Below are positions 1 to 64,000 of a DNA stretch of 64,000 nucleotides, in pieces. Below the pieces are notes generated by a model. The model was not told the DNA's origin, searched no databases, and saw only the letters and a list, made by a program, of their open reading frames with translations. Source of the DNA: Candidatus Latescibacterota bacterium (lineage in GTDB: Bacteria; Latescibacterota; UBA2968; UBA8231); the NCBI GenBank assembly GCA_965223905.1, contig CBDCXV010000002.1, positions 160,001 through 224,000 of the forward strand, in the 5' to 3' direction. Every line of letters starts with the position of its first letter. The first letter of the stretch is position 1. Made by a program: the position numbers and the translations under genes.

Positions 1-941
1 CGGTAGGCATCGAATACGATCTGCAGGTCGCGGCGCGCGCGCGCCAGGTTCGAGTACGGTGAACGGCCCCGGTCCTCCAGGCAGGCGAGAAAATCCTCCA
101 TCATCCCCCGGTATCCCATCATGTCGCGGAAGCCTGGGAACTCCAGGGCCCGGCGCCGCTGCGAGCGCACCCAGTGGTATATCCCGTTGCTCTCGAACAG
201 CACCCCGCCCTCGCTGCCGGCGATGCGGGAATGCTGAAACACCCCCCCCGTCGGCGACGGCACGTTCCAGGCGTAGCGGATCTCCGCCTTCGGCCCGCCC
301 GGCGCCTCGAGCGCGACGACGGCGTGGCGCTCCGCCTCGCCGCTCTGCCGGCCGGGGAACTCCGCCCCGAGCAGCCGCGGCCGGCCGCATTCGCTTCCGG
401 TGGCCGCGTCGAGCAGGTCGGCTGCGAGGGCGACGAAATGGATGCCCCCCTCCAGCAGCGACCCGTGGGCCGCCCGCCACCCGGAGGCCTTCTGCTCCTT
501 CAGCTTCTTCACCTCGATGCGCTCGATCTCGCCAAGGTCCCCCGACCTGATGTGCTGCTTCAGCTTCAGCAGCGAGGGTTTGTAGTAGTAGTTCTCGGCG
601 ACCATCAGCACCGTCCCGGGATGCCGGGCCGCGGCCGCCTCGATGCGGAGGAGCTGATCCGGCTCGTGGCAGAGCGGTTTCTCGACGAGAACCGCCGCGG
701 CCCCAGCGGCGAGGGCGGCGACCGTCTCGGTCTCGTGCCGCTCCGGCGGCGTCGCGATGACCACCCCGTCGGCGCTGTCGAGAAGCTCCTCGTAGCTCGC
801 GCACACCTCGCCGCCGAACTCCCGCGCGAACTCCTCGGCCCGGGCCCGGGTGCGGCTGTGGAACAGCAGCCCGGCCCGGCCCCGCAGGTTGCCGGCGTGC
901 TTCCTGCCGATGGCGCCGCAGCCGGCGAGGCCGACCCGCAT
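1..941 (-). CDS. Gfo/Idh/MocA family oxidoreductase (3' end runs off the window)
   Basis: Manual translation MRVGLAGCGAIGRKHA...VVIATPPERH...VLVEKP...AENYYY...EGGIHF shows the Rossmann GxGxxG and EKP motifs. The ATG overlaps the upstream TGA at 941. Missing from the ORF track because no stop falls inside the window. Confidence 0.88.
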   Translation of the reverse strand, partial: MRVGLAGCGAIGRKHAGNLRGRAGLLFHSRTRARAEEFAREFGGEVCASYEELLDSADGVVIATPPERHETETVAALAAGAAAVLVEKPLCHEPDQLLRIEAAAARHPGTVLMVAENYYYKPSLLKLKQHIRSGDLGEIERIEVKKLKEQKASGWRAAHGSLLEGGIHFVALAADLLDAATGSECGRPRLLGAEFPGRQSGEAERHAVVALEAPGGPKAEIRYAWNVPSPTGGVFQHSRIAGSEGGVLFESNGIYHWVRSQRRRALEFPGFRDMMGYRGMMEDFLACLEDRGRSPYSNLARARRDLQIVFDAY

Positions 942-2428
942 CACGCCGCGCGCCCCACATCGGCCACGCGCAGGGCGTTGGCGGCGATGGTGAGACTCGG
1001 GTTGACGCCCCCCGAGGCCGGGAAGCAGCTGCCGTCGACGACGTAGAGATTTTCCAGTCCCCAGACGCGGCAGTCGCGGTCGAGGGCTCCGCGCTCCGGG
1101 GAGTCGGCGCAGCGCACCGTGCCGACGGCATGGGAGAAGGTGTCGATCTCGTACATCCGCGTCTTCCACGCCCCGGCCGCCCTCAGCACCCGGCGGGCCT
1201 GGGCCGCGAGGAAATCCCGGCGCTCGAGGTCCGCCTCGCTGTACTGGTGGTCGACGCGGGGGATCTCGACCCCCCAGCTGTCCCTGCGGTTGTCGAGGTT
1301 CACCGCATTGTCGAAGCGCGGCTCGTCCTCGGCTATGCAGAGCAGGTTCTGCATGAAGGGGCCGAACGCCCCGGCGATCCGCTTTAGCCCGAAAGGAGCG
1401 AAGTGGGAGATCACCTCGCTGGACGGGGTGTAGATATCCTGGATGACCCCGGCGGCGGTGCCGTGCCGGACGCGGAAGCGCTCGTAGAACTCGGTGAAGC
1501 AGAGCTGCTTGTGGAAGAGGTTGCCGGGGTTGGTGCGGAACGGGAAGACCCCGGCGACCACGGCGTTGCAGTGCCTCATCAGGCAGCGGCCGATCCACCG
1601 GGCCCCGGGCGAGTCGAGGCGCGACCGCAGCAGCAGGGCCGGTGTCTGCAGGGCTCCGGCGGCGACGAAGAAGCGCTCCCCTTCCAGGACGAGGGTTTTC
1701 GGCTCGCCTGTGACGGCCACCGCGTGCAGGGCTTCGACACGGCCCCCCGAGACCGCCAGGTGCGTCGCCGCCAGGCCGGCGATGATCTCGAGGCCGGCCT
1801 CCTGCCCCAGGCGCAGCGCCGTCGCCGTCATGTCGTTCTTGGCCTCGATCCGGCACGGGAACCCGTCGCAGGTCGAGCAGCGGACGCAGAGCGGCCGGTC
1901 CGGATCGTCGAAGTTTATCGCCATCGGCAGAGGAAACGGTTTGAGGCCGAGCCGTTCCGCGGCCGACCGGATGCGCCGGGCAGGGGGGGCGAGCTCGACC
2001 GGAGCCCGCGGATAGGGAGTGGACCGCCGCGGCTCGCAGGGGTCGGTCCCGGTCTCGCCGTGAACGGCCAGCAGGTTCTCGGCCTCGGCGTAGTACGGTT
2101 CCAACTCGTCGTAGGCGATCGGCCACTTCTCGAAATCGGTTTCCCGCAGGCGCAGGGAGGCTCCCCCGAAAAAGACGGAGTTGCCGCCGACCACCTCGTT
2201 CGGATAGAGCGGTTCGCATTCCCTGGCCCCGTACTGGCGAACCGACACCGGCGACCCGGATCGATACCGCTTCTCGATCAGGATTTGCCGCTGGTTCCAG
2301 TCCCCCTCGTCCCGGTGCGGCCAGCCGCCGCGCTCGACCAGGAGGGTCTTCAGCCCGGCACGGACCAGGCGGTAGGCGGCGCAGGCCCCGCCGAACCCGG
2401 AACCGACGATGACGGCATCGTATTTCAC
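941..2428 (-). CDS. GMC family FAD oxidoreductase
   Basis: DAVIVGSGFGG FAD motif, VVGGNS, CxxCxxC..C, AAGALQTPALLLRS, HAVGT..., VVDGSCFPASGGVNPSLTIAANALR. Confidence 0.93.
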   Translation of the reverse strand: MKYDAVIVGSGFGGACAAYRLVRAGLKTLLVERGGWPHRDEGDWNQRQILIEKRYRSGSPVSVRQYGARECEPLYPNEVVGGNSVFFGGASLRLRETDFEKWPIAYDELEPYYAEAENLLAVHGETGTDPCEPRRSTPYPRAPVELAPPARRIRSAAERLGLKPFPLPMAINFDDPDRPLCVRCSTCDGFPCRIEAKNDMTATALRLGQEAGLEIIAGLAATHLAVSGGRVEALHAVAVTGEPKTLVLEGERFFVAAGALQTPALLLRSRLDSPGARWIGRCLMRHCNAVVAGVFPFRTNPGNLFHKQLCFTEFYERFRVRHGTAAGVIQDIYTPSSEVISHFAPFGLKRIAGAFGPFMQNLLCIAEDEPRFDNAVNLDNRRDSWGVEIPRVDHQYSEADLERRDFLAAQARRVLRAAGAWKTRMYEIDTFSHAVGTVRCADSPERGALDRDCRVWGLENLYVVDGSCFPASGGVNPSLTIAANALRVADVGRAA

Positions 2429-2469
2429 GAATTGTCTCCGCCGTGGAATCAGGCGGAAACGGTAGGGAA

Positions 2470-3282
2470 TTACAAGGCGCGCACCTCGACGACGTAGAGC
2501 ACCGCGAGGGCGGCGACGATCACCAGGGCGAGGTAGTGGAATTTCTCCCGGGTCTGCACGAACTGCTCGATACGCTCGAGATCCCCCTTGAACTTCCCCG
2601 ACATGTTGCGCTGCACGTAGGTCTTGTAGTACTCAACGGAAAAGCGCTCGAGGCCGCCGTTCATGTAGACGAGGAACCCGGCCGAAACCGGGGAGGCAGG
2701 ATCGTTGACGAAATAGAACAGCGGGCTCAAAAGGGCCAGGACCATACCTGAGCGCTGGAATTTCAGCGGCTTGAACCCCTCGAAAGGCGCGTCCTTGTAG
2801 GCGCCCCCGAGGGACACCACCAGCCCGGTGCCGTAGGCAATGAGGACGAACCAGAAGAAGCGCTCGACCGGAACCTCTATCCGGGTAACGGCGAACACGG
2901 CGGCGACGATCACCGCCCCGGCCGCGTACCGGAGGAGATCGCTCTGGACGTGCCGCCCGAAAAAGGTGATGCGGGAGGGGACGAAGTACTTCTCCTGGTC
3001 TTCGGTGCGGGAAAACCCCTTGTAGATCTCGGCCAGGAACCGCTCGATCCCCATGACCAGGAAGAAGAGCTGGAACATCCCGATCCCGGCCAGGCGCTGG
3101 GTGAACGGGGGAAGGGTATACAGCACCAGGAAAATGGCCAGGCTGAACCAGATGCTGCGGGGGAAGGTGCGCGGCTTGAACCCCTCGAAGGGGGAGTCCT
3201 TGAAGGCTCCCCAGAGAGAGGTGTAAAGGCCGGACAGGAGGGTCACGGCCAGGATGGTGGTTAAGGGCAATTGGGGGTACAA
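2470..3282 (-). CDS. Uncharacterised multi-pass membrane protein with internal duplication
   Basis: Hydrophobic helices. Paired motifs GAFKDSPFEGFKPRTFPRS / GAYKDAPFEGFKPLKFQRS and GIERFLAEIYK / GLERFSVEYYK. Confidence 0.8.
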   Translation of the reverse strand: MYPQLPLTTILAVTLLSGLYTSLWGAFKDSPFEGFKPRTFPRSIWFSLAIFLVLYTLPPFTQRLAGIGMFQLFFLVMGIERFLAEIYKGFSRTEDQEKYFVPSRITFFGRHVQSDLLRYAAGAVIVAAVFAVTRIEVPVERFFWFVLIAYGTGLVVSLGGAYKDAPFEGFKPLKFQRSGMVLALLSPLFYFVNDPASPVSAGFLVYMNGGLERFSVEYYKTYVQRNMSGKFKGDLERIEQFVQTREKFHYLALVIVAALAVLYVVEVRAL

Positions 3283-3410
3283 GGTTGGAGGGGCAGATGG
3301 CGCTGGAGTCTACCACAGGGCTGCCGAGGAGGCAAGCGCAACACCGGGTTCCCGGGCGCCGGGGAGGCTGCTCGGATGGAGCTTCCACGGGCGCTGTAAG
3401 CCGATGAGGG

Positions 3411-4097
3411 TTATGACGGCAGCACGAAGGTGAAACCGGCCCAGAAGGCGAGTGTTACCAGCCAAAACACGCAAACGATGCCGCCGGTGCGCAGCCAGCT
3501 GAATCGACAGACCCTTTGAATACCGAGAGTCAGAAGAAAGTTATACCACACCTTGAACGGATTGACGTCCGCAAGGATCACATTCAGGACAGGGTGGGTC
3601 GTCTCTTTCCAAAAGAGATCGAGCCCCATTCTCATCTGCAGAATCTCAGGGGCAAGTTCGCCGTTTTGGGTTCGGATGAAAAGGATGATCGATCCCGTTA
3701 CAACGTGGAGCAGGGTAGCGACGCTTGCGTGCGCAACCACCGACAAGATCGATTTGATGCTCGCCAATCCCTCGAAGATCTGAATAATCAACCAGAGTAG
3801 AAACGCGGAAACGGACCAGGAAAGCAAAGTTGCGAAAAAGGAAGCCGCCGTAGATGCATACCTTACTGCCTGTTCGATCGATGATACGCCAGCTGCCTGG
3901 GAATCCGGAAGAGTACCAGGAACAAGGAACAAGGTCTGCTGAAAAACCGTGGTAGTATACCAGGCCGAAATGGCAGTTACAAAAGCGATTGTGAAATATG
4001 CGCATATCCAGGTCGGCCGTTCGGAGATTTCATCGAATGCGAGGAAAGGCGAGAAAATCACCAGGGCCAGGCGTCGCAGGGAAGGAAGAAAAGACAT
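3411..4097 (-). CDS. Yip1-family membrane protein
   Basis: N-terminal 'IFSP..AFDEI.ERP.W' pattern, about 5 TM segments, late 'NPFKVW...L.LGI' motif. Confidence 0.75.
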   Translation of the reverse strand: MSFLPSLRRLALVIFSPFLAFDEISERPTWICAYFTIAFVTAISAWYTTTVFQQTLFLVPGTLPDSQAAGVSSIEQAVRYASTAASFFATLLSWSVSAFLLWLIIQIFEGLASIKSILSVVAHASVATLLHVVTGSIILFIRTQNGELAPEILQMRMGLDLFWKETTHPVLNVILADVNPFKVWYNFLLTLGIQRVCRFSWLRTGGIVCVFWLVTLAFWAGFTFVLPS

Positions 4098-4145
4098 GGA
4101 TCCGCAGTTCAGGCAATCGGTTTGCGCAAACCGGAGGGGCGAGTC

Positions 4146-4772
4146 TTACCGGGGAGAACGGGCGACTGAAGGCAACGCCGACAGCCCGGACGGACCGCCG
4201 GTGGAATAGCGAGGGATTGATGAGAGAGGACACCGGGACTTGTGATCCTGAACCATGGAATCAATGATTCCTCGGACTTGCCGAAAGGCCTTATAGCCTA
4301 CGTGCTTATGCAACAGGATGCCTTCTTCGTCGATGAGAAACAGTGCCGGGACAGCTGAGGTTCCGAGTTTTTCTCGTAGTTGAAGCTTGGATTCCATCCA
4401 GAGCGGAAAGGAAAAAGCATCACCGGACTGGAAGTTTCGAGGCACAACGGAGCCGTAGGTAGCAACAGCTACTATGGAGAATTTGCCGTCCTGCCCATGC
4501 TGGTGGTGTATTGCGTCCAGGACTTTGAGCTGTTCTTGGCAATAACCGCAACCCAGATCGAGGAACACGGCGATTATCTTCTTGCCGCGAAAGCTGTCGA
4601 GGTCAACGGTCTCTCCCGCAAGATCCGTGAGCTCAAGGCGCGGAAAGGTGTGCCCTGTGAGGATGATGCTTTCGACGCCGTACCGGTTGTGAAACCACAG
4701 GAGCCCGAAAGCTGCGATTCCCAGGATGCCTGACAAAATTGACGTTGCAATGAGTCTGCGGCGACTTCTCAT
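4146..4772 (-). CDS. Membrane-anchored TlpA/ResA-like thioredoxin-fold redoxin (CGYC)
   Basis: N-terminal TM helix, then 'FPRLELTDLAGETVDLDSFRGK..F.DLGCGYC', 'VPALFLIDEEGIL'. Start placed at ATG 4772; the ORF track extends to 4922. Confidence 0.85.
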   Translation of the reverse strand: MRSRRRLIATSILSGILGIAAFGLLWFHNRYGVESIILTGHTFPRLELTDLAGETVDLDSFRGKKIIAVFLDLGCGYCQEQLKVLDAIHHQHGQDGKFSIVAVATYGSVVPRNFQSGDAFSFPLWMESKLQLREKLGTSAVPALFLIDEEGILLHKHVGYKAFRQVRGIIDSMVQDHKSRCPLSSIPRYSTGGPSGLSALPSVARSPR

Positions 4773-4925
4773 AAGTCTCAGTCTCAGCTTGAATCCACTA
4801 TTGTGGAAAGCGTAAATCACGAAGTGCCTCCCGTAAGGATTCACGGGGAATGGTGACCCGAAAAACCATGGAAATTCTGCGCCGCGGAAACATGGCCCCG
4901 GCAGCCAAGTTGATAGTGGCAAGCC

Positions 4926-5369
4926 CTAAACTCCGGGGCGATCCAGGATACTGGAGAACAAGGCTCTCAGGATGGACACCCCTTGCTCTTGCACGAGCGT
5001 AGCTTCTACCACCTGAAAGGAGTCCGTCCCGGCTGCATCGCCCCCTGTCCCGTCGATTTCGATCCGCACTGCAACCGAGGGCTCCCCGTCCGCCAGGCAT
5101 CCACTTACCTTTCCGACCTTCAGGTACCTGACCTCATTTCCCCGGCTCCGGATTTTGAGGTGCCTGCACCTGTGCAAAAGAGCGACCCGGTCCCCAGGAA
5201 CCTTGGTGGTCATTACCCAACCCGTCTCTGTGAGCATGATCTTCCCCTCGACTTCCATCCCCACATCCATGCGCGTCACCGTAAGGGCAATCAGCAGAAG
5301 GAGGAAAACCGCGGCCGCCCCGAGGAGCATGGCACCCGCGCGCCATTCGATTGTTGCCGGGATTCTCAT
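4926..5369 (-). CDS. Small membrane-anchored protein, possible minimal HlyD/MFP-like accessory protein
   Basis: One N-terminal TM, 'VEGKI', beta-rich body, C-terminal 'SILRALF' amphipathic tail. Its start overlaps the ABC exporter stop. Confidence 0.5.
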   Translation of the reverse strand: MRIPATIEWRAGAMLLGAAAVFLLLLIALTVTRMDVGMEVEGKIMLTETGWVMTTKVPGDRVALLHRCRHLKIRSRGNEVRYLKVGKVSGCLADGEPSVAVRIEIDGTGGDAAGTDSFQVVEATLVQEQGVSILRALFSSILDRPGV

Positions 5370-7180
5370 CCTGCCTTCTTCAAGTCCTGCTCGTATATGG
5401 TGGTGAAATGCCCCCCCATTCGAAGAAGCTCCTGTAACGTACCCTCCTCAACGATCCGGCCCCCCACCAGCACGAGAATTCGATCTGCGAACAACACGGT
5501 GGAAAGACGGTGGGCGACCAGTAGCGTCGTACGGTCCTGCGCGGCGCGGCGCAACGAGTCCCCAACGAGATTTTCCGCCCGTGGATCAAGTGAGGCGGTG
5601 CCCTCGTCCAGCACGAGAAGCCTGGGATCCCGGATCACGGCGCGGGCTAACGCAACCCGCTGCTTCTGCCCGGCGGAAAGTTGAACGCCGTCGCCACCAA
5701 GCCGGGTCTCCAAGCGGGCTGGAAACCCGTTGATGAACTCCATGCAATTGGTGGATTCCGCCGCAGCCAGAACCTCCTCCTTGGTAGCCCCCGGCTTGCC
5801 GTAGGCGATATTCTCCCAAATGGTCCCGGGAAACAACCGGAGGTTCTGTTCGACAAGCGCGACGTTCTTGCGAAGCGCGCGTACGTCATATGATAGAAAA
5901 TCGTTCCCATCAAGCAGCATTCGACCCGAAATCGGCTCGTACAGCCGTAACAGGAGGTGAACCAAGGTGGTTTTCCCGGACCCGCTGGGCCCCACTACGA
6001 CAGATATTTTCCCAGGTTCAAGGACGAGGTTTACTCCCTTCAATACCGGAAGCTGGGGAATGTACCCAAAATGCAAATCCTCAATGACAACTTTCCCAAT
6101 CTTTGCTGGGCTCCGAAAGGTTCCGCCTCGTCCTTTTTCTTCCGGAACATCCAGAACCCCAAAAACCCGTTTCAAGACTCCTACTCCTCGCTTGAAGTTC
6201 AGGTAAATTCCAGTGAGCTGCCCGATCGGTCCGTATATATAGGAAACCAGCATATTGAAGGCCATGAATTCACCGAGGGTCAGCTCGTCGCGCATGATTG
6301 CGTAGGTCCCGTACCACAGCAGGAGAATTCCGCCGAGAGCATAGAGAAAAACCTGCACCAGATGGCCGCAGGTCATGGTGACATTTCTGGATAGATCGGC
6401 GTCGAATTCGGAGTGCAAGGCGGACACCAGCCGACGTGCTTCCAATTTTTCCCGGTCGAACGCCCTGACTACGTGCGCCGATTCCAGGGACTCCAACCGG
6501 ACAGCATTCGTGACGCCCTTTCGCTCCTGCACCTGTTCACTCAGCACCTGGACCTTGCGCCCAAACAAAAAATTGACGGCAACAATCCCCGGTAAAACAA
6601 CAAGGACGGCCAAGCCCAATTCCGGGTTAATGGTGAACATGATGCAGGTCGCGGCGACTAAAACGGTGATGCTGCTGAGTCCTTCGATATAGGCTCCGGC
6701 CATCATGGACCCAAGCTGCCTGACATCGTCGCTGATTCTTGTGGCAATGTACCCGCTGGCGTGGGATTTCAGATAGGAGAGTGGTACCGAATGAATCTTT
6801 TGAAACAATTTCAGTTCTATATCGAAAAACACCCGTCTGGTAAATATCAGCAGCAAATAGTGCTGTAAAAAACTCAAAACAATTCCCAGAAGGATAATGG
6901 ACGCTAGCACAGCGCAGACCAAATGGAGAATATCCTCCTGATGGTTCACGATAATATGGTCGATTATGTAAATGGAGAACAAGGGCATGGGAAGGGCCAA
7001 TACAGTGGAGAAGACCATGCATGCGGCGGCTTCGATTACCCGAATCCAATAGGGCTGAAAAAAGAAAAGCAGCCGCAAAAAAAGGAATCGTCCCACACCC
7101 GGTGACGGGTTGGAGGTAAAAACCTGGCGGAGGGTAAAGCCCCTTTGTCGCGCTAGCTCAAGTTGTCGAAAGAAGCCCAT
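5366..7180 (-). CDS. ABC exporter, fused TMD + NBD, no C39 peptidase domain
   Basis: 6-TM domain, Walker A GPSGSGKT, signature LSAGQKQR, Walker B LLVLDE, VAHRLST. Confidence 0.95.
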   Translation of the reverse strand: MGFFRQLELARQRGFTLRQVFTSNPSPGVGRFLFLRLLFFFQPYWIRVIEAAACMVFSTVLALPMPLFSIYIIDHIIVNHQEDILHLVCAVLASIILLGIVLSFLQHYLLLIFTRRVFFDIELKLFQKIHSVPLSYLKSHASGYIATRISDDVRQLGSMMAGAYIEGLSSITVLVAATCIMFTINPELGLAVLVVLPGIVAVNFLFGRKVQVLSEQVQERKGVTNAVRLESLESAHVVRAFDREKLEARRLVSALHSEFDADLSRNVTMTCGHLVQVFLYALGGILLLWYGTYAIMRDELTLGEFMAFNMLVSYIYGPIGQLTGIYLNFKRGVGVLKRVFGVLDVPEEKGRGGTFRSPAKIGKVVIEDLHFGYIPQLPVLKGVNLVLEPGKISVVVGPSGSGKTTLVHLLLRLYEPISGRMLLDGNDFLSYDVRALRKNVALVEQNLRLFPGTIWENIAYGKPGATKEEVLAAAESTNCMEFINGFPARLETRLGGDGVQLSAGQKQRVALARAVIRDPRLLVLDEGTASLDPRAENLVGDSLRRAAQDRTTLLVAHRLSTVLFADRILVLVGGRIVEEGTLQELLRMGGHFTTIYEQDLKKAG

Positions 7181-7288
7181 CTTGCATCAGCTGCATCCAT
7201 CAGGTGGGGGAAAGCCGCGAAAGCGTGAAGACAGGACGGATTGGCGGAGGAAGCGGAAGCGACGGTTTGGGTATTTGTGGACAGGACA

Positions 7289-8068
7289 CTATACCGGAGA
7301 CGGCCCGGCATTCAGCCAGGAGAGGTTCCCGCCTTGAGCGGGGTGACGCACGAGCTCCAGGAAAACTTTCTCAAGGCCGGAAACTCTCCCTCCGGCGGTA
7401 GGATAACGGTCCCGTTTGGCCGTGTGAATGATCTCTCCCTCATGCATTATGGCAACCTCCGAACAAAGCTTTTCAACCAGTTCCAGATTATGAGAGGTGA
7501 GAAAAATGGTGATTCCCCGATCCTGCATGGAGAGTAGGACCTCCTGTATGACTATTGCGGAGGCCGGATCAATTCCCTCGAAAGGTTCGTCCATAATCAA
7601 AACGCGGGGAGACCGGATGAATAAGGAGGCCAGGTAAAGCTTTTTCTTCATCCCGGCGGAATATCTATAAATGAACCCGTGGCGCGCTTCTGCCAAACAC
7701 ATCAATTCCAATAATTCTTCACACCTGGCGAAGATCACCCGGTCAGGGATGGAGAAAACTTTGCCGATAAATACGAGGTACTCCTCTCCAGTCAATTGTT
7801 CGTAGAGGCCAAGGGTGTCTGTCATCACACCGAGTTGGCGTTTAATTTCGACCCCATGGAGGTGAAAGTTCTTACCAAGGATCTTGACAATACCTGACGT
7901 GGGTTGCAGCAACCCGGAAAGCATCCCAACGGCTGTTGTCTTTCCCGCCCCGTTGGTTCCAAGGAGACCGAAAAAGGCTCCTTCGTTTATGGAAAGGGAA
8001 AGATTCTTCACAGCAGTGACAGGCCCGAATTCCTTGATCAGGTTTTGTGCGGATATGGCTATGTTCAT
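7289..8068 (-). CDS. ABC-2 type transporter ATP-binding subunit
   Basis: GTNGAGKT, YSAGMKKK, LIMDEPFEGIDP, TSHNL. Confidence 0.95.
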   Translation of the reverse strand: MNIAISAQNLIKEFGPVTAVKNLSLSINEGAFFGLLGTNGAGKTTAVGMLSGLLQPTSGIVKILGKNFHLHGVEIKRQLGVMTDTLGLYEQLTGEEYLVFIGKVFSIPDRVIFARCEELLELMCLAEARHGFIYRYSAGMKKKLYLASLFIRSPRVLIMDEPFEGIDPASAIVIQEVLLSMQDRGITIFLTSHNLELVEKLCSEVAIMHEGEIIHTAKRDRYPTAGGRVSGLEKVFLELVRHPAQGGNLSWLNAGPSPV

Positions 8069-8081
8069 TTGTGGGCCTTCC

Positions 8082-9707
8082 CTATTTGAAAAGCACGCCC
8101 AGCAGTTTTTCTTGTCTGGATTTCATAAGAGCTGATGATTTTCTGATGGCAGGAAAGTAGGTACCCAGACTCACTAGAAAAACTAGGAAAAAGCTGATAA
8201 TCGTCAATTGTGGGGAACGTAAGACAATATGGAAAACATAAACGTTGATCCCAATAAAAATTACCGCGGGCAACCAGGCAATTAAAATCAAACAAACACT
8301 TTGGGTCGACCAGGTTCTCTGACTCATCGAACCAAAGGATTTGAGTTTCTTTGGAAAAAGAACGGATGAAAAATTTCCAGTCGCGGCAACGTAAATGGGA
8401 ACGCAAACGGTCAATGGAATCAATGCAAAGGCCAGTGTCAGGTCTGTTTCCTTCCCTTGCCAGGTCCAGAAAAGGATTCCTGGAAGATACATCCAGTTAT
8501 TGAAAATCTGAAGACATACCAGCGCCAAATTTTTACTGATAAGCACATCTCGTAAATGAATCGGTAAAAGAAAGTGGTGAACAACACCTTTAGACTCTTT
8601 ATTGAACAGAGAGTGCATGAAACCACTCATTCCCCCGAAATAGAAGACCAGGAACGCCCAATAGTACTCAAACCGTGCCGAAAGGATTACTACTGACATG
8701 CACCAGGCAATAACTACTTGAAAAACGGCCATTACCCGGAACTGATTCCATCTACACAGATATAATAGCTCGTGGGTGAAAAAAGGGATATACTTCCTGG
8801 GAAGAAAGCGGTCCGCAATGCCGCAAATTTTAAAATAAATATTGCCTGGTAGCCCCTGACTTTCTCTACTAACCGAGGGTTCGTGGAACATCAGACTCAT
8901 GGTGCTTCTGCGTGACACGAGATACCCCAATGAGAGGTATCCCATAAGGCCAAGGAAACAGACTATCGAATCAAAAATTCTTCCCCGACTCAAAAAATAG
9001 AAAATATCAGCGAGCATGCCCGGTGGTGTAAATTTGAGGTAGGAAGATAAACGAAGTTTTCCTAATTGAGTTATCATTTCTTGCATGTACTCATCCTTCA
9101 AAAGAAGCAAAGCCAACATCAGATTAACCATGAGGAAAGCTAAGCTTGTAAGTATGACCAAACCGTATTTGGATATCCACCAACTAAGGGAAATATCTAT
9201 CCACGAACGCAACGCCTGAATCCAGCTTACCATCAGCACAGCAAACGCAATCATCGAAAGACCGCAGATAATTCCGGTTGTGATTGATTTCAACAATCCA
9301 CATGCCATCGCCGAAGAGACCAAAACAGGTGCAAATATAATCAGCCATCGGTCAGAAAGGGTTCTAACCACTCCGGCAGCGTAAACCTGTTTGTAGGTCC
9401 ATGGATACTTGACGGTTTCGCGAAGATCCTTACAAACAGAAGTACTTATGATACTCTTGAGCCCTAGAACCACCCATACCATCGACAAACCGGCAAACAA
9501 TGCGTGAAGCAATTCCCGAACCATCAAGCCCCCGTCACCCATAGCATGAAGCAACGCGTGGTGTATGCCTGCGGAGGCCCAGAGCGAGAGGACCAGGATC
9601 GCTATCTCCCCCGATATTTTAACGGCATAACTTCCAGGGCCCGATTTTGATTCAGTTCGCTCGCCCTTTAAATGGAGCCATGTCATGTACCACCAAACTT
9701 TTAGCAT
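8082..9707 (-). CDS. ABC-2 type permease / immunity-like multi-pass membrane protein
   Basis: About 12 hydrophobic segments, 'TPPG', 'LLPI..RDVLISKN'. AT-rich and directly upstream of the ABC-2 ATPase. Confidence 0.8.
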   Translation of the reverse strand: MLKVWWYMTWLHLKGERTESKSGPGSYAVKISGEIAILVLSLWASAGIHHALLHAMGDGGLMVRELLHALFAGLSMVWVVLGLKSIISTSVCKDLRETVKYPWTYKQVYAAGVVRTLSDRWLIIFAPVLVSSAMACGLLKSITTGIICGLSMIAFAVLMVSWIQALRSWIDISLSWWISKYGLVILTSLAFLMVNLMLALLLLKDEYMQEMITQLGKLRLSSYLKFTPPGMLADIFYFLSRGRIFDSIVCFLGLMGYLSLGYLVSRRSTMSLMFHEPSVSRESQGLPGNIYFKICGIADRFLPRKYIPFFTHELLYLCRWNQFRVMAVFQVVIAWCMSVVILSARFEYYWAFLVFYFGGMSGFMHSLFNKESKGVVHHFLLPIHLRDVLISKNLALVCLQIFNNWMYLPGILFWTWQGKETDLTLAFALIPLTVCVPIYVAATGNFSSVLFPKKLKSFGSMSQRTWSTQSVCLILIAWLPAVIFIGINVYVFHIVLRSPQLTIISFFLVFLVSLGTYFPAIRKSSALMKSRQEKLLGVLFK

Positions 9708-9884
9708 TTTTATCTGAATTTCCGATGCGAGGGGGTACGGACCAAACTCAGACTCTTTTTCTCATTTTTGAGTTACACCCCATGCTTACCCTGGACTCTC
9801 TTCCATTCTCCCAGACAGTTACATGTTTCCTTCATATTCGCTACTAATAAAAGTGAGGGAGGCCATCTCCTTCAGATTAAATCT

Positions 9885-9906
9885 CGAGGCTGAAATTCAA
9901 GCCTCG
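9885..9906 (-). terminator. Hairpin just downstream of the peptide gene (terminator, attenuator or stabiliser)
   Basis: cgaggct-gaaattca-agcctcg, a 7-bp stem followed on the minus strand by agatttaat (weak U-tract). Confidence 0.5.
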
Positions 9907-9916
9907 TTCGTTTTCA

Positions 9917-10141
9917 TCAACCAAACCAGCCGTAGCTGACAGCGGTGATAAAGCCACAGTGCAATGCTGCCGAAATCGCCAGTGCCCCGCCGAGCGGCCC
10001 AGTAAACAGGGAAGAAGCTAATGCGGCAGCGGTTGCTAAACCGCAAACAAAGAACTTCAAACCTGTCAACTCATCGTGATAGGCATCGACTTTGCCCGAT
10101 GCATCGTAGTCCCTATATGAAGGTTTCTTCAAAGGTTTCAT
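9917..10141 (-). CDS. Putative bacteriocin/RiPP precursor peptide (74 aa)
   Basis: Charged leader MKPLKKPSYRDYDASGKVDAY, then a hydrophobic Ala/Gly-rich core with two Cys around a TGPLGG turn, ending YGWFG. SD-like AAAGGG upstream. Heads the export cluster. Confidence 0.75.
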   Translation of the reverse strand: MKPLKKPSYRDYDASGKVDAYHDELTGLKFFVCGLATAAALASSLFTGPLGGALAISAALHCGFITAVSYGWFG

Positions 10142-10297
10142 AGGTCTAGCCCTTTCAAGGTTATGAATTTGGTAAAGGAGTGGCCTCCCTCAACAAGGGC
10201 CTGAAATTCGGGTTCGTTCCGCGAATTTTCATCTTGTCCTCGATCACCCTGCGCCCCCAATCTGACGCCCCTCTCAACTAGTTTCATCTTAATTCAT

Positions 10298-11842
10298 TCA
10301 GCTCATCAGGACCACCCTTCGTGCTTTAAATTTATCAGCCAACTCAACCAAGCCTTTTTGTTCAAAAATCATTCCTATTCTCGTCGACATTTCACTTTCC
10401 AGCACGTGGCAACCGACATTGTTTGCCATTTCCACGGCCCTTTCAAAATAGGACAATCCCTGGAACACCTCGTTTTGCCCGACCAGGATGATACCAATCC
10501 TCTCGTACGCCCTTATCTCCTCGAAAATATTCCGGGTTTTTCGAGCCGCTTCAACGATATTTTTCGTGATATCCATGGCGCGCTCCCCATCCCCTTCCAT
10601 CGAATAAACTTCGGCCAGGGAATTTCCACTCCGAAATTTACCATTGGCATACCCGATCGCAGTCGCCACCGCACGGGCCTTCTCCAACGAAATTTTCCCT
10701 GCCTGGTAATCCCCCATGGCAACTTGTTGCATGCTTAAACGGACGAGAATATCCACTTCTCCTTTCTTGTATCCCAGTTCCCTAATTAAGGCCAATCCCT
10801 TTTCAATCCACAACAGGCCAGATGTTGGATCGTCTGCACCTGATATCTCACCTGATAAAACTAAAATTTTCGCCTTGTGATGGTCATCCCCCAACTTGGT
10901 ATCCGTTTCCAAAACCTTGGCCAACAGCTCCGCTGTCTCGTTCAACCGATTATTCATTAAATGTAATGTTGCATAATTCGTCAGAATGCGGACATGATCC
11001 TGGGACATCTGCCGATTTGCGACCAATCCCATGTTTTCACGGAATATCTTTTCCGCCTCCTGAATTTGTCCCCGGGACAGATAAACTATACCCATGGTAC
11101 AACGCACGCCTACGAGCCCCCTTCCTGCCTGGATCGTATCGAACACCGTAAGGGCCTTCTCGCAGCAGGACATCGCCTTTTCGTATTCTCCGATCCTGAG
11201 TTGGAGAAGTCCTTTTTGATGGATGGCCATTGCAAGCAAAGACCCAACACCATTTTCTTTCGCCGTTTTGATAGCCCGGTCAAATACCTCTTCCGAGTTG
11301 TCTGTCTCGCCCAGATCTGAGTAAACCTGGCCCAGGTTGATCCCAGACGCAATTTCGAACGGAATCTCCTTTTGCTTTTCCGACAGGGCCCTGGCTGTTT
11401 CGAATCCATTGGCGGCTTCTCTCAGATCCGAAACCATCATTAACGCCGCTGCATGCGCTGAAACGGCGCACATACTCTCCATGCTTTTTTGAGAAGCAAT
11501 ATAGTGCCCGGCCGCATCGAGAAATTTCCGTTCCTTGAACGCCTTTTCCCCTTGGTTATAATGATGAATTGCCCGACTCCCTCCCAGCCCGGCCTGGTCT
11601 CCCATTTCCCCTACCAGGATACTTGCTGACGGCTTGAGTAGCCTCTGTCCATCATCAGGCAGATATACCAAATCGAAACCGGCAAATGATCCCGACCAAA
11701 TAGGCCCGGGTTTTTTACCGGTTAGTCTTCTCCTTTCAGACCTGTGATTTTTCATTTCTGTCAAGTCAGGGTACCAACCAACCGATCCGTATTTTGACCA
11801 CCCCATCCACTCCGGCCCCACTCCTGTAGTGTGACTCCGCAC
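10298..11842 (-). CDS. Tetratricopeptide-repeat protein (MalT/RRNPP-like 40-aa repeats); start uncertain
   Basis: Repeated 'NLGQVYSDLGE..', 'GLLQLRIGEYEKA..CEKAL', 'TMGIVYLSRGQ..EA', 'SLAEVYSMEGD..RA'. Confidence 0.85.
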   Translation of the reverse strand: MRSHTTGVGPEWMGWSKYGSVGWYPDLTEMKNHRSERRRLTGKKPGPIWSGSFAGFDLVYLPDDGQRLLKPSASILVGEMGDQAGLGGSRAIHHYNQGEKAFKERKFLDAAGHYIASQKSMESMCAVSAHAAALMMVSDLREAANGFETARALSEKQKEIPFEIASGINLGQVYSDLGETDNSEEVFDRAIKTAKENGVGSLLAMAIHQKGLLQLRIGEYEKAMSCCEKALTVFDTIQAGRGLVGVRCTMGIVYLSRGQIQEAEKIFRENMGLVANRQMSQDHVRILTNYATLHLMNNRLNETAELLAKVLETDTKLGDDHHKAKILVLSGEISGADDPTSGLLWIEKGLALIRELGYKKGEVDILVRLSMQQVAMGDYQAGKISLEKARAVATAIGYANGKFRSGNSLAEVYSMEGDGERAMDITKNIVEAARKTRNIFEEIRAYERIGIILVGQNEVFQGLSYFERAVEMANNVGCHVLESEMSTRIGMIFEQKGLVELADKFKARRVVLMS

Positions 11843-12249
11843 TCCCCGGGGTTTCTTCCCATTGGGTGTACGCTGGATTTATTCTTGATCAGACGCAAAA
11901 TCTGGGCCAGCAACCTCGATGGCCCAACGGACGCCTCTAGCCAGGGTGACGCTGTGCCCCTTCTCACACAAATCCCTGTAACGACCCTCGGTCCACTCCC
12001 TCTGGCAAAATGGTCCGCATTCGCTTCGCCACTGGCCCGACGCGTTACTATTCCTACGGCCGTGCCTGATCCATACCAAGTTTGCAGGAAAAAAATTACC
12101 GCCTTGGTGCATGGGCCTGCCCCCCGGGGATGCTCCCTGGGTGGTCCAGCACACGGTTCTGTGTCCTGGAGCACACACTCCGGTGCCATCGGCGGCAAGG
12201 GGAGCCTACGGATCCCATTCCACTCCCTCTCGAACTGCGGCGGGGCCGC

Positions 12250-12740
12250 GGGTATTTTCATCGTCGACGACGTCTTCGGCCCCGATCTGCTGGAACGCCT
12301 GGAGACCGCCTCCTGGAACGTCTGGAAGAAGGTGCGGTCCGGAGAGGTGGACGAACTTCCGCTGGCAGCCGGCCCTGATCGACGACCCCTGCCTCTGGCT
12401 GATTCCCTGGAGCCAGAGCCGCTACCGCACCGACGAGGAGCAGGACGCCCTCGTCTCCGACAGGAACAGGGACCTCCCCGACATGGAGAACGTTGTCCTC
12501 AAGCGGGGGCAGACCCTGTTCTGGGACGGTAACCCCATCCACCGCGGCAAGCTGCCCCCGGGGGTGAACCAGCGGCTCGTGCTGACAGGCGGGCTGTGCA
12601 GGTACGACCCGGACGAGCCCGAGCTGGAGCCGGACAAGCGCTTCCAGTGGCGGGTCGCTGAGAACATCGGACCGGCCCTGCCGGATCGGGTGCGCCTTCG
12701 GCGGCGGCCAGGGTTCGCACCCTGGGGCCACGGTGAATAG
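12250..12740 (+). pseudogene. Phytanoyl-CoA dioxygenase (PhyH) family remnant with internal deletion/frameshift
   Basis: 'GIFIVDDVFGPDLLERLE' in one frame, 'DDPCLWLIPWS...VLKRGQTLFWDGNPIHRG...RLVL' in another; the HxD segment is missing. Confidence 0.65.
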
Positions 12741-13118
12741 GTCAGACTGTCCCGCGCACTCTGTGCGGCAACGGTGTCCAGGCCCGGCCTTCCCGGCTTC
12801 CGGGAAGCCGAAGCAAGTCCCTCCCCAGGGACCTAAAGGACACCACAATTTTTGAAAAACATCCTCGGGACCGACCGATCCCATGGACGGGCGCACCCCG
12901 GCTTGGCGGGCAGCGCATCCCGAAGGCCAGGGCTATGTACTGACTGTTCCGATCGGTGTTGTGAATGGGTATGGACGGAGCCTTTCCGCCCCGAACCGGC
13001 TCTGCCCAACACGTAGAACCAAAATGGCCGGGTTAGACAGCAGTCTGGCTGTGAAAGTCTTCGGTTTTGTTGTAAGTTGAACACGTTTCCATCAGGGCCA
13101 ACTCACGAGGGAATCACC

Positions 13119-16100
13119 ATGGATAAACATCGAAGGATCATTTCTCAGCTTGGGCAGCTTACGCAAAAAATCGCCCATCCTACGCGGCTGGTGATCGGCG
13201 GTCTCGTGGCACTGGTATCCGGCGCCGGTGCGGAACCGCTGCTCGAAGGGCGGGTGCGGCTGTTCGCCGACCTGGGCAGCTCGCTGGGCGCCGCCACCGA
13301 TGAGAGCGGCTATTTCGCGCTGCCCCTGAACGCGCTGCGCCAGGCCGCCCCCCGGCCGGCGCACATGCAGCTGGGGCAGAACTACCCCAACCCGTTCAAT
13401 CCCTCGACGATCATCCCGTATCAGCTGCCCGCCCCGACTCGGGTGCGGCTGGAGGTGTTCAACATTCTGGGGCAGCGGGTTGCCACCCTGGTCGACGGGA
13501 AACAGGCGGCCGGTTTTCACACCGCGACATGGAACGCCACAGATGCTTCAGGGCGGGGTGTGGCAACGGGGGTGTACCTGTACCGGCTGCTGGCCGACAG
13601 GGAGCGCTTGACGCGGTCGATGGTTCTGCTGGACGGACCGGTGAGCCCGGCGGGAATAGCTCCCTCCGGTGGCGGGATCTCAGCCGGTCCGCAGGGCACC
13701 GACGGTGCAGCGGATCCATCAGGTAGGACTGCGGGAGCGATAGCATCAGGGTCGTGGGTCCCCCCCGGCGGCCAAGGGCAGGTCTACGGGTTGACGGTCA
13801 CTGGCCCGGGACTCATCCCCTATGTCGACCCGGCCTTCCGGGTGGGGGACGGTCCGGTCGAAATCCGGGTGGAAACGCTGGCCAGCTTGCCTCGCGGAAA
13901 GATGGCCGCAGACGGCCTGCTGGGAGACGTCGACGGCAACGGCCAAGTCGACCTCTCCGACGCCCTGCTGGTCGCCTCGTACAGCGAGGACCCCTCCCTT
14001 TCCATTCCCAACGGGGATATCACCCTGGGGGACGTCAACCGGGACGGTCAGGTCGATCTGGCCGACGCCCGCCTCATCGTGGCGTACCATGCGGACCCGT
14101 CCGACCTGTCGCTACCGGAAGGGATCGGCGCCCCGGTGGGGGCAGATGACGAAGGACCGCGGCTCTACTGGACGGACGCGGGCAGCGACAAGATCCAGCG
14201 GTCCCGCCTCGATGGCTCCGGGGTCGAGGACGTCGTCGACAGCGGCCTGGTCTATCCGCGCGGCCTGGCGGTGGACCTGGCGGCCTCCAAGCTGTACTGG
14301 ACCGACTACGGCACCGACAAGATCCAGCGCTCCAACCTCGACGGAACCGAGGTGGAAGACCTGGTGACCGAGGGCCTGAAGGAGCCGTTCGGTATCGCCC
14401 TCGATCTGGGCGGCGGCAAGATCTACTGGAGCGACTGGGGCACCGACAAGATCCAGCGATCCAACCTCGACGGCTCCGAAATCGAAGACCTCGTCGCCAC
14501 CGGTCTGAACGAGCCCTACGGCCTCGCCCTCGACCTGGGGGAGGGCAAGATCTACTGGACCGACTGGGGCAGCGACCGGATTCAGCGCGCCAATCTCGAC
14601 GGCTCACAAGTCGAGGACCTGGTCACCGGGCTCAACCAGCCCCGGGGGATCGCCCTCGATCTGGAAGACGGCCGCATGTACTGGCCCGACTGGGGCACGG
14701 ACAAGATCCAGCGCGCGAATCTCGACGGCTCCGAGGTGGAAGACTTGGTTACCGAGGGCCTGCGGACCTCCCAGGCGATCGCCCTCGATCTGGGCAGCGG
14801 CAAGATGTACTGGACCGACTACGGCACCGACAAGATCCAGCGGGCCAACCTCGACGGCAGCCAGGTCGAGGATCTGATCACCTCCGGTCTGAAGGAGCCG
14901 TACGGCTTGACCCTGGGCGCCGGCCTGCCGGCGCAGATCCTGAAAGTAAAGGGCGCCTCGGCGACCCTGAACCTGGCCGGCCGCTTCCGCGACCCGGAGG
15001 GGGGCGCCCTGACCCTCGCCGCCGCCTCCAGCGACGAGGCGGTCGCCGCCGCGAGTCTGGCCGACTCGGTGCTGACCATCGCGCCGGTGACCCCCGGCCG
15101 GGTGACGGTCGCGGTGACCGCCCGCGACGAGGGGGGCCGGGCTGCCACCCTGCCGGTGGCCGTGACCGTGTACCCGGCCAACCGCCCCCCGGTGGCCAAA
15201 GCCCTGGCCGACCGCAAGATCCGCATCGGCAGCCCGGACCGGGTCGAGCTGACCAGCGCCTTCACCGACCCGGACGAAACAGACGTGCTGACCTACACGG
15301 CCGCGTCGAGCAACGAGGCGGTGGCCACCGCAGCCATCGAGGGGACCGGCCTGCGCATCACCCCCAAGAGCATCGGGCAGACCGGGATCTCAGTGACCGC
15401 CCGCGACCCGAAGGAACTGGAGGCGTCACTGAGCTTCAGGGTCACCGTCGAGCCCAAGCCGCCCCCCAGGCCGCCCCGGACCCCGCCCGGCTCGGGCAGT
15501 GACGATGGTGATGGTAATGGTGATGACGGTGGTGGTCCGGTAACCCCCCCGCCCCCGACGCCTCCACCTCCACCGCCGACGCCTCCGCCTACCCCACCTC
15601 CGCCGGGTCAGAACAACGCCCCCACCTTCGACGAGAGGCCGAGCGCCACCCGCAGCGTCGCCGAAAACACCGAGGCGGGTGAAGACATCGGCAACCCGGT
15701 GACCGCGACGGATAGCGATGACGACAGGCTGACCTACAGCCTGGAGGGGACGGATGCGGGGAGTTTCACCCTCGCCTCCACCAGCGGCCAGTTGCGCACC
15801 CGCTCGGGCGCCACCTACGACTACGAGACAAAGCCCCGCTATTCTGTGTCGGTGAAAGCCGAGGACGGACATGGCGGCATTGCCGCCATTGACGTGACCA
15901 TCCACGTGGCCGACGTGAACGAACCGCCCGGGAGGCCGTCTGCCCCGTGGGTTGAGCCGGCCTCCTCCACCAGCCTGACCGTGAGCTGGACCGAGCCGGC
16001 CAACACCGGCCCCGATGTCCACGACTACGACGTGCAGTACCGCAAGAGCGGCAGCTTCCTCCCCTGGCCGCACGACGGCCCCGGTACCACTACCACGATC

Positions 16101-18344
16101 CCGGACCTGGAGGTCAACACCCGTTACGAGGTGCAGGTGCGGGCGCACAACGACGAAGGGGAGAGCGAATGGTCCGCCTCGGGCTTCGGGGGGAGCTGTT
16201 CAGAAGGCGGCGATGCCCCGACGCCGGTGGAAGTGGAAGTGACGGCGGTGCCCATCGTGGTCGAGTCCAAGACCGACAAGTACTTCGTGCTCTACGTGCG
16301 GCACGACGTGGATGGCGCGACGGTAGAGGTGCCGGTTCTGGTCAAGCGCGGCGAAGCCGGCACGACCACGCTGGCCGAGAACGTGGTGGCCCTGCCCGCA
16401 GAGCGCTACCGGGTAGAGGAGTACCTCATCGCCGACCCGGCCGACGTCGACGGCGACTGCACCGACGACCTCACCGAACTGGCAGACCCGGTGGGCATGA
16501 ACCCGGTGAACCCCGCCGCGGCCATCGAATTCAGTGACGGGGCCGTGACCGTTCCCGATCGGGAAACATTCGAGACGCTCTCCTTTAACGATTTCTTCCT
16601 CAAGTTCGTTCTGCTCGGCATGCACACCGACAGCCCGCGTCTCTACTTCATGAACACCAAAACCACTTTGAATCATAAAGAGTTCCTGGAGGTCATCGGC
16701 ATCGAGCTGGGACAGGAGGGGATGATCGAAGGCAGTCTCATGCGTCGCTGGGATCTCGTTGCCCCCGATGGCAGTCCGGGAGTCTACTGCTATTGGTGGC
16801 GACATCGCCAGCATCCGTACTCCTTCAGCGTCGTGGCGCGCGCCCATACGCTGCTTGCCGCCAGCATGCCGCTGCTCGAAGACGACCTGGCGTTCTACAT
16901 ATCGAACGACGCTCTTCTGCATTCTCAACCCGACTTGCCGTTGTACAGGGAGTCCCGAATCCCACTCGTGTTCGCCGAGGAGTTCTTCGGCGAAACCAAT
17001 TTTCTGGCGTTGAACCCGGGGGAGGGGTACGGCCTGCTGCGGGTCATGGACCCGGACGAACGTCCCCACCCGCGCGACATCGTGATCTACGAGGCGCTGC
17101 CCAACGAGCTGCCCCGCGTGGCCGGCATCATCTCCACCGTGCCCCAGACGGCGCTCTCGCATGTCAACCTGCGCGCCGTGCAGGATGGCATTCCCAACGC
17201 CTTCATCCGCAACGCCCTCGACAAGCCCTACATCGACGATCTCCTCGGCAGCTACGTCCGTTACAGAGTGACCGAGGACGGCTGGGACCTGCGCGCCGCC
17301 ACCCGCGCGGAGGTCGATGCCCACTACGAGTCTTCGCGGCCCGCCCATGACCAGGTCCCGCAACGCGACCTCGGCGTCACGACGATCGCCGCCCTCGGTG
17401 ACATCGGCTTCGATGACTGGGACGCGTTCGGCGTCAAGGCGGCCAACGTGGCGGTGCTGGGGACGCTGGGGTTTCCGGAGGGGACGGTGCCCGACGGCTT
17501 CGCGATCCCGTTCTACTTCTACGACGAGTTCATGAAGCACAACGGGTTCTACACCCGCATTGAAACCATGCTGGCCGACGAAGCTTTCCAGACGGACTTC
17601 GAAGCCCAGGCGGACTCACTCAAGAAGCCGCGCAAGGACATCGAAGACGCGGAGACGCCGGATTGGATCGTCTCGGCAATCGAGGCAATGAATGAGTCTT
17701 TCTCCGAGGGGATCAACCGCCGCTACCGGTCCAGCACCAACAACGAGGACCTGCCCGGGTTCAACGGCGCGGGGCTGTACGACTCCAAGAGCCAGAAGCC
17801 GAGCGAGGACGAGAAGGATCTCGCCAAGTCCCTCAAGGAGGTGTACGCCGGTCTGTGGAACTTCCGCGCCTTCGTCGAACGCGACTTCCATCGCATCGAT
17901 CACCTGGCGGCGGCGATGGGCATCCTGGTGCATCCCAGCTACAGGGACGAGCTGGCCAACGGCGTGGCCGTCAGCTTCGACCCCATCTACGGCAGAGCCC
18001 GACGCTACTACGTCAACACGCAGGTCGGCGAGGATCTGGTCACCAATCCCGAGGCGCACTCGGTGCCGGAGGAAGTCCTGTTGAACCCGCCTTCTGTTTC
18101 TCTCCCTTACACCGTCCTTGGGACCTCCAACCAGGTGCCGCCGGGGCAACTCCTCATGAGCCGTGACCAAATGCGCCAGTTGAGAGAACATCTCGAGGTG
18201 ATCCATAAGGAGTTCGCCGATCTGTACGACCCCGCAGACGATGAACCGTTCGCCATGGAGATCGAGTTCAAGATCACCAGCGACAACATCCTGGCGATCA
18301 AGCAGGCCCGCCCCTGGGTCTTCGGCGCCCAGGTCGATGAGTGA
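13119..18344 (+). CDS. Giant modular secreted protein A: FlgD-type Ig, dockerin-like, YWTD propeller, Ig x2, Pro linker, cadherin, FN3, phospho-His domain + PPDK-type ATP-grasp
   Basis: GQNYPNPFNPST..GVYLYRL; GDVDGNGQVDLSDA x2; 6 YWTD-type repeats; QTALSHVN; GVKAAN, VPDGFAIP, RSSTNNED..FNGAGLYDS, EIEFK..KQARP. RBS gaggga precedes ATG 13119. Confidence 0.92.
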   Translation: MDKHRRIISQLGQLTQKIAHPTRLVIGGLVALVSGAGAEPLLEGRVRLFADLGSSLGAATDESGYFALPLNALRQAAPRPAHMQLGQNYPNPFNPSTIIPYQLPAPTRVRLEVFNILGQRVATLVDGKQAAGFHTATWNATDASGRGVATGVYLYRLLADRERLTRSMVLLDGPVSPAGIAPSGGGISAGPQGTDGAADPSGRTAGAIASGSWVPPGGQGQVYGLTVTGPGLIPYVDPAFRVGDGPVEIRVETLASLPRGKMAADGLLGDVDGNGQVDLSDALLVASYSEDPSLSIPNGDITLGDVNRDGQVDLADARLIVAYHADPSDLSLPEGIGAPVGADDEGPRLYWTDAGSDKIQRSRLDGSGVEDVVDSGLVYPRGLAVDLAASKLYWTDYGTDKIQRSNLDGTEVEDLVTEGLKEPFGIALDLGGGKIYWSDWGTDKIQRSNLDGSEIEDLVATGLNEPYGLALDLGEGKIYWTDWGSDRIQRANLDGSQVEDLVTGLNQPRGIALDLEDGRMYWPDWGTDKIQRANLDGSEVEDLVTEGLRTSQAIALDLGSGKMYWTDYGTDKIQRANLDGSQVEDLITSGLKEPYGLTLGAGLPAQILKVKGASATLNLAGRFRDPEGGALTLAAASSDEAVAAASLADSVLTIAPVTPGRVTVAVTARDEGGRAATLPVAVTVYPANRPPVAKALADRKIRIGSPDRVELTSAFTDPDETDVLTYTAASSNEAVATAAIEGTGLRITPKSIGQTGISVTARDPKELEASLSFRVTVEPKPPPRPPRTPPGSGSDDGDGNGDDGGGPVTPPPPTPPPPPPTPPPTPPPPGQNNAPTFDERPSATRSVAENTEAGEDIGNPVTATDSDDDRLTYSLEGTDAGSFTLASTSGQLRTRSGATYDYETKPRYSVSVKAEDGHGGIAAIDVTIHVADVNEPPGRPSAPWVEPASSTSLTVSWTEPANTGPDVHDYDVQYRKSGSFLPWPHDGPGTTTTIPDLEVNTRYEVQVRAHNDEGESEWSASGFGGSCSEGGDAPTPVEVEVTAVPIVVESKTDKYFVLYVRHDVDGATVEVPVLVKRGEAGTTTLAENVVALPAERYRVEEYLIADPADVDGDCTDDLTELADPVGMNPVNPAAAIEFSDGAVTVPDRETFETLSFNDFFLKFVLLGMHTDSPRLYFMNTKTTLNHKEFLEVIGIELGQEGMIEGSLMRRWDLVAPDGSPGVYCYWWRHRQHPYSFSVVARAHTLLAASMPLLEDDLAFYISNDALLHSQPDLPLYRESRIPLVFAEEFFGETNFLALNPGEGYGLLRVMDPDERPHPRDIVIYEALPNELPRVAGIISTVPQTALSHVNLRAVQDGIPNAFIRNALDKPYIDDLLGSYVRYRVTEDGWDLRAATRAEVDAHYESSRPAHDQVPQRDLGVTTIAALGDIGFDDWDAFGVKAANVAVLGTLGFPEGTVPDGFAIPFYFYDEFMKHNGFYTRIETMLADEAFQTDFEAQADSLKKPRKDIEDAETPDWIVSAIEAMNESFSEGINRRYRSSTNNEDLPGFNGAGLYDSKSQKPSEDEKDLAKSLKEVYAGLWNFRAFVERDFHRIDHLAAAMGILVHPSYRDELANGVAVSFDPIYGRARRYYVNTQVGEDLVTNPEAHSVPEEVLLNPPSVSLPYTVLGTSNQVPPGQLLMSRDQMRQLREHLEVIHKEFADLYDPADDEPFAMEIEFKITSDNILAIKQARPWVFGAQVDE

Positions 18345-18790
18345 TTCCGGCGGTGAGAGAGAGCGGCGCTGCGAAGGGCACGGCGGGCGGGAGCCGGAAG
18401 CAGGAGTGCCCGGGCCGCGTCGTTCACCGATCCCACGGCTTTCGCGTTGACCCCCGCCCACGATAAGTCCCCCGTCCTTCCCGGTGAAGGCTGACGAACG
18501 GGGTGCCGTCCGAACGCATCCCGGCGCCATCCCTGACAAGCCTGCGACCATCGTCCTTTAAGTAAAGAGCACCACCGAGAGCGAGTGAGCCGCCTGACCC
18601 TCAGCCCACTCGTGGCCATCGTCCTGGCTGTCGGTGCCCCGGAAGGTGCTGCGCTCACAGCGATTTGAGCTCTGCGAGGAACTTGGCGAGTCTGCCCGTC
18701 AACCGGCCGACGTTCGAGCAGGACGGACAACTCGTCCGGTGGCCATAAGGGGGGTTTCAGTGGAGCTGTTGCTGTGTTCGGCCATGCCCC

Positions 18791-19139
18791 TCAGAACTCT
18801 TCCCCTCCCACCGTCATCAACGCTTCGGCCACCTGCCCGAAGGGCCGTCCCCCGGCGACCAGGTCGACGGCGAACGGCTGCCGCCGGCAGGGCCGGTCCG
18901 GTTCGATCGACAGCTCGCAGCTGACCTCGCAGCGGGGACCTGCCTGCAGGCTCGCCGACTCTCCCCGCCATCCTTTAGGGCCGACGAGGTCGACCTCCAG
19001 CTCTGCCCTCTGCGGCAGGGGATTGCGCACGGTCACCCTCACCCGAGCCGGTCCGGGCTCGGCAAGGTGCACGCGGTAGGGCCAGATCCAGCCTCCCCAG
19101 CTGTCGAGATCGAAGTGGATCTCCTCCTCGCCGAGGGGC
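18791..19139 (-). pseudogene. Duplicated 3' fragment of the MBL-fold hydrolase gene at 31939-33780
   Basis: Colinear 349-bp near-copy of 31939-32287 (PLGEEEIHFDLDSWGGWIWPYRVHL...EALMTVGGEEF). Confidence 0.92.
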
Positions 19140-19169
19140 GCTGCCTGCCCGCTGATCACGTCGCATTGC

Positions 19170-19470
19170 CCGGACAGCAGGCGCTGAAGCAGCGCCCAGG
19201 AGGCCAAGCCCTCGGCCGCCGTGCTCCAGGCCCTCGACACCGGTCAGCGCGAACATCTCCTTGAGCAGAAGAACGTCCCCAGACCGGTTGCACCGGCCGG
19301 TTGGGACGTCCGTTGTCCTCGCAATACAAAGGCGCGAACTGTTCTTCGTCGATCAACGGCAAGGCGCGCCTGCGAAAGGTCTCGGCCCAGCTCGCCAGCA
19401 GGCGCCGCCGCTTGGCCGGGGCCCCCAGGGTGCGCGTTTCCAACAGGTTCCGTTGCGATTCCTTAACATA
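19170..19470 (-). mobile_element. Transposase N-terminal remnant (IS5/IS1182-like, DUF772-type)
   Basis: 'SWAETFRRRALPLIDEEQFAPLYCEDNGRPNRPV' then, frameshifted, 'LLLKEMFALT..E'. Confidence 0.65.
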
Positions 19471-19684
19471 AATTTAATTTGTCAATTCCAAGGCTCCGAC
19501 AGTCCGCTTTTGGACCCTTTGCAGCACCTGCCGGCAGGGAAATCCGCGGCCCGTCCAACTCCCCGGCAGCGGGTCCTCTAGTAGCGATTAATTTTGCTTT
19601 AGGCATAAAATAATTTCCCTTTCTTTTTTTAAAAAATCAGGGCGACGCATGAACTTCAGACACTTAACTTTATTTGCAGTGAAA

Positions 19685-19960
19685 CAAGCAGTGTCCCGGT
19701 CCATGATATGGAAGGCGTCCGGTTCCGACACCAAATGGTCGAGGAGAATGACATCGTGCGGTTTTCCCCCTGTGATGCGGATACAGCGGGGAATCGCGGT
19801 TTTGCGCTGACGAAAGCGGGCGAATGCCGACACGGTACAGTTTGGGGTGTAGCGCTCGCAGGCCGGTTTCGATGTCTCGCAGGCTCTCGCGGCCGGTCAG
19901 TTGAGAAAAGACCATGCAAAGAAACTGATCCGGACAGAAACCCAGCGGAAAACGGAACCT
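19685..19960 (-). mobile_element. IS4-family (DUF4372-type) transposase remnant, internally deleted
   Basis: 'DQFLCMVFSQLTGRESLRDIETGLRA..KLYRVGIR' followed by 'IP...ITGGK.HDV..LD......FHIMDR'; ends in an IR-like accgggacactgct. Confidence 0.75.
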
Positions 19961-19965
19961 GCCGC

Positions 19966-22900
19966 ATGCGGTGGGTGATCGGCTGTCTCCTGGCCCTGGC
20001 CCCGGCCGCCGGGGCCGAGCCGCTGCTGGAGGGTCGGGTGCTTCTGTCTTCGGGCGCTCCGGCGGCCGGGGCCCGGGTGCGGCTGTTCGCCGACCTGGAG
20101 CGCTCGCTGCGGGCCACCGCCGATGAGAGCGGCTATTTTGCCTTTCCCCTGAACGCCCTGCGCAAGGCCGCCCCTCTGCCGGCGCGCCTGCACCTGGGCC
20201 AGAACTACCCCAACCCGTTCAATCCCTCGACCATCATCCCGTATCAGCTGCCGGCGGCAACGCGGGTGCGGCTGGAGGTGTTCAACATCCTGGGTCAGCG
20301 GGTGGCGACCCTGGTGGACGGAGAGCGGCCGGCCGGTTTTCACACGGCGGCCTGGAATGCGACCGACGCCTCGGGCCGGGGGGTGGGCTCGGGGGTGTAC
20401 CTGTATCGGCTGCTGGGGGGCGGGGAGCGCCTGACGCGGTCGATGGTGCTGCTGGACGGGGCGGTGGGCTTGGGGGGTGGAGGGGGTTCCGCCAGGGCGG
20501 CAGCCCCGCCTCGCGGTAAGGGACCGGTCTACGGGCTGACAGTCTCGGGTCCGGGGCTGGTCCCTTACGTCGACCCGGCCTTCCGAATGGGAGGCGGGCC
20601 TGTCGAGATCCAGGTTCAGCCGCTGTCATCCCTTCCTCGCGGCAAGGTGGCCGCAGGCGGCCTGCTGGGGGACGTCAACCGGGACGGCCGGGTCGACCTC
20701 GCCGACGCCCTGCTGGTCGCCTCCTACAGCGAGGATCCGACCCTGTCCCTTGCCAACGGCGACCTCACCCTGGGGGACGTCAACCGGGACGGGCAGGTCG
20801 ATCTGGCCGACGCCCGGCTCATCGAGGCCTACCACGCCGACCCGTCCGACGCGTCGCTGCCGGAAGGGATCGGCGCCCCGGTAGGGGCCGAGGCGCGGCT
20901 CTACTGGACGGACGCGGACGGCGACCGCATTCAGCGGTCCTTCCTCGACGGCTCCGGAGTGGAGGATGTGGTCGACAGCGGCCTGGTCAACCCGCGCGGC
21001 CTGGCCGTGGATCAGGCGGCCGGCAAGCTCTACTGGACCGACTACGGCAGCGACCGCATCCAGCGGTCCAACCTCGACGGCTCCGAAGTGGAGGACCTGG
21101 TGACCACCGGTCTGCGCATCCCCTTGGGGCTGGCCCTGGACACGGTCGCGGGCAAGCTCTACTGGACGGACAACGGCAGCGACAAGATTCAGCGGTCCAA
21201 CCTCGACGGCTCCGAGGTCGAGGACCTGGTCACCGGCCTGCAGACGCCGTTGAGCCTGGCCCTGGACGCAGCCGCGGGCAAGCTCTACTGGACCGACAGC
21301 GGCACGGACAAGATTCAGCGGGCCAACCTGGACGGCAGCGAGATCGAAGACCTGGTCGCCACCGGCCTGGAGCTTCCCCGGGGCCTGGCCGTGGACGCGG
21401 CCGGCGGCAAGCTCTACTGGACGGACAACGGCAGCGACCAGATCCAACGGGCCAATCTCGACGGGTCACAGGTGGAAGAGCTGGTGAGGGAGGGACTGCA
21501 CACGCCCCGGGGCCTGGCCCTCGATCCGGAGGCGGGCAAGCTCTACTGGACGGACAGCGGCACGGGGAAGATTCAGCGGGCCAACCTCGACGGAACGGAA
21601 ATCGAAGACCTGGTGACCGAAGGCCTGCTGAGTCCGCGGGGCCTGGTCCTGGTCCGGACCGTTGCCCCCGGCAACCAGGCCCCGGTCCTGGCGCCTATAG
21701 CGGACCGGACCGCGGCGGCTGGCGATACCCTGACCCTGGTGGCAGCCGGCAGCGACCCGGACGGCGACACTCTGACCTACACGGCTTCATCAGGCAACGA
21801 GGCGGTCGTCTCTGTGGAGATAGCCGATTCCCTGGTGACGGTCTACGCGCTGTCCGCGGGCGGGGCCACGATCACCGCGACCGTCCGCGACCCGGAGGGC
21901 CTGGAAGCCGTGCAGACCTTCTCAGTGCTCGTCGGAGCCGGAGGTCTCGGGGCCGTCAACCGGCTCTACTGGACCGACGCGGAGGCGGACCGGATCCAGC
22001 GCGCAAACCTCGACGGCTCCGCTGTCGAGGACGTGATCGACAGCGGCCTGGTCAATCCGCGCGGCCTGGCCGTGGACGAGGCCGCCGGCAAGCTCTACTG
22101 GACCGACTACGGCAGCGACCGCATCCAGCGGTCCAACCTCGACGGCACCGAGGTGGAGGACCTGGTCACCGCCGGCCTGCAGATCCCGTTGGCCCTGGCC
22201 CTGGACGCGGCGGCCGGCAAGCTCTACTGGACCGACAACGGCACCAACCGCATTCAGCGATCCAACCTCGACGGTTCCGAAGTAGAGGACTTGGTCACCG
22301 GCCTGCAGACGCCGTTGGGCCTGGCCCTCGATCAGGCCGGAGGCAAGCTCTACTGGACGGACAGCGGCGCCGACAAGATCCAGCGCGCGAATCTCGACGG
22401 CACGGAAATCGAGGACCTGGTCACTGCCGGCCTGCAGATCCCCCGGGGGCTGGCCCTGGATACGGCCGGCGGCAAGCTCTACTGGGCCGACAGCGGCACC
22501 GACCGCATTCAACGGGCCAACCTCGACGGCACGGAAATCGAGGATCTCGTCACCACCGGCCTGGGCACGCCCCGGGGCCTGGCCCTCGACGTTTCTGCGG
22601 GCAAGCTCTACTGGGCCGACAGCAGCACCGACCGCATCCAGCGGTCCAACCTGGACGGCTCGGAAATCGAAGACCTGGTGACCGAGGGCCTGCTGAGCCC
22701 TCGGGGCCTGGCCCTGGCCCGGATTCCGTCCGCCGACAACCAGGCCCCCACCCTGGAGCCGCTGGCGGACCGGATGGCCGCGACCGGGGACTCGCTGACC
22801 CTCGAGCTGGCCGGCAGCGACCCGGACGGAGACGCCCTGACCTACACGGCCTCGTCCAGCCAGGAGGAAATTGCCACGGCGGAGGCGGCCGATTCCCTGG

Positions 22901-25900
22901 TCACCCTGCGTCTGCTGTCCGTAGGCCAGACCGCCATAACCGTGACCGCCGGCGACCCGGGCGGCCTGCAGGCATCCCGGACCTTCACCGTCACCGTGCA
23001 GGCCTCCAACGAGCCCCCGCTCGCCATCCCCTGGCTCTACTGGACCGACGCCCGCACCGACCGCATCCAGCGCGCCGAGCTCGACGGCAGCGGCATCCGC
23101 ACCCTGGTAAGCGGCCTCGGGCAGCCCCGCGACATCGCCCTGGACCGGGACGGCGGCCGCATGTACTGGACCGACAGCGGCAGCGACAAGATCCAGCGCG
23201 CCCACCTCGACGGCTCAAAGGTCGAAGACCTGGTGACCGAAGGGTTGAAGGAGCCGTTCGGCATCGCCCTCGATAAGGCCGGAGGCAAGATCTACTGGAG
23301 CGACTGGGGCACCGACAAGATCCAGCGGTCCAACCTCGACGGCTCCGAAATCGAAGACCTCGTCGCCACCGGTCTGAACGAGCCCTACGGCCTCGCCCTC
23401 GACCTGGGGGAAGGCAAGATCTACTGGACCGACTGGGGCAGCGACCGGATTCAGCGTGCCAATCTCGACGGCTCCCAAATCGAGGACCTGGTCATCGGCC
23501 TCAACCAGCCCCGGGGCCTCGCCCTCGACCTGGAAGGCGGCCGCATGTACTGGCCCGACTGGGGCACGGACAAGATCCAGCGCGCGAATCTCGACGGCTC
23601 CGAGGTGGAAGACTTGGTTACCGAGGGCCTGCGGACCTCCCAGGCGATCGCCCTCGATCTGGACGAGGGCAGGATGTACTGGACCGACTACGGCACCGAC
23701 AAGATCCAGCGCGCCAACCTCGATGGGAGCCAGGTCGAGGACCTGGTCACCTCCGGCCTGAAGGAGCCCTACGGCCTGGCCCTGGGGGCCGGGCTGCCGG
23801 CGCAGGTCTTCAAGGTGGAGGGGGACTCGGCGACTTTGAACCTGGCCGGCCGCTTCCGCGACCCGGAGGGGGGCGTCCTGACCCTGACCGTGTCTTCCAG
23901 CGACGAGGGGGTCGCCGCGGCGACCCTGGCCGACTCGGTGGTCACCATCGCCCCGGTGACCCCCGGCCGGGTGACGGTCTCGGTGACGGCCCGGGACGAG
24001 GGAGGCCGGGCTGCCACCCTGCCGGTGCCGGTGACCGTGTACCCAGCCAACCGCCCCCCCGTGGCCCAGACCCTGGGCGACCGCAAGATCCGCATCGACC
24101 GGCCTGCCCGGGTCGACCTGTCGACCGCCTTCACCGACCCGGACGAAGGAGACGTGCTGACCTACACCGCCATGTCGAGCAACGAGGCGGTGGCCACCGC
24201 GGCCGTCGAGGGGTCCGGGGTGAACATCGCCCCCAAGAGCCTCGGGCAGACGACCATTGCGGTGACCGCCCGCGACCCCGAAGGCCTGGAGGCGAGCCTG
24301 AGCTTCGGCGTAACCGTCGAGCCCAAACCGCCCCCCCGGCCGCCCCGGCCCCCGTCCGGCTCGGGCAGTGATGATAATGGAAATGGAAATAGTAATGACG
24401 GTGGTGGTCCGGCCCCCCCGCCCCAGCCGCCGCCGCCGCCGCCGGGTCAGAACAACGCCCCCACCTTCGACGAGGCCCCGGCGCCAACCCGCACCGTGGC
24501 CGAGAACACCCCGGCGAACCGGAACATTCAGCACCCGGTGCGCGCCACCGACCCGGACGGACACCGCCTCACCTACCGGCTCGCAGGCCCCGACGAGACC
24601 CGCTTCACCGTCGTCTCCAGCAGCGGCCAGCTGCGCACCCGGTCCGGTGTCGCCTACGATTTCGAGGTCAAGGACCGCTACGAGGTGAGGCTGGAATCCG
24701 ACGATACCTACGGCGGCACCGACGCCATCGACGTGACCGTGCACGTGGCCGACGTCGACGAACCCCCGCAGACCCCGGCCCGGCCCCGGGTCGAGCCGGG
24801 CGACTCGAAGAGCCTGACCGTGACCTGGACCGAGCCGGCCAACACCGGGCCCGAGGTCGACGGCTACGACGTCCAATATCGGACGGGCAGCGGCAGCTTC
24901 CTCCCCTGGACGCACGACGGCGACGGCACCACCGCCACGATCACGGGCCTCGACGTCAACACCCGCTACGAGGTGCAGGTGCGGGCCACCAACGACGAAG
25001 GCACGGGTGCCTGGTCGTCCTCGGGTCGCGGCGCCACCAGCACCAACCAGCGGCCGATTTTCGACGAGGGGGGCAGCGCCACGCGCAGCCTGGCCGAGAA
25101 CACGCCCGGCGGACAGGACGTCGGCAACCCCATAAGAGCGGCCGATCCCGAGGGCGGCGCGCTGACCTACCGTCTTACAGGTGGTGACACGGATCAATTC
25201 ACCATCGACTCAAGCAACGGCCAGCTGCGCACACGGACCGGCGTCGATTACGACTACGAGGCGCAGAATCGCTATTCGGTGACGGTCGAGGCACAGGACG
25301 AGCAGGGGGGCCGTGCCACCATCGCGGTGACGATTGACATAAACGACGACGACAACGAACGGCCGGAAAGACCCGACCGGCCCTCGGTGACGGCCTCGAC
25401 GCTGACGAGTCTGACCCTGCGGTGGACAGAGCCAGCCAACCCTGGGCCGCCCATCACCGATTACAACGTGCAATACCGTGAGGGCAGCAGCGGGGCCTTC
25501 ACTGCGGCGGCACACGATGGCACGGGCACGACGACGACGATTGCGAACCTGGAGTCGGACACCTCGTATGAGATTCAGGTGCAGGCCACCAGTGACGAGG
25601 GCACGAGCCAGTGGTCGCCATCGGGTAACGGGCGGACCGTCGCCAACCAGGCGCCGACGTTCAACGAAGGATCGCGCACTACGCGTCGTTTGGCCGAGAA
25701 CACGACGGGCACCCAGGACATCGGCAACCCGGTAACCGCCACCGACGGCGACGGTGGGACACTGCTCTACCACCTCGAAGGCACGGACCGGGCCTCCTTC
25801 ACTCTCGATGTCAACCAGCTTCAGACGATAGCGGGCGTCACCTACGACTACGAAGAGAAGAGCAGCTACGAGGTAACCGTACGCGTAGAAGACGGTCAGG

Positions 25901-28900
25901 GCGGCAGCAACACCATCGAGGTGACCATCAATCTGATAGACCAACAGGAACCGCCGGAGACCCCGTCAGCACCCGGCGTCTCAGCCGCCTCATCGACGAG
26001 CCTGACCGTAACCTGGATCGAGCCGACCAACACCGGTCCCGACGTCGACGACTACGACCTGCAGTACCGCGAAGGAGACAGCGGCGGCTTTACCTCCTGG
26101 ACGCACAACGGCGCGGACCTGACCGCGACCATCACGGGGCTGACCCCGGGCGCGAACTATGAGGCGCAGGTGCGAGCGAGCAACGACGAAGGCACGAGCG
26201 ACTGGTCGCCGTCGGGCACGGGAAACACCAGCGCCAATGAGCCCCCGGTCTTCACCGACGGGTCGAGCGCCACCCGCGCCCTCGACGAGAACACCACCGG
26301 CGTCGTCGACGTCGGCGATCCGGTCGGTGCCACCGACCCGGAGAACACGACCCTGGCCTACAGCCTCCAGGGCGCGGATGCCGACTCCTTCACCGTCCAC
26401 TCGAGCAGCGGTCAGCTGCGCACCCGTTCGGGGAAAACCTGGGACTACGAGACGACGTCCAACTATTCGGTGTCGGTGAAAGCCACCGACGGCCACGGCG
26501 GCGAGCGCACCATCCCGGTGTTCGTCGAGCTGAACGACCTCAACGAGCCCCCTTCGTTCACCAGCGACGCGGCTTTCCAAGCCGCCGAGAACCAGACCTT
26601 TGCCGGTCGGGTGACCGCTCAGGACCTCGACAGCGGAGACAACATCGCGACCTACACCGTCACCGGCGGCGCCGACCAGAACCTGTTCGAGGTCAACAGC
26701 GCAGGCACGCTGACCTTCAAGGACGCTCCCGACTTCGAGAACCCCTCGGACGCGGGAAGGAACAACCAGTACAACGTGGCCGTCACCGCCACCGGCGGCA
26801 CCGGAGGGCGCGCCCTGACATCGGAGCAGGCCATCACCGTCACCGTCACCGACGAGAACGAACCGCCCGTTTTCACCAGCGACGATGCCTTCAAGGTCGA
26901 TGAAAACGAGCAGATCGTCGGCCGCGTGATCGCCACCGACGTCGACAGGGACGACGGCATCACCGGCTACGAGATCACCGGCGGGGCCGACGAGGACGAG
27001 TTCGAGATCGCCGGCACCAACCAGTTGCGCTTCAAGGACGACCCCGACTTCGAGCGGCCGGCGGACTCTGGAGGCGACAACGAATACCTCGTGGAGGTCA
27101 CGGCCACCGGCGGCACGGACACCCGGGTGATGACGGGAACGCAGACTATCACCGTCGCCATCGAAGACGAGGTCGAGCCGCCCGGCAAGCCCGACCCGCC
27201 TGCGGTCAGCGACGAGACCGAGAGCAGCCTGACCGTGACCTGGACCGAGCCGGCCAACACCGGTCCCGTCATCACCAACTACCACGTGCAGTACCGCGAA
27301 GGCACAAGCGGCCCATTCACCGATTGGCCGGACACCGGTCCGACCCTGACCCGCACGATCACCGGCCTGCGCTCGGGTCAGACCTACCAAGTCCAGGTGC
27401 AGGCCAAAAACGACGAGGGGGAAGGAGCCTGGTCCAACGCGGGCAGCGGCAGGACCCTCACCGCGCCGACTGTTTCCAGCGTCGCCTTCACCTCGACACC
27501 ACCTTCGGGGCAGAACAACACCTACAAGAAGGACGACGTCATCGGCGTGACCGTGACCTTCAGCGAGGCGGTGACCGTCACCGGCACCCCCCAGGTCGAC
27601 CTGACCCTCGGCTCCACCGTGCGCCAGGCCGGCTACGAGAGCGGCTCGACCACGACGCAGCTGCTGTTCCAGTACGAGGTGCAGGCCGACGACGAGGACG
27701 ACAACGGCGCGGCCATCAACGAAAACGGGCTCAAGCTCAACAGCGGCCGCATCTTCCTGCTCAAGAACAGCGTCACCGTCAACGCCGACCTGGCCCACTC
27801 GGCCGTCGCCAACCAGTCCCGCCACAAGGTCGACGGCGTCGCCCCAACCCCCACCAAAGCGGAAGTGGATGGAACCAAGCTGACCCTGACGTACGGCGAA
27901 ACGCTCGTCAGCAATCCAAAGCCGGCCAACAGCGATTTCGAAGTGACCGTGGACAGCGAGACGCGAAGCGTTACCGCGGTGGCCGTCAGCAACACCAAGG
28001 TGACGCTCACCCTGGCCTCGGCCGTAAACACGGGGGAGACGGTGGCGCTTGCCTACACGCCGGGGACCAACCCGATCCGCGACCGGGCCCGGAACCCCGC
28101 CGGCGCCCTCAGCAACCTGGCGGTGGACAACCTCAGAAACGTCTGCAACCGCACCGCGCAGGTGCGCGACGAGATCATGGATGAAGCAGGGGTCAGCGCC
28201 TGCGGCGACGTAACCGCGGACCATCTTGCCGCGATCACCCGCCTCTCCCTGATTGACGAAAGCATCTCCACGCTGAAAGCCGGCGACTTCGCCGGGCTGA
28301 CGTCCCTGGAAGAACTCTACCTGTCAGACAACAGTATCAGCAGCCTGCCGGCGGGTATCTTCTCCGGCCTGTCGGCGCTGGAAGACCTCAGCCTCAGGCA
28401 GAACAACCTCTCCAACCTCGGAGCGAACACGTTCTCCGGACTGACCGCGCTGGTATCTCTCGATCTCTCCTTCAGCCATCTTGGCGACTTCGACCCCGGC
28501 CTGTTCTCCGGGCTGGCGTCCCTGACCCATCTCAATCTGCTGAGTGCCCGCATCAACAACCTGCCGGCGAACGGCTTCTCCGCGCTGACGGCGCTGGACA
28601 CCCTCATCCTTCAATACAACCTCCTGGGCGACCTCGACGCCAACGAGTTCTCCGGGCTGTCGACGCTCGAATACCTCGACCTGAGCAACACCCGAATCAC
28701 CAGCCTGCCGGCGGACGTCTTCTCGGGCCTGTCGTCGCTCAAACACCTCGACATGGAGTATGCCCGACTCTCCAGCCTTCCGGCGACCGTATTCTCCGGG
28801 TTGTCGTCACTCGAACACCTCAACGTGAAACGCAACGATCTCCCCAGTCTCGACCCCGGCCAGTTCTCCGGGCTGACGGCGCTGATCCATCTCGACATTT

Positions 28901-31900
28901 CCAGCATCGATCTCACCTCCGTGCACGCCGACCTCTTCTCAGGGCTGACTGAGCTCGAGTTCCTCGACCTGAGCTACAACAACAACCACCTCACCACACT
29001 GTCGGCAACCGTCTTTTCCGAACAGACGAAACTCAGAACGCTGAGCCTGAGAACCAACGACATATCGACATTGGACAGCCTTTTTGTCGGACTGACGGAG
29101 CTGAGATCGCTGGACCTGCGTCAAATGGACCTATCGACACTGGGAGACAGCGTTTTTTCCGGCCTGACCGAGCTGACCAGGCTCCAGCTTCAGTGGAACC
29201 CGGTCGACCCGCTGCCGATTACGGTTTCACTGGAATCGGCAGAGACGGACCAGTTCCGGGCCAAAGCGCACACCGGCGCGCCATTTGACGTGGTCCTGCC
29301 GTTGCGGCTCTCCAACGGCGAGATCGACGGCGGCGAATCGAGCATCACCATCCCCCAGGGCAGTGTCGAGAGCGAGCCTCTCTCGGTCTCCCGTACCGCC
29401 GGGACCAGGGCGGCGGTCACTGTCGATCTCGGGACGCTGCCGGCCCTCCCGTCGGGCGACAACGGCTACGAGTTGGTGAGGTCCGCCGACCTGCCGCTGG
29501 TAGTCATCGCCGCCGAGAAAGGCGTGGAGATCTACCCCACGGAACTGACCCTGCCGGAGGACGACAGCGACACCTACACGGTGGTGCTGACCATGGAGCC
29601 CACCGCTGACGTGACGGTGACCGTGACCGTGCCGTCGGGCGCCGATGTCACGGTGAACCCATCGCCGCTGACTTTCACGACCGACAACTGGGATACGCCG
29701 CAGACCGTGACGGTGAGTACCAGCGCCGACACCGACACCGATGACGACGAGGTCACCCTGACCCACACGGTGAGCGGCGGCGGCTACCAGGGAGTCACCG
29801 CCGATGACGTGGAGGTGACTGTCACGGAGACCGCGGTCAGCACCAACAGCCCGCCGTCCATCTTCCACAATTCCTGGACCGTGGATGAGAACTTCAGCGG
29901 GCACATTTCCATAGTGGGAACGGATCCGGATGACAGGGACTACATCACCGGGTACGAGATCACCGGGGGCCGCGACCGGGCCCTGTTCGAGATCGCCACC
30001 CGGGGCGGACGGGGCGAGCTGACCTTCGTGGATGTACCCGACTTCGAACGTCCGGCAGGCACCAGCAACCGGAATGAGATCGTCGTCACCGTCACCAGCG
30101 GCATGGGCGCCCGAAAGCGGACCGGGCAGCGGCAGATTGCCATCAACGTGAACGACGTGGACGAGCCGCCGGGCCGGCCGCCGGCGCCCGGATTGAGTCT
30201 CCCCGGCGGCTCTCCCACCATCGCGGTGAGCATGGGAGGCCGGATCCCGCCGGTGAATACCGGACCGGACATCAGTGGCTGGGGAATAGGATACCGCGAG
30301 AAGGACAGCGGCGACTTCATCACCTCCACGCACACCTCCTCAACCTTGGACGCGCGGATCGACAATCTGACCAAAGGCGTTACCTACGAGGTGCAGGTAC
30401 AGGCGAAGAACGACGAAGGGGACAGCGAGTGGTCACCCTCGGCGGAGAAAGAGCTCCCCAACAAGCCGCCGGTCGTCGTCGGCTCCTTCGACGATCTCAC
30501 GCTGGCGGTGGGAGGCGCCGTTGAGATCGTGTCCGCAGACGGGGTCTTCAGCAGCCAGGACGGCGACCTGCTGACGTATTCGGCGTCGTCCGGCAATACG
30601 GCTGCCGCTACCGTTCAGCTGATCGGTACCAAGGTCCTCGTGGATCCCGGGTCGGCCGGCAGTGCGACCATCACCGTGACCGCGAGCGATCCATACGGTG
30701 CGTCCGACTCGGAGACGTTCGACGTTACGGTGCAGACGCCGACCCTTTCGGCGCCCACACTGACCATCACCGGCAACCTCTTCACGCTGTCATTCACGGA
30801 TGACTTCGCGGCCGAGGAAACCCGGGCCTACCATGTACGCATCCGCCAGAAGACGAACCATGGACCCTGGGCGACAGGGTGCCATACCGAGACCAATGAC
30901 GAGGATTCCCAGCAGTCCATTTCGGTATCGCTGGAGGACGCGGTCTCCGATTTCTTCGAACCGGGCACCACGTATGAGGCGGACTACGGATACCTGGGGG
31001 CGGACTGCGACGGCAGCCTGACGGGTTCGCGGTCGGCGACCGGCGAGGTGACCACGTCCGGGACGGCATCCTTCGATATCGACCTTGTCTTCGTCGGCAG
31101 CATCTCGTCGACAAACCGGTCCCATATCGAAGACGCCGTCGAGCGCTGGGAGGAGATCATCACCGGTGATCTTCCCAACCATCAGTTAACCAGCAGGAAT
31201 CGCGAGTACCTGAACCGGCGTTATCCAGGTACTACCGCCCCCGAGGTCGTGGACGATATCGTGATCTACGTGAGAACCGGTTACGTGTTGGGGCTCGCAG
31301 CGGCTACGTCCTTGTCGCACCGGACTCCCTCCTCCCTGCCGTTCGCATCCGAAATAGTACTCGGCACCAGCAACGTGATCAATTACCTCGTCGCTCTGCA
31401 CGAGATAGGCCACGCGCTGGGATTCGGAACCTATCCGTGGACAGCTCACAACCTGTTGAAGGACCCCTCCCGAGGACCATTCTCAACCATCATCACTCCC
31501 TCTCCCGACACCTACTTCTCGGGCGCGAAGGCGGTTGCCGCCTTCGACGCGGCGGGCGGGACGAGCTACACCGGCACCAAGGTGCCTGTGGAGAACGGCT
31601 CCAGCACGCGGTACCGACCCAGCCTGGACAGCCACTGGCGGCAATCCGTCATACAAAGCGAACTGATGACGCCAGGGTTTTCCGATCCCGGTCCGCTGAG
31701 CGCGATCACCATCCAGTCGATGGCCGACCTGGGCTACACCGTCGACGTCACCCAGGCCGACGCCTACACCCTGCCGTCTTCCATTACCGCGAAACGGGTG
31801 GCCTGGGCGGGCGGGGACGACAAGGAGGAGGCGGTCCTGCTCAACTGCGTCCTCGATCACCACGAGACCGGGCCCGAGGAGCCCGAGCCGATCACCCTGA

Positions 31901-31929
31901 ATCTGCGCAGGGTCGGCCGGAGGGAATGA
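19966..31929 (+). CDS. Giant modular secreted protein B (~3990 aa): FlgD-type Ig, dockerin-like, 3 YWTD propellers, Ig, cadherin/FN3 arrays, SwmB-like, LRR, C-terminal M8 (leishmanolysin-like) Zn protease
   Basis: Signal peptide MRWVIGCLLALAPAAGA; 18 YWTD-type repeats; repeated cadherin (ENT..DYE) and FN3 (W..P..Y.VQY..Y.VQV.A.N.EG...WS); about 14 24-aa LRRs; HEIGHALG..SHW..ELMT. Confidence 0.93.
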   Translation: MRWVIGCLLALAPAAGAEPLLEGRVLLSSGAPAAGARVRLFADLERSLRATADESGYFAFPLNALRKAAPLPARLHLGQNYPNPFNPSTIIPYQLPAATRVRLEVFNILGQRVATLVDGERPAGFHTAAWNATDASGRGVGSGVYLYRLLGGGERLTRSMVLLDGAVGLGGGGGSARAAAPPRGKGPVYGLTVSGPGLVPYVDPAFRMGGGPVEIQVQPLSSLPRGKVAAGGLLGDVNRDGRVDLADALLVASYSEDPTLSLANGDLTLGDVNRDGQVDLADARLIEAYHADPSDASLPEGIGAPVGAEARLYWTDADGDRIQRSFLDGSGVEDVVDSGLVNPRGLAVDQAAGKLYWTDYGSDRIQRSNLDGSEVEDLVTTGLRIPLGLALDTVAGKLYWTDNGSDKIQRSNLDGSEVEDLVTGLQTPLSLALDAAAGKLYWTDSGTDKIQRANLDGSEIEDLVATGLELPRGLAVDAAGGKLYWTDNGSDQIQRANLDGSQVEELVREGLHTPRGLALDPEAGKLYWTDSGTGKIQRANLDGTEIEDLVTEGLLSPRGLVLVRTVAPGNQAPVLAPIADRTAAAGDTLTLVAAGSDPDGDTLTYTASSGNEAVVSVEIADSLVTVYALSAGGATITATVRDPEGLEAVQTFSVLVGAGGLGAVNRLYWTDAEADRIQRANLDGSAVEDVIDSGLVNPRGLAVDEAAGKLYWTDYGSDRIQRSNLDGTEVEDLVTAGLQIPLALALDAAAGKLYWTDNGTNRIQRSNLDGSEVEDLVTGLQTPLGLALDQAGGKLYWTDSGADKIQRANLDGTEIEDLVTAGLQIPRGLALDTAGGKLYWADSGTDRIQRANLDGTEIEDLVTTGLGTPRGLALDVSAGKLYWADSSTDRIQRSNLDGSEIEDLVTEGLLSPRGLALARIPSADNQAPTLEPLADRMAATGDSLTLELAGSDPDGDALTYTASSSQEEIATAEAADSLVTLRLLSVGQTAITVTAGDPGGLQASRTFTVTVQASNEPPLAIPWLYWTDARTDRIQRAELDGSGIRTLVSGLGQPRDIALDRDGGRMYWTDSGSDKIQRAHLDGSKVEDLVTEGLKEPFGIALDKAGGKIYWSDWGTDKIQRSNLDGSEIEDLVATGLNEPYGLALDLGEGKIYWTDWGSDRIQRANLDGSQIEDLVIGLNQPRGLALDLEGGRMYWPDWGTDKIQRANLDGSEVEDLVTEGLRTSQAIALDLDEGRMYWTDYGTDKIQRANLDGSQVEDLVTSGLKEPYGLALGAGLPAQVFKVEGDSATLNLAGRFRDPEGGVLTLTVSSSDEGVAAATLADSVVTIAPVTPGRVTVSVTARDEGGRAATLPVPVTVYPANRPPVAQTLGDRKIRIDRPARVDLSTAFTDPDEGDVLTYTAMSSNEAVATAAVEGSGVNIAPKSLGQTTIAVTARDPEGLEASLSFGVTVEPKPPPRPPRPPSGSGSDDNGNGNSNDGGGPAPPPQPPPPPPGQNNAPTFDEAPAPTRTVAENTPANRNIQHPVRATDPDGHRLTYRLAGPDETRFTVVSSSGQLRTRSGVAYDFEVKDRYEVRLESDDTYGGTDAIDVTVHVADVDEPPQTPARPRVEPGDSKSLTVTWTEPANTGPEVDGYDVQYRTGSGSFLPWTHDGDGTTATITGLDVNTRYEVQVRATNDEGTGAWSSSGRGATSTNQRPIFDEGGSATRSLAENTPGGQDVGNPIRAADPEGGALTYRLTGGDTDQFTIDSSNGQLRTRTGVDYDYEAQNRYSVTVEAQDEQGGRATIAVTIDINDDDNERPERPDRPSVTASTLTSLTLRWTEPANPGPPITDYNVQYREGSSGAFTAAAHDGTGTTTTIANLESDTSYEIQVQATSDEGTSQWSPSGNGRTVANQAPTFNEGSRTTRRLAENTTGTQDIGNPVTATDGDGGTLLYHLEGTDRASFTLDVNQLQTIAGVTYDYEEKSSYEVTVRVEDGQGGSNTIEVTINLIDQQEPPETPSAPGVSAASSTSLTVTWIEPTNTGPDVDDYDLQYREGDSGGFTSWTHNGADLTATITGLTPGANYEAQVRASNDEGTSDWSPSGTGNTSANEPPVFTDGSSATRALDENTTGVVDVGDPVGATDPENTTLAYSLQGADADSFTVHSSSGQLRTRSGKTWDYETTSNYSVSVKATDGHGGERTIPVFVELNDLNEPPSFTSDAAFQAAENQTFAGRVTAQDLDSGDNIATYTVTGGADQNLFEVNSAGTLTFKDAPDFENPSDAGRNNQYNVAVTATGGTGGRALTSEQAITVTVTDENEPPVFTSDDAFKVDENEQIVGRVIATDVDRDDGITGYEITGGADEDEFEIAGTNQLRFKDDPDFERPADSGGDNEYLVEVTATGGTDTRVMTGTQTITVAIEDEVEPPGKPDPPAVSDETESSLTVTWTEPANTGPVITNYHVQYREGTSGPFTDWPDTGPTLTRTITGLRSGQTYQVQVQAKNDEGEGAWSNAGSGRTLTAPTVSSVAFTSTPPSGQNNTYKKDDVIGVTVTFSEAVTVTGTPQVDLTLGSTVRQAGYESGSTTTQLLFQYEVQADDEDDNGAAINENGLKLNSGRIFLLKNSVTVNADLAHSAVANQSRHKVDGVAPTPTKAEVDGTKLTLTYGETLVSNPKPANSDFEVTVDSETRSVTAVAVSNTKVTLTLASAVNTGETVALAYTPGTNPIRDRARNPAGALSNLAVDNLRNVCNRTAQVRDEIMDEAGVSACGDVTADHLAAITRLSLIDESISTLKAGDFAGLTSLEELYLSDNSISSLPAGIFSGLSALEDLSLRQNNLSNLGANTFSGLTALVSLDLSFSHLGDFDPGLFSGLASLTHLNLLSARINNLPANGFSALTALDTLILQYNLLGDLDANEFSGLSTLEYLDLSNTRITSLPADVFSGLSSLKHLDMEYARLSSLPATVFSGLSSLEHLNVKRNDLPSLDPGQFSGLTALIHLDISSIDLTSVHADLFSGLTELEFLDLSYNNNHLTTLSATVFSEQTKLRTLSLRTNDISTLDSLFVGLTELRSLDLRQMDLSTLGDSVFSGLTELTRLQLQWNPVDPLPITVSLESAETDQFRAKAHTGAPFDVVLPLRLSNGEIDGGESSITIPQGSVESEPLSVSRTAGTRAAVTVDLGTLPALPSGDNGYELVRSADLPLVVIAAEKGVEIYPTELTLPEDDSDTYTVVLTMEPTADVTVTVTVPSGADVTVNPSPLTFTTDNWDTPQTVTVSTSADTDTDDDEVTLTHTVSGGGYQGVTADDVEVTVTETAVSTNSPPSIFHNSWTVDENFSGHISIVGTDPDDRDYITGYEITGGRDRALFEIATRGGRGELTFVDVPDFERPAGTSNRNEIVVTVTSGMGARKRTGQRQIAINVNDVDEPPGRPPAPGLSLPGGSPTIAVSMGGRIPPVNTGPDISGWGIGYREKDSGDFITSTHTSSTLDARIDNLTKGVTYEVQVQAKNDEGDSEWSPSAEKELPNKPPVVVGSFDDLTLAVGGAVEIVSADGVFSSQDGDLLTYSASSGNTAAATVQLIGTKVLVDPGSAGSATITVTASDPYGASDSETFDVTVQTPTLSAPTLTITGNLFTLSFTDDFAAEETRAYHVRIRQKTNHGPWATGCHTETNDEDSQQSISVSLEDAVSDFFEPGTTYEADYGYLGADCDGSLTGSRSATGEVTTSGTASFDIDLVFVGSISSTNRSHIEDAVERWEEIITGDLPNHQLTSRNREYLNRRYPGTTAPEVVDDIVIYVRTGYVLGLAAATSLSHRTPSSLPFASEIVLGTSNVINYLVALHEIGHALGFGTYPWTAHNLLKDPSRGPFSTIITPSPDTYFSGAKAVAAFDAAGGTSYTGTKVPVENGSSTRYRPSLDSHWRQSVIQSELMTPGFSDPGPLSAITIQSMADLGYTVDVTQADAYTLPSSITAKRVAWAGGDDKEEAVLLNCVLDHHETGPEEPEPITLNLRRVGRRE

Positions 31930-31938
31930 GCCTCCGCC

Positions 31939-33780
31939 TCAGAACTCCTGCCCCCCGACCGTCATCAACGCTTCGGCCACCTGCCCGAAGGGCCGTCCCC
32001 CGGCGACCAGGTCGACCGCGAACGGCTGCCGCCTGCAAGGGCCGTCCGGGATGATCGACAGCTCGCAGCTGACCTCGCAGCGGGGACCTGCCTGCAGGCT
32101 CGCCGACTCTCCCCGCCATCCTTTAGGGCCGACGAGGGCGACCTCCAGCTCTGCCCTCTGCGGCAGGGGGTTGCGCACGGTCACCCTGACCAGCGCCGGT
32201 CCGGGCTCGGCAAGGTGCACGCGGTAGGGCCAGATCCAGCCTCCCCAGCTGTCGAGATCGAAGTGGATCTCCTCCTCGCCGAGGGGCATGAGGTTCCTGT
32301 GCAGGGTCTCGTAGTCGTGCCGCCACTTCTCGATGTGGACGAAGAAATCCTCGTCGGTGAAGAAGGCGGGCTGATGCCCCTGGATCACCACCTGCGGCCG
32401 CCACTCGAGCATCCAGCGGCCGCTCTCCTCGTAGCCGTTGAGCAGGGCGCCGTTGCGGTAGACGTGGTTCTGCAGGCGCTGGTTCTCGCTCCAGTTCCTG
32501 AAATCGCCGTCGAAGAAGTACTGGTCGCCGGTGTGGGCGAAGCGCATGCCGTCGGCCTCGAACCCGATCAGCGAGGCGAAGCGGGTGTGGCCGCTCATGG
32601 GGGCGAAGTGGAAGCGGTACTCCTCCCACTCGACTTCCTCGTCGAGCCGGATGCGGCGGTCGACGCGGGCCGGCTGCGGCCAGTTGCAGGGGAAGCAGTG
32701 CGCTTCCGGGTGGGCGATCAGGTCGGCGAAGTTCTCCGCGGCCCAGACCTCGGTGCCGAACAATCGCTGCAGCAGCGGCAGCCCGCAGACGTGGTCGTCG
32801 TGGAAGTGGCTGATGAGGGCGACGTCGATGCGGTCGATCCCGAACTGCCTTTCGAGCGCCTCGAGCCCGTGGAGGAGGGGGCGCCGGTTGGGGGGGCTGG
32901 AGTACCCGGGGAAGGCGCTGCCGAACGGGGAGGAGTAATACCCGTAGTCGATGACCAGCGCCTTGCCGGAGTCGCTGATGACGAACCAGTTGTTGCTGCC
33001 CGAGTCGGTGTCGAGGAAGACGTGGTCGGTCACCTTGTCGAGGCGTCCCGGAGGCCCGGGTTCGCCGTAGCGGTAGGGGGCGAGCAGCGCCGACAGGTTC
33101 TCCTCCAGGCCGCTCAACGCCCCGCCGGTGTCGGCGAGGATCGGCTCTCCCAGGCTCGGCATCAGGGCGGCCGGTTCGCGGCCCCGCAGGGAGCGGGCGG
33201 AGTACACGGCGTTCCCGGCGCCGGACATGTCGTTGTAGTTGTACTGGAAGGGGGCGACGCGCGGCACCCGGCCGGGGGAGTGGATGGCCTCGCCGCAGAA
33301 CACCACCTGCCCGTCCATGCCCGGCAGCGTTACCCCGAGCCCGACCTGGGTGAGGGTGCAGCCGGGCAGGGGGATCACCTCCACCTCCAGGCCGGCCAGC
33401 CGGATGCGGTCGTAGTCGCGCAGCAGGCCGGCGACCGCGACCGGCTCGATCGGGGCGAACAGGTTCCAGAGGTTGTCGTAGATGACGTAGGTCTCCCGCG
33501 CCCTGAAATGCTGCCCCGGATCGGCGAGAACGGCCCTCTCGTGCTCGGGCACGTACACCGGGATTCCCCGCGCCGCGGCCGGCACCGCCCCGGCGGCGTG
33601 ATCGCGGAAGTAATGGGTCAGGGCGAGGGCGGCCGGAGGCGCCGGGAGCTCGGAAACGCAGCCGAGCCAGCGCCCGGTGCCGGCATCGATTACGAGCATG
33701 CCCTCGCTTCCCTGCACGGCGTAGACGTTGCAGCTGTCCTCATAGCAGTACACACCCGGGATCACTTCCCGCCAGTTCAT
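31939..33780 (-). CDS. Tandem metallo-beta-lactamase-fold hydrolase
   Basis: Degenerate THYFRDH in domain 1; SHFHDDH and GHT in domain 2. Start at ATG 33780 with upstream ggaagg. Confidence 0.88.
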   Translation of the reverse strand: MNWREVIPGVYCYEDSCNVYAVQGSEGMLVIDAGTGRWLGCVSELPAPPAALALTHYFRDHAAGAVPAAARGIPVYVPEHERAVLADPGQHFRARETYVIYDNLWNLFAPIEPVAVAGLLRDYDRIRLAGLEVEVIPLPGCTLTQVGLGVTLPGMDGQVVFCGEAIHSPGRVPRVAPFQYNYNDMSGAGNAVYSARSLRGREPAALMPSLGEPILADTGGALSGLEENLSALLAPYRYGEPGPPGRLDKVTDHVFLDTDSGSNNWFVISDSGKALVIDYGYYSSPFGSAFPGYSSPPNRRPLLHGLEALERQFGIDRIDVALISHFHDDHVCGLPLLQRLFGTEVWAAENFADLIAHPEAHCFPCNWPQPARVDRRIRLDEEVEWEEYRFHFAPMSGHTRFASLIGFEADGMRFAHTGDQYFFDGDFRNWSENQRLQNHVYRNGALLNGYEESGRWMLEWRPQVVIQGHQPAFFTDEDFFVHIEKWRHDYETLHRNLMPLGEEEIHFDLDSWGGWIWPYRVHLAEPGPALVRVTVRNPLPQRAELEVALVGPKGWRGESASLQAGPRCEVSCELSIIPDGPCRRQPFAVDLVAGGRPFGQVAEALMTVGGQEF

Positions 33781-33809
33781 GGTTTCCGCCTTCCTGTTGG
33801 TTTGGGGTG

Positions 33810-34931
33810 CTATTTCCAGTCCCGGGAATCCGGGACGTCGACCCAGATGGAGCCCGCGGCGATCGACTGCTGGCTCACCAGGCCCGGCAGGGTCATGTCC
33901 ATCGCCTGATCGATGCCGATGGGGGGCTCGCTCCCCTCGCGAATCGCGGTGACGAAATCCTGGACCTGCCAATAGTCGCCGCCGCCGTGCCCGGCCCGGA
34001 CCGCCTCTTCGGGCGGGTTCTTCCAGAACTCCGGCAGGAACTCCTCCTCGAGGTCCTCGAGGGCTTCCCAGACGGGGGCCTCGCTACGGCTGCGCAGCCA
34101 GATCCTGTCGACTCCCCTGAACCGGTCGGAGGACTCGTAGGCGCCGTCGGTTCCCTGCAGGGCGTAGTGGGTCATGTTGTGCGGCCGGTCGGAGAGCATG
34201 TCGACCCGGATGTGGGCGAGACCGCCGTTCGACAGGCGGCACATCATGGTGACGGAGTCCTCCATCTCGTACTCGTCGCCGCGCGGGTCGCGGTAGTGAT
34301 GGCCGCTGCCGACCGCGCAGACCGACGCCACCCGGTGCGGTTCGAACCACTGCAGCACCGGTCCCAGGCTGTGGGTGGGGTAGGTGCAGCCGTTGACGCC
34401 GGTCTGCCAGCGCCGCCGCCACCGGGTGATCTCGTTGAGCTGCTTGAGCTCGTGGATGTAGGCCCCCTCGGCGTAGTAGAGCTCGCCGAACAGGCCGCGG
34501 CGGGCGATCTCCCGGACGATCACGTTCGGCTTCGTGCAGGTGTAGTTCTCCCCCATCATGTAGGCCGCGCTGCTGCGCCGGACGGCGCGCACGAGCTCCT
34601 CGCACTCCTCGAGGGACACGCCCGCGGTCACCTCGCTGAGGACGTGGATGCCGCGCTCGAGGGCCATGACCGCCTGGGGCGCGTGGAGCGGCATCGGAGT
34701 GCCGATCACCACGGCGTCGACGAGCCCGGAGTCGAGCATGGCCTCGGCGTCGGTGAAGGTCCGCTCGACTCCGAGCCGGGCCGCGGATTGGGCCAGCTCC
34801 TCTTCGGCGACGTCGCAGAGCGCGGCGATGGCCGCGGCCGGGTTGGCCTGGAGGCCGCTCGCGAAGCTGCCGCCGCGGCGCACCGCGCCGATGATGCCGA
34901 AGCGGATCGCGTCGTCATCCATCGCTTGCAA
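33810..34931 (-). CDS. Gfo/Idh/MocA family oxidoreductase
   Basis: IRFGIIGA, DAVVIGTPMPLH, HVLSEV, MMGENY, YPTHSLGP, GHGGGD. Confidence 0.92.
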   Translation of the reverse strand: MQAMDDDAIRFGIIGAVRRGGSFASGLQANPAAAIAALCDVAEEELAQSAARLGVERTFTDAEAMLDSGLVDAVVIGTPMPLHAPQAVMALERGIHVLSEVTAGVSLEECEELVRAVRRSSAAYMMGENYTCTKPNVIVREIARRGLFGELYYAEGAYIHELKQLNEITRWRRRWQTGVNGCTYPTHSLGPVLQWFEPHRVASVCAVGSGHHYRDPRGDEYEMEDSVTMMCRLSNGGLAHIRVDMLSDRPHNMTHYALQGTDGAYESSDRFRGVDRIWLRSRSEAPVWEALEDLEEEFLPEFWKNPPEEAVRAGHGGGDYWQVQDFVTAIREGSEPPIGIDQAMDMTLPGLVSQQSIAAGSIWVDVPDSRDWK

Positions 34932-35219
34932 TTCTCCGGCGGTCGTGTCGGAGCGAACGGCCGATCAGTTGTCGGCCGCAGGTTTCTCCTGGGTAGTATG
35001 CCTCTGCACATGCATGGCGGCTGGGGCGGCGCACCTTGCGCTCACAGGAGGCCGGGCAACCGGTTCGCGCGCGACTGCAGCAACGCCGGGCAGGCTCAGG
35101 GCCTGATGGATACGGGGACGATCCTGCGGCATTTGGCGTGGTCAGGCCCACGGATATTTTCTAGCTTTTACCAGCGACACCAAGGTACAACCGCCTCCCG
35201 AATTTTGTAAGATTCTCTT

Positions 35220-35339
35220 ATGGGCATCGTATACCGACTTCTAGAGATTGAATTTTAGTGGGATGAGAACAAAGCCCAAAGCAACATATCCGCGCGTCGT
35301 GCGACGCGCCGGGAAAGGAAGTCTTATGAAGAAGCTTGA
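35220..35339 (+). pseudogene. brnT: BrnT-family toxin remnant (nonsense codon + internal deletion)
   Basis: MGIVYRLLEIEF*WDENKAQSNI fused directly to SARRATRRERKSYEEA*: the N- and C-terminal BrnT motifs with the middle lost. Confidence 0.8.
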
Positions 35340-35670
35340 AACCAAAAAAAAGGAAGAATTCGGTCTTGCGTTCCGTCCGCGTGCCACGGAAATGGTATCC
35401 ATGGAGATGCCGACGGAGGTGCTCGATTCCCTGAACCAGGTCGCCGCCAACCGGGACATGTCGGTCCAGGCATTACTCAAGTTCTACATTGGGCAGGGGC
35501 TGCGGCAAGATGTAGCCAGCCTTTTCGGCACCCGGGTGCTGGAAACGACGGAGGCCGTTCTGGCAAGGCATATCTCCTCCGAAAAGGAGATCAGCTCGAT
35601 CATCGAGGAGATTCGCGCGGAAACGGGCCCCGGTCGTTCGAAACTCTTTGCGGGTGCTCCAATCCGCTGA
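35326..35670 (+). CDS. Ribbon-helix-helix (CopG/BrnA-like) antitoxin
   Basis: 'VSMEMPTEVLDSLNQVAANRDMSVQALLKFYIGQGL'; its start overlaps the BrnT remnant. Confidence 0.78.
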   Translation: MKKLETKKKEEFGLAFRPRATEMVSMEMPTEVLDSLNQVAANRDMSVQALLKFYIGQGLRQDVASLFGTRVLETTEAVLARHISSEKEISSIIEEIRAETGPGRSKLFAGAPIR

Positions 35671-35672
35671 TC

Positions 35673-36395
35673 TCACGAGCGCCTCTTCAGCCTCGGTCCG
35701 TCCGGCAGGTCCTCGACCTCGAACCCCGCTGCGAGGATTCGGGCCCTGAGGGCGTCGGCAGTCCCGTAATCGCGCTGCCGGCGGGCCTCGGTTCGCCGCC
35801 GTGCCATCTCCATGACCTCGGCCGGAATCTCCTCACGCGGCGGTTCCCAGTTCGCCAGACCGAGGCCGAGCACGCCGTCAAAGGCCAGCAACGTTCCCTT
35901 TTTCACTTCGTCGGGAAGCTCCGACCGCACCAAGCCCCAGACCACGGCCAGGGCCTGTGGCATGTTGAGGTCGCTGTTCAGGCAGCGTTTGAAAGCCTTG
36001 ATGGAGGCAGGGTTCGGATCCCCGGCAGGACCCCATGCGAGCGCAGCCCGGCGCAGCCGTTCCAGGGCAGCCGTGGCCGCGTCAAGGGCTTCCCAGTTGA
36101 AGGTGAGAGGCCGCCGGTAGTGCGCCCCGAGCAGGAACATCCGGTAGGCCAGCGGGTCGTATCCCGCCTCGACCAGGCGGTCGAGCGTCAGGAAGGACCC
36201 GCTCGACTTGGACATGCGCTCGTCATCGAACACCAGAAACCGGCCGTGCATCCAGAAGCGGGCCAGCAGGGTCCCGTAGCAGGCCTCGGCTTGAGCGATC
36301 TCGTTCACATGGTGAATGGTCAGATGGTCTTCGCCGCCGCAGTGGATGTCGAAGTACGGGCCCAGACGGGATTCCGCCATGGCTACGCATTCCGT
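35673..36395 (-). pseudogene. cysS: Cysteinyl-tRNA synthetase, 3' half only
   Basis: TECVAM..LG..FDIHCGGEDH...HHVNEIAQ, WMHG, RMSKS, HYR, DLNMPQA, ADALR; no HIGH-containing N-terminal half. Confidence 0.88.
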
Positions 36396-36412
36396 TGTGG
36401 GAGTGAACGGCC

Positions 36413-36820
36413 CTAAGCGCCCGTCGATCGTCGCTGCACATAGCTGAGGGCAGCGCGTGCGAGCAGCCCGGACCGCGTCTCCCCCTCCCGGGCCGCGGCC
36501 TCGTCCACGATGGCCAGCACCCGGGCCGGCACGGTGATGTTGATCCGCCTTGCCTTGCTCGACAGCTTGGAGATGTCGACTGAAACCAGCGCCCAGATCC
36601 CATCCCCGTCCTCGTTGGCCTGGTGTGTCTCGAGCGGGGCCTGCTCGGGTACCGGCTCGCCGTCCATGAGCAAGCCCTCGATGTGGCAGGCGACGGCCTC
36701 GTGAGCGGATTCGATAGCCTCTTCGAGTGTATCTCCGGCCGAGAAGCAGCCGGGCAGATCCGGCACGGTGACTCCATATCCGGTCTCTTCGTCTTTGTGA
36801 ATCACAACTGGAAAACGCAT
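36413..36820 (-). CDS. hicB: HicB antitoxin
   Basis: YGVTVPDLPGCFSAGDTLEEA; C-terminal RHH 'RINITVP...ETRSGLLARAA'. Confidence 0.95.
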   Translation of the reverse strand: MRFPVVIHKDEETGYGVTVPDLPGCFSAGDTLEEAIESAHEAVACHIEGLLMDGEPVPEQAPLETHQANEDGDGIWALVSVDISKLSSKARRINITVPARVLAIVDEAAAREGETRSGLLARAALSYVQRRSTGA

Positions 36821-37014
36821 CAGCTATCCTCCCATTTCCATTGAGCCTGCCGGTAAATGTTGCGCAGCGTCCCGATCGGAATGTCCTTGCTCGGATGCTT
36901 TACCGTAACCCGTCCGGGCTTCTCGGGGTGGGTGAAATGATGGTGGCTTCCCCGCGTGTTCCTGAGCACCCAGCCGTCCCGCTTCAACTTCCGGATTATG
37001 TCCGTGCTCTTCAT
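36820..37014 (-). CDS. hicA: HicA mRNase toxin
   Basis: DGW...RGSHHHFTHP...VTVKHP.KDIPIGTL.NI..QA. Confidence 0.95.
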   Translation of the reverse strand: MKSTDIIRKLKRDGWVLRNTRGSHHHFTHPEKPGRVTVKHPSKDIPIGTLRNIYRQAQWKWEDS

Positions 37015-37016
37015 AA

Positions 37017-37050
37017 GTGTGTAATATACACACCACTTTCCCGGTATCAA
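37017..37050 (-). promoter_or_regulatory. hicAB sigma70 promoter with overlapping palindromic operator
   Basis: TTGATA-N16-TATATT on the minus strand; perfect palindrome GTGTGTA-ata-TACACAC at 37017-37033, 2 nt from the ATG. Confidence 0.75.
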
Positions 37051-37175
37051 CGATGGGAATTATCCAGTCGTCTCGATGCCGACTTTGCGGCGTACTACCG
37101 CAACAGCGGTCCCGGTTCGCAAACAGTGAGCGAGAAGGGCTGACGGTGCGCCGACATTGACAAGGAGATGCCGCC

Positions 37176-37968
37176 GTGAACGATACCGAATACCTGATGC
37201 AAAAAATGGCCAGGGCCTTCGAGATGAGGGAGGGACGAAAGTTTACCGCGCTCGAGAAGCAGTTCCTGACCGCCGCGGCGCACGGCGCCACCGGCCTGTG
37301 CCACGCCAGCTGCGACGTCCCGCGAATGGAAGCCCTGCTGCGGGAGCGGCCGGCCCTGCTCGAATCGGTCGGTTCGGTCGCCCTGTCGATGGCGGTCTCC
37401 TACTTCGGAACCTGCGAGGCGGTCCGCTTTCTGCTCGATCGCGGCGTCCGCGAGTTCTACGACTGCGAGACCGGGCTCTACCGGAAGCACCAGCACGAGC
37501 CGGCGACCAAGGCGTTCTACCACGGGAACTTCGAAACCCTGCGCGCGGTATTCGAGGCCGGCGTCAGCAATGCCTCCGTCATCAGCACGTCGCACGTGGG
37601 ATGGCCGGCGAACACCTCGCTGCTGTTCTGGGCGGTCGGCAGGCCGGTCGAGTACACGGAATTCGCGCTCGCGTACGGCGCCGACCCGGAAGCGCCGTTC
37701 TCGGGCAACGGCGAGCGCGGCAACACCCCGCTGCAGGAGGCCGCGGCGCGTTTCGGCACCGAGCGCTGGAATTCCGACGTCGCCGATACGGTCCGCGCTC
37801 TCCTCGAGCACGGGGCGCACGCCGCTCCACCGGGCCGCGTACGAGGGCAGGCTCGAGGCGGCCGAGGTGCTCATCGTCCTGGGGGCGGACCGAAGGCTGA
37901 AGACGAAGTCGGGGAAGCGGCCGCTGCAGGTGGCGCGGCTGGATTGCAGGCACCTGAAAGAGCAGTGA
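37176..37968 (+). pseudogene. Ankyrin-repeat protein, frameshift/deletion near 37815
   Basis: 'GNTPLQEAA..VRALLEHGA' then, in another frame, 'GRTPLHRAAYEGRLEAAEVLIVLGAD'. Confidence 0.8.
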
Positions 37969-38061
37969 AGCCGGCCCTTGTCGCGCTGACATCCCTGTCG
38001 ACAGGGTGGATGGGATCGGCCGCAGCCCCCCGGGCAGCCCACAAGGGAGGCGAGAGAGCCG

Positions 38062-39131
38062 TTACTGAGGTGGGGCGCAGTCGAGACCGAGGGCGGCGAG
38101 GATCTCCACCAGGTCGAATGCGGCGACGTTGCCGTCGTCGTGCACCGCGTAGAATGCGCCCCGGCTGAAGGGGCCGAAGCTGCGGCCGGTGAGGGCCACG
38201 CCGTCGGTGTTGGCGGTGACGGCTCCGGAGAAGGCGCCCCGGCCGCCGAGGTTCTCGCGGTCCAACACCAGGAAGCGGTTGTCCACCTCGTCCTGGTCGG
38301 TGGCGAGCCAGTAATTCCAGCAGCGCCACACCCTCCGGTTCGTAGCGGAAGAGCCCGGCGCCGGCGAGTTCGCCGGTGAAGCGCCCCTCGAGGTCGTAGA
38401 CCTTGAGCACCCGTTCCGACTCCTCGGCGACCAGCATCCTGCCGTGAAGGGGCGTCCACCGCGACCGTCTCGACCTTCCTCAGGCAGCCGGCCTCCGTGG
38501 TATCGCCGTAGGCGCCGGCGTACTGCCCGGTCAGCTGGTTCTCCGACACCTGCAGGCGGAATCGCCGCAGACGCTCTCCCATCTCCGCGGCGGGGGCCGA
38601 GGCCGAGGTCGGTTCGTAGTTGTCGGTGACCCAGACGTCCCAGCCGCCGTCGCCGGGGAGTGCGGCGATTCCGTACGGCCGGCGCAGCACCTCCGCTCCA
38701 ATAATGGCGACCGGCTCGAACTCCGGCAGCGACAGGGCTTGCAGGCGATGGTTGTCGCGCTCGACGACGACGGCGAAGTCCCCGATCACGGCGATGCCGT
38801 TGGGGCGCAGGAACTGCCCCGCCTCGGTTCCCGGACCGCCGACCCGGCGGATCAGCTTTCCGTCGGCGGCGTCGTGAACGAGAAGCTGGTGCGCCGACTT
38901 GGCGGTCGAGAGGAGCCAGTGGCGGTCGCCGGGGCCGTGCCAGACCGCCGGAGAGTCGATGTTGTCCGCTTCCCGGCGCTCGGTGAGGAAGCTCTCGGCG
39001 ACGGTGACCGCCCCTTCCCGGGGCGGCGCCTGCATCGACCGCGGACCATCCTGGCACTGGCCGAGAATCAGGGCGGCCCCCAGCCAGGGAGCGGCCCGCA
39101 ACAGCCGCCGCCCGGAATTACAACAGGTCAA
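38062..39131 (-). pseudogene. Beta-propeller phytase-like protein, frameshifted
   Basis: DNIDSPAVW..STAK..RPNGI..VERDNHR, EPEGVAL, ANTDGVAL..F..G.FYAVHDD spread over three frames (shifts near 38450 and 38320). Confidence 0.75.
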
Positions 39132-40740
39132 ACTTGAGCCCGGCAGAGAAGCGGCGGTCGTAGTACTCCGCCTGCATGGTGCGCTCCCTCACACCCTGGT
39201 AGAAGCGCAGCGGCTGATCGGTCAGGTTGCTCGCCTCGAAGAAGGCGCGCAGCTGCGGGGTGATCCTGTAGGAGCCGTTGAGGTCGACGTGGGTGGAGGT
39301 GTCGTAGTAGCGGTCGTAGAAAGCCGACTCGCCGATCTGCCCCTCGCCGGCGTCGAGGTGGGACGCGGCGTAGTTGACGGAGAGCCGCAGCGAGAGGGCG
39401 GACATGTCGTACGACAGGGAGCCGCCCCGCCGAGACCAGGCCGACCGTCGAGAAGTAACGCTCCGCCATGAGGTCGAAGTTCGTCGAAGTGGTCGGATCG
39501 AGAGCGGGGTTCCCCTCGAACAGCTCCTCGTCCTCGATCAGCACCTCGCGGCAGGGCACCAGGTCGTAGTAGTTCGGCCGGGCCAGGGTGTTGGTCCAGG
39601 CGAAACGGAGCGCCGTGGCGTCGTCGAGGCGGTAGCGGGCGTGCAGCCCGGGAAGCAGGTGCAGGTAGCCGTCGTCCCCGGTCACCGGGCGCGTGGTGAT
39701 CTTCTGGTCGGCCTCCGGGTCGATGAACAGCTCGTTGCCGGTGTAGTCGATGCGGGTGTCCTCTACACGCAGGCCGAGCAGCAGGTCGAGCCTGGGACCG
39801 AGCGCCTGCTCGACCATCAGGAAGGCGCCGGCCCACCGTCTCCCGGGCCTCGATAGTTCCCCCCCGGCACGTCACTGCTCGCGGCAGGTCGCTGCGTCCT
39901 CGAATTTTTCCGGGTCGTCGCGGATGTCGCTGCTGCCCCCCTTGGTCTGGCGCCGGATCTGCCCCTCCGGGGTGACGAACCCCGCCTTCCGGCGAGCTCG
40001 AGGTCACCTGACAGTCAGGAAACCGGTAGCGGTTCTCGTAGTCGTCCCGCTGGTTGCAACATCGTCCCGTAAGGTAGAGCTCGTTGCCGTCCTCGTCGAG
40101 GCGGCTAGTACTCGAAGAAATCGTTGTCCCGCAGCTTCTCCTTGCCGCGGTAGCGGAAACCGAGCTGCACCCGGTTGCCGCTTTCTCCCTGCAGCCAGGG
40201 GAAGGAGAAGTCGACGCGGGCGTTGAGGTCCTCCTCCTCGGTGAACTGGTTTTCCTCGGTATCTCGTGCGAATCTCGAACTCCGACAGGGCGATCCCCGC
40301 TTCGTCGGCGGCTCGACCAGGCAGGTTTCTCCGGGTCGCCGATGTCGGAGCCGCACGCCTATGTCCCTGACGCGGTACTGGATGTAGCGCTGGCGATCCG
40401 GCCGTTCCTCGGAGGCCCTGCCGCCGAGGAAGCAGGTCGCCGGCCACCACCGAGGAGAGTCGACCTCGAAGGCTTTCCGGCCCAGGAGATGCTCCCCCCC
40501 GCTTCCCAAGGTCATGCTTGCGGAAATGCGCCTGGCTTCCTCGAGGCGGGCGTCGCGGATGTCGACGAGATTGACTGACCCCCCGATTGCGTCTGGCGTC
40601 CGGATCTGCCCCTCCGGGGTAACCCCGCCTTCGGGGAGCTCGATGGTCCCTGGATCATGTCCGCAGGCGCACGTAGGTCGAGTTCTCGTAGTCCTCCCGC
40701 ACTTCTCCTGGTTGAACATCGCCGTAAGGTAGAGCTCGTT
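39118..40740 (-). pseudogene. TonB-dependent receptor, fragmented
   Basis: GLRVEDT, LARPNYYDL, GNPALDPT.S.NFD, NLTDQP..., C-terminal 'RFSAGLKFDL'; many frame breaks. Confidence 0.8.
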
Positions 40741-41028
40741 CGCGGTCGTTCGAGGCGGTAGATCGAGTTGCGCCGCTGAGGCTGCTGCGGATGCGGTCGA
40801 CGGATCGTACTTGCGAAGCTGGAACTTCCGACATGTAGACGTTGCGCCGTCCTCCCCGATCCCGGGGACTCCGCCTCGATGTTGTCGGAGCCGAGCGTTG
40901 TGCGTTGTGGTAGCGTCACCGGCCTGGTCGGCGACGCATCGACGTTACGTGAACTGCCGCGGACTCTGTTTCTGCTGATTGAGGGCGCGGGCCTGTCCCT
41001 GTTGCGAAACTGTGACGCCGCTGCGTAG

Positions 41029-41817
41029 CTACAGATTGAGCAGGGCGTCGTCGGGGACCGCCCGCAGCGGGGTGAAGTCGCGGTTGTTGTGGTACCAGTC
41101 GCGTGCACTGCCGGTGCAGGCATTGCTGACGGCGTTGTAGATCAGGTACACGATCGCCCGCCGCCAGGGCGAGACGTTGTCCGCGGAGCCGTGGATGACG
41201 TTGCAGTGGACGAAGCAGACCGAGCCGGCCGGGCCGATCAGCGGCTCGATGCCGTGCTCGTCTGCAAGGCGCTCGAACTCCTCGCGGCCGATGTGATGGA
41301 GCTCGTACTCCTTGCCTTCGGAGTCCTCGTGCGGGTTCGAGTCGAGCAGGCCGCGGCGGTGCGAGCCGGGAAGGATCAGCAGCGGGGATTTCGCCACCGT
41401 GCAGTCGTCGACGAAGACAGAGGCCATGATGCAGCGCGGCTCCGGCATGCCGTCGATGCTGTGCCAGGGCGGGAAATCCTGGTGCCAGGTCCAGGAGGCC
41501 CCGGAGCCGAACCCCTGCTTGGGGTTGAGGCGGCTCTGGTGCAGGTACACCTCGTCCTGCAGCAGCCGGCGCACCGGGTTCAGCAGCCGCGGGAGCAGGG
41601 CCAGGCGCCGGAACGGCTCGGAGTAGATGTGGGCGCCGAAGGCGAGGCGGGCGGCGGTGGGGTCCTCCTTCTCGCGCACGATCTCGGGGCCCTGGCGCGC
41701 CAGTATTTCGGGAAGGGCCGCCTGCAGGGGAGCCGCCTCCTCGGCGGACAGGAGGCCGGGGAAGAAGAGGTACCCCCGGTCGGCGAACGCCGCTGCCTGC
41801 GAGTCGCTCAGCTCCAC
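41029..41817 (-). CDS. PhyH-family Fe(II)/2-oxoglutarate dioxygenase (ectoine/proline hydroxylase-like)
   Basis: YLHQSRLNPK, WHQD, LPGSH, GSVCFVHCNVIHGS..N.S..RR. Confidence 0.92.
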   Translation of the reverse strand: MELSDSQAAAFADRGYLFFPGLLSAEEAAPLQAALPEILARQGPEIVREKEDPTAARLAFGAHIYSEPFRRLALLPRLLNPVRRLLQDEVYLHQSRLNPKQGFGSGASWTWHQDFPPWHSIDGMPEPRCIMASVFVDDCTVAKSPLLILPGSHRRGLLDSNPHEDSEGKEYELHHIGREEFERLADEHGIEPLIGPAGSVCFVHCNVIHGSADNVSPWRRAIVYLIYNAVSNACTGSARDWYHNNRDFTPLRAVPDDALLNL

Positions 41818-41827
41818 GGATCCCCCC

Positions 41828-42858
41828 TCAGCCTATGCGCAGGGCCGCCTCGAGGGCCGGGCCGCCGTCGCCGGAACAGCCGCGCTCGCCGCTGCCGGCC
41901 ACCGTGGAGATCAGGCCGCTCTCCGCGTCGACGCGGCGGATTCTCCCGTTGCCGCTGTCCTTGACGTAGAGGTTCCCCGCCGGATCGATCGCCATGCTGT
42001 AGCAGTGGTCGAGCTGCGCCTCGGCCGCCGGGCCGCCGTCGCCGGAGAAGCCGCTGCTTCCGGTCCCGGCGACGCGGTGCAGCAGCCCGCTGCCGAGGTC
42101 GAGGCGGAAGATGCTCGAGTTGTTGCCGTCCACGAGGTAGACCCGGTCGCCGCGCACGAGGATGTCCCGGGGCCGTCCGAACTTCGCCTCGATCGCCGGG
42201 ATGCCGGTGTCCGTCGGTCCCATCTCGCCGCAGCCGGCGATGGTGCGCAGGATGCCGGTGTCCGCCTCGAGGCGACGGAAGCGCAGGTTGTCGGTGTCGG
42301 CGATGTAGAGGTCGCCGTTGGCGGCGACGTCGACGGCGAGGGGGGCGTACAGCTTCGACTCCAGGGCCGGCAAGCCCTCCTGCGAGTACCCCTTCTCCCC
42401 GGTGCCGGCGCAGGTGGTGATGACGCCGGTCGCGGCATCGACCCGGCGGATGCGGTGGTTGTGCGTGTCGGCGATGTAGAAGTTGCCGCTGCGGTCGAAG
42501 CGGCAACCGTGCGGCACCGCGAGGCTCGCCCGGCGGCAGGCCCTCCGTCCCCGGCGAAGCCCTCCTCGCCGTTGCCGGCGACCGTGGTGATGATGCCGCC
42601 TGCGGCGTCGATACGGCGCACCCGGTTCTGGTGGGCGTCGGTGACGTAGATATGGCCGGCGCCGTCGAGGCCGACGCGCATCGGGTGGGTGGAGAAGGCC
42701 GCTTCCGTCGCCGGCCCTCCGTCCCCGGCGGCGCTGGCCCCCATCTCCGGAGGGCGGCCGCCGGCCACCGTGGCGATGATCCCGGTGGCGAGATCGACGG
42801 CGCGCAGGCAGTGGTTGCTTACGTCGGTGAAGTAGAGTGTTTCAGCGGATGCGTCCAT
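41828..42858 (-). pseudogene. NHL-repeat (teneurin-like) protein, frameshift near 42520
   Basis: Repeats of 'YIADTHNHRIRRVD..TG.ITTVAG.G..GFSGDGGPA' in two frames. Confidence 0.82.
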
Positions 42859-42904
42859 CGGTCGGGGGTTCCTCAAAGTGAACGGGAGGTGCGGCTGTGG
42901 TCGT

Positions 42905-43210
42905 TCAGGCAGCAACAGGATCGCTGACTTCGACTGCAAGGCGCAAACCCAACTCCTGAAGGACGGCGGTCAAACTGAAGAGCTGGGGATTGCCCTGATC
43001 GGACAGCATGCGATACAGCGATTCCCGGTTGAGCCGGGCCCCCTCTGCCAGCCGCTTCATGCCGTGGGCTTCGGCTACGTCACGCAGTGCGAGGAGAAAC
43101 ACCGCGGGGGAGCCATCCTCGAGAGCAGCAGTCAGATACCCGGCGGCTTCGCCGGGGTCCCGGAGATCCTCCAGCAGCTCTTCTTTGTACGGACGAGATG
43201 CTTTGCTCAT
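42905..43210 (-). CDS. Addiction-module antidote HTH protein (HI1420-like), no toxin seen
   Basis: 'L.DP.EAAGYL.AALEDG....LALRDVAEAHGM..LAE...LNRESLYRMLS..GNP'. Confidence 0.9.
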   Translation of the reverse strand: MSKASRPYKEELLEDLRDPGEAAGYLTAALEDGSPAVFLLALRDVAEAHGMKRLAEGARLNRESLYRMLSDQGNPQLFSLTAVLQELGLRLAVEVSDPVAA

Positions 43211-43357
43211 GACGACCCGCCTCCATCATCGGCAAAAATGTAGGCCGGGAAGCTACAATGACGCGAGGATGGATGGTGCGATACCGCTGCGGTCCCGGAT
43301 GACTTTCCCGGGTGCCGAAAGCCTGTGATGCCGGAGGGCGCCGATACCGCGGGAAAG

Positions 43358-44458
43358 CTATCGGCCCTCGGCTCTCTCTGGTTGGGCGGCGGCCCCCGCG
43401 GCTGCGGGATCACCGGAGAGAAGCTCCCGTTTCACCAAACCCCAGCTCCGGTCCACCACCGCGGTCGGGTCCAGCCTTTCCAGGGCCCAGACCTCGTTGA
43501 AGAGGCCGACCTCCGCGGCGCCCCCGATGAACAGGGCGCGGCTCTCTCCCTCGATGTAGACCGCGGCCGCCCCGCTGCGCGCCTCCGGCGCGGCGCCTCC
43601 CGGTTGCAGCAAGGTCCAGGTGCCGGCGGCGAGATCGAAGGCCCAGGTATCGCCGCTTCTGGCTCCGAGGCCCCCTTTCCCGGCGCCGCCGTAAATGACG
43701 AACCGGTGGGTCGCGGGGTCGTACACGCTGGCGGCGAAGGTGCGCTCTCCGGGACCGCTTTCCGGGGTGATGTCGCTCCAGGCCCCGGTGTCGAGGTCGA
43801 GAGACCACAGATCGTTCAGGGCGTTGCCGCCCCCCTGGCCCCCGAAGATGAGCATGCGGTAGCCGACCGGATCGTATGCGGCGGTGTGCAGGCAGCGGGC
43901 CAGGGGCCTGGGGTCGGTGCTGATGTCGGTCCAGACCGATGCCGCCGGTTCGAAGGCCCAGGTGTCGTCGAAGCGGCCGAGGTCGGTGAAGCCGGCGAAA
44001 CTGACGAGGCGGCCGGCGCGAAGATCGAAAATCGACGCGGTTCCGTAGCGAAAGGCGGGCCGGGTTTCGGGGGTGAACTGCCGCCAGGTGTGCTCGTCGA
44101 GGTCGAAGGCCCAGACGTCGTTGAAGAAGTCGCCGAGATGGCGGCCCGACCAGACGAGCATCTGGTGGCCGGCCGGGTCGTACACGGCGTTGTGTGACCA
44201 GCGGGTGTCGGGGGCCGGCCCGGAGTCGGGGGTGATCTTCCTCCAGGCCAGGGGCGCGAGGCCGAGCTCCCAGACGTCGTTGAGGTCGCCGCCGGCTCTC
44301 AGCCCTCCGAAGAGGACGACGCGGTGGCCGGCCGGGTCGTAGATCGCCGCGGCGTTGGAGCGGGGAACAGGAGCTTCCCCCTCCGGATGCAGCTGGACCC
44401 ATTCCAGGGCGGCGGCCCCCTGGGCCAGCAGGAGCAGAACGAGTGCGGTGCGTTTCAT
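43358..44458 (-). CDS. Secreted Kelch-repeat beta-propeller protein
   Basis: Signal peptide MKRTALVLLLLAQGAAA; six 'P..R..H.A.YDP....FGG....ND.W..D....W' repeats; C-terminal PTAVVDRSWGLVK. Confidence 0.9.
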   Translation of the reverse strand: MKRTALVLLLLAQGAAALEWVQLHPEGEAPVPRSNAAAIYDPAGHRVVLFGGLRAGGDLNDVWELGLAPLAWRKITPDSGPAPDTRWSHNAVYDPAGHQMLVWSGRHLGDFFNDVWAFDLDEHTWRQFTPETRPAFRYGTASIFDLRAGRLVSFAGFTDLGRFDDTWAFEPAASVWTDISTDPRPLARCLHTAAYDPVGYRMLIFGGQGGGNALNDLWSLDLDTGAWSDITPESGPGERTFAASVYDPATHRFVIYGGAGKGGLGARSGDTWAFDLAAGTWTLLQPGGAAPEARSGAAAVYIEGESRALFIGGAAEVGLFNEVWALERLDPTAVVDRSWGLVKRELLSGDPAAAGAAAQPERAEGR

Positions 44459-44676
44459 GGCGGTCCCTTTCTCAACAGAGGCGTGGCGCTTCCCGTTGGC
44501 CCGCGACCCGGCGGAAGATGCCGGTTGTTCGCGGCGCTTCCCGGTACGACGCGCGATGCCGGAAGAAGATGCCGGGTTTTTCGAGGCGAGGCGCGTTGCT
44601 GCCGCTTTGGTCCCTGCGCGCGTAAGTAAGCGTACGAACGAGGGCGCCGTGAGCGGGAATGCAGCCGCGGTCGTTT

Positions 44677-45538
44677 TCACGCGGAATTGCGCGTGTCCGG
44701 CTGGAGGATGTGGGCGGCCTCCCTGTCGATGAAGTCCTGGAAGTCCGCGGCGAGGGCGAGGCTCTCGCCGGTGGCGATGCGGACCGGGGAGCGCCGCGTC
44801 AGCTCGGCGAACCCGTCGACGTCCCGGGGCCGCAGGGCTTCCTCGAGGAAATGGACTCCGTACCTGGCGGCGACCTCGGCGGCGCGCACCGCGTCATCGA
44901 CGGAGTGACCGGGATCGAGGTACGCCGGGCAGCCGAAATCGAGCATCAGCAGCATCTCCGGGCCGATCCCCTCGCGAATGGCGGCGAGGGTCTCCTCGTC
45001 TTCCGCGGAGAAGTGGTTGCCCCAGCCCAGCTTCACCGCCTTGAAACCGCGCTCCCGGTAAGTGACGCACTCGGCGATCATCTCTCCGGGCCGTCCGCCG
45101 CCGGGGGGCCTCCGGGTCGTAGTCGTGCGGGAAGGCGCTGGTGCTCGCGTAAACCATGATTTGGTTCTGGACGACGTCGCCGACGAGCCGGTGAACCGGC
45201 AGCCCGGCCGCCTTGCCGGCGATGTCCCAGAGGGCGATGTCGACCGCGGCAAGGGCGTTGACGGCGATCCCTCCCTCGTCGCCGCGGCCGAACCAGCCGC
45301 CGTCGAACAGTCGTTGCCAGAGCTCGGCCGGCCGCGTCGGGTCGGCGCCGAGGAGGAGGCCGCGGAACGGAGGCTCGGGTCCGGGCAGCTCCGGGGAGGA
45401 GTCGAGCAGCGCCGACACCGGGCGGGTCCAGGAGGCGGTGGCGCCGATACCGGTGATGCCGGCGTCGGTGTCGACCTCGACGAGGGGGAAGTCCCGGGGG
45501 AAGCCGCGGCTGACGACGCGGATGTCGGTGATCTTCAT
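44677..45538 (-). pseudogene. Mandelate racemase/muconate lactonising enzyme family, frameshifted (~45100) and C-terminally truncated
   Basis: MKITDI..VEVDTDAGITGIG, AAVDIALWDIAGK..GLPV..L.G, GFKAVKL, LMLD, FLEE, IATGE, ILQPD then stop. Confidence 0.85.
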
Positions 45539-45596
45539 GGGGGAGGGTGGGGGGTCGGGCTGGGAGGTGGTTCTGCCGCCGTACCGCAGGGGGCGG

Positions 45597-46553
45597 CTAC
45601 GGCATGGAAAGCTTTCTTGTTCCTATCACTTCTACAGAAGTTCCTTCCTGCTCGAAGGCCGGGGGTGGATCTTCGGAATGTGGATCTCCGGAATAATATT
45701 GAGACCAGCGAAGTTCGTACTGGTCCCGATCCATCAGCGTAATGTCGTCCGTTTCACCCTCGTTGCCTTCATCGAGTCCGTATCCAAAGGAGACGCCGCC
45801 CAAATCAGATAGGATATAGCGGTTGTGGAGCTGCTCGCCTCCTTGTTTCTGGCGCAACCTGCGCACCCGGACTTGCCTTTCCTCGGGGACACATCGGGGA
45901 AGCCTCCTCTCGCACTCTTCCCGAAAAAACTCCTCCGTTCCCGTATGATCCGCCGCAGTATGTACCTCAATGCACTTCGGCATCCCGCCGGGACGCTGGC
46001 GAATCATTGCTTCAAGGAAGGCTTCAAAGGGACGCCGGTAACGAGGCTTCTCGGGCCCAAAATAAGGGTCGACGAAAATCACAATCGAGCTGCAGCGGAG
46101 TAAAGAAGCCACAGCCTCGGCCATGTCTGAAGCTTTCCTCGGCACGGTGAGCCCACGCTGCACCGCCCAATGTTCTGTAGCGCTGTCATCCAGGTCGCTC
46201 TCCGTCAGCACCTGAGCGTGGCTGTTCGGGTTGGTTCGGGCAAGGATAGCGTGGAAAGGCCGCTCGTCGTGCTCGCGCTCGGCGTTCTCTCGCCAACTTG
46301 TGGAATCATCCCACTGAACATTGCTCCGCCGAACCATTCGTTCTGATAGCCGGGCGAGGAGTTCCACGAGTCGGGTTTGAGCTAAATCATCGGTAGTTTC
46401 AATGGCGTCCCACACGAGTCTTTTCCATCGCTTTGGGTACCGGGAGACAACTCTTCCCTGGCCAAACTCGAAACTTTGCATGTAATGGCGGCAATCACGC
46501 CGATCCGTCCAGCCCGCTACCAATTGGGGTTCCAGTGCATACTCGTAAATCAC
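45597..46553 (-). CDS. Uncharacterised protein with C-terminal PLD-like (MIT_C-type) putative nuclease domain
   Basis: 'IFVDPYF' and 'LHNRYILSDLGGVSFGYGLD' motifs; starts 3 nt after the ATPase stop. Confidence 0.6.
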   Translation of the reverse strand: MIYEYALEPQLVAGWTDRRDCRHYMQSFEFGQGRVVSRYPKRWKRLVWDAIETTDDLAQTRLVELLARLSERMVRRSNVQWDDSTSWRENAEREHDERPFHAILARTNPNSHAQVLTESDLDDSATEHWAVQRGLTVPRKASDMAEAVASLLRCSSIVIFVDPYFGPEKPRYRRPFEAFLEAMIRQRPGGMPKCIEVHTAADHTGTEEFFREECERRLPRCVPEERQVRVRRLRQKQGGEQLHNRYILSDLGGVSFGYGLDEGNEGETDDITLMDRDQYELRWSQYYSGDPHSEDPPPAFEQEGTSVEVIGTRKLSMP

Positions 46554-46556
46554 GCT

Positions 46557-48389
46557 TCAGAACAGTTCCTTCGAGCGCTCGGGGAAGAAGCCTTCGGGCC
46601 ATGGTCGCTCGAACTCGCCGTCGGCCGTCACCGGGATGTGGAGAATCTCGGTATCCCCTCGCCCGGGCTGGACGTAAAGGACGGAGACCTGCTCCGGGTG
46701 GACTTCGGGGAGGCCCTTTGGAAGCTCGCCATCGGTAGTTTCCCGGATCCGCCGCAGGATGCGCAACAACAGGTGTTCGCTGTGAGTCTCGATGAGGAGG
46801 GTGTTGCCGCTCCCGCCAAGGGCCGATTCGATAAAGACATCACCCAGCTCGGCCTGAAGCGCCGGGTGCAGGTGAATCTCGGGCTGCTCGATCGCCAGGA
46901 GCTTCTTTTGCCAAGCATAGGCGGAGACCAGCACCGGGAGCACTTGGCTGACTCCGATGCCGACATCGCGGTGGCTCACGGGAGTGCCGGTGCGTTTGTC
47001 GATGAGAACGAGATCCTGAAGTACTTCGGGCCGTGCCTCGACCAGTTCTTCGGCCCAGCGTTCAGACAGGGCCTCCTCGTCGCTCGCCGCAGCCACGAGC
47101 TCCTCGATCTCGGGGATGATGTCGTCCGGGTTTTCCGCGTTGTACCCGGCGACTTGCTCGGAAACTTCATCCGCCAGCCTCGCCAGTTCAGGTTCCCCGT
47201 CCCCCTGCCGTCTTCGGAGAAGGGAAGCAGCGAGATCGTAAAGCGCCTTGTGAAGTTTGGACGGAAGCTCCCTTGAGACTACTGAAGCGGGCAGCAGGTC
47301 GCGCACTTCGAGCTGGTAGGGTGTCTTCAGGCGGTCCGGGTTGCCAAGCCACCTGTTCACCCGCTGTCGGACATCCTCGTTGGTGCGCACCACGTCCCAG
47401 GCATAGCCGCCCCCTGCGAACCAATTGGGGTCATGATGTTGTGAGAAAGCCAGATGGCGAGGCGGGTACGACCTCAGCGGACCGAGGTACTGGAGTTGGC
47501 GTATCTCGTTCTCAAGCACCGTGACGATTACCTCGACGAGCTCAGTGAACGCCAGGGCCAGAAACCGCTGGGCAGGGGATGAAAGATCCTCCTGTCCCCG
47601 TCCGCGAGAAGTGATGTCACCCCAGCCTTCCGCATCCTCCCCGATCCGGGGGAACAGGCCGCTGCTCCTGGCGGCAATGTCGGGGACCAGGGCGTCGATC
47701 TCCTTGCGGAGGTCGTCGACCAATTCCCCCTCACGCATTTCCTGGGTGGGTGTCACCCGCTTCAGAACCTCTGGAAGGAGCTCGCGGAATACTGGATGGC
47801 CGGAGTCGAACCGATCCAGGCGCAGGAGCCCGCCCGGCCGTGTGCTCATGGAGAGCAGCGGTGTGCCGTCCACCTCCAGCGCGAAGCGCTCGAGAAGTGG
47901 ACCGCTCTCCCGGCCGAACCCGCGAGCCCGGTCCCCTGACCGGGTCCGGTGATCGCTCGTGATCCCTTCCCCGATCCCCAGTTCCACCGCTATCTCGCGA
48001 GCCCGCTGCAGAAGCTCGGCCGCGCGTTCGGGACTCCGACTCGGGTATCCGTAGGTTTTTGAAAAAGCACCCACCCGCAAAAGCTCCGCCACGCGTTCGG
48101 TGAGGCGCCCCGGATCGAGTTCGAAACCCAGCTCGACCCGGCGGTCTCGGTCGCGCCGGTGCACGTATTGGAGAAAACCTCCGAGGTCTATGGTCTCTCC
48201 ACCGATCCGGGGCCGGTGGGTGTCGAGGTCTCCGGTCTCGATGGCGTGGTGGGCGAGTGCCAGGGCGTGCAGCACGCTCGACTTACCGGCGCTGTTGGCC
48301 CCATAGATCAGTGTGATCGGCCGCAGCGGTATCCTCTGGCTTGCGCCGAATGCCTTGAAGTTGGCGATGCGGAAAGCGGTGAGGTTCAA
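46557..48389 (-). CDS. ABC/AAA_21-type ATPase with DUF3696-like C-terminus
   Basis: NFKAF..ITLIYGANSAGKSS, YLGPLR, DVGIGVSQVLPV, IEQPEIHLHP, ETHSEH, WPEGFF. TTG start with gggaga RBS. Confidence 0.9.
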   Translation of the reverse strand: MNLTAFRIANFKAFGASQRIPLRPITLIYGANSAGKSSVLHALALAHHAIETGDLDTHRPRIGGETIDLGGFLQYVHRRDRDRRVELGFELDPGRLTERVAELLRVGAFSKTYGYPSRSPERAAELLQRAREIAVELGIGEGITSDHRTRSGDRARGFGRESGPLLERFALEVDGTPLLSMSTRPGGLLRLDRFDSGHPVFRELLPEVLKRVTPTQEMREGELVDDLRKEIDALVPDIAARSSGLFPRIGEDAEGWGDITSRGRGQEDLSSPAQRFLALAFTELVEVIVTVLENEIRQLQYLGPLRSYPPRHLAFSQHHDPNWFAGGGYAWDVVRTNEDVRQRVNRWLGNPDRLKTPYQLEVRDLLPASVVSRELPSKLHKALYDLAASLLRRRQGDGEPELARLADEVSEQVAGYNAENPDDIIPEIEELVAAASDEEALSERWAEELVEARPEVLQDLVLIDKRTGTPVSHRDVGIGVSQVLPVLVSAYAWQKKLLAIEQPEIHLHPALQAELGDVFIESALGGSGNTLLIETHSEHLLLRILRRIRETTDGELPKGLPEVHPEQVSVLYVQPGRGDTEILHIPVTADGEFERPWPEGFFPERSKELF

Positions 48390-48479
48390 TTCCGGTCTCC
48401 CGCAGGAGTCGCCATATCCGCGGTCATCATAGTGTTCCTTTTTTCTACCGCTCGAACTGCTCGAATTCGCTTGCCGCGT

Positions 48480-48670
48480 GGGAAATCCCTTCAAGGCAAA
48501 GGCGATCGATCAGGTCAAGGGAAGTCGAAGTCCATTCGTCGTCCTGGTGCTGCTGGTAGGTCCGGAAGGTCAGCTTTGCCGGCGCAGCAGATCGCCGTTA
48601 GTATCTCGATTGATGTGGGGAAGTACGCACCGAGTGGTCTCGGCATGGACTCGTCAAACAACAGCTTCAT
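48480..48670 (-). pseudogene. DUF5615/VapC45-like PIN toxin remnant
   Basis: MKLLFDESMPRPL.. overlaps the DUF433 stop; a frameshifted 'NGDLLRR' follows, then the reading decays. Confidence 0.65.
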
Positions 48671-48887
48671 CCGGGTCCCCGGTCAGCGCCACCTTCGCCG
48701 CTTTGAGCACCGCAATCGCCTGGTCGCGTGACACCGTCGGATAGCTGTCTAGGAAGTCATCGAGGCGATCCCCTGCTTCCAGGTGTTCGATCAGGATACG
48801 TATGGGGATCCTGGTTCCGGGAAACACCGGGGTTCCGCCGAGAATGCCCGGATATCTACCGATAACTTTGTCGTTCATTTGATTCAC
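48654..48887 (-). CDS. DUF433 antitoxin
   Basis: PGILGGTPVFPGTRIPI..L...LEAG..LDDFL..YPTV. Confidence 0.92.
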   Translation of the reverse strand: MNQMNDKVIGRYPGILGGTPVFPGTRIPIRILIEHLEAGDRLDDFLDSYPTVSRDQAIAVLKAAKVALTGDPDEAVV

Positions 48888-48917
48888 CTTAGTTGTTCAA
48901 TTGGCACTTCGGGGCTG

Positions 48918-50126
48918 TTACCGATTTTTTGTGGAATATTTGGCAGGAGCGGTGAGTGTGCCCGAGAAGGCACGGTGCAAGATGCCGATGAACAGTGAAC
49001 TAATTCTGTCATGATTTGATCCCGTCAGATTCAGAATCTCCTTTGTCGCCTGTACCTGCATGGAGAATTCCTGCTGAAGTTCGAATGGCGGCACTGGAAT
49101 TTGGAGGGCCTTTAATCTGACGCCAGTCAAATGCGAGAAAGTCATTTTGGAGGCAGTGTCCCTTAATGCTCCGATATTTGCCAGTCGCCAGAGCAGAAAT
49201 ACGATATACTCAGGAGTCGCGGCATTTTGATAAGGACGCACCCTATGAAGAGCTTTCTGGAAGTAGCACTCCGGCAACTCATCGTTCCAGATCGCGCTGC
49301 GGCCCACTTCCCCGCCCTCACAAATTAGAATATCTCCCCTCCGAAGCCTGAACTCTTCACGGTCTGAGTCATTGAAGTCCATCTGGAGAACTTCCTGTAA
49401 ATCGATCCGATCCCAATAGACGTTTGCGTTTCGGAGGTAAGGGCGGGGATCCTTCCCAGTCTGCTGTTTCTGATCGAGCATTTTGCCGAGTCGAGATTCA
49501 CAAATCATGTCAAAACGTTTAATTGGCCAGCCCATCGGATTCGTTGCCGGGTCGCCGAACATCTTGATGAAAAGTGCAGGGAGGATGTGCCCGGCTTTGG
49601 CGTCGGCCTCCGCGCGGAGGCGACGGAGGCGGTAGGCTTGGTCGAGGATTTCAACGATGCGTCGTTGTTCGGAAAGCGGTGGAAGAGGGATTTCCATTTC
49701 CTTGATGTCGTTGTCGGAAACCGCCGGGTAATTCGCGCCTCTGACGCGTTCTGACAACACAGCGACAAAATCACGTGTGATCGTGAGATAAAACAAGAAG
49801 CGAGGTTCTACAACGGCATTATTTGCTCGTAGAACGCAAAAACCAGTTGAAGCAATTTGGCCATCGAGCTGGGCCGGAACCATAGCGACGGCGTTGAGGT
49901 TCGGACGTACCGTCGACACCAGGATGTCATCTTTTCGAATGTTTTTTCGTGCACGGCTCGGAGCATCAGCCCCTAACATGGTTTGATGTTCTGCAATTGT
50001 CTTATGGATACGGTCGATTCCGGCGATGTCAACGTAATTGAACTCGCCGGAAATCTCGCGTCGAGGATCGCATTGCTCAGTGGGTTCGCAGACGTCACTG
50101 ATAGTTGCGATGTCCCACCCCATCAC
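48918..50126 (-). CDS. hsdS: Type I R-M specificity subunit
   Basis: Two TRDs, IPLPPLSEQRRIVEILD, MFGDP, IPVPPFELQQEF; lower GC. Confidence 0.95.
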   Translation of the reverse strand: MMGWDIATISDVCEPTEQCDPRREISGEFNYVDIAGIDRIHKTIAEHQTMLGADAPSRARKNIRKDDILVSTVRPNLNAVAMVPAQLDGQIASTGFCVLRANNAVVEPRFLFYLTITRDFVAVLSERVRGANYPAVSDNDIKEMEIPLPPLSEQRRIVEILDQAYRLRRLRAEADAKAGHILPALFIKMFGDPATNPMGWPIKRFDMICESRLGKMLDQKQQTGKDPRPYLRNANVYWDRIDLQEVLQMDFNDSDREEFRLRRGDILICEGGEVGRSAIWNDELPECYFQKALHRVRPYQNAATPEYIVFLLWRLANIGALRDTASKMTFSHLTGVRLKALQIPVPPFELQQEFSMQVQATKEILNLTGSNHDRISSLFIGILHRAFSGTLTAPAKYSTKNR

Positions 50127-50521
50127 GCCCCCTCCATCTCTTCCAACTTCCCCCGTAACTGTTCAAGCAACGCCTCGACAAGCCCGAGCGCCGCTTTGCG
50201 ATAGATCGGCTCGGTACTCGCATCCACACCCCCATACCGGAACTCGACGGCATACGGCGTGTACACGGCCAGCTCTCGAAAAGCCGTCATGTCGACAGCC
50301 CGCGCGGCGAGCAGATCCACCAACCCCTCGATGTTGTGGGTAAGCGGGTAGGTCTCTCCGAGCAGTGCGAGCCAGGCCTTGAAGGATTTCTCGGCGGCCT
50401 GCTGCACGTGAAATCCGAAAACTTCGTCGGAGATTTCGTCCGAGCGGCACATGAATCGAAGTGCTTCGACATCGCGCTCGGCCGCATCGAGCAACATCCT
50501 GGCGCACTTAGGGTCGCTCAT
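50123..50521 (-). CDS. HEPN domain protein
   Basis: FHVQQAAEKSFKAWL..THNI..L, YAVEFRY. Confidence 0.88.
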   Translation of the reverse strand: MSDPKCARMLLDAAERDVEALRFMCRSDEISDEVFGFHVQQAAEKSFKAWLALLGETYPLTHNIEGLVDLLAARAVDMTAFRELAVYTPYAVEFRYGGVDASTEPIYRKAALGLVEALLEQLRGKLEEMEGA

Positions 50522-50843
50522 AAAGCACCCGCCCTTCCCGCAGTGCCCGCGCCAACACATGGTTGAGGGAGTCGCGCCAGTAGTCCACGTCATCTCGAGA
50601 GTAGACAAGGACGTCGGCTGCGACGGGAAAACCCGCCAGCGCGTGGTAGAGTCTGACCATCTCTTTGTGGCGGCTTCGTTCCGGACCGAACGGCTCGGCT
50701 TCCAAGACCACCAGATCGACGTCCGATTCCTCTCGCTCGTCGCCCCGGCCACGGGAGCCAAAGAGGATCACCTGCTCGGGATCGACCTCGTCGACGATGG
50801 CCTGAACCATCCGGTCGATGAGGGTGTCGGTGATCCGGGTCAT
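50508..50843 (-). CDS. Minimal nucleotidyltransferase (MNT)
   Basis: PEQVILFGSRGRGD....SDVDLVV...EGRVLYE. Confidence 0.92.
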   Translation of the reverse strand: MTRITDTLIDRMVQAIVDEVDPEQVILFGSRGRGDEREESDVDLVVLEAEPFGPERSRHKEMVRLYHALAGFPVAADVLVYSRDDVDYWRDSLNHVLARALREGRVLYERP

Positions 50844-52486
50844 TGCTCCACCTCTTCGAGCAGTTTCTCCAGCCCGGCGGTAATCTCCCGCTCGATCGCC
50901 AGCACCTCGCGGATCAGCTCCGCGGGATCCTCGTCCGGAACCGGCTCGGCAACGCGGGGCTTGTAGCGGGAGGCGGCGAGGTTGAAGTCGTTCTCGACGA
51001 GGGTCTCGAACGAGGCCCACCAGCAGCGGGGTTCGTCGCTGCCCGCGTCGAGCACGGCGCCGGCCTCCTCGCCGGGTGGTTTCTCGAAGCGCGATTCCTT
51101 GTAATCGTTCCAGGCCGACAGTAGCCCGGGGATGTCGTTCTCCCCCGGTGTCTCGGGACGGCCGCCTCCCTGGATCTTGTCGGGGTCGTAGCCGTCGTTG
51201 CGGATCTCGTAGAACCACACCTGCTTCGTCGCCGGACGGCCTTCTTCCGGCTCCGTTGCCGGGCGCCGCAGGACGAGCACGGAGGTCTTGACGCCGGCGT
51301 ACGGTTTGAACACGCCGGCCGGCAGCGATACCACCGCCTGCAGCTCGTACTCCCGCAGGAGCTTCTCGCGCAGCTCCTTGTGAGCTCTCGTCGAGCCGAA
51401 GAGCGCGCCCTCGGGCACGACCACGGCGCAACGTCCCCCCGGCGCCAGGGAGCGCAGCATCAGTGCGATGAACAACAGCTCGCTCTTTCTCGATTTTGTT
51501 GGCAGATCCTGGCGAATTGAGTCCCTGGGGATCTGGCCGGCAAAAGGCGGGTTCGAGAGGATCACCGCGTAGCGCCGGTTCAGGTCGTCCTCGGTGAGTC
51601 CGCTCATCTCGGAGAGTACGTTGGCGCGCTTGAGGCGGGCATGGCGGATCCCGTGGAGCACGAGATTCATGACGGAGATCCGCATCATCTGGCGCGATAC
51701 GTCGGTGCCGTACATCGATGCCTCGAGCCGGCTCCAGTCGGGAATCCTTTCCCCCGGTCCCTTCCGGTAGGTCTGGAGATTGGGGATCTCCTTCTTCGCC
51801 TCCTCGAGCGTCTGCCCCCGCTTCTCGAGCCAGTCCTCGCCGTAGACCGGCACTTCCTGAATCTCCTCGCTGTAGCGGGCGAGGATGTGATCGACGACGT
51901 CGATCAGGAAACCGGCCGTGCCGCAGGCCGGGTCGTACACGGTGTCGCCCAGGTCGGGACCGGTCATCTCGACCATGAAGGCGCGGATCTGGCGCGGGGT
52001 GCGGAACTGGCCGTTCAGCGCCGACTGTCCGAGATGGGTGAGCAGGTATTCGAAGATGTCGCCCTTGATGTCGGGCCCGAGCTTGCGGAAGTCGATGGAG
52101 TCGAACATGTCGATCACCTGCTTGAGCACGTTCGGATCGACGATCTCGAGCACGGCGTCGCGAAAGTACTCTGCCACCTGCGGATCGTCCTTGACCAGCG
52201 ACGCCATGTACGGGAAGACCTCGTCGCGGACGAAGTTGCGCAGATCCTCTCCGCTCTTGAAGCGCCACTTGGACCAGCGGAAGCGCTCGGCCTGCGCGGG
52301 GAAGAGGAGGGCGCGGTTCCCGGCGCCGAGCCGGCCTTGGAGCTCGCGGGTGGTTTCCTCCTCGTCGAGGAGTTTCAGGTAGATGAGGTAGGAGATCTGC
52401 TCGATGTAGGTGACGGGATTGGTCACGCCACCGGCCCACAGGATGTCGGTGATCTGGTCGAGTTGGCGCCGCAGTGTCTGGTCCAT
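50840..52486 (-). CDS. hsdM: Type I R-M N6-adenine methyltransferase
   Basis: IEQISYL, GQFRTPR, DPACGTAGFL, NPPF, LP.GVFKPYAGVKT. Confidence 0.96.
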   Translation of the reverse strand: MDQTLRRQLDQITDILWAGGVTNPVTYIEQISYLIYLKLLDEEETTRELQGRLGAGNRALLFPAQAERFRWSKWRFKSGEDLRNFVRDEVFPYMASLVKDDPQVAEYFRDAVLEIVDPNVLKQVIDMFDSIDFRKLGPDIKGDIFEYLLTHLGQSALNGQFRTPRQIRAFMVEMTGPDLGDTVYDPACGTAGFLIDVVDHILARYSEEIQEVPVYGEDWLEKRGQTLEEAKKEIPNLQTYRKGPGERIPDWSRLEASMYGTDVSRQMMRISVMNLVLHGIRHARLKRANVLSEMSGLTEDDLNRRYAVILSNPPFAGQIPRDSIRQDLPTKSRKSELLFIALMLRSLAPGGRCAVVVPEGALFGSTRAHKELREKLLREYELQAVVSLPAGVFKPYAGVKTSVLVLRRPATEPEEGRPATKQVWFYEIRNDGYDPDKIQGGGRPETPGENDIPGLLSAWNDYKESRFEKPPGEEAGAVLDAGSDEPRCWWASFETLVENDFNLAASRYKPRVAEPVPDEDPAELIREVLAIEREITAGLEKLLEEVEQ

Positions 52487-52496
52487 CCCGTTCCTT

Positions 52497-55218
52497 TCAG
52501 CTCGCAGTCCTGAAAACGTCCTCGTCCAGCTGTCTCAACAACCTGCCTGAGCCCCTCCTCACCGAACAGCTCTACCCCCCTGCCGGCGGCGTCGAGAATC
52601 GACAGCGGCGGCTCGAACAGGTCGTTCAGGCGCACCCGGCCGGTGGCGATTCCCCGGTTTTTGAGCAGGCAGAGGTACTCCGCTTGCTGCGGGGTGAGGG
52701 CGCGCACTACGAGCCAGGCCCGGAAGGCCTCTTCCAGCTTCTCCTCGCGGCTCTTGATGCGCAGCCGCCCGAGCGCGGCGCGGATGAAGTCGACGAAGTT
52801 GCCTCCCGGGTCGCGGTAGGCGCGGCGCAGGTTCTCCTGGTTGAAGTAGTGCTCGGGCTGGTTGAGGCGGCGGGCAAGCTCCTCCTCTTCGGTCCGGCTC
52901 GAGATGCTCTTCGTCGCGCACCTTGCGGAGGAGCGGATCGTCGGCCGCCCGGGAGCGAATCGTCTCCACCCAGCGGGTTACGTACTCCTCCTTGTCGACG
53001 CGTTCTCCCTCGGGGCCGACCTCGACGTAGGTGACCGCCTCCAACCACTCGTCCTCCAGCCCGAGCTCGACGAGATCCCGCGTCTCCGGCCCTGTCCTGG
53101 GGCCGCTCGGGGCATGTCCTCCCGAAGTGCCGGTGAACACGTCGGTATCGCTGTCATTGAAGTACTGGTGGTTCCTGAAGAAGTCGTAGATGACAAATTT
53201 CCGCTTGTCGATATGCGGCGCAGTGCGCGTGCCCCGGCCTCGCATCTGCTGGTAGAGAATGGGGCTTCGCACCCGCCGGCAGAGCACGAGGTGGAGGATC
53301 TCGCGGCAGTCGAAGCCGGTGTCGAGCATTCCAACGCTCACCGCGACCATGGGCAAGGTTTCGGTCTTGAACCGGCGAATCAGGGTGTCCGGGTCGGCCA
53401 CGTCGGAGGTGATGACCTCGGCGTAGCGGCCCTTGTATTCGGGTGCAGCTCGTTCAAATACTGTGCCAGTCTCGCCGCGTGGTGCTTGGTGATGGCGAAG
53501 ACGATCGCCTTGCCCGGGCCCGGGTCCTGCCCGGGTGCCAGTTCCGCATAGCTCTCCCAGGCAAGCCGGTCGAACTCCTCCATCATCAGGCGGTTGGTCT
53601 CTTCGTTGGTCCAGCGCCGTTCGAACTCGACTGGGTCGTAGTGCTCGTCGTCGAGATCGGCCCCCTCGGCGAGGATCTCGGTGATGCCCGTGGCGAAGCG
53701 GTAGGGCACGAGGTATTCCTCGTTGAAGGCATCCTTTATTGAATAGGAGACGTCCGGTTTGCCCGGCTCGCACTGGTAGAAGTCGTAGGTGTTGCGCTCG
53801 ATGAAGCTTGCCGGCGTGGCCGTGAGTCCGATATGGAGGGCGTCGAATCGCGTGAGCGCTCCCTGCCAGGCGCCGTAGATGGAGCGGTGGCATTCGTCGG
53901 CGATGACGATGTCGAAGTAGCCGGCGGTATACTCGTCGACGCGGCCGATCATGGTCTGCAGCAGGGTAACGGTGATCTGCTGCTCCTGGCGCGCCATGCC
54001 GGGCCGCAGCCAGTAGCTCGAATACGCTCCCAAGACGTCCTGGATGGCTTCCAGGGCCTGCTTGGCGAGCTGGTCGCGGTCCGCCAGGAAGAGAATTCGC
54101 TCGGCCCAGCCTGCCTGCAGGAGTCGCTTCAGGTAGAGGCAGATGAGGTCGGTCTTGCCGGTACCGGTCGGCAGCTCGATCAGGAAGCGCCGCCTGCCGA
54201 GCTCCAGCGCGTGGTCGAGCGCCTGCATCGCGTCGGCCTGGTAGGGCCGCACCGTGCGCGTCTCCCCCTGGCGGATGTAGTGCTCCGGGATTTCGACGGT
54301 GGCGAGCGGCCTGCGCGTCTCCCGCGCCTCCACCATGCGCTCGAGGTCCCGCTGCGAGAAGAAGCCGGCGATGGGGCGGGCGTCGTCGTTCTGGTAGTCC
54401 CAGAAGTAGGTCAGCTCACCGTTGGTGAGGAAGATGAAGGGCGCTTCGAGCGCCTTGGCGTAGGGCAGGGCCTGTTGCTTCGCCACGTAGGGGTTGATGG
54501 CGTTCCTCTTGGCCTCGATGACGGCGAGCGGGCGGCCGCGCTGGTCGTAGAGGACGTAGTCGGCGCGGCCGGTTGAAGACTCGTCATCCGCGGCTTCGAG
54601 CTGGCAGACGAACTCGCCGATGACGCGGAGGTCCCCTTCTGCGCCTGGGTCGAAGACGAGGTCCTCGTAAGCCGGATCCGGATTGAGCGGCTGCAGCCGG
54701 ATTTCGCGATGGCTCCAGCTGTCCCCATCCGGTTCAGCTTCTTTCGTACTGCTGTATTTCTTGACGGAGAACTCGCCTCCGAGCGCCGGATCGGTGCAGC
54801 CGCGGTGCCAGACGAGGACGAGCTTTCCCTCCCTGGTCCCGCCGCGGTCCGTCCGAAACAGACAGTAGGAACCGTCGGGGATGGCCGGCTCCATAGAGTG
54901 CCCTTCGATGCGGGCAACGAAGTGGTCGCGGGTGAGCCGGACGCGGCCCGGCACCGCCATCCAGCCGATTTCGTCATGCTCGGTTCCGACGGTCTGGTCC
55001 GGGCTGAATTTTCCTGCCGCGGCAACGAGACCGTAGACCGGGGCGTGCGTTTCGAATGGCCTCGCTCCCACGCGGTCGACGATTCCGGCGCGACCGGGTG
55101 CGGAAGCCGCCTGGACCTCGGTACCGACCATCGACTGGTCGTCCGCGTCCCAGCCGGACTGCGCCAACAGTTCGTCGATAACTATGCGGGCGTCCGCCTC
55201 GTTTTCGCGCCGGTTCAT
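52497..55218 (-). CDS. hsdR: Type I restriction subunit (EcoEI-like) with inserted S24 peptidase; three apparent single-base frameshifts (~53445, ~52895, ~52533)
   Basis: GRADYVL..AVIEAKR, RPYQ, PTGTGKT, DECHRS, LTATP, MLDTGFD, QMRGRGTR. Confidence 0.9.
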
Positions 55219-55252
55219 CTTGTTCTTCCTCGTCCATGGGAAATTAGATGAA

Positions 55253-55268
55253 TGCAAAGCGCGTGCCA
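55253..55268 (-). promoter_or_regulatory. Sigma54 -24/-12 promoter upstream of hsdR
   Basis: Minus strand TGGCACG-CGCT-TTGCA, an exact match to TGGCACG-N4-TTGCW. Begins immediately after the activator stop and ends 34 nt before the hsdR ATG. Confidence 0.88.
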
Positions 55269-56777
55269 TCATTCGCCCACCCCGTAGCGTTTCATCCAGT
55301 TGGTGAGGGTCTGGTAGCTGGGCAGGCCGACGAGGTCGGCCGCCCTGGTCTTGTTGCCCTGCGCCTCGTCCAGGGCCCTCTCCAGGTAGTGGCGGGCCAC
55401 GGATGCCAGAATTCCGGGCAGGTCGAGACCGTCGCCGAGGGGCTTGCCAAGCACCGATCCCTTTTCGGTTTCGCCCGCGGGCAGGAGGGCGTCGCGAAGG
55501 TCCTCCGTCCTCAGCGTGGCTTCCGGGGTCCAGATCGCCGCGCGTCCCAGGGTGTTCTGCAGTTCGCGGACATTTCCGGGCCACGGGTGCGCGAGAAGAA
55601 GGTTTCTCGCTCCGGAAGAAAGTTCCTTCTCCACGAATCCCGGCTGCCCCCGCCCCTCCCGGTTCACGAGGGCGAGAATGTGATCGATCAGGATCGGGAG
55701 ATCGTCGCGCCGGTCCCGTAACGGGGGCAGTGGCAGCACCGCCACCGCCAGGCGGTGGAAGAGGTCTTCGCGAAAGGCGCCTGTCGACACTTCGGACAGG
55801 AGAGAGCGGTTGGTGGCGGCGATCATTCGCACGTCCACCTTGCGGCTGCGCGAGGTGCCGACCGGAAGCACCTCCCCCTCCTGGAGCGCGCGCAGCAGCT
55901 TCACCTGCGCGGGCTTGGGAAGCTCTCCCACCTCGTCGAGGAAGAGGGAGCCCCCGGATGCTTCCTCGAAATGGCCTTTGCGGTCCTTCACAGCCCCGGT
56001 GAAAGCCCCCTTTACGTGACCGAACAGCTCGGATTCGACGATCTCCGGAGGAATGGCGCCGCAGTTGACGGCCACGAAAGGCTTGTCGCGCCGCGGACTG
56101 GTGCGATGGATGGCGCGGGCGAGAAGCTCCTTGCCGGTACCTGTCTCCCCTTCGATCAGCACCGGCACGGAGCGCGGGGCGACCCGGCGCGCCCGCAGGA
56201 TCACGCGCTGCATGGCCTGGCTCCGGTGCAGGATCTCCTCGAATTCCGGCGCCTCCGGGGAGAGACCGGCGCTGAGGCGCTCGAGCTCCTCGTCCGGGCG
56301 GCGCAGCAGATCCGGAAGGAAGTCTGCTGAAATATCGAAGGGGACGGACACCGTGCTGACGCCGTGCTGCTTCGAGGACTCGATCAGCTCCGCGGGAAAG
56401 CGCGTCTTCGCGAGGATGATCCATACCGCGGCCATGGCCGGCGTGCCCGGGCTCAGGTGGAAAGTGAGCTCAGTGTCTCTGGGGCCGCCGGCCAAGGCCG
56501 TCTCGCAGGCGCGGACCGCGGCGACGTAGATCTCGCCGAATTGGGTAGGACCGGTGAGCTCTTCGTGGACCAGGTGAAGGGTGGGGCCTTCACATCGCTT
56601 TTCGAGCCACTGCCGGTAGGGGCGAACGGCGCCGGCCTCGTGGTCGAACAGCAGATAGGCGTCATCGAACTCGCGCTCCATCAGGGCCTGGGCAACCGGC
56701 CCGGCTCCGGTTGTCGGCTCCTCTTCGGGAGCGTCCAGGTCCGTATTTCCAATCCAGGTGATGAGGATTCTGCGCAT
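55269..56777 (-). CDS. RtcR-like sigma54 enhancer-binding protein (CARF-like N-domain, AAA+, Fis HTH)
   Basis: N-terminal '[10 protein letters not shown]...[12 protein letters not shown]'; [50 protein letters not shown]. Confidence 0.93.
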
Positions 56778-56784
56778 GGGAACA

Positions 56785-56814
56785 ATGCTAACAAGAAAAA
56801 TTGTGATTCCGCAA
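56785..56814 (-). promoter_or_regulatory. Possible sigma70 promoter giving a leaderless activator mRNA
   Basis: TTGCGG-N18-TAGCAT with extended TG, 7 nt before ATG 56777; no SD. Confidence 0.4.
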
Positions 56815-57195
56815 GTTTGTTTATTCTTGATGTGGGGCGTGTGGCAGTAGGTAAGGTCTCTGACAGGGTTAGGCTACCAATTTGGCGAAATACACCGATT
56901 CTGGGCGGAGCACAGTCAGGTTCTACCCTGTAAGGGGAAAGAAGCCACTCACCACCTCGAAATGTCCGGATTGTCTTCCAATGGTGCTCGAGAAAGGGGG
57001 TGCGGAGGTTACAAGGACACGGAAATAGCCGTTATTTTGGCTCGAAATGGGCAATACATGGCTTTATAGCCGAAATATAAAATAATAATAGAAGAATTTA
57101 TCGCGATATAACTATTTATTTTTTGTTGAATCAAGGTATCTTTGATGGCAGGTCCCCAAACCTGGTGCCACAACCTGGAAAGGAGCCACCTCCTC

Positions 57196-58227
57196 ATGAA
57201 AATCGACCCCGAGAGCCTTCGATGCCTTCGCCAGAAAAAAAAGCTGTCACGCGCCCGGCTTGCCGAACGGTCTGGAATCGCGGTACGAACCATTCAGCGT
57301 CTGGAAAACGAACCGCAGCGATGTCAGAAATCGCGAGAGGACACGCTGAACCGGCTAGCCAAGGCACTCGATGTCGAAACGGATGTGCTTACCGGCCAGT
57401 CACCACTTCCCGAGTTTGATAAGCCCCCTGCCTCTGCCCCCAAGGGGGTCCAGATCGGCGCGCAGGTCGCTCCTTTGACCCGGCTCTTCTACGACCTCGT
57501 TAAGCGCCGATACGGCGTCAGCGTCACTGAGATCATCAACATGGCGCCGCTTTTCTTCGCGCTTCTGGCCGAGGGAAGTCTTGCTTGGAGGCGCATAAAA
57601 ATAGAGGAGGCAGAAGAAGCGAAAGGTCATTTGGAGGGGATCGAAGGGTTCTGGATTGGGAGCCTTGTATCTGCCTCAATAGTCATGGAAGAAGGGATTG
57701 GGGCGGAAATTGATTCCATCGAAAAAGCCGACCTTTTCGGAGAGCATCTCTTCAGGGTCGAATCTAGTTGGATGGATGATTTGTTCGACCCCTCCGCCAC
57801 CAACCCGTTCGCAAGCCATTTGCGTGGGTTGAAAGATGAACTCGCCAAACCCGGCGTCGTCGACGTGGGGGAGGGCGCTCTCGATTTCAGATCGTCGCTA
57901 AAATTCCCCGACTACGACATTTGCCGTGACGAACTCGACGACATGGCCAACGGTTCTTTCAACGCAAAGAAGGCTCTTGAAACTGGCTACGCGCGGCTCT
58001 CCGAAATTCCCGAGGAACTGATGGGAGAAGACGCCGGCGAGGAGCGCGCGAAATGGCTCGAAGACAGACTGCCGGATCAGTTTCAGAAAATCCTGAAGGA
58101 TGAGAAGGTTGGAGACGAGATCGTAGAAATCGTGGCAAAAGACCCAGAAGGCACTTGGAAAAGGGTCTTGGAAAAAGCGGGTGCCAATGAGGCGGATACC
58201 AGTAGTAAGGTGGGAGACAACCAATGA
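57196..58227 (+). CDS. XRE-family HTH protein with large unknown C-terminal domain
   Basis: LRCLRQKKKLSRARLAERSGIAVRTIQRLE..TLNRLAKALDV; aaggag upstream. Confidence 0.85.
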   Translation: MKIDPESLRCLRQKKKLSRARLAERSGIAVRTIQRLENEPQRCQKSREDTLNRLAKALDVETDVLTGQSPLPEFDKPPASAPKGVQIGAQVAPLTRLFYDLVKRRYGVSVTEIINMAPLFFALLAEGSLAWRRIKIEEAEEAKGHLEGIEGFWIGSLVSASIVMEEGIGAEIDSIEKADLFGEHLFRVESSWMDDLFDPSATNPFASHLRGLKDELAKPGVVDVGEGALDFRSSLKFPDYDICRDELDDMANGSFNAKKALETGYARLSEIPEELMGEDAGEERAKWLEDRLPDQFQKILKDEKVGDEIVEIVAKDPEGTWKRVLEKAGANEADTSSKVGDNQ

Positions 58228-58523
58228 GCATCGTCTATACACAACATGCCGAGACGCGCATGCAGCAGCGGAGCATTCGCGAAAAGGATATTCCACTCAT
58301 CCTCGCCTTGGGAACGCAAGTTGAGGACGAGACCTGGATTTTGCTCAGAAGAGATGTTGCGCGGGAAATCGAGATTCGCAAACGGGAGATCCAAAAGCTG
58401 AAACGGCTTGAAAACTGCAAGGTCGTCATGCTCGGCCGACACGTCATCACTGTCTATCCCTCACGGCCTGCGGATCAGAAACGAACACTACGCCGCGCCA
58501 GGCAGAACGGAATGGTGAAATGA
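58224..58523 (+). CDS. DUF4258-like small basic protein (putative RelE-fold toxin)
   Basis: YTQHAETRMQQRSI...VITVY; ATGA overlap with the XRE gene. Confidence 0.7.
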   Translation: MSIVYTQHAETRMQQRSIREKDIPLILALGTQVEDETWILLRRDVAREIEIRKREIQKLKRLENCKVVMLGRHVITVYPSRPADQKRTLRRARQNGMVK

Positions 58524-58593
58524 CAAAGCAAGTGGGCGTTGAAGTCGTTTCCGGAAGGCCGCCTCGAAGAATACCTGTGGCAAGCAGGGCATT

Positions 58594-60207
58594 TCACCCC
58601 CTTCCCAGCATGCGCACATCCCGCACCGTCTCGACGAGGCGGATGAACTCGCCCCGGTAGCCCCTCGGGTCATATCCCTGACCCCTCTCGGCAAGTCCGA
58701 TGACGCCCTTCAGCGTGTAGCCGCCGATATGGGGTGAGTCGCGGAGCAGCATGCCGAAGCCCGCCACCGCCGCGGCGAAGCGGAAATCGGTGGAGGGACC
58801 GGCAGGCGCGTCCACCACCGGCTGTGTAAGGAGGCGGCTCGCCGAACCGTCCGGGTCCTTGTAGCGGACCTTCACGTACATCAGCTCCTCCTCGAAGCCG
58901 CTGTCGACGGCGGTGTCGTCCTCGTCTTCCGGTTGGTAGCGGAGGTCGTCCACCGTGCCTCCGGGGACCGGGACGCCCGCGGGCACGACCTCGTACAGGG
59001 CGGTCACCGTGTGTCCGGCCCCCAGCTCGCCGGCGTCCTCGCTGTCGTCGTTGAAGTCCTCCGGGTCGAGCAGGCGGTTTTCGTAGCCGATCAGCCGGTA
59101 TCCGGCCGCCCGGGCAGGATTGAACTCGACCTGCACCTTCACATCCTTGGCAAGGGTGAGGAGGGTTCCGCCCATCTCCTCCACCAGGACCTTCCTGGCC
59201 TCCAGCAGGCTGTCGACGTAGTGGAAGTTGCCGTTCCCGTGGTCGGCGATCTGCTCCATCTTCGAGTCCTTCAGGTTCCCGGTGCCGAAGCCGAGAACCG
59301 TCAGGAAGATTCCGCTCTCCCGCTCCTTCTCGATGAGCCGGATCATCTCCTCGTCGCTGGATGCGCCGACGTTGAAGTCGCCGTCCGTCGCCAGGATGAC
59401 GCGGTTGTTGCCGCCGTCGATGTGGTGCTCGCGCGCGACCTGGTAGGCGAGCCTGATTCCCTCTCCGCCCGCGGTGCTGCCGCCGGCCCGGAGCTCTTCC
59501 AGGGCGGCGAGGATCTCCTCCCGGGCGTCTCCCGGCGTCGAGGGCAGAACCAGCCCGGCGGCGCCGGCATAGACCACGATCGCCACCCGGTCCTCGGCCC
59601 TGAGCTGCTCGACGAGGAGCGCGAAAGCCTTCTTGAGCAGGGGCAGCTTGTCGGGTGACTCCATCGACCCGGACACGTCGATCAGGAAGACCAGGTTCCC
59701 CGGCGGCAGGTCATCGGTGTCCATCGACCGCGCCCTGAGGCCGATGCGCACCAGCCGGTGTTGCGGTTTCCAGGGCGCCTCCCACACCTCGGTGGCGACG
59801 GCGAAGGGGTGCTCTCCCACAACCTCGTCCCACTCGTAGGGGAAGTAGTTGATCATCTCCTCGATCCGTACCGCGTCGATCGGCGGCCGCTGTCCATTCT
59901 CGATGAAGCGGCGCACGTTGGCGTACGAGGCCCGGTCGACGTCGATGGAGAAGGTCGACAGCGGCGACTCGCTCACGAGCTGGAAACCGTTCTCGCCGAT
60001 GGGGGCGTACGACTCGGTGTTGGAGTAGGAGGGGGGAGATATGTGCCTGTAGTCCGCGGCGGCCTCAGGGGCGGAGGACATCGACTCGGACGCCGGCGTC
60101 ATCGGGGAATTGCGGGTGCATGAGGCAAGGGCGAGGAAGCAGAGAAGGGACGAGGCCAACCCGGTGGTGGTGGCGGACCTGTTGGGTCGGGTGGGGTTCG
60201 AGTTCAT
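58594..60207 (-). CDS. VWA-domain lipoprotein (YfbK-like)
   Basis: LASC lipobox, PLSTFSIDVDRASY, DVSGSM MIDAS, LATDGDFNVG, LIGYENR. Confidence 0.93.
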   Translation of the reverse strand: MNSNPTRPNRSATTTGLASSLLCFLALASCTRNSPMTPASESMSSAPEAAADYRHISPPSYSNTESYAPIGENGFQLVSESPLSTFSIDVDRASYANVRRFIENGQRPPIDAVRIEEMINYFPYEWDEVVGEHPFAVATEVWEAPWKPQHRLVRIGLRARSMDTDDLPPGNLVFLIDVSGSMESPDKLPLLKKAFALLVEQLRAEDRVAIVVYAGAAGLVLPSTPGDAREEILAALEELRAGGSTAGGEGIRLAYQVAREHHIDGGNNRVILATDGDFNVGASSDEEMIRLIEKERESGIFLTVLGFGTGNLKDSKMEQIADHGNGNFHYVDSLLEARKVLVEEMGGTLLTLAKDVKVQVEFNPARAAGYRLIGYENRLLDPEDFNDDSEDAGELGAGHTVTALYEVVPAGVPVPGGTVDDLRYQPEDEDDTAVDSGFEEELMYVKVRYKDPDGSASRLLTQPVVDAPAGPSTDFRFAAAVAGFGMLLRDSPHIGGYTLKGVIGLAERGQGYDPRGYRGEFIRLVETVRDVRMLGRG

Positions 60208-60299
60208 GAGATCGCCTCTGGAGGAAGGGGTTGTTGAGAGGGAGCTGCCGCAACGGAGTCAGGATTCCCGGTGCGCGGGGCGCTGGCGGTCAGTCATCG

Positions 60300-61290
60300 T
60301 AAACGCAGGTCGCGCGGCCCGGAGGGCGCGGGCGGAAGGGCGCCAACCGGGAACATTGCTGGCTGTCGATTTTCTCACCCTGGTCGAAGACGAGACGCGG
60401 CTCGGCGCGCTGCGGTTCAAGGAGGCCGGCGGCGGCCCGTTTCTCACCTCGACCGGCAGGCAGGTGCCGCCGGTTGTCGACCTGCCGCGGCTGCTGTCCG
60501 CCACCACCCGCGTCATCGATGCCAACGAGACCGACGACGACCTGCGGTTGATCCTGGCCCCCGGCGCCTCGCTGGGGGGGGCTCGTCCCAAAGCCACGGT
60601 CCGCGACCGGGACGGGCACCTGCTGATCGCCAAGTTCCCGCGCCGGGACGACGACTGGCCGGTGACGCGATGGGAAGCGGCCACCATGGCCCTGGCCGAG
60701 GCGGCGGGGGTCCGGGTCGCGCCGTTCCAGCTCCTGCAGGTAGCGAACAGCCCCGTACTCATGGCCCGCGCTTCGACCGCAGGCAGGGCCGGCGTATCCC
60801 TTTCATGTCGGCGCTCACCGCAATCGAGGGGTCCGACAACGAGATGCGAAGCTATCTGGAGGTCGCCGAGTTCCTGCGGCGGGAGGGACTGAAGGTGAAC
60901 GAGGACCTGGGTCAGCTCTGGCGCCGGATCGTGTTCAACATGCTGGTGTCCAACACCGACGACCATCTGCGCAACCACGGCTTTCTCCGGGAGCAGAACG
61001 GCTGGCGGCTTTCACCGGCGTATGACCTCAACCCGGTGCCGGCCGACGTGAAGCCGCGCGTCCATGCGCTCGCGATCGACGAGACGGACGGCACGGCGTC
61101 CCTCGATACCGCATTGGAGGTCGCGCCGATGTTCGGCATTACGGGGCAGGCGGCGCGCGCGACAGCAGCCGAGGTGGGCAGGGCGGTCCGTGGCTGGCGG
61201 GATGCGGCGGCCGGCATCGGCATTTCGGCGAATGAAATCGAGCGGATGTCCAGCGCCTTCGATCACGACGACCTCGAGGCGGCGATCTGA
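60300..61290 (+). pseudogene. hipA: HipA-family kinase toxin, 5'-truncated and frameshifted (~60765)
   Basis: R.GALRF, SLGGARPKA, IAKFP, RFDR, NTDDHLRNHGF, LSPAYDLNP. Confidence 0.88.
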
Positions 61291-61476
61291 AGAAAGCGAT
61301 GATGGCACCCGTCGGAAGTGGTGTTTGCCGGGGAGCGCCATCGGCTTCGGGCGCGCGAGGCCAGGGAGCCGCAGTGCAGCCCGCTGCACCGGGTAGGAGT
61401 TGGGGGGAAACCGTCCGTAACTTGGGGCAGCGGCCGCCCGAGCAGGAGCGAACCCGAAAAACGAGAGGAGATTGAG

Positions 61477-62451
61477 ATGAAGGTCTGTCTGGTGGGAGAA
61501 GGCGCTCAGGGCATCACCCACATGAGGGCGCTGCGCGGGATGGAGGGCGTCGAGGTGGTCAGCCTGGCCGGCGGCATCGAGGCGGACGCAGAGGCCTTTG
61601 GCCGCGAGCACGGCATCGGCCACGTCTCCACCGATCTCGAGGAGTGTCTCGACCGGCCCGGGGTCGAGGCCGCGGTGATCACCAGCCCGAATCAGCTGCA
61701 CTGCGGGCAGGCGGTTACCGCCCTGGAACGGGGCAGGCACGTCCTCCTCGAGCTGCCGATGGGGCTGTCGCTGGCCGAATCCCGGCGCGTGGTGGAGGCC
61801 GAGGAGAGGTCGGGGAAGGTGGCGATGATGTGCCACACCCAGCGCTTCAGCCCGGCCTTCCGCAGGTTGCACCAGATGATCGCGGACGGCGGCCTCTACG
61901 TGCACCACATCGTGCAGCAGACCTACTTCTTCCGCCGCGTCAACGAGAACCGCTTCGGCAGGCCGCGCATCTGGACCGATGACCTGCTGTGGCACCAGGC
62001 CTGCCACATGATCGACATGGTCTACTGGCTTCTCGGCGACCCCGGCATGGAGGCGTGGGGGCGCTGCGGGCCGGTGCACGAGCGCCTGGGGGTGCCGATG
62101 GATATCTGCATCTCGCTGCGCTCGGCCGACGGCTGCCTGGTGAGCGCGGCCCAGTCGTTCAACAACCACGGCCCGATCCGGGGGGAATGGCGGTTCATCG
62201 GCGAGGAGGAGACGTACGTGACCGACGGGTCCGGGCTGCGCGATCACCAGGGGAATGAACTGCCCCTGCCGGAGGGCCCCTCCGGGGTCGAGGCCCAGGA
62301 CGGCGAGTTCTTCGCGGCCATCCGCGAGGGGCGCAAAGCGCTGACCAGCTGCTCGGAGGTGCTGCCGGTGATGGGGATCATCGACCGCGTGCAGAGGGCG
62401 ATGGACGGGCGGGAGGGGGCCCCGAGCGCCGGCATGGTGCAGTCCTCCTGA
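61477..62451 (+). CDS. Gfo/Idh/MocA family oxidoreductase (LigC-like)
   Basis: MKVCLVGEGAQG, SPNQLH, ELPM, CHTQRF, WTDDLLWHQACH. Confidence 0.92.
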   Translation: MKVCLVGEGAQGITHMRALRGMEGVEVVSLAGGIEADAEAFGREHGIGHVSTDLEECLDRPGVEAAVITSPNQLHCGQAVTALERGRHVLLELPMGLSLAESRRVVEAEERSGKVAMMCHTQRFSPAFRRLHQMIADGGLYVHHIVQQTYFFRRVNENRFGRPRIWTDDLLWHQACHMIDMVYWLLGDPGMEAWGRCGPVHERLGVPMDICISLRSADGCLVSAAQSFNNHGPIRGEWRFIGEEETYVTDGSGLRDHQGNELPLPEGPSGVEAQDGEFFAAIREGRKALTSCSEVLPVMGIIDRVQRAMDGREGAPSAGMVQSS

Positions 62452-62455
62452 CCCG

Positions 62456-64000
62456 ATGGACGGACCGGCAGCGGTTTCATCCTCTAATTCCACTGCCGTC
62501 AGGCTCAGGGGCCTGCTCCGCGGCTGGCAGCAGCGCTTCGGCCTCGACCTGCGGGCCCTGGCGCTCTTCCGCATCCTGCTCGGTCTGCTTCTGCTCGCCG
62601 ACCTGGCAGCGCGGCTGACCGATCTGCGCGTCTTCTACTCCGACGCCGGGGTGCTGCCGCGAGTCGACCTCCTCGGCAGGGTCGCCACCGGCGCGACGCC
62701 CTGGAAAGTGTCCCTGCACATGGTGAGCGGGCTCTGGGGGGTGCAGCTCCTCCTCTTCGCGAGCGCGGCGTTCTGCGCCTTCTGCCTGCTGATCGGCCAC
62801 CGGACCCGGCTCTTCACCTTCCTCAGCTGGGTGCTGCTGGTGTCGCTGCACAACCGCAATCTCACCATCCTCAACGCCGGCGACCTGCTGTTCCGGGTGC
62901 TCCTCTTCTGGTCGCTGTTCCTCCCCCTCGGGGCGCGCTGTTCCGTCGACGCGGCGATGAGGGATCCGTCAGGCGCCGGCCCGGCGCAGCGCAACGACCG
63001 CACCTGGTCGGTGCCTGCCTTCTGCTTCATGGCGCAGGTCACCATCCTCTACTGGGCGACGGCGCTTCTGAAGAACCACCCGGTCTGGACCGGGGACCGG
63101 ACCGCGGTCTGGTACGCCCTCAAGCTCGACTACATGGCGCTGCCCCTCGCGGTCCTGATGCGCGAGCTGCCTGCCGCATGGCTCGAGCTCACCACCCGGA
63201 CGACGCTCCTCGTCGAGCTCCTGGTGCCGGTGCTGATCTGGATTCCGTTCCTCGTCGGCCCGCTGCGGCTGGCCGCCTGCGTCGTCATGATCGGCATGCA
63301 CCTGGGGTTTGCCGCGACCCTGCAGATCGGGCTCTTCTCGTACATATGCAGCGCCATGTGGCTGGCTCTCCTGCCGCCATGGGTATGGGACCGGCTCTTC
63401 GCGCGCTTCCGGCGCGACTCCAGGCGGCTCGGGCTCACGATCCACTACGACGCGGACTGCGGCTTCTGCCGCCGCATGGTTCTCCTGCTGAGAAGCTTCT
63501 TCCTGCTTCCCGAGACGCGTATCGCCGAGGCCCAGGAAGACGCGGAGATCGAGCGCGACATGCGGGAACTGAACTCGTGGGTGGTCACCGACTGCGAGGG
63601 GAAGCGCCGCTACAAGTTCGAGGCTCTCAGCTACGTGCTCTCATGCTCGCCGTGGGCGTGGCCTGCCGGGAAGATCCTGGGGATGGCGCTGTTCCGGAAA
63701 ACGGGCACCTGGCTGTACGAACAGACCGCGAACCGCCGCGAGCTCATGGGACGCCTGACCGGCTGGATCCGTGCGCGACCGGATAGACCGGTGCGCAGGC
63801 CCCTCGTCTGGTTGCGGAACGGCTTTCTGCTGGCCACCCTGGCGTACGTCGTCCTCTGGAACGCCCGCATCTTCCACAACAAGGAGGTCTTCGCGGCCGA
63901 CTCGGTCGTCGGCCGGTTCTCGGCGGCGTCCGCAAGCTGGATCTACAGCCGCGACGACGAGGAGGGGAATCGAGTCGACCGCCGCTGGTACGGCCGTCTC
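62456..64000 (+). CDS. HTTM-domain membrane protein fused to DCC1-like (DUF393) thiol-disulfide domain; runs off the window
   Basis: Manual translation: FGLDLRALALFRI..FYSDAGVLPR..SLHNRN..NAGD..FLPLGARCSVD, with in-frame YDADCGFC at ~63446. Confidence 0.88.
   Translation, partial: MDGPAAVSSSNSTAVRLRGLLRGWQQRFGLDLRALALFRILLGLLLLADLAARLTDLRVFYSDAGVLPRVDLLGRVATGATPWKVSLHMVSGLWGVQLLLFASAAFCAFCLLIGHRTRLFTFLSWVLLVSLHNRNLTILNAGDLLFRVLLFWSLFLPLGARCSVDAAMRDPSGAGPAQRNDRTWSVPAFCFMAQVTILYWATALLKNHPVWTGDRTAVWYALKLDYMALPLAVLMRELPAAWLELTTRTTLLVELLVPVLIWIPFLVGPLRLAACVVMIGMHLGFAATLQIGLFSYICSAMWLALLPPWVWDRLFARFRRDSRRLGLTIHYDADCGFCRRMVLLLRSFFLLPETRIAEAQEDAEIERDMRELNSWVVTDCEGKRRYKFEALSYVLSCSPWAWPAGKILGMALFRKTGTWLYEQTANRRELMGRLTGWIRARPDRPVRRPLVWLRNGFLLATLAYVVLWNARIFHNKEVFAADSVVGRFSAASASWIYSRDDEEGNRVDRRWYGRL

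Follow-up and report, generated by a model that had tools for sequence, protein, structure and literature searches.

A LexA-like S24 module within the nuclease domain of a type I restriction HsdR subunit and at the C-terminus of other defence enzymes: a candidate built-in switch

Background

It has long been asked how cells avoid being killed by the restriction and defence nucleases that they make themselves. In type I systems, HsdR subunits of types IA and IB are removed by ClpXP during restriction alleviation (PMC12707154), and for EcoKI (type IA) and EcoAI (type IB) this proteolysis protects the host at unmodified sites (PMC12707154, PMC11109961). As described for EcoKI, alleviation targets single complexes in the act of translocation and does not belong to the SOS functions (PMC4231737, PMC11109961). 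According to PMC4231737 the EcoKI degron for ClpX was still unidentified, and its authors asked why alleviation had not been seen in other classes of R-M enzymes.

LexA, UmuD and lambda cI (MEROPS S24, PF00717) have in common a Ser-Lys dyad carried by GxSM and (T/S)-V-K motifs, cleavage at Ala(or Cys)-Gly some 35-40 residues ahead of the Ser, and an L-x-P-x-N strand. The P1/P1' pair of UmuD is Cys-Gly, and Neher is said to have described in 2003 that self-cleavage of LexA exposes motifs for ClpXP. In the CapH/CapP pair a separate metallopeptidase cleaves a transcriptional repressor and thereby controls CBASS after DNA damage. LexA itself has A84-G85 as its P1/P1' pair (PMC9926225), and its self-cleavage has been described to expose motifs for both ClpXP and Lon (10.1101/2020.07.07.191791). 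With respect to transcription, the association of RtcR-like activators with R-M systems was already reported by Makarova et al. 2014 (PMC4012209), who predicted sigma-54-dependent, ligand-gated control of restriction. Here we describe a locus in a 64 kb stretch of a Candidatus Latescibacterota genome (hereafter the window) in which an S24 domain is part of HsdR itself.

Results and discussion

An S24 domain lies within the HsdR nuclease domain

The type I hsdR gene of the window (52497-55218, minus strand) is EcoAI/EcoEI-like, with Pfam matches to HSDR_N, ResIII, SWI2_SNF2 and DEAD. Its ATG at 55218, with the ribosome-binding site GAGGA 8 nt upstream, opens a product beginning MNRRENEADAR; the homologues also begin there and all residues are numbered from it. 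The EcoAI/FtnUII family was the top NCBIfam match, and the frameshift-shortened 629-aa reading used as query scored 190.1 bits against the NF046051 equivalog cut-off of 550; we therefore place the gene near that family without calling it an equivalog. Like EcoAI/EcoEI (type IB) HsdR, it has an N-terminal PD-(D/E)xK nuclease and an SF2 helicase/translocase domain 1 at 53809-54255 (minus strand; ResIII, E 2.5e-29), and hsdM and hsdS belong to the same operon. Of the motor and the EcoEI_R_C tail typical of that family, ResIII and DEAD were found in the window gene, Helicase_C and EcoEI_R_C in the intact homologue P0122; in the window the latter two lie behind frameshifts. EcoEI_R_C is likewise present in the intact homologue P0004 (906 aa, 97% identical to the window hsdR).

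Unlike EcoAI/EcoEI HsdR, the window protein carries a 180-residue S24 insert between nuclease strands β1 and β2. On the minus strand, 55108-55218 encodes the N-terminal part of the PD-(D/E)xK domain, with helix α1 and strand β1 (residues 1-37, including E7, D9, R11, D15 and E34); next come the S24 module and a linker (residues 38-216) at 54571-55107, which by comparison with S24-less relatives occupy the β1-β2 loop. The catalytic core, from D220 in GRADYVL to E235-x-K237 in VIEAKR, lies at 54508-54561. Between β1 and the D...ExK motif there are about 180 residues in the window HsdR versus 8-35 in S24-less relatives, which occur at about 68% identity in cultured Pseudomonadota and cyanobacteria. 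Peptidase_S24 (PF00717) was matched at 54607-55041 (minus strand; E 9.5e-8; 32.2 bits, with the gathering score at 23.3), at identical coordinates in the scan of the window and of the whole genome, and HSDR_N (E 1.2e-12) follows directly, covering positions 114-196 of the 198-position profile. Profile matches and alignment confirm the placement of the S24 domain within the predicted PD-(D/E)xK fold, between the two halves of HSDR_N.

The residues expected of a self-cleaving protease are all encoded within the insert, again on the minus strand. Conservation marks Ala68-Gly69 in VAAAGKF (55012-55017) as the candidate scissile bond; Ser108 in GHSMEP (codon 54895-54897), the predicted nucleophile, stands 40 residues further on and aligns with the GxSM serine of LexA, and Lys153 in SVKKY (codon 54760-54762), the predicted general base, aligns with the LexA TVK lysine. 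The LQPLNP motif forms residues 175-180 of the hsdR product. A first-pass annotation of the same DNA had proposed an S24 domain inside the HsdR nuclease domain from these motifs, and the Ala-Gly site (VAAAG), the GHSMEP serine, the SVKKY lysine, LQPLNP, GRADYVL and IEAKR were all recovered, on the minus strand. Its domain is indeed in frame; the size given, about 150 aa, needs correction to an insert of about 180 residues between conserved nuclease elements with an S24 core of about 145.

The insert belongs to an intact gene family

The window hsdR is broken by three single-base frameshifts near 53444, 52892 and 52533, all far downstream of the insert and absent from the first-pass annotation. 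Mapped relative to locus L001 and read on the minus strand, these are one base missing in a C run at 53440-53446 (the extra base is present in X3 and X9 contigs, and X1 depth is without it), one extra C at 52889-52895 (absent from X1, X5 and X9 contigs) and one extra A at 52530-52536 (absent from X1, X3, X5 and X9 contigs, in part of the depth). In addition, 4 of the 6 closest database relatives of the window hsdR are truncated, each at another place. Together these lesions could be read as signs that the insert is a chimera made in assembly, or a functionless relic decaying in a gene already dead. This is extremely unlikely, and for the family we reject it. The insert is carried by all 121 aligned homologues and by 26 independent species-representative genome loci, and contigs from four sequencing runs, independent of one another, bridge its junctions; record 32 of run X9 covers 54540-55300 with both junctions, and X3 records 15 and 16 and X1 record 8 contain one junction each. 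The insert is thus neither a chance match nor a chimera, the latter being a doubt that the first-pass annotation had itself raised. Moreover, 22 of 24 evaluable loci have intact length, a genome of the same genus has a 912-aa open frame, and the dN/dS of the insert is only about 0.15.

Median dN/dS differed along the protein: the nuclease core had 0.05, the motor 0.09, the S24 core 0.14 and the insert taken as a whole 0.17. Ser108 and Lys153 are without exception in the HsdR homologues (121/121), in modules carried by other proteins (112/112, 40-50% identity) and at genome loci (62/62). Among the HsdR homologues Ala68 is found in 116/121, the other five having Gly at P1, and Gly69 in 120/121, which agrees with the earlier expectation that dyad and Ala-Gly site would be conserved. 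Across the 112 modules on other proteins, 99 carry Ala and 12 carry Cys at position 68, and Gly occupies position 69 in 102; the remaining 10 have Thr or Ser at P1', as did 5 of 20 inspected sites that the regular expression had missed. Ala or Cys followed by Gly are the choices of LexA and UmuD. The nuclease residues are equally constant (E7 and K237 in 120/121 homologues; E34, D220 and E235 in 121/121), and E7 and E34 are conserved in the S24-less relatives too. The pattern suggests that catalytic competence of the module is under selection.

The same module is found on many other defence enzymes

Modules of the same kind are attached to Type ISP/IIG, Type III, AlwI and McrBC enzymes, to SLFN-g3 (Schlafen-type) and DruE-like helicases, and further to HNH, PLD and HsdS proteins and two other HsdR types. 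In 108 of 115 cases the module ends within 15 residues of the protein C-terminus. PF00717 was also matched by 44 of 47 larger module-bearing proteins. At least 580 loci were counted among species-representative genomes, and about a thousand protein clusters at 50% identity match at E<=1e-10, with some HsdR-only matches counted in. Cultured carriers include Halomonadaceae, Marinobacter, Arenibacter and Mucilaginibacter, and the genome of the window itself encodes two further modules.

In the tree, all eight sampled HsdR-insert modules form one clade (support 100/99), and the alignments place them in a variable surface loop; this shows, as far as trees and alignments can, a single insertion into the β1-β2 loop of the HsdR nuclease. 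Modules did not otherwise cluster by partner type, and the second HsdR in the genome of the window bears a module of the Type ISP clade. The module is shown by these comparisons to belong to a distinct, mobile S24 clade whose modules otherwise occupy the very C-terminus of many DNA-targeting defence enzymes. Because the modules are shuffled among partners, an action that does not depend on the partner, such as exposure of a terminus or removal of a domain that dimerises or tethers, is easier to reconcile with these data than an inhibitory interface shaped by co-evolution. The idea of the first-pass annotation that cleavage cuts the nuclease domain does not hold as a general principle: elsewhere, including the two other kinds of HsdR, the same module is C-terminal, where cleavage would only detach the module. 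A full-text literature search returned no description of an S24/LexA module in restriction enzymes.

The module is a remote relative of LexA, cI and UmuD

When a profile of the module was compared with the PDB, all 23 matches at E<=1 were LexA, lambda cI or UmuD chains (best E 0.0014); a search of the PDB with the single module sequence gave no matches. With hhalign, the module profile was aligned to LexA of the same genome over 121 columns (95.5% probability, E 1.6e-8), with GxSM, TVK and L-x-P-x-N in register and an ambiguity of one residue at the predicted scissile site. The module shares the dyad, site spacing and strand motif of the classical proteins; unlike theirs, its partners are restriction and defence enzymes and not a DNA-binding repressor domain or a polymerase accessory factor, its self-cleavage is predicted, and in the window it lies in a loop of another domain. 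LexA is separated from the module clade by a very long branch, and two conserved inserts are peculiar to the module: D-P-E-T-G-G precedes the Lys strand, and S-x-K...W-x-H follows it.

The LexA pocket for F203 of RecA comprises six residues as given in the Cory preprint. Only three or four of these map by offset to conserved hydrophobic positions of the module (F100, A102, L135, F/Y150), and the mapping of the two cleavage-strand residues depends on the ambiguous register. At such distance from LexA, responsiveness of the module to RecA-coated ssDNA (RecA*) is not guaranteed. The genome encodes LexA, two recA matches, clpX and rpoN, which speaks for the feasibility of a damage-triggered switch in this host.

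A predicted sigma-54 promoter and an RtcR-like activator precede hsdR

Directly upstream of hsdR lies a gene for a sigma-54-dependent activator (55269-56777, minus strand) with a divergent CARF-like N-terminal domain, an AAA+ sigma-54 interaction domain and a Fis-type HTH (Pfam Sigma54_activat with E 1.2e-68, AAA_lid_14, HTH_8). Its top NCBIfam match was RtcR NF038308 (E 2.6e-100) over residues 39-432, the N-terminal domain included, at 336.8 bits against a cut-off of 650. As the score is below this cut-off and the gene is linked to hsdR and not to rtc genes, we rejected its assignment as true RtcR and call it RtcR-like.

Between the stop codon of the activator gene and the start of hsdR we found TGGCAC-N5-TTGCA at 55253-55268 (minus strand), the only zero-mismatch sigma-54 promoter match in the 64 kb window. 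The activator gene ends 1 nt before it and hsdR starts 35 nt downstream. GGCAC-N5-TTGC recurs at the same place in related loci, with 12 exact pattern matches and four further loci having CGGCAC. Promoter elements, adjoining activator gene and rpoN in the genome together identify this as a predicted sigma-54 promoter, in line with the sigma-54 control put forward earlier for this locus. An activator gene directly upstream of hsdR was present in 12 of 22 evaluable loci with and in 13 of 46 loci without the S24 module.

Domain order and association with R-M genes agree with the RtcR-like CARF/NtrC-AAA+/HTH activators of Makarova et al. 2014 (PMC4012209). A perfect and conserved sigma-54 promoter is mapped here, and the passages of that paper on restriction, RtcR and sigma-54 do not mention an S24 module. 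The earlier suggestion of an undescribed mechanism can hence be kept, within the literature searched, for the S24 domain in restriction enzymes and not for the link between RtcR-like activators and R-M systems, which that paper contains.

Self-cleavage as a candidate off switch

The reading we favour, with about an even chance of being right, is that DNA damage triggers self-cleavage and that this disarms restriction, the probable means being an Ala-rich degron laid bare at a new C-terminus. The module would then be an off switch within HsdR itself and provide restriction alleviation in cis. hsdR would be transcribed only once the RtcR-like CARF/sigma-54 activator senses a ligand linked to infection or stress. 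When RecA-coated ssDNA builds up, due to DNA damage or to attack of the enzyme on unmodified host DNA, the S24 domain would adopt its cleavable form, and Ser108 and Lys153 would cut the Ala68-Gly69 bond, parting residues 1-68, which hold helix α1 and strand β1, from the D220/E235/K237 core. Cleavage alone may not inactivate the enzyme, since a PD-(D/E)xK domain may well stay folded when one of its surface loops is nicked. The new carboxy-terminus ...L-V-A-A-A would resemble the Ala-rich ends by which ClpXP recognises ssrA-tagged proteins and the N-terminal fragment of LexA, and extraction or degradation of the N-terminal piece would kill the nuclease. Where the module is fused to the C-terminus, the complete enzyme would bear the degron after such a cut, making the module a portable self-destruct tag that works independently of the partner.

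Such an Ala-rich terminus would presumably suit ClpX as in the alleviation of EcoKI and EcoAI. There, a protease working in trans attacks HsdR in translocating complexes only and not as an SOS function (PMC4231737, PMC11109961), whereas here a protease domain is within HsdR; the analogy to EcoKI drawn in the first-pass annotation is loose for the reason that EcoKI alleviation is local and lies outside SOS. As with CapH/CapP, a protease would make a defence system respond to DNA damage; the module differs in being a serine self-cleaving module fused to the effector.

More tentatively, and with somewhat less than an even chance, the tag may have been captured repeatedly by defence enzymes as a RecA-ssDNA-sensing brake on autoimmunity that acts in cis, its self-removal exposing an Ala-rich degron. 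Captures would comprise Type I (at least three separate events), ISP/IIG, III, McrBC, Schlafen-type and DruE-like helicases and HsdS, and the cell would dismantle its own nucleases whenever these or other damage break the chromosome. The position of the tag inside the nuclease of HsdR could then be explained by the need of the C-terminus for assembly, and in combination with CARF/sigma-54 gating an inducible, self-limiting restriction system would result.

Activation, another trigger, or a role without cleavage

The main competing reading is an activation switch, UmuD-like or by release of autoinhibition. Tethered at both ends in the nuclease loop, or attached to the C-terminus of other enzymes, the S24 domain might hold the enzyme inactive until RecA*, arising in phage replication or prophage induction, provokes the cleavage that frees the nuclease, which with the RtcR-like activator would make a two-key ON system. 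Chemistry and conserved dyad would be the same as for the off switch, S24 cleavage activates UmuD, and DNA damage is a cue known to raise defence in the CapH/CapP control of CBASS. Strong purifying selection on the nuclease residues indicates an enzyme meant to cut DNA, and the fold may survive a nick in the loop. In Salmonella, the RtcR signal is reported to depend on RecA and prophage induction (PMC9879122), so that both gates could respond to one event. Nevertheless activation appears unlikely to us. Despite the shuffling of modules, the inhibitory interface would have to suit folds as unrelated as MTase-REase fusions, McrC, HsdS and helicases, LexA and cI, two of the three classical S24 proteins, are inactivated by cleavage, and restriction unleashed on damaged, transiently unmodified host DNA would be self-destructive, unless abortive infection is intended.

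Self-cleavage might also answer to a trigger other than RecA*, as a local fuse and not an SOS sensor; long-lived translocation, stalling on self DNA, ssDNA directly, pH, stress or a phage protein are conceivable. LexA-like proteins can escape RecA control, as IrvR does, but IrvR is the exception among the characterised family members, all others being RecA-dependent as stated in PMC7101444. The targeting of individual translocating complexes in EcoKI alleviation, which is not global (PMC4231737), and the separate, distant clade of the module with inserts of its own fit a local trigger. The host, on the other hand, has recA and lexA, and some RecA-pocket positions are conserved as hydrophobic residues. 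We judge a trigger of this kind quite improbable. Finally, the S24 fold could serve dimerisation, DNA binding or docking to RecA filaments without any cleavage, for example by pairing two HsdR subunits or by recruiting the enzyme to recombination intermediates. Catalytic domains of LexA, cI and UmuD dimerise, and type I cleavage needs two motor subunits. The Cory preprint describes the C-terminal domain of LexA as the dimer interface. That Ser and Lys are absolutely conserved, and small residues kept at P1 and P1', would be difficult to account for if the module did not catalyse, and a role without cleavage is very unlikely in our judgement.

With regard to the off switch, a protease module within the effector, with a defined scissile bond and dyad, makes the question of how cells survive their own nucleases directly testable by point mutants, and the partners of the module span most classes of DNA-targeting defence enzymes. 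If responsive to RecA*, it would tie immune effectors to SOS by a direct connection between proteins and would explain the tolerance of large nuclease arsenals. It may also be of use as a portable tag that is removed or destroyed upon DNA damage.

Other genes of the operon

Downstream of hsdR and on the same strand (minus) follow hsdM (50840-52486; Pfam N6_Mtase with E 3.7e-48, HsdM_N) and hsdS (48918-50126; Methylase_S in two stretches), and the gene order is identical in related loci. Between them, at 50123-50843 (minus strand), an MNT nucleotidyltransferase/HEPN pair is encoded (Pfam Polbeta/NTP_transf_2 and HEPN), which was also found in loci L001, L002, L008, L009 and L020.

An S24 module interrupts the nuclease domain of HsdR

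The hsdR gene (55218 to 52497) belongs to a type I restriction operon on the minus strand. It follows the gene of an RtcR-like sigma-54 activator (56777 to 55269) and precedes hsdM (52486 to 50840) and hsdS (50126 to 48918), all on the minus strand. An MNT nucleotidyltransferase/HEPN pair of toxin-antitoxin-like character lies between hsdM and hsdS on the same strand (50123-50843); the pair was likewise seen at five related loci (L001, L002, L008, L009 and L020). Residues of HsdR were numbered from the ATG at 55218, chosen because the homologues begin there.

The PD-(D/E)xK nuclease begins with a helix and a strand at residues 1-37 (E7, D9, R11, D15, E34) and has its catalytic part at residues 217-237, with D220 in GRADYVL and E235 and K237 in VIEAKR, so that about 180 residues separate the two. 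Pfam assigned residues 60-204 to Peptidase_S24 (E 9.5e-8, 32.2 bits, cut-off 23.3) and picked up HSDR_N directly afterwards, from profile position 114, which confirms, at the coordinates given there, the S24 domain that the first-pass annotation had placed inside the HsdR nuclease. All motifs named there were found: VAAAGKF with the Ala68-Gly69 pair, GHSMEP with Ser108, SVKKY with Lys153, and LQPLNP.

The S24 residues are conserved among HsdR homologues

With residues 1-300 as query, a word-indexed search in which 8000 candidates were scored returned 2195 proteins at E<=0.001. The best 120 of these were 71-99% identical to the query and mostly 905-915 aa long, and 114 of the 120 had a precomputed PF00717 match. 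The S24-bearing proteins go under generic database names (e.g. 'type I restriction enzyme R subunit', 'DEAD/DEAH box helicase family protein', 'hypothetical protein'). The first 330 residues of the best 120 homologues were aligned together with one further homologue, P0122 (121 rows). Ser108 and Lys153 were each present in 121/121 rows and Gly69 in 120/121, and position 68 was Ala in 116/121 and Gly in the remaining five; the dyad and the Ala-Gly pair, on whose conservation the first-pass proposal depended, are thus kept. The nuclease residues D220 and E235 were invariant as well (121/121), and K237 was found in 120/121 rows.

A scan with one genome per species revealed the full insert in 26 loci, and 22 of the 24 loci with enough sequence had an open frame of 900-916 aa, the early stops being those of L019 and L022. 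The region in the window was covered by contigs of four independent sequencing runs, several of which span the insert junctions. The insertion is accordingly not chimeric, a possibility that the earlier annotation had raised. One contig of run X5 joins 55168 to 54569 (window 54569-55168) and skips the 598 nt holding the insert; most likely it comes from an S24-less relative in the same sample, and it could also be a deletion allele.

Selection on the insert was estimated by pairwise Nei-Gojobori dN/dS on 24 sequences, leaving out L019 for its early stop and the truncated L012 and L022. At a dS of about 1.2, which is near saturation, the median dN/dS of the S24 core was 0.14, that of the insert as a whole 0.17 and that of residues 1-37 0.20, compared with 0.05 in the nuclease core and 0.09 in the motor. 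These medians indicate that the insert is under purifying selection, looser than that on the enzyme core.

Insertion site and history of the insert

In close HsdR relatives that lack S24, e.g. P0140 (about 68% identical), the conserved T-E-V strand is joined to G-R-A-D-Y by a loop that is short and varies greatly. This loop is 8 residues long in cyanobacteria and in locus L030, and 27-35 residues long in Pseudomonadota. A tree was built from 72 rows of a 310-residue motor block; 24 of its 25 S24-bearing rows formed one group (support 90/57) with an inner group of 22 rows (support 100/91); L026 stood apart from the others with unstarred support. In the tree of the S24 modules, the eight sampled HsdR inserts, L026 among them, formed one clade with support 100/99. 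Since all eight share this clade, we read the HsdR insert as the probable outcome of a single insertion event. Both trees were midpoint-rooted only, so the direction of change, S24 gain or deletion, is not fixed by them; L030 and L027 look like cases of S24 loss or partial loss.

Hosts of the S24-bearing clade, all of them represented by MAGs, include Latescibacterota, Acidobacteriota, Binatota, Planctomycetota, Pseudomonadota, Spirochaetota, Thermodesulfobacteriota, Schekmanbacteria and one Thermoplasmatota MAG. This wide span of phyla implies that the gene moves horizontally. The 310-residue motor block is identical in a Vicinamibacterales MAG and the (archaeal) Thermoplasmatota MAG (L010 and L011), which points to a very recent transfer or else to misbinning.

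The module is related to LexA and carries a candidate cleavage site

A single-sequence phmmer search of the PDB with the module gave just two chance-level aminotransferase matches (E 0.09). When a 25-row module profile was used instead, 23 PDB chains were obtained at E<=1, all of them LexA, lambda cI or UmuD (best E 0.0014), and GxSM lined up with the nucleophile motif of LexA. An hhalign comparison with the LexA of the same genome gave a probability of 95.5% and an E of 1.6e-8 over 121 columns, aligning Ser, Lys and L-x-P-x-N and, on the cleavage strand, V-A-A on V-A-A. The last match leaves a one-residue ambiguity, the motif pointing to Ala68-Gly69 and the register to Ala67-Ala68. We prefer Ala68-Gly69 as the predicted scissile bond, because the only common alternative to Ala at position 68 in the wider module family is Cys, the residue that precedes Gly at the cleavage site of UmuD.

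LexA itself is cut at A84-G85 with S119 as nucleophile (PMC9926225), and the LexA pocket that takes F203 of RecA is given in 10.1101/2023.10.30.564768 as V79, V82, F111, L113, V146 and V153. By offset from the dyad, the last four of these map to F100 (110/112 modules), A102, L135 (110/112) and F/Y150 of the module, and the remaining two lie on the cleavage strand, where the assignment varies with the register. The mapping is compatible with sensing of RecA-ssDNA filaments (RecA*), but weakly so, because the mapped positions are also core residues.

The same module is attached to many other defence enzymes

When residues 1-300 were searched exhaustively with HMMER against 1.84 billion cluster representatives, 2744 proteins matched at E<=0.001, 1027 of them at E<=1e-10. 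The query was in this case numbered from the upstream ATG at 55269, i.e. 17 higher than the usual residue numbers. Among the best 150 of the 2744 matches there was only one full-length S24-bearing HsdR representative, and most of the others matched in the S24 part only (query residues ~65-225) at 40-50% identity. A near-complete module was present in 115 of the remaining 149 proteins; in 108 of these 115 the protein ended no more than 15 residues from the module, and three of the seven exceptions were HsdR fragments. With the HsdR fragments P0123-P0132 left out of the alignment, the 112 non-HsdR modules had Ser and Lys in 112/112 each and Ala67 in 110/112. Position 68 was Ala in 99 and Cys in 12, and position 69 was Gly in 102, Thr in seven and Ser in three. 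A strict cleavage-site regular expression matched in 31 of 62 loci, and inspection of 20 of the 31 misses revealed 15 x-A-A-G or A-K-A-G, four A-T and one A-S.

The partners were surveyed with Pfam and PADLOC in the 47 module-bearing proteins that are 300 aa or longer, and in further loci. They comprised Type ISP/IIG enzymes (7/47), Schlafen-group-3 helicases (6/47), ResIII helicases (6/47), HNH (4/47), Type III and AlwI endonucleases, McrBC, PLD and HIT-PLD helicases, proteins matching the models DruE, DrmMI, Nhi, AbiO and mad2, one HsdS, and HindI-like HsdRs with a C-terminal module, e.g. at L104. Four S24 matches were found in the genome of the window, namely LexA, the HsdR described here, a second type I HsdR and a DruE-like helicase. 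The second HsdR (1180 aa; L086:4155-7697, minus strand) carries its module C-terminally and adjoins HsdS; the DruE-like DEAD/MZB helicase (1980 aa; L085:5766-11708, minus strand) likewise has a C-terminal module and adjoins a Type IIG-like fragment.

Modules of one partner type were scattered across the module tree. That of the second HsdR sits within the Type ISP group (support 99/98) and that of L104 elsewhere, so that, together with the place of the insert, at least three captures of a module by Type I HsdRs are indicated. On the basis of these comparisons we regard it as established that HsdR contains an S24 module which is catalytically equipped, is kept by selection and is housed in a permissive loop of a nuclease that is conserved elsewhere, and that the same module serves many defence enzymes as a mobile C-terminal appendage.

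A profile scan of species genomes detected at least 580 loci with the module, cultured Halomonadaceae, Marinobacter, Arenibacter and Mucilaginibacter being among the hosts. It was present in four of 40 relatives of the window's genome (E<=1e-10), in one of 72,556 plasmid records and in none of 50,697 phage records. Among cultured strains, Salinicola tamaricis F01 (L129) has the module on a 794-aa Schlafen-type helicase adjoining a phage-type integrase, and in Marinobacter aromaticivorans D15-8P (L106) its carrier is a DruE-like helicase of 1981 aa, after which comes a NERD + SF1 helicase protein of 1686 aa. Proteins of 200-315 aa at L105, L113 and L127, and P0133, consist of a 70-150-residue N-terminal part without family assignment and the S24 module. 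These may be regulators that stand alone, or the insert may derive from them; in the module tree, P0133 and the HsdR insert are sisters.

A full-text literature search, mostly outside subscription journals and supplements, yielded no account of S24 domains attached to restriction or defence enzymes. Term look-ups for S24 or LexA likewise gave none in the defence and restriction-modification papers PMC12707154, PMC12839542, PMC10853773, PMC11090510 and PMC7159879, and supplementary file 4 of PMC4012209 may list S24-bearing loci. S24 self-cleavage, type I restriction, proteolytic alleviation and CARF/sigma-54 gating are known parts; what appears new is how they are combined and how broad the family of S24-tagged enzymes is, and an earlier description is possible.

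Possible consequences of self-cleavage

Self-cleavage at Ala68-Gly69 would leave a new C-terminus on the partner enzyme. For the HsdR piece this predicted end would be L-V-A-A-A, and the corresponding predicted end in the alignment of the wider family is L-(K/R)-A-A-A or L-(K/R)-A-A-C. As the module has kept its sequence while moving among unrelated partners, and is so placed that the new C-terminus would stay on the partner, an effect of the cut that does not depend on the partner is favoured. LexA and cI lose function when cut, and exposure of protease signals by LexA cleavage was reportedly described by Neher in 2003. These precedents favour inactivation over activation of the enzyme, and 10.1101/2020.07.07.191791 names ClpXP and Lon as the proteases whose signals are uncovered in LexA. 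ClpXP also removes HsdR of types IA and IB during alleviation (PMC12707154), and PMC4231737 describes the degron for this removal as still to be identified. The host has recA, lexA and clpX. We therefore give about an even chance to a switch by which DNA damage triggers self-cleavage and disarms restriction. At an estimated contamination of 5.1%, the genome yields recA twice (447 and 437 bits) and clpX twice above cut-off, and the doubled genes are either true duplicates or a sign of a second organism in the bin.

Several points speak against the disarming switch. A nick in the loop need not unfold the nuclease domain, and about 9% of the modules have no Gly at P1'. Alleviation of EcoKI is local and not an SOS function according to PMC4231737 and PMC11109961, and one LexA-like protein, IrvR, is RecA-independent (PMC7101444). 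Activation by the cut, which the first-pass annotation had offered as a UmuD-like alternative, is a reading to which we give a minor share of belief. The same self-cleavage chemistry with a trigger other than RecA* seems unlikely to us. A non-cleaving role of the S24 module is quite improbable next to a Ser-Lys dyad found in every aligned row. That the insert is an artefact is scarcely credible, given its recurrence across loci and runs.

The window's own hsdR copy is frameshifted

Relative to L001, the reference with 93.8% DNA identity over 7.1 kb, the hsdR of the window lacks one base of a C run near 53444 and has two single-base additions, a C near 52892 and an A near 52533. The three frameshifts are confined to the last 950 nt of the gene (52497-53446, minus strand), and there were no indels relative to L001 in the activator gene or hsdM. 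The frame-preserving form was found at all three sites in contigs of other runs; run X1 agrees with the window in part of its depth. Random long-read errors at a uniform rate are an unlikely source, since none are seen in the activator gene, in hsdM or in the two ORFs of 1980 and 1180 aa elsewhere in this genome. The nearest database relatives are broken at differing places, P0002, P0005 and P0007 by frame changes and P0003 by a junction to unrelated HTH-containing sequence; P0004, P0006 and one same-genus genome are intact. This suggests either repeated inactivation of hsdR in the lineage or a local consensus problem. We conclude that the S24-bearing hsdR family is functional and that the allele of the window is probably a recently inactivated copy, a local consensus error being less likely.

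Sigma-54 control and flanking genes

Pfam identified Sigma54_activat, AAA_lid_14 and HTH_8 in the activator, and its best NCBIfam match, below cut-off, was RtcR over residues 39-432, including the N-terminal CARF-like part. The element TGGCACGCGCTTTGCA (promoter at 55253-55268) lies one base past the activator stop codon and is the sole perfect match to TGGCAC-N5-TTGCW in the 64-kb window; at up to two mismatches there were 18 matches vs 20.8 in shuffles, i.e. no excess. The element is kept at the same place in related loci, and rpoN was found in the genome. Neither sigma-70 promoters nor terminators exceeded shuffles at 48700-57200, and an inverted repeat that might serve as activator site was not found in 55200-55800. 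An activator gene lies upstream of hsdR in 12 of 22 evaluable S24-bearing loci and in 13 of 46 S24-less loci; its presence at the latter indicates that sigma-54 control predates the insert and does not depend on it. RtcR-like CARF/NtrC/HTH proteins with restriction-modification systems were reported by Makarova et al. 2014, who proposed ligand-gated, sigma-54-dependent restriction (PMC4012209). The ligand of RtcR is an oligoribonucleotide with a 2',3'-cyclic phosphate end, and in Salmonella the RtcR signal arises by a RecA- and prophage-dependent route (PMC9879122).

Directly downstream of hsdS, the region 45597-48494 (minus strand) encodes a 645-aa AAA_15/AAA_21/DUF3696 ATPase, which PADLOC matched to NsnB, AriA and GajA-like models, followed by a 318-aa ORF without a family match. 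It is probably a second defence system, which would make the region a defence island. ARAGORN called a 91-nt tRNA-Trp at 47790-47880, inside an ORF of this region, and the call is probably false. Upstream of the activator gene, the stretch 56750-58523 has a low GC content of 0.46-0.58 vs ~0.66 and contains, on the plus strand, the gene of an HTH_3 (XRE-type) protein of 361 aa and a DUF4258-like ORF of 99 aa; it is possibly the edge of an acquired island.
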